This document shows positions 1-26,805 of a stretch of 26,805 bases of DNA, piece after piece. The stretch lies in contig JAZGDW010000160.1 in assembly GCA_036478295.1 (NCBI GenBank), positions 1-26,805 of the forward strand, read 5' to 3'. This DNA is from Candidatus Krumholzibacteriia bacterium. Lineage in GTDB: Bacteria > Krumholzibacteriota > Krumholzibacteriia > WVZY01. The notes below the pieces were generated by a model. The model worked only from the letters and a program-made list of their open reading frames with translations, was not told the origin of the DNA and searched no databases. Each line of letters opens with the position of its first letter. Within the stretch, counting starts at the first letter, position 1. A program made the translations under genes and the position numbers.

Positions 1-2220
1 GCCGGGACGTCTCCGTCACAGGTGCGTTTCTCCGCGGATGGCGCGCAGGTCTATTTTCACTGGAACAGTCCCGAGAAGCTCGACTCGTTGAACGCCCTCG
101 AGCCCGAGAAGGCCTACGAGCACTACATGTCACTCGAAGAGGAAGCGGGCACGTACGCGCTCACCGTCGCCAGCGGCCAGTTACGAAAGCTCACCGACGA
201 AGAGGCGGACACGCTGGTGGCGAGCGAGGGCGCGTGGAGCAAGGACCGGACCCGGCGGGCGGAAATCCGTGCCGGCGACGTCTACCTGGTCGATGTCGCG
301 GCGGGCGGCACGCGGCGCATCACGGCGACGCTCGCACGCGAGCAGCATATCCAGATATCCGGCGACGGCAAGACCGTGTACTACCAGAGCGGGGACAATC
401 TCTTCTCGGTGACGTGGAGCGGCGGGCCGATCCGTCAGCGCACCGATCTGATAACGGAGGATGAGCCCGGCGATGAAGAGCTGTCCAAGCAGAGACAGTT
501 TCTGGTCGACCAGCAGAAAGAACTTTTTTGGGAATTTCAACAGGAGAAAAAGGAGCCCCGCAAGAAGCGGCCACAGGCGGTGTATTTGGGTAAAGGGTGG
601 AGCGTCGATGATGTGCGCGTATCCCCGACGGGCCATTACGCCGCGGTGGAAATCTCCAAGAAACCCGAGGGCGCGCGCAAGCCGCTCGTTCCTCATTTTG
701 TCACCGAGAGCGGGTATATAGAGACCAAGGAGACCCGTCCCATGGTCGGTGACAAGGGGGGAGCGAACGAGATCCGGCTGATCGACCTGCGTGGGGACTC
801 GCTGCTGCCGGTCAAGATGGAGGACGACATGATCGCGAATGTCATGTCGTGGTCACCGGTCGAAGACATCCTGCTGGCGCGCGGAATTACAAACGATTAC
901 AAAAAACGGTTCTTCTATGCGGTCGAGGCGGACGTACGCGGTGCCGACGGCCAGGTGGTGCCGCGGGTACTCGACGAGTATGCCGATGCGGCATGGGTTG
1001 GGGGGCCTGCGTTCTTTTCCACCGGCGGTTGGCTGCCCGGCGGGAGCGCGATTTATTTCATCTCGGAAGAGGAAGGCTACGCGCATCTCTACACCGTTAC
1101 CAAGGAGGGCCTGCCGAACAAACTCACCGACGGACCGTGGGAGGTCTATGAAGCCCATCCCTCACGCGACGGGTCACTATGGTACCTCATTACCAATGAG
1201 GGTGACCCAAGCTCGCAGCGCATGTGGACCATGAACGCCGACGGCACGGGCAAGAAGGTGCTGGTCGAGGATATCGGCAAGTACGATCCGAAGCTCTCCG
1301 GAGACGAGGCCACGGTCGCGTACACGCGTTCGACGGTCAACGCCCCGCCCGAGCTGTATCTCTACGACATGGCGTCGGGGGGTGTCACCGGGCCTTTGAC
1401 GACCTCCAGCACGAAGCTCTTTCGTGGCTTTCCGTGGATCCGGCCGGAGACCATCACCATCAATGCCAGCGACGGGGGCAGGTTCCGTGCGCATATCTTC
1501 CGGCCGGAGACGTTCGGCAAGCGCGCCAACCATGCCGGCGTCATCTTTATTCACGGGGCCGGGTATCTTCAGAACGTTACCGACTGGTGGTCGTACTATT
1601 ATAGAGAGTACATGTTCAACCACTACCTCGCCCTCAACGGGTACACCGTGTTGAACGTCGACTTCCGCGGCTCCGCGGGCTATGGGCGCGAGAGCCGGGT
1701 CGCCGTTCACCGGCACATGGGTGGACGGGATCTCGACGATGTCATCGACGCCGCACGTTACGTGGTCAAGAAGGAAGGCGTCGACAAGGACAAGGTCGGT
1801 GTGTACGGCGGCTCGTACGGCGGCTTTCTCACCATCATGGCGCTCTTCAAATATCCCGACGTGATTACCTGCGGCGGGGCCATCCGTTCCGTCACGGACT
1901 GGGCGCATTACAACCATTGGTACACGTCTCGCATCCTCGGTACACCGGAGGACGATCCGGAGGCGTTCGAGCAATCGTCGCCGATAAATTTTGCGGAAGG
2001 CTTCGAGGGCGGGCTGCTCATGCTGCACGGACTCGTGGATGCGAACGTGCTGGCGACGGATGTATTGCGGTTGTCGCAGAAGCTCATCGAGCTGGGCAAG
2101 GACGACTGGGACCTCATTCTCTACCCGGTGGAACCGCACTCGTTCAAGCGGGCGTCTTCGTGGACGGATGAGTACAAGCGGATCTTCAATCTGTTCGAGG
2201 AGGAATTGGTGGGGAGATAA
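1..2220 (+). CDS. S9 family (prolyl oligopeptidase/dipeptidyl aminopeptidase-like) serine peptidase, 5'-truncated by the window edge
   Basis: Frame is open from base 1 (AGTSPSQVRFS...). A beta-propeller-like N-terminal region precedes an alpha/beta hydrolase domain with HGAG, the nucleophile motif GGSYGG, Asp in HGLVDANV and His in VEPHSF. Confidence 0.93.
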   Translation, partial: AGTSPSQVRFSADGAQVYFHWNSPEKLDSLNALEPEKAYEHYMSLEEEAGTYALTVASGQLRKLTDEEADTLVASEGAWSKDRTRRAEIRAGDVYLVDVAAGGTRRITATLAREQHIQISGDGKTVYYQSGDNLFSVTWSGGPIRQRTDLITEDEPGDEELSKQRQFLVDQQKELFWEFQQEKKEPRKKRPQAVYLGKGWSVDDVRVSPTGHYAAVEISKKPEGARKPLVPHFVTESGYIETKETRPMVGDKGGANEIRLIDLRGDSLLPVKMEDDMIANVMSWSPVEDILLARGITNDYKKRFFYAVEADVRGADGQVVPRVLDEYADAAWVGGPAFFSTGGWLPGGSAIYFISEEEGYAHLYTVTKEGLPNKLTDGPWEVYEAHPSRDGSLWYLITNEGDPSSQRMWTMNADGTGKKVLVEDIGKYDPKLSGDEATVAYTRSTVNAPPELYLYDMASGGVTGPLTTSSTKLFRGFPWIRPETITINASDGGRFRAHIFRPETFGKRANHAGVIFIHGAGYLQNVTDWWSYYYREYMFNHYLALNGYTVLNVDFRGSAGYGRESRVAVHRHMGGRDLDDVIDAARYVVKKEGVDKDKVGVYGGSYGGFLTIMALFKYPDVITCGGAIRSVTDWAHYNHWYTSRILGTPEDDPEAFEQSSPINFAEGFEGGLLMLHGLVDANVLATDVLRLSQKLIELGKDDWDLILYPVEPHSFKRASSWTDEYKRIFNLFEEELVGR

Positions 2221-2276
2221 CCAGCTTATGTGGAATGTGTGTTCCTACTCTTCGTGTCCGGTGTCGGGACATAATA

Positions 2277-2783
2277 ATGCTCCTGTTTCGGTGTACCAAG
2301 AAGCTGCTCCACGAACTCCGCGTCGAACCCGACGAGCGTTTTGAGTCCGACGAGGGTGGTTTCCTGGGAAGCTGGTTCGCGCACTTGCTGAGGATCGAGC
2401 GCCGGAAGTGTGTCTTATTCACGAATAGCGGGACCCTTTATTCATTTCTCGTGGTCGGACTTCGAAGACCCGAGTTTCAGAATTTCCGTGACACCTTTGT
2501 TCGACACTTGCTCACGAATCTCAGCCGGGAGGGTCTGGACGTCATTGTGGCGCGGCGCCTCGCGGCTGATTCGGAGCCGGTAGCCTACGCCAAGACGAAC
2601 AACCGTAGCGTACTTGGGTCCATGAACGAACTGGCCTTTCTGGCCACGGCATACATCGAGGACGGCGGTGGATTGGAATCGTGCGATCTCCTCTCGATGA
2701 ATTACAGGCTGAACCGTACTCCGATGAGTGCCCTGCAGTATAGATATCCGATCGAAGCGCTCAAGGCGGAGATATACTTATGA
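2277..2783 (+). CDS. DUF6933-like hypothetical protein
   Basis: MLLFRCTKKLL...W.AHLLRIERRKCVLFTN...TLYSF...KTNNRSVLGSMNE pattern, recognised as DUF6933. ATG 2277 is preferred over the track start 2235. Confidence 0.7.
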   Translation: MLLFRCTKKLLHELRVEPDERFESDEGGFLGSWFAHLLRIERRKCVLFTNSGTLYSFLVVGLRRPEFQNFRDTFVRHLLTNLSREGLDVIVARRLAADSEPVAYAKTNNRSVLGSMNELAFLATAYIEDGGGLESCDLLSMNYRLNRTPMSALQYRYPIEALKAEIYL

Positions 2784-2886
2784 TCGGCTCGAGCGCCGCC
2801 GTGCCTCCCGACACCAACAGTGAATACGAGATAACTGATAACGTAATAATGTGTTACATAACACCACGGCAGATAGCGGTATTCCC

Positions 2887-2962
2887 ACTTGTTGACAAGT
2901 TATGCTGCTATTGACAAGTTAACATTGATATATTGACAAGTTATGTCTATTATATTGACAAG
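2887..2962 (+). repeat. Four direct repeats of TTGACAAG(TTA) in an AT-rich tract; putative operator array
   Basis: TTGACAAG starts at 2892, 2911, 2933 and 2955 (spacings 19, 22, 22). The first copy lies within the inverted repeat ACTTGT-TG-ACAAGT (2887-2900). Confidence 0.85.
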
Positions 2963-2987
2963 CCTGGAACAGGAGGTACCTGCGGAA

Positions 2988-4025
2988 ATGCACGGACCCA
3001 GCGGGCGCGGGCGGAGGATTCGCGCCTTCATCATCGAGAACATCCCGGACCACCCTCGGGACGTGGTCCGCGTTGCCAGCAAGAAATTCGGTATCTCGAG
3101 ACAGGCCATCAACCGTTACATTAAGGACCTGGTAATGGAAGGCCTGATCGACGCCGCAGGCGGCACGAGCGGGCGGTGGCACTCGCTGGTGCCGCTGCGC
3201 GAGAAGACTGTCACCTTGCCCCTGTCCGGTCTCGAAGAAGACCACGCGTGGCGGGCGGAAGTATCTCCGACGCTCAGCGGTTTGCCCCGGAACGTGCTCG
3301 ACATCTGGCACTACGCGTTCACCGAAATGGTGAATAACGCGGTCGATCACTCCGCTGGGGGCGAGCTCGTGGTCACCGTCAAGATGAATGCCCTCCTCAC
3401 GGAGATCTACGTGCACGATGACGGCGTCGGCATTTTTCGAAAGATAAAGGAAGAGTGTCATCTCGAGGATGAGCGTCACGCGATCCTGGAGTTGTCGAAA
3501 GGAAAGCTCACGACCGACCCCGATCACCACACGGGCGAGGGCATTTTCTTCACATCAAGAATGCTGGACGACTTCGTGATCCTTTCCGGTGACGTGTTCT
3601 TTTCGCACCGGTTCGGCGAACGCGAAGACTGGATACTGGAACGCGAAGCGCCCAGGTCCGGGACGACCGTCCTTATGTTCCTCAACAATAACAGCGACCG
3701 GACCGATCAGGAGGTGTTCGACCGCTTCGCATCCGAGGATGAGGACTACGGATTCACGAAGACTGTCGTCCCCGTTCATCTTGCGAGGCACGGACTCGAG
3801 AAGCTGATCTCCAGATCGCAGGCAAAACGACTGCTCGCCAGGGTCGATCGATTCAATACCGTGGTCTTTGATTTCCAGGATGTCGATTCGATCGGGCAAG
3901 CCTTTGCGGACGAGATCTTTCGCGTGTTCGAACGCGAACATCCGGGTGTTCTGGTGATGGCAACCAACACCGGACCGCAGGTCCAGAAAATGATCGACCG
4001 CGCCCACGGCAAGAGAGGAACTTGA
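2988..4025 (+). CDS. wHTH + HATPase_c (anti-sigma kinase-like) + STAS-like DUF4325 protein
   Basis: N-terminal HTH (KFGISRQAINRYIKDLVMEGLI). GHKL boxes EMVNNAVDHS, DDGVGIF, HTGEGIFFTSR and GTTV. C-terminal SRSQAKRL...VVFDFQDVDSIGQAFADEIF is typical of DUF4325. AGGAGG at 2971-2976 supports ATG 2988. Confidence 0.88.
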   Translation: MHGPSGRGRRIRAFIIENIPDHPRDVVRVASKKFGISRQAINRYIKDLVMEGLIDAAGGTSGRWHSLVPLREKTVTLPLSGLEEDHAWRAEVSPTLSGLPRNVLDIWHYAFTEMVNNAVDHSAGGELVVTVKMNALLTEIYVHDDGVGIFRKIKEECHLEDERHAILELSKGKLTTDPDHHTGEGIFFTSRMLDDFVILSGDVFFSHRFGEREDWILEREAPRSGTTVLMFLNNNSDRTDQEVFDRFASEDEDYGFTKTVVPVHLARHGLEKLISRSQAKRLLARVDRFNTVVFDFQDVDSIGQAFADEIFRVFEREHPGVLVMATNTGPQVQKMIDRAHGKRGT

Positions 4026-4086
4026 CCGTGGCGTGCGGTTACCTTTGACGTAGGGACTCCGCTCCTGCGCCGCGGTGTGCACACGC

Positions 4087-4115
4087 TTGAAACCCGCCCT
4101 TTTTAATGGTACACT
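4087..4115 (+). promoter_or_regulatory. sigma70-type promoter for the downstream secreted protein
   Basis: TTGAAA (4087-4092), 17-nt spacer, TACACT (4110-4115) with an extended -10 TG at 4107-4108. Confidence 0.65.
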
Positions 4116-4216
4116 TCACAATCTGAGTTCTCCGAACTCACAGCACCGGATTTCCGGTTGCCGTCCCACTCGGCCAACCACGAGTCTTCCATCTACCTCT
4201 CGATGCGGGGGGGGCC

Positions 4217-6271
4217 ATGCCTGGATTGTTAACGACGGCGGTGCTACGACTTGCGCTCGTGCGGAGAAACCTCAACCCGTTTTATCCATCCATCGCCGCA
4301 GCGGCGGCGGTTCTTCTCCTTCTGATCCCCATTGCGGTGCCACAGGCGACGGCGCAACCCACCATCTCCCTGCCGGCGTCCACCATCGTCGGCGCAGGTC
4401 TTCGAACCGCCGGCCAGACAGCCAGCTTGAGCGCGTCGAGCCACGGCGGCGTGACGGTGCGTATCGAGAGCCGCAACTCCCTGGTATGCTTGATCTCACC
4501 GGACGCGACAACACCGGGAGCACCCTTTGTCGATGTCTTCGTGCCGGACGACACGGGCACGCTATCCTATTTCATCAATGGCGTGGAGAACACGGCCGGA
4601 ACGGTGACGGTGAGGGTGTCGGCGCCGGGATTTGTCGGCGGCACGGGTTCGGTGGAGGTGGTAGCGCCGGGAGTGAAACTCGCGCTGCTTGGTGAATCAC
4701 GAGAAACATTAGAGCCACCCGATCCGTTCGAGGCGCGGATCGGACCGGTCGGCACGACGTTGCGGCAGGCGATCCGGCCGGGCGGCCAGCCAGTGACGGC
4801 AACGTTCGTGAGTTCGGATCCATCCGTTGGGGCGCTCGTCACCGCGTCGGAAGCAAGCGACACCATCATGTTGACAATCCCGGTAGGAGCGAACGGCACA
4901 CCGGGCACGGTGATCACCGGTGGTGTGGCGTTCGAGCCCCTCACGGTTGGTGCGACGGTGATATCCGTGGCGATTCCAGGTTTCGTGACGGAGCCTGCGG
5001 GCACCCGGACGGTGACCGTAACGCAGCCCCAAATCGCGCTGGGGTTTGTGATCGTGGGCTCGGGTCTCCAGACGGGACTGATCACCGTCCGTCTCAGCAC
5101 CGCGCTGCACGGGGGAGTGACGCTTCGCGTTGCGAGTAGTGACCCCGCGCTTTGTCTAATCGCACCGGACGGAAGCACGCCGGGGACCCCATTCGTGGAC
5201 CTGGTGGTACCGAACCGATCGAAATCGACGTTCTTTGTCGCTCAGGGGGTGGAGGATACGACGGGAACGGCGGCAGTGACGGTAACGGCCCCCGGGTTCA
5301 GTAACGGCACGAGCGGTGCACTGGTGACGGATCCGGGTGTACAGCTCGCGGAACTGGCGAACACCATAGACAGGCTCGATCCCGATGATCCGTTTGAAGT
5401 GTGGATCGGCGTACCCCTGGTGCCCGGTGTCGTGGGTACGCAGCCGGTTCGAGCAGGTGGCGCCGAGGTGATGGTGCGGGTGACTTGTTCCGATCCGACT
5501 GTGGGAACACTGGTGACAAGTGCCGGGACGAACGACACGGTCATGGTGACAATCGCAGTGGGATCCAGTATGACACCGGCGACGTTGGCCGAGGGTGGCG
5601 TGGCCTTCCGGCCGCTGGCGCGGGGCGGCGTCATAGTGACGGCAACGGCCCCGGCTCTTGCCGGGATGCCGAGCATGAGCAAATCGGTAACGATAACGGA
5701 GCTCGTGCCGGCGGTGCTGCGGAGTTTCGAATCGCGCTGGGACGGGACGCACGCAGTCGTGGCCTGGAGGCTGATCGATTTCGTTGACGATGTCGACTTT
5801 GAAGTGTACCGGAGGGAAGGGCCGGGTGGTGTGTTCGCGCGCCTCCACGATGTGCAAATCGCCCGGCGGGGCGGCGACTTCACAATGGTGGACGAAGCCT
5901 CCGAGCGTGGCGTGACCTACACGTACCGTGTGGTCGTTATCGAAGGCGGCAGCGCCATTACGTCGTTTGAAACGACGATTACGACACCGGCACTGCGACT
6001 TGCGCTCATGCAAAACCACCCCAACCCATTCAATCCATCCACCCGCATTGGATTCGAGCTGCCGCGGGCGATGCGGGTCAATCTGAGCGTCTATGACATC
6101 CAGGGAAAACTGGTGGTGACGCTCGCAGAGGGTACCATGGCGAAGGGCGCGCGGGAAGTGGTGTGGGACGGGAAAGGCGCACGCGGCGCTCCAGTGAGTT
6201 CCGGTGTATACTTCTATCGACTCAGAGCGGGCACGCGAACGTTCACCAAAAAATTGGTGTTTCTGAAATGA
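4217..6271 (+). CDS. Secreted beta-rich (Ig-like) protein with an internal ~223-aa duplication and a C-terminal FlgD-Ig/T9SS type A-like sorting domain
   Basis: Hydrophobic signal peptide ending ATA-Q. Two homologous Thr/Val/Gly-rich blocks start at 4355 and 5024. C-terminus QNHPNPFNPSTRIGFELP...VYDIQGKLV...WDGK...SGVYFYRL...TKKLVFLK. Exact start is uncertain. Confidence 0.85.
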   Translation: MPGLLTTAVLRLALVRRNLNPFYPSIAAAAAVLLLLIPIAVPQATAQPTISLPASTIVGAGLRTAGQTASLSASSHGGVTVRIESRNSLVCLISPDATTPGAPFVDVFVPDDTGTLSYFINGVENTAGTVTVRVSAPGFVGGTGSVEVVAPGVKLALLGESRETLEPPDPFEARIGPVGTTLRQAIRPGGQPVTATFVSSDPSVGALVTASEASDTIMLTIPVGANGTPGTVITGGVAFEPLTVGATVISVAIPGFVTEPAGTRTVTVTQPQIALGFVIVGSGLQTGLITVRLSTALHGGVTLRVASSDPALCLIAPDGSTPGTPFVDLVVPNRSKSTFFVAQGVEDTTGTAAVTVTAPGFSNGTSGALVTDPGVQLAELANTIDRLDPDDPFEVWIGVPLVPGVVGTQPVRAGGAEVMVRVTCSDPTVGTLVTSAGTNDTVMVTIAVGSSMTPATLAEGGVAFRPLARGGVIVTATAPALAGMPSMSKSVTITELVPAVLRSFESRWDGTHAVVAWRLIDFVDDVDFEVYRREGPGGVFARLHDVQIARRGGDFTMVDEASERGVTYTYRVVVIEGGSAITSFETTITTPALRLALMQNHPNPFNPSTRIGFELPRAMRVNLSVYDIQGKLVVTLAEGTMAKGAREVVWDGKGARGAPVSSGVYFYRLRAGTRTFTKKLVFLK

Positions 6272-6386
6272 GCGGTAACCCTGGGGGATCTGGCGAGGTT
6301 CGCGTTCCATTTTGGGCCGCCCGGGCACGATTGCGGTTCGATCAGTTGCCCCTAACATGGACAGCGCGGGACAGAAAACGGCAAGC

Positions 6387-6998
6387 ATGCAGCTAGTCGT
6401 ATTGAGCGATACCCACGGGAATCACCGAGACATCGCCGTTCCCGACGGCGACCTGCTGATCCATGCAGGGGACTTCGGTTCGATGTTCGGCAGCATCGAC
6501 GAGCTGCGCGAATTCAACGACTTTCTGGGTGAGCTTCCCCACCGGCACAAGATATTTGTCGCCGGCAATCATGACTTCTGCTTCGAGCGCGAGAACGAAG
6601 ACGCCCGCAACACTCTGACCAACGCCCGCTACCTCCAGGACGAGTCCGTCGAGATCGAAGGCGTGAAATTCTACGGCAGCCCCTACCAGCCCCAGTTCTT
6701 GAATTGGGCCTTCAACCTGCCCCGCGGCCAGCCGTTGTGGCGCAAGTGGCAGCTCATACCGCCGGACACGGACGTGCTCATAACCCATTGCCCGCCTCAT
6801 GGCATTGGAGACCGTACGTATTATCGGCGCCACGTTGGTTGCAAGGAACTGCTCGCCCGCGTCACGGAGGTGAAACCCCGGCTGCATGTCTTCGGGCATA
6901 TTCACGAGGCCAGGGGACGATATGAGGTGGGAGAGACGGTGTTCATAAATGCGACGACCGACCGAAACGAACGCGCACCGTTTGTGCTAGAATTGTAG
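6387..6998 (+). CDS. Calcineurin-like metallophosphoesterase (MPPED2/239FB-like)
   Basis: Motifs SDTH, HAGD, AGNHD, THCPP and FGHIHE. ATG 6387. Confidence 0.92.
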   Translation: MQLVVLSDTHGNHRDIAVPDGDLLIHAGDFGSMFGSIDELREFNDFLGELPHRHKIFVAGNHDFCFERENEDARNTLTNARYLQDESVEIEGVKFYGSPYQPQFLNWAFNLPRGQPLWRKWQLIPPDTDVLITHCPPHGIGDRTYYRRHVGCKELLARVTEVKPRLHVFGHIHEARGRYEVGETVFINATTDRNERAPFVLEL

Positions 6999-7086
6999 TT
7001 TCGGTTACTTTGCGGCCCGGCCGCGCAGCCACACTCCCGGCTCGCGGACGGCGTCCGGGTCACGTTGTATTTCTAGGAGCTAACGA

Positions 7087-7374
7087 ATGGCAGCATATAT
7101 CATTGGTGAGGTCGAAATAACCGACCCGGAGAAGTATCAGGAATACATCAAGGTCGTCCCCGAAACCATCGCCGCATACGGAGGCACCTTCCGCGTGCGG
7201 GGTGGAAAGGCCGAGAATCTCGAAGGCGCTTGGGATCCCAAACGCGTCATCGTGTTGGAATTCGAAAGCATGGAGCGCGCGAAGGAGTGGTGGGCCTCGG
7301 ACGAATACAAGAACCCCAAGGCGATGCGGCAGGCCGCCTCGACCGCCAGAATGATCATCGTCGACGGTGTGTGA
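7087..7374 (+). CDS. DUF1330 family protein
   Basis: MAAYII.EV.ITDPEKY.EY...YGG.F.VRGG...LEG.W.P.RVIVLEFESME.A..WW.S.EY. AGGAG RBS upstream. Confidence 0.92.
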   Translation: MAAYIIGEVEITDPEKYQEYIKVVPETIAAYGGTFRVRGGKAENLEGAWDPKRVIVLEFESMERAKEWWASDEYKNPKAMRQAASTARMIIVDGV

Positions 7375-7417
7375 GACGCCGCGCCCGCAGTACCCGAGTG
7401 CGAGAACGAACTGGCTC

Positions 7418-7446
7418 TTGACAATTTCGTTTCTCCGCCACATCTT
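7418..7446 (+). promoter_or_regulatory. Putative sigma70 promoter upstream of the CCCCAC tract
   Basis: Perfect TTGACA (7418-7423), 17-nt spacer, weak -10 CATCTT (7441-7446). Confidence 0.45.
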
Positions 7447-7456
7447 GCAATTAGCG

Positions 7457-7690
7457 ATCCACAACGAAAACCCCACGAAACATCCGTACGGCAAGGGTGC
7501 CGCAGCACCACGAATCCCCACAATAGCGACAGGCCCCACAGGGAACCCCACATAGTCCCACGTCAAGGCACCCCACAAGAGATGGCCCCACACAAGAATA
7601 CCCCACAGACAAACCGCACAACAGGAGCCCCATCAGCAAGCTCGCTTCCCACGGCGAGGGAAACTCCGTAAGCGCTTTCCCCCATACGGA
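7457..7690 (+). repeat. A/C-rich intergenic tract with dispersed CCCCAC motifs; candidate ncRNA or structured 5' leader
   Basis: Exact CCCCAC at 7471, 7516, 7534, 7546, 7571, 7586 and 7601. Variants at 7556, 7614, 7628, 7647 and 7680. Hairpins at 7641-7658 and 7665-7690. Confidence 0.7.
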
Positions 7691-7733
7691 ATGTGCTTCG
7701 CCTCACACGTCAGTGACACAAAGGGGGACGAAT

Positions 7734-9740
7734 ATGTCATTTGCTAAGAGGGTTGCCACCGTTCTACTCATACTCGGTCTCATCGCCTGCGCATCGGCTT
7801 CATCTGAGCTGCGTTCAGAAGCGGTGGGTGGCTACGGGCAGATCACCGGCCGGATATTCGCTCTCAGGGCCGATACGTCGCTCGCATTTGCGAACATCAT
7901 CATCGTTGGCGCAAATAAAGGAGCCATGAGCCTCCGGGATGGTCGCTTTACCATCCGTGACGTTTTTCCCGGGACATACACGGTAAAGGTGATGATGATG
8001 GGCTACAAGACACTCGAGATACGAAACGTCGTCGTCCGAGCCAACGAAACGGTTGAGATGAGGTGTCGTCTCACGGAAACGATTGTCTCCGAAACACAGA
8101 TCATCGAAGTCACCGGCGAGAGGAAAGTAATCGACGTCTCAGCCAACGGCGTTCGCTCGTCCGTGACCAGGTCCGAGGTCAAGGCGGGCGACAGACTGTC
8201 CGTCCGCGGTGGCCGCTCGGGGGAGATCACGACGCGGATTAGCGGCCGAGGGCGGCGGCCGGCCACGCCGATCCAGCGGTCGGAGAGCGCGATACAACGG
8301 CAGCGGCATCTCGTGCCCAATAACGAGGCCTACGCCCGGGTCGATGCAAATAAATTTTTGAGCGTCATTGAGAAACCGATGTCGACCTTTTCGATCGACG
8401 TGGATGCCGCGTCATACAGCAATCTCAGGCGCTTTATCCGGGGGAACACGCTGCCCCCTGCGCATGCAGTTCGCGTCGAGGAACTCATCAACTATTTCAG
8501 ATACGACTATCCGGAACCGGACGAGTCACAACCGTTCTCGATCACCACCGAGATGTCCGATTGCCCGTGGAACGTGACTAACAAGCTCGTCCACATCGGT
8601 CTGCAGGGAAAGCGACTCATGCTGGAGGACCTGCCGCCGAGCAATCTCGTGTTTCTTCTCGACGTTTCTGGGTCAATGAAGCCGGCGAACAAGCTGCCCC
8701 TCGTTAAAAGCGCCATAAGGCTTCTCACCAGAGAATTACGCCGGAACGACCGGGTGGCGCTCGTGGCCTACAACAGCACGGTGAGTCTGTGTCTGCCTTC
8801 GACGCGGGGTGACCAGAAACGAACGATTCTTGACGCGGTCGATCGCCTGCAAGCGAGAGGGTCGACGGCGGGTGCCGCCGGTCTCCGGCTCGCATATGCG
8901 GTTGCCCGCAAGAATTTTCTGAAGAAGGGTAACAACCGGGTCATCCTGGCAACCGATGGTGACTTCAACGTTGGTGTCTCGAGCGATCACGAACTGGTGC
9001 AGCTGATCGAAAAAGAACGGGAGAGCGGTGTATTCCTGTCCATTATGGGCTTTGGCACCGGCAACCTCAAGGATTCCAAATTGGAGAAGATTGCCGATAA
9101 GGGCAACGGCCACTACGCCTACATCGACAATATCCTCGAAGCCAAGAAAGTGCTGATTAGGGAAATCGGCGCTACGCTGTTCACGATAGCCAAGGACGTC
9201 AAGATCCAGATCGAATTCAATCCGGCGAAGGTAAAAAGCTACCGGCTCATCGGTTATGAGAACCGGGTCCTCGAGAAGGAGGATTTCAACAACGACAAGA
9301 AGGACGCCGGCGAGCTGGGAGCCGGACACTCCGTTACCGCGCTCTACGAAGTCGTTCCGGTCGGACCGGACGGGGATCTTTCCTACCTGGACGAGTTCAA
9401 GTATTTCCATGTGGGAATCGATCCCGACGCGTTCGCGAGTCGGGAGATCCTGACGGTGAGCTTTCGTTACAAGCCACCGGCGGGCGACACCAGCCGGCTC
9501 ATCACAAAGACCGTGATGGAAAGCGATACCCGGTTTGATAAGGCTTCCGACGATTTTCGTTTTTCCGCCGCCGTCGCCGAATTCGGTATGCTCCTTGGGG
9601 ATTCCGCATACAAGGGCAAAGCGTGTTTCGAGGACGTGCTGGCAGTGGCCAAGGAGGCTAAGGGCAAGGACGAGCAAGGCTACCGGGCCGAATTCATCCA
9701 GCTCGTGGAAATATGCTCGTTGCTCACAAAGAACCAATAG
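7734..9740 (+). CDS. YfbK-like von Willebrand factor A protein (CarboxypepD_reg-like + vWF_A + VWA + DUF3520), exported
   Basis: Signal peptide with possible lipobox LIAC. N-terminal G.ITGRI...LAFANIII.G...GRFTI..V.PGTYTV domain. PMSTFSIDVDAASYSN, MIDAS DVSGS, ILATDGDFNVG, TIAKDVKIQIEFNP, YRLIGYENR and DAGELGAGHSVTALYE. Confidence 0.92.
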   Translation: MSFAKRVATVLLILGLIACASASSELRSEAVGGYGQITGRIFALRADTSLAFANIIIVGANKGAMSLRDGRFTIRDVFPGTYTVKVMMMGYKTLEIRNVVVRANETVEMRCRLTETIVSETQIIEVTGERKVIDVSANGVRSSVTRSEVKAGDRLSVRGGRSGEITTRISGRGRRPATPIQRSESAIQRQRHLVPNNEAYARVDANKFLSVIEKPMSTFSIDVDAASYSNLRRFIRGNTLPPAHAVRVEELINYFRYDYPEPDESQPFSITTEMSDCPWNVTNKLVHIGLQGKRLMLEDLPPSNLVFLLDVSGSMKPANKLPLVKSAIRLLTRELRRNDRVALVAYNSTVSLCLPSTRGDQKRTILDAVDRLQARGSTAGAAGLRLAYAVARKNFLKKGNNRVILATDGDFNVGVSSDHELVQLIEKERESGVFLSIMGFGTGNLKDSKLEKIADKGNGHYAYIDNILEAKKVLIREIGATLFTIAKDVKIQIEFNPAKVKSYRLIGYENRVLEKEDFNNDKKDAGELGAGHSVTALYEVVPVGPDGDLSYLDEFKYFHVGIDPDAFASREILTVSFRYKPPAGDTSRLITKTVMESDTRFDKASDDFRFSAAVAEFGMLLGDSAYKGKACFEDVLAVAKEAKGKDEQGYRAEFIQLVEICSLLTKNQ

Positions 9741-9865
9741 CCCCGTGGGCCGTGTGCCGGGCATTTTCGCGCGATGCTTGAGGCCGCTCACTCTGCGAAA
9801 GTGCCCGCACATGCGCCCACCATGCAGCCCCTGTTGCCGGGGGTAGTTCACAGGGAGGTTTGTAC

Positions 9866-10489
9866 ATGGTTGCTCTGTCTCAGTTGGTAAATGCCGAGTT
9901 CAAAGCGCGGCACCCGGGCTATCTACGGCGGGCGCTGGTGGCCGCCGTGGCGCTTCACTTCCTGCTCTTTGCATTCGCGCCGCCGTTCACGTCCAAGCCG
10001 TACCGGCTGCCGGTTGTACAGGAGTTCGTTGTCGAGGAGATCGTTGAATTCACTTTCCCGGAGCCGCCGCCCAAAGTCGTCGTGCCGGATAATCTCGCTA
10101 CGTGCGTTGACCCCGGGGAAGATCCGGTAGACATTGCCGAACCATCGCCCGACCGGTTCAAAGAAATCGCCATCGACCCCAAGCCGCCGTCGGCCACCGT
10201 TGCGTTCCTTGCCTACGACGAAATGCCCATCCTCATTAATTACACGATTCCGGAATACCCCACCCTGGCCCGGGAGGCTGGCCTCGAAGGTACGGTGCGG
10301 GTGAAGATCGTTGTGGGCCGCGATGGCAAGGTCAAGAGCGCATCGATATTATCGTCTGACGTCACACCGGCGATGGAACAGGCGGCGATGGAAGCGGCGA
10401 AGCGGTGCACGTTCAAACCGGCACGGCAACGGAGCATCCCGGTTCGCGCGACCGTGATGATCCCCTATAAGTTCCGGCTCAACCGGTAG
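9866..10489 (+). CDS. tonB: Energy transducer TonB family protein
   Basis: N-terminal TM helix with His (ALHFLLF), Pro-rich linker, and TonB_C domain (PEYPTLAREAGLEGTVRV...DGKV...FKPARQ...V.ATVMIPYKFRL). GGGAGG RBS. Confidence 0.88.
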   Translation: MVALSQLVNAEFKARHPGYLRRALVAAVALHFLLFAFAPPFTSKPYRLPVVQEFVVEEIVEFTFPEPPPKVVVPDNLATCVDPGEDPVDIAEPSPDRFKEIAIDPKPPSATVAFLAYDEMPILINYTIPEYPTLAREAGLEGTVRVKIVVGRDGKVKSASILSSDVTPAMEQAAMEAAKRCTFKPARQRSIPVRATVMIPYKFRLNR

Positions 10490-10522
10490 GGGCTGTCTAC
10501 CGGAAAATTGGAGATTCAGAGA

Positions 10523-10649
10523 ATGACAGCATGCTGTCAAGTAGATGACAGTATGCTGTCAAGTGGATGACAGTATGCTGTCAAGTGGATGGCAGTATGC
10601 TGTCAAGTGGATGACAGTATGCTGTCAAGTGGATGACAGTATGCTGTCA
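10523..10649. repeat. 22-bp tandem repeat (~5.8 copies) with an internal palindrome
   Basis: Unit ATGACAGTATGCTGTCAAGTGG starts at 10523, 10545, 10567, 10589, 10611 and 10633 (partial). There are no spacers. The first unit holds the perfect palindrome TGACAGCATGCTGTCA. Confidence 0.95.
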
Positions 10650-10773
10650 CAATCACTGCGGCGAGGATCCCGCCCAGCGGCGCTGTTCCAAGGGTTTAAC
10701 GCTCGCTGCCGCGGGCGAAAAATACCGGAGCCAAAAAGCGCCATTCGTGTATCATAAGGGAAGGGTTCCGCTT

Positions 10774-11652
10774 ATGATTGCACGAAAATGCATGACCTTG
10801 TTTTCTGGCTTGTTGCTGTGTTTCGCGGCTGGAGTGGTTGAACGCCCATCGCCCGCCGCAGCGGCCGGGGACGAAGTACCGAACGGGCTCTACACACAGA
10901 CCAGCGATTCCTCCGCCCCGCTCATAACGACCCAGGACGGGATAGAGCTCCGTCTCGGTGGCAAACACGAGATCCGGATAAACAAAGCGGAACTCTATTC
11001 GCAGAACAACGCGAACACGTCATTCAATCTAACACTCACCACACCGTTTGAGCCGCAGCCCGATGCCACTCCTTACAAACTGCTCGCCGTAGGAGGTGTC
11101 ATTTACCGGCAAACGGGCTCGGGGGAGACGGAGGGTAAGAGCTCTTCCGTTTATTTCCACATCTCCGGGCAAGACCGGGCCAGGGTGGTTGCCGAGCACT
11201 TCGGCATCGAGCCCAGGTTCAGGACACACCCGCGACACCAGTTCGAAGTTTCGTTCGAGCCCGTAAAGAACGAATTCCAGACAGGAGAAGACGTGCGGGT
11301 CACGCTGCGTATCACGAACGTCGGCGACCACACAATTGCGTTCATGAAGGGTGGCAGGAACCGGGCGGAGAGAGACAACCAGTACGTCTTCTCTGCGAGA
11401 CACAAGGGCAGGCAGGTCGACGACATCGGCACCAGTTATCATTTTGGAGGACTGTCCGTCAAACGTGTCCTGAAACCCGGTGAGACTTTCGAAGACCATG
11501 TGGATCTCGGCAAGTGGTTCTCTTTCGAGAAGCCCGGTTTTTACGAACTCCTCGGTTCGTACTACATGGCGTTCTACTCGCCCGAAGGCAGCGACTGGTA
11601 TACTATCTGGGAAGATTACGCAACCGGCGAATGTGTCCTGACGGTCAAGTAA
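10774..11652 (+). CDS. Secreted hypothetical protein with a probable C-terminal Ig-like beta-sandwich
   Basis: Signal-like N-terminus (MIARKCMTLFSGLLLCFAAG). C-terminal F..GEDVRVTLRITNVGD...LKPGETF...PG.YEL pattern. The track start 10633 lies inside the tandem repeat and is unlikely. Confidence 0.7.
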   Translation: MIARKCMTLFSGLLLCFAAGVVERPSPAAAAGDEVPNGLYTQTSDSSAPLITTQDGIELRLGGKHEIRINKAELYSQNNANTSFNLTLTTPFEPQPDATPYKLLAVGGVIYRQTGSGETEGKSSSVYFHISGQDRARVVAEHFGIEPRFRTHPRHQFEVSFEPVKNEFQTGEDVRVTLRITNVGDHTIAFMKGGRNRAERDNQYVFSARHKGRQVDDIGTSYHFGGLSVKRVLKPGETFEDHVDLGKWFSFEKPGFYELLGSYYMAFYSPEGSDWYTIWEDYATGECVLTVK

Positions 11653-11796
11653 ACCCGGTTGCGGTCGCCGGTACCGCTGATGGCCTTCACCGGAAGCTGA
11701 TTCTTATCATGAATCAGAGGTTTGCAGCATGTCGCCGGAACCACAAGCGCAGCTCCATCCGGGATTACCCTAAGCCCTACAAAAAATCGCCGTTTG

Positions 11797-11805
11797 TGCT
11801 ATAAT
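11797..11805 (+). promoter_or_regulatory. Extended -10 promoter (TGCTATAAT) of the first BACON-repeat gene
   Basis: TG-C-TATAAT about 45 nt before the start codon. The same element is conserved before the paralog. Confidence 0.7.
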
Positions 11806-11849
11806 TACGGTGGCCTGATACTCCGGCTTTCACTCACAGGGGGCTTGTG

Positions 11850-14036
11850 ATGAAGCGGACTCTCCTTTGCGCCCTGATTCTCTTTCTCGTTCCCCAGTTC
11901 GCAGCCGCACAGCTCGGTACGGTCTGTCTTTTTTCGGATCAAAACGGTAACGATTGTAGCCTCAGCGATACCGTACCGGGGCTGCTCACCGTCTACGCGA
12001 TTCACACGTTCGTGGCGGGGGCGGTCGCGGTCCAGTTCTCGGCGCCAAAGCCGTCCTGCATGGCGGGTGCGACCTGGATAGATGACACCTGGCCCTTCCC
12101 GGTGACGATCGGCGACTCGCAAAGCAATGTTGCCATCGGCTACGGGGGATGCCTGACGGGAACGGTACACGTCCTGTCGATAAACTACGCCGTGTCGGGC
12201 ACGACGACGGCGGACTGTCCATACAAGGTGCTGCCCGCGACAGGACAGTTCGAGATCCAGGCGGTGGATTGCGATAACAACCAGGTGACGGCCGACGGCG
12301 GAACGACTTACATCAACTCGAGCATCGTCTGCGACTGCTCCGGCACCCTGCCCACCCCACCGGTGCTGGCGGTGATGCCGCTGAGTCTGGATTTTGGGAC
12401 GACCGACAGCGTCATGACCCTTCAAGTCAGTAATGTTGGGGGCAGCACGCTCTCGTGGCTGGTTTACCGCAACCCAACAAACTGGCTCTCCGTGGCCCCG
12501 ATATCGGGAGTGGACAACGGTTCGATCACCGTTACGGTCAACCGCGTGGGCCTTCCACCAGGCACGCACACGGGTGTCGTGAACGTGGTGTCAAACGGCG
12601 GCGCGATCGACGTACCCGTTTCCCTGACCACTGTCCCACCTCCTCCACCCCCTCCAACACTGGGCGTGAGCCCCACCGGTCTGAATTTCGGAGCGACGTC
12701 AACTTTAGGACAGTTTACTATCTTTAATAACGGCGGCCCCACACTGACCTGGAATATCACGAACGCCGAGCCGTGGCTCGTCGTCCTGCCGTCCAGTGGC
12801 ACCGAAACGACGACTATCAACGCCACCGTGGACCGAGCGGGACTGACGCTTGGCACCTATAGCGATACGATCAAAGTAACATCCAACGGCGGCAACGCGA
12901 ACGTCCTGGTGGCGATGACCGTTCTAACCCCTCCCACGCCGGCGCCGATCCTGGACTTCACGCCCACGTCGCTGTCTTTCCCGATAGGGACGGACAGCTT
13001 GCTACTGGACATCCTGAACGTCGGCACGCTCGACCTGTTGTGGAACATCACCCCCGACCAGCCCTGGTTGACCGTGGACCCCGCCTCTGGCACGAACGAC
13101 ACGCCGGTGGCCGTGGAGGTGGACCGGACGGGACTCGGTGACGGCACCTTCAACGGCAACCTGTCGATCACGTCGAACGGCGGCAGCGGCACGGTGCCGG
13201 TGTCGATGACGGTGACAACGGTCCCCATCTTGTGGGTGAGCAAGTCTCATTTGAGTTTTGGCCAATCGACTGCGCAACGGGCCTTTCTCATCGAGAACCG
13301 GGGTGTCGGTACGCTCAACTGGTCACTGAGCGACGATCGGAACTGGATCCACATCGACCCGCCGCTCTCCGGCAGTGGTGATAACACCGTTACGGTACGC
13401 GTGAACCAGGACTCGGTACCGTTGGGCAGCCAACAGTCTGGAACCATCACAGTGGATTCGAACGGCGGCACGGCATCGATCACCGTGAGCTTCTCGTGGC
13501 CTACGGGTACCGCTGGCATCATCGGCGTGTACGGAGATCCGAGCGGGACGAACTGCAACCTCATAGATCGAAGCCCCGGCTTGCTTTCTGTGTACGTTGT
13601 CCATCAGAGCACACCCGGGGCAACGGCGTCGCAGTTTTCCGCACCGATACCCAGTTGCTGGGCGGGAGCGACTTACCTGTCGGATACGAACATCTTTCCG
13701 GTAACGGTCGGCAACTCGCAGACCGGCATAACCATCGCATACGGGGCCTGTGTCACGCCGCCCATCCACGTCTTGACGATCAATTACGCCGTGACGGGCA
13801 TTGGCACCCCGTGCTGCCAATACGACGTGCTGCCCGATCCCAGCGCTCCGTCCGGGCAGATTGTTGCCGTCGATTGCTTATTCATTGACCTCCCTGGCTT
13901 CGGCTTCCCCGGTATGGTCAATGCGACGACCGCATGCTGGTGCGGGGGTGCTCTAAGTGTGGAAGAAACCACGTGGGGCCACATCAAGGCGATTTATTAC
14001 GGTCCGGGAACCACCACCAGGATACAGAAGAAGTGA
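11850..14036 (+). CDS. Secreted surface protein: Cys-rich domain + 4 BACON-like repeats + Cys-rich domain + TWGHIKAIY tail
   Basis: Signal peptide ending AAA-Q. Four ~92-aa repeats P.L...P.SL.F...N.G...L.W...WL.V.P.SG...V.V.R.GL..G...G.I...SNGG. The N- and C-terminal Cys-rich domains are homologous. Confidence 0.85.
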   Translation: MKRTLLCALILFLVPQFAAAQLGTVCLFSDQNGNDCSLSDTVPGLLTVYAIHTFVAGAVAVQFSAPKPSCMAGATWIDDTWPFPVTIGDSQSNVAIGYGGCLTGTVHVLSINYAVSGTTTADCPYKVLPATGQFEIQAVDCDNNQVTADGGTTYINSSIVCDCSGTLPTPPVLAVMPLSLDFGTTDSVMTLQVSNVGGSTLSWLVYRNPTNWLSVAPISGVDNGSITVTVNRVGLPPGTHTGVVNVVSNGGAIDVPVSLTTVPPPPPPPTLGVSPTGLNFGATSTLGQFTIFNNGGPTLTWNITNAEPWLVVLPSSGTETTTINATVDRAGLTLGTYSDTIKVTSNGGNANVLVAMTVLTPPTPAPILDFTPTSLSFPIGTDSLLLDILNVGTLDLLWNITPDQPWLTVDPASGTNDTPVAVEVDRTGLGDGTFNGNLSITSNGGSGTVPVSMTVTTVPILWVSKSHLSFGQSTAQRAFLIENRGVGTLNWSLSDDRNWIHIDPPLSGSGDNTVTVRVNQDSVPLGSQQSGTITVDSNGGTASITVSFSWPTGTAGIIGVYGDPSGTNCNLIDRSPGLLSVYVVHQSTPGATASQFSAPIPSCWAGATYLSDTNIFPVTVGNSQTGITIAYGACVTPPIHVLTINYAVTGIGTPCCQYDVLPDPSAPSGQIVAVDCLFIDLPGFGFPGMVNATTACWCGGALSVEETTWGHIKAIYYGPGTTTRIQKK

Positions 14037-14159
14037 ACCCGGCTTGTTGGAACAAGCACCGCGAGCCGGCGGGCCGACGACTGGAATGAGTGCCGTGACC
14101 GCGAGCGGTGCTCGCTCCACCAAGCGCAGCCCCAATCCCTACAAAAAAATCACCTTTTG

Positions 14160-14168
14160 TGCTATAAT
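14160..14168 (+). promoter_or_regulatory. Extended -10 promoter (TGCTATAAT) of the second BACON-repeat gene
   Basis: Same motif and similar leader as 11797-11805. Confidence 0.7.
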
Positions 14169-14213
14169 TACCGTGGCCTGGTCCTCCGGCCTTCACTTAC
14201 AAGGGGGCTTGTG

Positions 14214-16667
14214 ATGAAGCAGACTCTTCTTTGCGCCCTGATACTTGTTCTCCTTCCCCAGCTCGCAGCTGCACAGCTCGGTACGGTCTGTCTTTTTTCC
14301 GATCAAAACGGTAGCGACTGTAGCCTGAGTGATACCGCACCGGGGCTGCTCACCGTCTACGTGATTCACACGTTCGTGCCGGGGGCGACCGCAGTCCAGT
14401 TCTCGGCGCCAAAGCCGTCCTGCATGGTGGGTGCTACCTGGATAAGTGACACGTGGCCCTTTCCGGTGACGATCGGCGACTCGCAGAGCGACGTCGCCAT
14501 CGGCTACGGGGGATGCCTGACGGGAACGGTACACGTCCTGTCGATAAACTACTCCGCGTCGGGTACGACGACGGCGGACTGTCCGTACAAGGTGCTGCCC
14601 GCGACAGGACAGTTCGAGATCCAGGCGGTGGATTGCGATAACAACCAGGTGACGGCGAACGGCGGGACGACGTACATCAACTCGAGCATCGCCTGCGAGT
14701 GCTCCGGCACCCTGCCCGCCCCGCCGGTGCTGGCGGTGACGCCGCTGAGCCTGGATTTTGGGATGATCGACAGCGTCATGACGCTTCAAGTCAGTAATAT
14801 CGGGGGCAGCACGCTGTCATGGTTGGTGTACCGCAGCCCCACGACGTGGATCTCGGTTAGCCCGATATCGGGAGTGGACAACGGTTCGATCACGGTCACG
14901 GTCAACCGCGTGGGGCTTCCACCAGGCACGCACACAGGTGTCGTGAACGTCGTATCGAACGGCGGCGTGATCAACGTACCCGTCTCCCTAACCATGGCCC
15001 CACCCCCTCCGGCGCTGCTCGTGAACCCCTCCAGTCTGGACTTTGGAACGACGGCGACTTTGGACCAATTTACCATCTTCAATAACGGCGGCCCCACACT
15101 GACCTGGAATATCACGAACGCCGAGCCGTGGCTCGTCGTCCTGCCGTCGAGTGGCACCGAAACGACGACCATCAACGCCACGGTGGACCGGACAGGACTG
15201 TCGCTGGGCGCGCACGGGGATACGATCAAGGTGACATCCAACGGCGGCAACGCGAACATCCTGGTGGCAATGACCGTTCTGGAGCCGGCACCGGTTCTGA
15301 CCTTCACGCCCCCATCGCTGTCTTTCCCGATGGGCGTGGATAGCCTGCCATTGGACATCATGAACGTCGGTCTGCTGGACCTCCTGTGGGATATCGCGAG
15401 CGATCAACCGTGGCTGAGTGTACAACCCGCCGCCGGCACCAACGATACCCAGGTAATGGTACGTGTGGACCGGACGGGACTCGCTGACGGGACTTTCAAC
15501 GGCAACCTGTCGATCACGTCGAACGGCGGTAGCGGTACGGTGCCGGTGTCAATAACCGTGGTAAACCCGGCACCCATTCTGGGATTCACGCCCCTGTCGC
15601 TCTCGTTCCCGGTGGGCACGGACAGCCTGGCACTTTTTATCCTGAACGACGGCCCGCTCGACCTGTTCTGGAACATCACCCCCGATCAGCCGTGGTTGAC
15701 CGTAGACCCCGCCTCCGGTACGAACGACACGCCGGTGGCCGTAGAGGTGGATCGGGCGGGACTCGCTGACGGGACGTTCAACGGCAACCTGTCGATCACG
15801 TCGAACGGCGGCAGCGGTACGGTGCCGGTCACGTTGACCGTGGCAACGGTCCCCGTTTTGTGGGTGAGCACCTCTCAATTGAGCTTCACGTCATCGACCA
15901 CGGTGCGATCGTTCGCCATCCAGAACAGGGGTGTCGGTACGCTCAGCTGGTCACTGAGCGCCGACCAGAGCTGGATCCACATCGATCCGCCGCTATCCGG
16001 CAGCGGCGCTACCTCGGTTACGGTCCGCGTAAATCCGGACTCGGTACCGGCGGGCGACCAGCAGCTCGGGAATGTCACTGTGGATTCGAACGGCGGCACG
16101 GCACTAATCGCCGTGAGCTTCTCGCGTGCTCCGACAGGTGTCGCGGGCGTCCTCGGCTTGTACGGGGATCCGAGCGGTACGGACTGCAACATAGTAGATC
16201 AGACCCCCGGCTTGGTTAACGTGTTCATCGTCCATCAGTACACGACTGGGGCAACGGCGGTTCAGTTTTCAGCACCGATGCCCAGTTGCTGGGCGGGAGC
16301 GACTTATCTGTCGGATGTACTACCCTTCCCGTTGAGTGTCGGCAATTCGCAAACCGGAATCAGTCTCGCATACGGCGCGTGTCTCGTATCGCCGATAACC
16401 GTCATGAGCATTGCTTACTTCGGGACGGGCATTGGTACCCCGTGCTGCGAATACCCCGTGCTACCCGATCCTAGCGTGCCGGAGGGGCAGATACTGGTCA
16501 CCGATTGCGGATTTACCAACATCTTCGGCCTCGGCGCCCCCGGGTATATCAATGCAAACGCGACATGTCCGTGTGGCCTCGTGACGAGTGTCCACGAGAT
16601 GACGTGGGGCCACATCAAGGCCCTTTATCACGCTTCGGAGGCCACCACGCGGACGGAGAAGAAGTAA
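14214..16667 (+). CDS. Paralog of the preceding gene: Cys-rich domain + 5 BACON-like repeats + Cys-rich domain + TWGHIKALY tail
   Basis: N-terminus is near-identical (MKQTLLCALIL...AAAQLGTVCLFSDQNG) and there is one extra repeat. Start set by analogy (GGGGGCTTGTGATG). Confidence 0.85.
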   Translation: MKQTLLCALILVLLPQLAAAQLGTVCLFSDQNGSDCSLSDTAPGLLTVYVIHTFVPGATAVQFSAPKPSCMVGATWISDTWPFPVTIGDSQSDVAIGYGGCLTGTVHVLSINYSASGTTTADCPYKVLPATGQFEIQAVDCDNNQVTANGGTTYINSSIACECSGTLPAPPVLAVTPLSLDFGMIDSVMTLQVSNIGGSTLSWLVYRSPTTWISVSPISGVDNGSITVTVNRVGLPPGTHTGVVNVVSNGGVINVPVSLTMAPPPPALLVNPSSLDFGTTATLDQFTIFNNGGPTLTWNITNAEPWLVVLPSSGTETTTINATVDRTGLSLGAHGDTIKVTSNGGNANILVAMTVLEPAPVLTFTPPSLSFPMGVDSLPLDIMNVGLLDLLWDIASDQPWLSVQPAAGTNDTQVMVRVDRTGLADGTFNGNLSITSNGGSGTVPVSITVVNPAPILGFTPLSLSFPVGTDSLALFILNDGPLDLFWNITPDQPWLTVDPASGTNDTPVAVEVDRAGLADGTFNGNLSITSNGGSGTVPVTLTVATVPVLWVSTSQLSFTSSTTVRSFAIQNRGVGTLSWSLSADQSWIHIDPPLSGSGATSVTVRVNPDSVPAGDQQLGNVTVDSNGGTALIAVSFSRAPTGVAGVLGLYGDPSGTDCNIVDQTPGLVNVFIVHQYTTGATAVQFSAPMPSCWAGATYLSDVLPFPLSVGNSQTGISLAYGACLVSPITVMSIAYFGTGIGTPCCEYPVLPDPSVPEGQILVTDCGFTNIFGLGAPGYINANATCPCGLVTSVHEMTWGHIKALYHASEATTRTEKK

Positions 16668-16730
16668 GTCCTGCTGGTCTTCTGAGCCTGCACCGCGATC
16701 CGCAGCGCGGCGCCCGGGGCGTTCTAAACC

Positions 16731-17489
16731 ATGCACGATAACGTCGCGCGATTCCGTTTCTACGCCGAGCTAAACGACTTTATCCCCGCAGGCCGCAGGC
16801 AGAAGGAATTCACCTACCTGTTCAGCGGCCATCCCTCCGTCAAGGACGCGGTCGAAGCCATCGGCGTCCCCCATCCGGAAGTGGATCTTATCCTGGTAAA
16901 CGATGCGTCCGTCGGGTTCGACTATCATTTGCAATCCGGTGATCGCGTGGCCGTTTATCCGGTGTTCGAGAGTATGGATATCTCACCCGTTATCCACCTG
17001 CGCCCGGTGCCGCTCCGCAAACCCGCATTCCTCGTGGCCGGTCACCTCGGCAAACTCGCCCGCCTGCTTCGCATGCTCGGGTTCGATTCTCTCTGCCGGG
17101 AGGATCTCGATGACGCCCAACTGATCCGGACCGCGCTCGACGAGCGGCGCATCATCCTCACACGCGACCGGGGGCTTTTAAAAACTGGCGCGGTCACCCA
17201 CGGCTACTGCATACGGGCCGACGATCCGCGCGAACAGGTTCGGGAAGTACTCGTGCGCTTCGATCTTTTCTCCCAAGTGAAGCCGTTTCACCGTTGCATG
17301 GTGTGTAACGGCGTCATCGCTGACGTCGAGAAAGAAGCAATTGCCGATGAATTGCCGGAGAAAACGAAGCTATACTATAATGAATTCCACCGATGCCACG
17401 ACTGCGGCAGGATTTATTGGAAAGGCTCGCACTACCACAAAATGCAGGACACCATTCATCAACTAGCGCATGCCGATCATGCGGAATGA
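16731..17489 (+). CDS. Ub-Mut7C protein (ubiquitin-like domain + Mut7-C PIN-fold RNase with Zn ribbon)
   Basis: RFYAELNDF...SVKDAVEAIGVPHPEVDLILVN, HLGKLARLLRMLGFD, ILTRDRGLL, CxxC (CMVC) and CxxC...YWKGSH. Confidence 0.92.
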   Translation: MHDNVARFRFYAELNDFIPAGRRQKEFTYLFSGHPSVKDAVEAIGVPHPEVDLILVNDASVGFDYHLQSGDRVAVYPVFESMDISPVIHLRPVPLRKPAFLVAGHLGKLARLLRMLGFDSLCREDLDDAQLIRTALDERRIILTRDRGLLKTGAVTHGYCIRADDPREQVREVLVRFDLFSQVKPFHRCMVCNGVIADVEKEAIADELPEKTKLYYNEFHRCHDCGRIYWKGSHYHKMQDTIHQLAHADHAE

Positions 17490-17624
17490 CCTGGATCTGG
17501 ACTTTCGGCTGTCGAGTGAGGTGAGTACGTTTTCGATCTTCAAGACCGGCAGGATTTCGAAGAACCGGGTGTCTTTTGAATAGTCGACAACCCCCCATCA
17601 AAAAAGGTTATACTGTTGCTCATC

Positions 17625-18476
17625 ATGGATACCAAGAAGCAGATCACTAAAGCCAAACGGCTACTGGCGCTGCACTACGATCCCACGCTCCTGGTGCTGC
17701 CCAATATCTGGGATCCCCTGGGGGCGCGGCTTCTCGAGCGTCTCGGTTATCCTGCCGTCGCGACAGCGAGCGCGGCCGTGGCGTTTTCGTTGGGATACGA
17801 TGACGGCGAGCAGATCCGCTTCGAAGCGATGCTGGATGTCATCAGTCGTATCGCCGCCTCCGTCGAGGTGCCCCTGACTGCCGATATCGAGCGGGGTTAT
17901 GCCGACAGTCCCGATGCGGTAGCCCGGAACGTCCGGCGGGTGCTGAAGGCGGGAGCGGTTGGAATCAACATCGAAGACAGCACGGTCGAGGGCGGCCCGC
18001 TGCAGCGGGTCGATTTTCAGTGCGCGCGCATCCGGGCGGTGCGGGCGATGGCCGTGCGAGAAGGCATTCCGCTCGTGATAAACGCGCGCATCGACACTTT
18101 TCTCGGGGGCGTTTCCGGCTCTAAAGCGGACAAAGTGGCGGAGACCATTTCGCGCGCGAACTCTTATTTCGAGGCAGGCGCGGACTGCGTGTACCCCATC
18201 ACCGTTGGTGACATCGAAACACTGAAAATCATCCGCGCCGAGACACGCGCGCCGATCAACGTCTATGCGTCTGAAGGAACGGCCCCCATGCGGGAACTGG
18301 AAGCGGCGGGTATCAACCGCCTCAGCCTGGGGCCGTGGTTTCTAAAGGCCGGCCTGACCCAGATGGAAAAGATCGCCCGCGAACTTCTGCAGTACGGGTC
18401 TTATGAATGTTTTACGCGCGGGGTCATGTCCAGCGATGACGTCAGGGTGTATCTGTCCAAGGGCAAGATGCCCTGA
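17625..18476 (+). CDS. Isocitrate lyase/PEP mutase family protein
   Basis: LPNIWD...A.ATASAAVA.SLGYDDGE, PLTADIERGY, GINIED, INARID and AGADCVY. Confidence 0.9.
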   Translation: MDTKKQITKAKRLLALHYDPTLLVLPNIWDPLGARLLERLGYPAVATASAAVAFSLGYDDGEQIRFEAMLDVISRIAASVEVPLTADIERGYADSPDAVARNVRRVLKAGAVGINIEDSTVEGGPLQRVDFQCARIRAVRAMAVREGIPLVINARIDTFLGGVSGSKADKVAETISRANSYFEAGADCVYPITVGDIETLKIIRAETRAPINVYASEGTAPMRELEAAGINRLSLGPWFLKAGLTQMEKIARELLQYGSYECFTRGVMSSDDVRVYLSKGKMP

Positions 18477-18518
18477 CCCGGATTGTCAGGCGGACGAGGC
18501 TCCACACCTACGAACCCA

Positions 18519-18866
18519 ATGTTCGCTCTACTGCCACTCCTGATACTCGTGATCGCCGTAGTCGTTTCACCACTTTGGTTTTATGCGAGGAAGCGAAACC
18601 GGTGGTTCGGGTGGGACTATGCGCTCCTGACCGCCCCGCTTGCCATATGGTTTCTGCTCGTGATGGCCGGGATAGGGCCGCAGAGTCTGTCGAACATTAT
18701 CGAATTGTTTATCATTGCCCTGGTCGTTATACTTCTTCTTTACGCCCGCGTGTTCGTCATAGACGCGGCCTCGAAGCATTACCGTGTCAATTCGATGGTC
18801 GTGTTTGTTCTCGCCTGCGCCGCGCCTGTCATACTGCGGTTCACCATGCCGCTGATTCCAGAGTAA
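18519..18866 (+). CDS. Small multi-pass membrane protein, hypothetical
   Basis: Four hydrophobic segments, with SLSNIIE and terminal P.IPE. Co-oriented with neighbours. Confidence 0.7.
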   Translation: MFALLPLLILVIAVVVSPLWFYARKRNRWFGWDYALLTAPLAIWFLLVMAGIGPQSLSNIIELFIIALVVILLLYARVFVIDAASKHYRVNSMVVFVLACAAPVILRFTMPLIPE

Positions 18867-18909
18867 CCATGGCCCGCGAGAGCACACGCTCGACGTGAAA
18901 GGAATTTTC

Positions 18910-19431
18910 ATGGTTCAGAGAAAAGAATGGTTCAGCCGTAAGTTTCCATTTGACCTGCAGACGTGGATGTTCCCGAATATCGTCGAACGCCTGAGGGGAA
19001 CACCCGCCCGCCTCGAGGGCCGTGTTGCGTCTCTGTCCGGAGAAATGCTCACGCGAAGGGACGAAGACCGCTGGTCCATACAGGAAAACGTCGGCCATCT
19101 ACTCGACCTCGAACCGTTGTGGGCGGGGCGGCTCGACGATTTTGACGCGGGTCTGGAGACGCTGCGGCCGGCGGATCTGACCAACAAAAAGACGCATGAG
19201 GCAAGTCACAACGCGGCGTCGATCGACGAACTGCTCGGTGCGTTCCGTTCGTCCCGCCTGGAGATGATGCGGCGCCTCGATGGCCTCAGCGAAAAACACG
19301 TCGAGCGGGTCGCCCTGCACCCGAGACTAAAGACCGAGATGCGCGTGCTGGATCTGGCGTTCTTTGTCGCGGAGCACGACGACCATCATCTGGCCCAGAT
19401 TACGGAATTGATTCGCAAGTTCGAGAAATGA
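18910..19431 (+). CDS. DinB family protein
   Basis: WF.RKF.F...ERL.GTP.RL, WSIQENVGHLLDLE and AEHDDHHL metal-binding His residues. Confidence 0.9.
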   Translation: MVQRKEWFSRKFPFDLQTWMFPNIVERLRGTPARLEGRVASLSGEMLTRRDEDRWSIQENVGHLLDLEPLWAGRLDDFDAGLETLRPADLTNKKTHEASHNAASIDELLGAFRSSRLEMMRRLDGLSEKHVERVALHPRLKTEMRVLDLAFFVAEHDDHHLAQITELIRKFEK

Positions 19432-19475
19432 ACGCGAAACGATCGACCATTCCTGCAGGAGAAGGGAGCGTTAAG

Positions 19476-19883
19476 ATGGAACGAGTCACTGGCATCGGCG
19501 GGATTTTCTTCAAGGCACAAGACCCAAAAAAACTCGCCTCGTGGTACCGAGAGTCCCTGGGCATCGAACCGGATGCGGACGGAAGCGTCGCATTTAAATG
19601 GCGCGAGGAGGAGAACACGGACCGCCGCGGCTACACGATCTGGTCACCGTTTCCCATGGATACGAGCTATTTCGACCCGAGCGCGTCATCTTTCATGATC
19701 AACTACCGCGTCGCCGATCTAGACGCGATACTCGAACAGCTTCGCAGCCAGGGCGCCGAGGTCGACGACAAGATAGAAGAGTCCGAGTACGGGCGCTTCG
19801 GCTGGGTGATGGATCCGGAGGGGAACCGCCTCGAGTTGTGGGAACCGCCGGTCGAGAAGAGAAGCGCGGAACTCAGCTTCTAG
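19476..19883 (+). CDS. VOC (glyoxalase/bleomycin resistance) family protein
   Basis: MERVTGIGGIFFKAQDP..L..WY...FMINYRVADLD...YGRFGWVMDPEGNRLELWEP. Confidence 0.92.
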   Translation: MERVTGIGGIFFKAQDPKKLASWYRESLGIEPDADGSVAFKWREEENTDRRGYTIWSPFPMDTSYFDPSASSFMINYRVADLDAILEQLRSQGAEVDDKIEESEYGRFGWVMDPEGNRLELWEPPVEKRSAELSF

Positions 19884-20928
19884 CGTGCTTGCGCTCGTGA
19901 TCGATCAGGTAGCGTTTGCGCCAGATCCCCCCGCCGTAGCCCCACAGCTGGCCGTCGCTCCTGACGATGCGGTGGCAGGGAATGATGATGGCGAGCCGGT
20001 TGTCGCCGTTCGCTTTGCCGACGGCACGCTGTGCACCGGGACGGCCGATGTCGCGGGCGAGCGCGGCGTAGGTGCTGGTCTCACCGTACGGCACGCGCCG
20101 CAGGCTGTCCCAGACCGCGCGTTGGAACTCCGTCCCCGGCACGACGAGCGGCACGGTGAACTGCTCGAGCGTACCGTCGAAATACCGCGTCAGCTCGTCA
20201 TGCAACCGCGCGATGTGCGGGTTGCTTCCGGGCGCGACTGCGCAAGCCAGTAGTTTTCTCAGGCGTTTTATCTGGGTTTCCAGCATGCGCCGGTCGGTAA
20301 ATTCCAACAGGCAAAGTCCGTCGTCCGTGGCCCCGGCGATCATGGGCCCGAGCGGTGTGAGCACGCGGGTCACCATGACACAGGTTGCCGCCCGGCTCCG
20401 GCCCGGCGTTTCGCCAAAGAGCTTGCCGAACGCATCCCGAAAACCGCTGAGCGATTCGAAGCCGTGATCGTACGCGGTGTGTGTCAGGTCGGCGCCGTGG
20501 CGGATCTGCCCCATCGCCAGTCCGAGGCGTCTGGCGCGCTGGTACGCGTGAAACGTCATCCCGTAGTGGGCAAGAAACCAGCGGCGCACGCGTATGGGGT
20601 CGATGGACATGTCGCGGAGATCGGCGTCCTTCCAGCGCAGCGACGGGTCATCATCCACTTTCTCGAGCAGCCTCCGGAGCCACTCGGGCGCCCCGCCGTT
20701 GGGCACCAGCGGCCGGCAGCGCTTGCACGGCCGGTAGCCGGCGGCGAGCGCGTCGCGCACCGACGGGTAGAACTCGACGTTTTCCGGTCGCGGTTTCTTT
20801 GCGGGGCACGTGGGCCGGCAAAAGATACCGGTGGTTCGGACGGCGGTGAAAAAGACGCCGTCGTAGGCGCTGTTCCGCTCCACCACCGCGTGGTACATCT
20901 CGTCCGTTGAAGGCAGGAAGTTCAGCAT
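19873..20928 (-). CDS. ada: Bifunctional transcriptional activator / O6-methylguanine-DNA methyltransferase Ada
   Basis: Ada Zn-binding domain (TTGIFCRPTC...RPCKRCRP), AraC-type HTH, and C-terminal methyltransferase with active-site PCHR. Confidence 0.92.
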   Translation of the reverse strand: MLNFLPSTDEMYHAVVERNSAYDGVFFTAVRTTGIFCRPTCPAKKPRPENVEFYPSVRDALAAGYRPCKRCRPLVPNGGAPEWLRRLLEKVDDDPSLRWKDADLRDMSIDPIRVRRWFLAHYGMTFHAYQRARRLGLAMGQIRHGADLTHTAYDHGFESLSGFRDAFGKLFGETPGRSRAATCVMVTRVLTPLGPMIAGATDDGLCLLEFTDRRMLETQIKRLRKLLACAVAPGSNPHIARLHDELTRYFDGTLEQFTVPLVVPGTEFQRAVWDSLRRVPYGETSTYAALARDIGRPGAQRAVGKANGDNRLAIIIPCHRIVRSDGQLWGYGGGIWRKRYLIDHERKHARS

Positions 20929-21111
20929 GTCCAAAGGTTAGCGGGTCATAGGCGCCGCTTCCACCGAAAACTGGACACCGAATTCATTTTTTCGAAATCG
21001 TTGCCGACCGTGCTATGCTTGAATTGTCCTACGGTTGCCTGCGGGGTGGTTTGGGCTTTCCCGAACCCGACTCCGCGAGTAGCATGAGGGGGAATAACGA
21101 AGGAGGACCTC

Positions 21112-21465
21112 ATGAGCGACATTGGGATAAAGCGTTTCGACTCACCCGACGACACCCGCGTTTTCGAAAAAGGACGATTCGAAACGGTGGAGATTGGGGG
21201 CATCACGGTCGGCCGAGCCAGTTACGAACCAGGCTGGAAGTGGTCGGAGCACGTCGGGCCCGGGATCGGGCAGACGAGTTGTAATATCGAGCATGTCGGG
21301 ATGGTCGTCTCGGGCCGGGTAAAGGTTCAGATGGACGACGGAGAGGAATTCGAACTCCAGCCGGGGGACCTTTTTTCGATACCTCCCGGCCACGACAGCT
21401 GGGTAGTCGGAGACGAGCCGTACGAGTCGCTACACTTCCTGGGGGCGCGGGAGTACGCGGTGTAA
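21112..21465 (+). CDS. Cupin domain protein
   Basis: EPGWKWSEHV...C..EH.G.V.SGR...PGD.F.IPPGHDSWVVGDEP. AGGAGG RBS. Confidence 0.9.
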   Translation: MSDIGIKRFDSPDDTRVFEKGRFETVEIGGITVGRASYEPGWKWSEHVGPGIGQTSCNIEHVGMVVSGRVKVQMDDGEEFELQPGDLFSIPPGHDSWVVGDEPYESLHFLGAREYAV

Positions 21466-21633
21466 GGGGTGGGTCAGGACCTCGGCGGGTGAGCGGGAAT
21501 ACGGCGGCCGGCGAGATCCACCAGTGGGCTAACACCGGCGACGGATGGCCTGGCCTCGCTGCGATTCCTCCCGATTGGGCCGAATAGGGGCCGGTGGCCC
21601 GTGTAGACAGGGTAGCCGAAGGAGGTGGCGGAA

Positions 21634-21837
21634 ATGCTGTTCATCAACTTCTTCAACGAACGCGTGAAAAGGTTTACCATCTTCGATGTGAAGCTGGTTC
21701 AGCTGTGGGCGATATTCCTCGGCCTGATCCTGGTCAAGCTGATCCCCGGGATCCTCACGATCGATATATGGTGGTTCGTCGGACTGGCCATCCTAAGTGT
21801 GATCAGACCGATATGGGTGATGTTTCACCGTGAATGA
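21634..21837 (+). CDS. Small two-TM membrane protein, hypothetical
   Basis: FFNERVKRFTIFDVKLVQ followed by two hydrophobic helices. AGGAGG upstream. GTG 21625 is an alternative start. Confidence 0.7.
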   Translation: MLFINFFNERVKRFTIFDVKLVQLWAIFLGLILVKLIPGILTIDIWWFVGLAILSVIRPIWVMFHRE

Positions 21838-21861
21838 CGAAGATCACATAACAAGGACCCG

Positions 21862-22332
21862 ATGAAAAAATCCCTCTATCTAATCCCGGTAGTTGTCGCT
21901 TTTGTCACACCTTCGCTCGTTATCTTTTGCCTGGCGGTGTTCGTCGGGGGTATCCCACCGCTTACCGCGCTCGGGGATATCGCACGCCGTCAGTTCGCCT
22001 CCGGGGATAATCTTTTCCTTGTTGCCGTGATTGGCTTCATCCCCTTTGCGGTGCTCATTGCCCTCTTGAGGGTCGCCGCGGGCCGGCTGGCCCCACGACG
22101 GGTTTATGCCTTGTTAATCGGTGGCCTCATCGGTATTCTGGGCCTGATGGTGTTTGCGCACGTCAAAATCTGGTATCCCATGTACGGTCCCGGGCATATG
22201 TCATCGACTGCGGTCATAGGGTTCTTTTTTATTCCTTTTTATTGTATCCCAACCATGTTCATCGGCGCTGTACTCGGTTGGGCCGTGTCATTTGCGGGCT
22301 TTTTTCGGTCGGCACGGAAAGCCGACGGGTAG
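21862..22332 (+). CDS. Multi-pass membrane protein, hypothetical
   Basis: Four hydrophobic segments with an SSTAVIG motif. AAGGA RBS. Confidence 0.75.
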   Translation: MKKSLYLIPVVVAFVTPSLVIFCLAVFVGGIPPLTALGDIARRQFASGDNLFLVAVIGFIPFAVLIALLRVAAGRLAPRRVYALLIGGLIGILGLMVFAHVKIWYPMYGPGHMSSTAVIGFFFIPFYCIPTMFIGAVLGWAVSFAGFFRSARKADG

Positions 22333-22441
22333 CCGGGGCCAGGGGGCTGATCGCAACGCGGGTCCCGGAGTCACCAACAAACGCCGAAGCACCGGGACGG
22401 CAAGCGTGTCCACCCCGTGGCAAACGACGAGGAGTCGAGAA

Positions 22442-22915
22442 ATGTTCAGAAAAATCACATCCCTGGCGTGTGCATTGGCCGTTGTATTTCTCGCCGGATG
22501 CGGGTCGAAAGATGAGGCGGGGACGGCGAAGGACGCATCAGACAAGCAGGAGCCGCAGTTCGTCACCGTCCAGCACGTCCTCATTGCTTTCGACGGTTCG
22601 GTGCCGGGCCCGGCGGTCAACCGCACTCAGGAAGAAGCGAGGACACTCGCCGGCGAGGTGCTGCGACGCGTGAAGGCTGGGGACGATTTCGAAGCGTTGG
22701 TCAAGGAGTACTCGGCCGATAAACCGCCGGGGATCTACAAGTTGGCGAACCACGGCCAGCCGGGGGATCCCCCCCCAGGGGTTTACAAGCGCACGGGAAT
22801 GGTCAAGGGGTTCGGCGATGTTAGTTTCTCGCTGGCGGTCGGTGAGATAGGGATGGCGGCGTACGATTCGGTCGCGAGCAGGTACGGCTGGCACATCATC
22901 AAGCGGCTCGAGTAG
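22442..22915 (+). CDS. Parvulin-type peptidyl-prolyl isomerase, lipoprotein
   Basis: Lipobox FLAGC. VQHVLIAF...RT.EEA...GDDFEAL.KEYS.D...MVKGF.DV.F.L.VGEIG...YGWHIIKR. AGGAG RBS before ATG 22442. Confidence 0.9.
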   Translation: MFRKITSLACALAVVFLAGCGSKDEAGTAKDASDKQEPQFVTVQHVLIAFDGSVPGPAVNRTQEEARTLAGEVLRRVKAGDDFEALVKEYSADKPPGIYKLANHGQPGDPPPGVYKRTGMVKGFGDVSFSLAVGEIGMAAYDSVASRYGWHIIKRLE

Positions 22916-22938
22916 GGTGCGGCCGCGCCGCGGGCTGG

Positions 22939-24012
22939 TCACACGCCGGCGATGACCTGCATGAGTTTGTCGATATCGATGTTTCCCCCGGACACGACGC
23001 ACACGATCTTGTTTGCTCCCGCTCGGGCGCTTAGCGCATGGGTGCCGGTTGAATCGGCCCGGCCGGCGAGCGCCGCTGCGACCGGCGTCGCGCCCGCACC
23101 CTCCGCGACGATCCGGTTGCGCTCGAGAAGCAGCTTGAGCGCGGCGGCGACTTCCGCGAGCGACACGACCAGCGAAGCATCGATGAGGCTCCGTACAAGC
23201 GGCCACATTTCCGCCAGCACACTCTTGCCGCCGATACCGTCGACGAAACTCGGTGTGTAGTGCACGGTGCGGGGCTCGCCCGCTTCGAGCGAGACTTTGA
23301 GCGGCGCCGCCGTCTCCACCTCACACGCAAAAATTTTTGTATCCGGTTTCAAGGCGCGCACCGCCGTAGCGATGCCACCGCTCAAACCCCCTCCCCCGTA
23401 GGGAATGAGGATCGCGTCGACGTCGGGCAGGTCTTCCAGGATCTCGAGACCGATGGTGCCGTTACCCGCGATGACGCCGGGATCGCTCACCGGGTGGATG
23501 AACATGCCGTCCACGCCGGGGTACCGGTGCTCGATGAGCACGTTCCACCACTCGTCGAAAGGGACCTTTACGATGCGTCCGCCGAGGCGCTCGATGGCGT
23601 CGAGCTTTGTTTGCGGTGCGTGCTCGGGGACGACAACAGTGCAGGGCACCCCCATGCGGCGCGCGTTCCACGCCACCCCCTGTGCCATGTTGCCGGCACT
23701 CGCCGTGTATACGCCTCTTGCGAGCTTATCCGCACCAGCAAGCTGCATCGCGTTGCCGGCGCCTCGCAGCTTGAAGGAGCCTATCGGCTGCAGGTTCTCG
23801 AGTTTGAGGTAAACTTCGGTGGGCGTGTCGGCGTGTGGACCGTCGCCGCTGGCCGCGTGGCCGGTGTCATCGCCGCCGATTCCGCCGGTCGCGTAATCCG
23901 ATGCATCGACGTTGAGACGAACGAGCGGAGTTCGCAGGGCGGAGCCGGCAATGCGCTCGCGCGCGGCACGGATTTCATCGAGTGTCGGAGCTTCGACCGG
24001 CTTCACTCCCAC
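22939..24012 (-). CDS. PLP-dependent threonine/serine dehydratase family enzyme
   Basis: KLENLQPIGSFKLRG (PLP Lys), SAGNMAQG, PYGGGGL, EGAGA and VSGGNID. There is no regulatory ACT domain. Confidence 0.92.
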   Translation of the reverse strand: MGVKPVEAPTLDEIRAARERIAGSALRTPLVRLNVDASDYATGGIGGDDTGHAASGDGPHADTPTEVYLKLENLQPIGSFKLRGAGNAMQLAGADKLARGVYTASAGNMAQGVAWNARRMGVPCTVVVPEHAPQTKLDAIERLGGRIVKVPFDEWWNVLIEHRYPGVDGMFIHPVSDPGVIAGNGTIGLEILEDLPDVDAILIPYGGGGLSGGIATAVRALKPDTKIFACEVETAAPLKVSLEAGEPRTVHYTPSFVDGIGGKSVLAEMWPLVRSLIDASLVVSLAEVAAALKLLLERNRIVAEGAGATPVAAALAGRADSTGTHALSARAGANKIVCVVSGGNIDIDKLMQVIAGV

Positions 24013-25001
24013 ATGCCTCCGAAATCGATCGTGACCCCCGTGTTCGAGTCGACGGCTTTTCTATAAACATAATGCGCGGTGGCGAGGTCTTCGCAAGCGA
24101 TGCCCAGCGATTCGAAAAGCGTAATCTCATCCGGCGCCTGCCGCGATGGCACATTGCCCAAAAGCACCTCACCAATCTCGCCCACGATGTGGCCGTCATC
24201 GATCGCCCCTTCCTTCTTGGGGATGAGAAAGTCGCCCGCCTCGTTCAACGCCGATTCGCGCCGGTCGACGAAAAGACGCGACTTCACGACTGCAACCGTA
24301 TTCAGCTCGCGGGACTTCGGCAGGCACGCGCCGACGGCGTTTACGTGGGCGCCGTCCGCGATCCACTCGCCCGCCAGGACGGGCTTGTCCGACGACGTGC
24401 AGGTACAGATGATTTCAGCACCCGTGACCGCTTCGCGCGCCGTCGCGGCGGCGTGGATATCGATGCCGTGCCGTGCGCTCTCGCGCTCGGCGAAACGTTG
24501 CGCGTTCGCCGGCGTCCGGCTCCACACGCGCACTTCCGTGATGTTACGCGCCAGGCGCATCGCCTCGAGATGGCTTTTCGCCTGCACACCCGAGCCGAGG
24601 ATGGCGAGCTGCGACGCGCCGGGGCTCGCGAGCAGCCGTGTAGCCACGCCGCTCGCCGCCGCGGTGCGTATGGCGGTGATCGAGCTGGCGTCGATGACGG
24701 CCAGCAGGCAGCCGTGCTCGGGCTCGAAGAGAAGCACCGCCCCCTGGTGCGCGTCGAACTCCGTGCCGTGGTTGCCCGGCATCACGGTCACCACCTTGAT
24801 GCCCACGCTCTCCGGAGAGCCGAGATAGGCCGGCATCATGCCCAGCAGACCGTCCTTCTCCGGCAGTCGCAGGGCGGTGCGCAACGGATTGACCGTCTGG
24901 CCTTTGGACGCCATTTCGAGTGCTTTCGATACGACGTCCATACATTCTTCCATGGGCAGCAATGTGTAGACGTCACGTTCAGTTAGAATGTGGGTTTGCA
25001 T
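24003..25001 (-). CDS. Ornithine cyclodeaminase / mu-crystallin family protein
   Basis: GMMPAY, GIKVVTV.PGN, ITAIRTAAASGVAT, NAD-binding GSGVQA, HVNAVGA and FESLGIACEDL. Overlaps the dehydratase start (operon). Confidence 0.92.
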   Translation of the reverse strand: MQTHILTERDVYTLLPMEECMDVVSKALEMASKGQTVNPLRTALRLPEKDGLLGMMPAYLGSPESVGIKVVTVMPGNHGTEFDAHQGAVLLFEPEHGCLLAVIDASSITAIRTAAASGVATRLLASPGASQLAILGSGVQAKSHLEAMRLARNITEVRVWSRTPANAQRFAERESARHGIDIHAAATAREAVTGAEIICTCTSSDKPVLAGEWIADGAHVNAVGACLPKSRELNTVAVVKSRLFVDRRESALNEAGDFLIPKKEGAIDDGHIVGEIGEVLLGNVPSRQAPDEITLFESLGIACEDLATAHYVYRKAVDSNTGVTIDFGGMWE

Positions 25002-25120
25002 TATAGGTTCCTCATTTGTTCGCAAGAAAACGTTTACACCGCTCTGATGCGGTACGGTCGCAGGCCGCCATCATACCACAGCTGTCTCCGAAATGTCTTC
25101 GGACCCCGGCCGTTCGGTTA

Positions 25121-25129
25121 TGCTATAAT
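25121..25129 (+). promoter_or_regulatory. Extended -10 promoter (TGCTATAAT) upstream of tnaA
   Basis: TG-C-TATAAT 120 nt before the ATG. GGAGGAGG RBS at the gene start. Confidence 0.6.
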
Positions 25130-25248
25130 CGCCGTCCCGCCTGCCGGCGGCAGGTGAGCGGGGATGGAAACCGGCGCCGCGCATCGGTGCAGCCGGATCT
25201 CGAAGTCGCCGCAACGGGGCCGGGTACCGCCGGGGAGGAGGATAACGT

Positions 25249-26625
25249 ATGAGAACCATCATAGAGCCGTTTCGCATCAAGGTAACGGAGCCTTTTCGAC
25301 TCACCACGCGAGAGGAACGCGCCGCCGCGCTGAAGATCGCGCACAATAATGTGTTCTTGCTGGACGCCGAGGACTGCTGCATCGATCTCCTGACCGACAG
25401 CGGCACGGGTGCCATGTCCACGGAACAGTGGGCGGCGATCATGCGCGGAGATGAAAGCTACGCGGGCAGCCGGTCGTGGAAAAGGTTCGAAGCCACCGTC
25501 AAGAAAATTACACGCGTCAAGCACGTTTTCCCCACGCATCAAGGGAGAGCCTCCGAAGCCATCCTGGCGTCGACCCGCGTGAAACCGGGCGACGTGATTC
25601 CCAACAATAGCCACTTCGACACCACGCGTGCCAACATGGAGCACGCCGGCGCCACAGCGCTCGACCTGTTGACGGAAGAAGCGCTGGACAACACGCTCGA
25701 AGCCCCTTTCAAGGGCAATATGGACATCGAAAAACTCGAGCGCTGCATTGCGGAGAACGGTAACGGCAAGATCCCTTTTTGCATGCTGACCGTTACGAAC
25801 AACACCGGTGGTGGGCAGCCGGTCGCGATGGAGAACATCCGAGCTGTGAAAGAAGTACTCGAGAAACATGACATCCCGCTCGTCATCGACGCGTGCCGTT
25901 TCGCCGAGAACGCGTATTTGATTCAGCAGAGAGAGAAAGGATACGGAGACAAGACGCTGCTCGAGATAGCGCAGGAGACTTTCTCATACGCGGACGCCGC
26001 CACCATGAGCTTGAAGAAAGACGGGCTGGTGAACATCGGTGGCTTTCTCATCTGTAACGATGACGATTGGGCCGAGGACTTCAAGAACGCGCTGATTCTG
26101 ACCGAAGGTTTTCCCACCTACGGTGGTATGGCCGGCCGTGACCTGGAAGCGGCATCCGTGGGCCTCATGGAGGCGCTCGAGCAGGACTATCACGAGTACC
26201 GGCACGCGACTGTCGCCTACCTGGCGAAGGCAATGTCCCAGCGCGACATTCCGTACGTTCACCCCGTCGGCGGGCACGCGGTATTCGTGGACGTCAAGGC
26301 GTTTCTGCCCCACATACCTCCACTGCAATATCCGGGTATCGGTCTGGTGAATTCGCTCTATATGGAGGGGGGAATCCGCTCCGTCGAGTTGGGAAGCGTG
26401 ATGTTCGGCAGCTTTGACGAAAAGGGGAACGAGATACCCGCCCCGCTCGAACTCGTGCGCCTGGCTATCCCGCGGCGGGTGTATACGCAGAGCCACTTCG
26501 ATTACATCGCCGAGGTCCTGGGCCACGTGTCGAAGAATAAGAGCGCGATCAGAGGTTACCGCATTACGTATCAGCCGAAGCTGCTGAGACATTTCACCTG
26601 TCACTTCGAAGAGGCCGCCGGTTGA
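25249..26625 (+). CDS. tnaA: Tryptophanase
   Basis: EPFRIK, DLLTDSGT, GDESYAGS, PTHQGR and MSLKKDG (PLP Lys). Specificity residues FDTT, VELGS and LRHFT match tryptophanase, whereas tyrosine phenol-lyase has FTTT, MERG and LRFFT. Confidence 0.9.
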   Translation: MRTIIEPFRIKVTEPFRLTTREERAAALKIAHNNVFLLDAEDCCIDLLTDSGTGAMSTEQWAAIMRGDESYAGSRSWKRFEATVKKITRVKHVFPTHQGRASEAILASTRVKPGDVIPNNSHFDTTRANMEHAGATALDLLTEEALDNTLEAPFKGNMDIEKLERCIAENGNGKIPFCMLTVTNNTGGGQPVAMENIRAVKEVLEKHDIPLVIDACRFAENAYLIQQREKGYGDKTLLEIAQETFSYADAATMSLKKDGLVNIGGFLICNDDDWAEDFKNALILTEGFPTYGGMAGRDLEAASVGLMEALEQDYHEYRHATVAYLAKAMSQRDIPYVHPVGGHAVFVDVKAFLPHIPPLQYPGIGLVNSLYMEGGIRSVELGSVMFGSFDEKGNEIPAPLELVRLAIPRRVYTQSHFDYIAEVLGHVSKNKSAIRGYRITYQPKLLRHFTCHFEEAAG

Positions 26626-26792
26626 GGAAGATCTTCTTCGTCATTGGATTGCTCGCCGTGCTTGCGGCGGACGGGGCCGCGATCCATGACATCATCAAGG
26701 GTGAGACGGACGTGCGCGGGGAATGGGGCGCCCTGGCGATCAGCGTTGTCATCATCGTGCTCATCGTGTACAGGCTGCGGCTGAACGATTGA
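26622..26792 (+). CDS. Putative 56-aa two-TM small protein (not in the ORF track)
   Basis: TTG start overlaps the tnaA stop (TTGA). Translation: MRKIFFVIGLLAVLAADGAAIHDIIKGETDVRGEWGALAISVVIIVLIVYRLRLND*. Confidence 0.6.
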   Translation: MRKIFFVIGLLAVLAADGAAIHDIIKGETDVRGEWGALAISVVIIVLIVYRLRLND

Positions 26793-26805
26793 ACGGAGTG
26801 GCCGC

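Follow-up and report, generated by a model that had tools for sequence, protein, structure and literature searches.

CCCCAC repeats upstream of yfbK and tonB, and a candidate leader motif of exported-protein genes in an order of Krumholzibacteriia

The leaders bound by CsrA/RsmA and the sponges CsrB/RsmZ are built from a short repeated word with free linkers, and their multiple sites provide avidity. Cuckoo RNAs, which are alphaproteobacterial, carry CCUCCUCCC in their loops. A box of the GTGGGG type is found at mraZ promoters of other orders and is presumably the known MraZ box of dcw promoters. In one account, CsrA is described as recognizing GGA in hairpin loops and acting by repression, and its homologs in Krumholzibacteriota as rarely predicted to be functional (PMC13443453). 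The GcvB regulon, as outlined in PMC3879156, has C/A-rich (ACA) enhancers upstream of the Shine-Dalgarno sequence (SD) in mRNAs of transporters, where one leader may hold several of them at flexible positions. The Bacteroides protein RbpB (RRM-1) and the FopS sRNAs are described as controlling SusC-like/TonB-dependent transporter mRNAs (PMC11697453, PMC13370968, PMC12119571); the motif described in the first two of these sources is a 41-nt sRNA motif rather than a leader hexamer (PMC11697453, PMC13370968).

Here we describe an intergenic array of the word CCCCAC, which is likely to be an expanded version, with about 12 copies, of an order-wide leader motif of exported-protein genes.

The CCCCAC array upstream of yfbK and tonB

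The window, by which we mean the whole analysed stretch of 26,805 nt, contains a gap of 359 nt between a DUF1330 gene and a CarboxypepD_reg/vWA/YfbK gene. The features of this region, all on the plus strand, are as follows.

7087-7374, +: DUF1330 gene (Pfam PF07045), the boundary of the gap and outside the element
7418-7423, +: -35-like hexamer TTGACA (yfbK orthologs have TTGAC in the corresponding position)
7441-7446, +: -10-like hexamer CATCTT, of putative function (CA(T/G/C)NTT in orthologs)
7453-7733, +: predicted 5' leader of about 280 nt of the vWA/YfbK-tonB genes, without a plus-strand terminator and continuing into SD and ATG; its start near 7453 is placed by promoter geometry
7471-7606, +: seven exact CCCCAC with CACCAC (7506) and TCCCAC (7556), A/C-rich and weakly folded
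7614-7633, +: variants CCGCAC (7614) and CCCCAT (7628)
7641-7658, +: predicted 6-bp hairpin whose loop is exactly UCCCAC (-7.1 kcal/mol, z -3.0)
7665-7690, +: weak predicted hairpin with CCCCAU in the loop (-4.7 kcal/mol, z -1.5)
7720-7728, +: Shine-Dalgarno-like AAAGGGGGA (canonical anti-SD in relatives)
7734-9740, +: gene for a CarboxypepD_reg, vWF_A, VWA and YfbK_C protein (Pfam) of 668 aa, with a signal peptide by our own hydropathy rule
9805-9820, +: variants CCGCAC and GCCCAC between yfbK and tonB
9866-10489, +: TonB (energy transducer) gene (PF03544, TIGR01352)

Seven exact copies of CCCCAC start at 7471, 7516, 7534, 7546, 7571, 7586 and 7601, as counted in the original prediction, and the variants it had seen are also there: seven words in the gap differ by one mismatch (CACCAC at 7506; TCCCAC at 7556 and 7647; CCGCAC at 7614; CCCCAT at 7628 and 7680; CCTCAC at 7701). 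Overall, the array amounts to about 12 copies. Dinucleotide shuffling of 7418-7690 yields at most five CCCCAC, none of 5000 shuffles reaching seven, and at least seven copies of some hexamer, whatever its sequence, arise in 12 of 5000 such shuffles. The 7471-7601 array is the densest CCCCAC cluster of the 3.5-Mb genome, the runner-up having 4 in 250 nt, and its 9 CCCAC are the highest number seen in any leader (at most 6 elsewhere). Tandem Repeats Finder reports no array at this stretch.

The A/C-rich, T-poor composition ascribed to the region is also evident, with 35% A, 39% C, 20% G and 6% T in 7453-7640. Overall, the predicted fold of 7450-7735 is close to that of its shuffles (z 0.11), and most CCCCAC copies lie outside stem-loops. 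The two 3' hairpins proposed to display the motif in their loops are the only ones; that at 7641-7658 holds up well, and that at 7665-7690 is weak.

The proposed promoter, TTGACA-17-CATCTT, is present at 7418-7446 and its layout is kept in yfbK orthologs, although a consensus scanner does not call it. The G-run ribosome-binding sites described alongside it are likewise present. There is no terminator-like site on the plus strand in 6900-8100, hence none between the array and the ATG at 7734. A coding remnant, an alternative that the original prediction itself had raised, is ruled out by motifs in all three frames and a stop in each plus frame. The Rfam scan it had proposed returns no match at the gathering score in the window and none at E<=5 for 7300-7800, and 10 related loci also give 0 matches at the gathering score. 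No DNA homolog of 7380-7740 occurs among 40 relatives, and a metagenome scan contains no close relative of the window's yfbK leader.

Elsewhere in the window, a 22-nt tandem repeat (5.8 copies, 96% matches) lies just past tonB at 10523-10649, and two tandem BACON-domain paralogs have a near-duplicated promoter and short leader (11652-11850 and 14036-14214), which lack CCCCAC.

Recurrence in the order and among exported-protein genes

A search for CCCCAC clusters in related genomes, also part of the original prediction, shows that half of the order's genomes (18/36) have triple clusters, versus 3/36 for a reversed control; these counts overstate independence, the genomes compared being kin. Outside the order, motif and reversed control score the same (38/115 genomes each). 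Among the 27 cluster loci of the order, 15 are sense-strand leaders of a few recurring families, namely 822-aa, 452-aa and 410-aa secreted proteins, 768-aa lipoproteins, TonB and YfbK, and the remaining 12 lie in or opposite long frames or have no resolved context.

For stand-alone yfbK genes, every readable leader (12/12) holds at least one CCCAC, with a range of 1-9, one of these loci having been selected by its match to the cluster pattern. Orthologs of the window gene carry 1-5 copies in shorter leaders. A second yfbK clade has CCCAC in 0/9 leaders; TTGAC is also absent, and a sigma-factor gene lies two genes upstream in 4/9. These counts exclude five loci with cut-off upstream DNA, three others and two of other orders. 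Upstream of yfbK homologs in other lineages, CCCCAC is found in 0 of 74 cases. The tonB-like genes of three relatives have 3-4 motif copies each.

The pattern is most regular upstream of TonB-dependent receptor (TBDR) orthologs, where all 29 readable leaders contain two CCCCAC (a thirtieth locus is cut off). The linkers between them vary from 30 to 57 nt and are divergent in sequence, and each is predicted to fold into hairpins (mean z -2.1; z below -1 in 24/29); RNAalifold finds no covarying pair in the TBDR leader alignment. About 3 kb past the TBDR promoter, a further CCCCAC occupies an intercistronic gap in the host genome (hereafter G000) and in 4/8 genomes of the same family, and in 0/12 genomes of a second family. 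For the 822-aa secreted protein, 29 of 30 orthologs have a CCCAC no more than 200 nt upstream; in the mostly operon-internal 768-aa lipoprotein family, only 14/29 have it. Leaders hold 12-17 CCCAC per kb versus 0.4 GTGGG per kb, and flanking DNA holds 1.0 CCCAC per kb in the 822-aa family and 4.1 per kb in the TBDR family.

The combination TTGAC-N32-35-CCCCAC has 224 matches in 35 genomes of the order versus 141 for a control, a modest excess. A collection-wide scan for promoter plus motif gives mostly chance matches, and of 20 matches picked by hand outside the order, only two precede the same exported families. In another order, two CCCCAC are kept in the leader of a cytoplasmic-looking gene (L596, L598) that we read as ScpA-like.

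The association with exported proteins extends to the whole of G000, in which our own gene caller predicts 2925 genes and a crude hydropathy rule in our scripts defines signal-peptide-like products. CCCCAC lies 12-120 nt before the start codon in 42 of 441 signal-peptide-like, 6 of 146 membrane-protein and 29 of 1093 other genes. By this measure it heads a ranking of 3912 hexamers by association with signal-peptide-like genes (42/441, against 35/1239 for the others; OR 3.6, p 8e-8, z 5.6). The reverse complement, GTGGGG, is not enriched there (OR 0.7), and the near-words CCCCAT, CCCCGC and CCCCAG are not significant (OR 1.4-1.5). By gap type, the OR is 4.5 for divergent and 3.4 for long co-directional gaps; short promoter-less gaps (1/92 vs 7/366) and coding sequence show no enrichment. 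The exact word is carried by only about 10% of signal-peptide-like genes. After the window array, the next CCCCAC clusters of G000 lie before two TBDR genes, behind TTGACA-17-(C/T)ATATT. Three longer AATCCCCACTTG-type repeats, unlike the leader pattern, are found upstream of the promoter-like site of a lipoprotein gene (G000:C54, ~12500-12610, minus strand; L124).

CCCCAC is real and more general than originally seen, and appears to be a lineage-specific leader motif of exported-protein genes. Our literature search, mainly of open-access texts with supplements outside its scope, found no description of a CCCCAC leader motif.

Possible readers of the motif

With slightly better than even confidence, we regard the gap as the yfbK-tonB 5' leader and its CCCCAC copies as RNA sites for a putative sequence-specific protein by which exported proteins would be co-regulated, probably in the positive direction. 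That the copies are read as RNA, and by a protein, is what we infer from their arrangement: RNA recognition is favored by the single orientation, free spacing, hairpin-forming linkers, intercistronic copy and low information of a 6-mer. In a survey of 85 leaders with 196 CCCAC, the word is preceded by C in 162 cases and by T in 25, and 69 spacings range from 7 to 39 nt without a 10-11-nt helical phase (Rayleigh p 0.22-0.37). In all 84 motif-bearing leaders, 17 nt or more separate the last copy from the start codon, and the SD is never overlapped. With near-duplicates left out, predicted motif exposure exceeds that of shuffled leaders in 21/25 TBDR leaders and 17/27 of the 822-aa family; in the window it is not above the shuffles (0.66 vs 0.64).

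The CCCCAC copies would serve as single-stranded docking sites for such an RNA-binding protein, which, once bound, would raise expression by protecting the 5' end, helping ribosome loading or delivering the mRNA to the export machinery. We guess with moderate confidence at raised expression rather than a ribosome block, because the SD is free of copies throughout and the extreme 5' end frequently carries one. The number of copies, from 1 to about 12, might then set the strength of each mRNA's response, which is also a guess.

Pairing of the motif with G-rich ribosome-binding sites, another suggestion of the original prediction, fares poorly. Folding gives inconsistent motif-to-SD pairing (mean 0.15-0.16), with the SD freed by more than 0.1 in 12 of 52 leaders. 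All three 16S tails read from relatives have the ordinary CCUCCUUU and a canonical anti-SD; an anti-SD switch is not supported. In many leaders of the 822-aa family (alignment A2, L240-L267), the SD is hidden in a pyrimidine-rich hairpin arm; promoters of this family have TTGAC plus TG and often miss the -11 A of a canonical -10.

A serious, if unlikely, rival is that the copies are DNA operators, in which case a lineage-specific transcription factor would bind envelope-protein promoters through an asymmetric 6-mer located at the start site and downstream from it. The first copy follows TTGAC by 37-40 nt in 28 leaders, which fixes it at about +2 to +5, a typical operator position. In TBDR leaders, a conserved extended -10-like block immediately precedes motif 1, which would span a possible second start site, and four TBDR promoters have a copy within the -35/-10 spacer. 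The motif density of TBDR flanks, the restriction of the genome-wide enrichment to gaps likely to contain promoters and the period-10 GTGGGG repeats at mraZ-like promoters of other orders also speak for operators. Against them stand the single orientation, the lack of helical phasing, the linkers that form hairpins and the poor DNA address that a lone 6-mer with 2073 copies in G000 would make. MraZ in particular is unlikely as the reader, given the different box in the order and spacings that lack a 10-bp period: mraZ promoters of the order carry TCCC(T/A)A boxes, with C on top and a spacing of about 10 nt, and no CCCCAC repeats.

Two observations touch on these promoters. The boxes at mraZ in the order (G000:C59 upstream region; L211-L229, L231-L232, L234-L237) run in the opposite orientation to the GTGGGG/GTGGGA boxes that other orders have. 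In the TBDR alignment (A1, columns 42-96; L268-L297), the stretch from the first promoter to motif 1 includes a conserved GAAGTC block and an extended -10-like TRTGnTAnnGT, and these could form a second, activator-dependent promoter.

Returning to an RNA-binding protein as the reader, we consider it quite unlikely that CCCCAC is an address label for secreted, outer-membrane and TonB-system transcripts, by which a dedicated protein, possibly an RRM protein, would couple translation to the export machinery; the window would then be the highest-avidity version of the label. Genes for CsrA are found in 0/36 genomes of the order, and neither Hfq nor NusG is found in G000; since NusG is among these, the assembly misses genes and absences from this single genome are weak. 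The gene content of G000 includes two RRM loci, five cold-shock loci and Rho, and 40/41 relatives have RRM genes. Putative as the assignment is, RRM proteins are the leading candidates for the CCCCAC reader. Their own upstream regions contain exact CCCCAC in only 1/29 cases, and no exact array lies upstream of RRM or cold-shock genes.

The 5' leader of one RRM clade is strongly conserved and includes GCCAC, CCGCAC and UCCAC-like words, which are not invariant (L131, i.e., G000:C256 upstream of 5696; L519, L625, L626, L628, L629, L631, L632, L634-L637, L640-L644); three tested loci of this clade have no Rfam match. This leader is possibly an autoregulatory RNA, and its CCAC/CCGCAC words offer a weak lead to the CCCCAC reader. 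Two more RRM clades (L492, L494-L499, L501, L502; L503-L509) each have a conserved leader of their own, without an Rfam match for L494 and L504.

It is improbable that the copies are seed-pairing targets of a trans-acting sRNA carrying GUGGGG, in the manner of GcvB or FopS. The commonest variants, UCCCAC and CCCCAU, would retain G-U pairing, and the outer-membrane and secreted proteins concerned resemble the FopS targets named in PMC11697453. The host genome does have one element of promoter-like site, GUGGGG, GC hairpin and U-run, about 60 nt long and upstream of a 138-aa gene (G000:C45:30861(-); L531). However, in a sequence-based and therefore weak search for a conserved GUGGGG sRNA, none of 35 other genomes of the order matches this element at E<=0.001 (best 0.008), and its pattern is found in 0/35. 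The varying flanks of the hexamer leave a seed of just 5-6 nt, the CCGCAC variants would break the pairing, and the apparent lack of Hfq in G000 also argues against this mechanism. A similar-looking GUGGGG site on C136 was rejected; it is antisense to a reading frame. Pairing with SRP RNA is not supported either, as five genomes show no conserved exposed GUGGGG in it. The large SRP RNA is full-length in three first-family genomes (L551, i.e., G000:C249; L549; L550), and the second-family genomes L552 and L553 match only a shorter form.

Very doubtful is the use of the motif by general machinery, as a Rho loading site or an ACA/S1-type translation enhancer without a dedicated regulator. The stretch 7453-7640 is C/A-rich, G-poor and weakly folded, Rho is present, and ACA motifs are described as boosting translation in Salmonella (PMC3879156). 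Such an origin is hard to reconcile with single isolated hexamers that are invariant within structured leaders, and in G000 signal-peptide leaders differ little in base composition from other leaders. To our knowledge, rut or ACA elements do not need the specificity of invariant single hexamers.

We hold it highly improbable that the window encodes a stand-alone, CsrB-like sponge sRNA that titrates the reader of the motif. The original prediction had left open an sRNA or a long leader of the vWA-tonB operon, and it is the leader, together with an RNA-binding protein, that fits. The unmatched copy number and the hairpin with the motif in its loop would suit a sponge, and release by premature termination or processing is possible. 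Against a sponge, no terminator precedes the SD, the region lacks a DNA homolog in 40 relatives, and the motif is shared by unrelated exported-protein leaders and by ordinary orthologous ones with 1-5 copies.

Replication-origin iterons are a practically negligible alternative, largely excluded by gene context: the Pfam-annotated proteins of the window include no rep/primase or mobile-element gene, the AT-richest 60-mer nearby is only 55% AT and thus no AT-rich core, and the motif tracks chromosomal exported-protein genes across the order. A minus-strand G-quadruplex (9 GGGG runs) was set aside because single-copy leaders are unable to form one.

Significance and comparison with known systems

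CCCCAC is a regulon-scale cis-motif defined by sequence alone, in an uncultured lineage in which CsrA was not found, and its link is with exported proteins and not with any single pathway. As such, it provides a ready bait for a new global RNA-binding regulator, and with copy numbers that vary naturally from 1 to about 12 it lends itself to tests of dose and mechanism in reporter hosts. Should the motif prove to direct mRNAs to the export machinery, it would be relevant to how bacteria target mRNAs independently of translation.

Like cuckoo RNAs, the window repeats a C-rich word and has one copy in a hairpin loop; unlike them, it has no Rfam match at E<=5, most of its copies lie outside stem-loops, and no anti-SD switch is predicted. 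The reverse complement of the motif resembles the boxes at mraZ promoters of other orders; CCCCAC is on the opposite strand, however, without a 10-nt period, and mraZ of the order uses TCCC(T/A)A. As in the GcvB regulon, the CCCCAC leaders hold several C/A-rich words upstream of the SD at flexible positions, but the word is a fixed hexamer rather than ACA, Hfq was not found in G000, and no conserved complementary sRNA was found. With RbpB/FopS, the order has in common RRM genes, an apparent lack of Hfq/CsrA and TonB-dependent transporter mRNAs as putative targets, whereas no multicopy sRNA family was found in it.

The targets of CsrA/CsrB offer a further parallel, in that the window also repeats a short word with free linkers, sometimes in hairpin loops. 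The word is CCCCAC instead of the GGA of CsrB/RsmZ, in genomes where CsrA was not found (0/36), its copies never overlap the SD, and there is no terminator-bounded sponge. What the CCCCAC leaders display is the arrangement expected of an RNA-binding-protein regulon, a strand-specific motif between promoter and start codon that is kept against divergent linkers.
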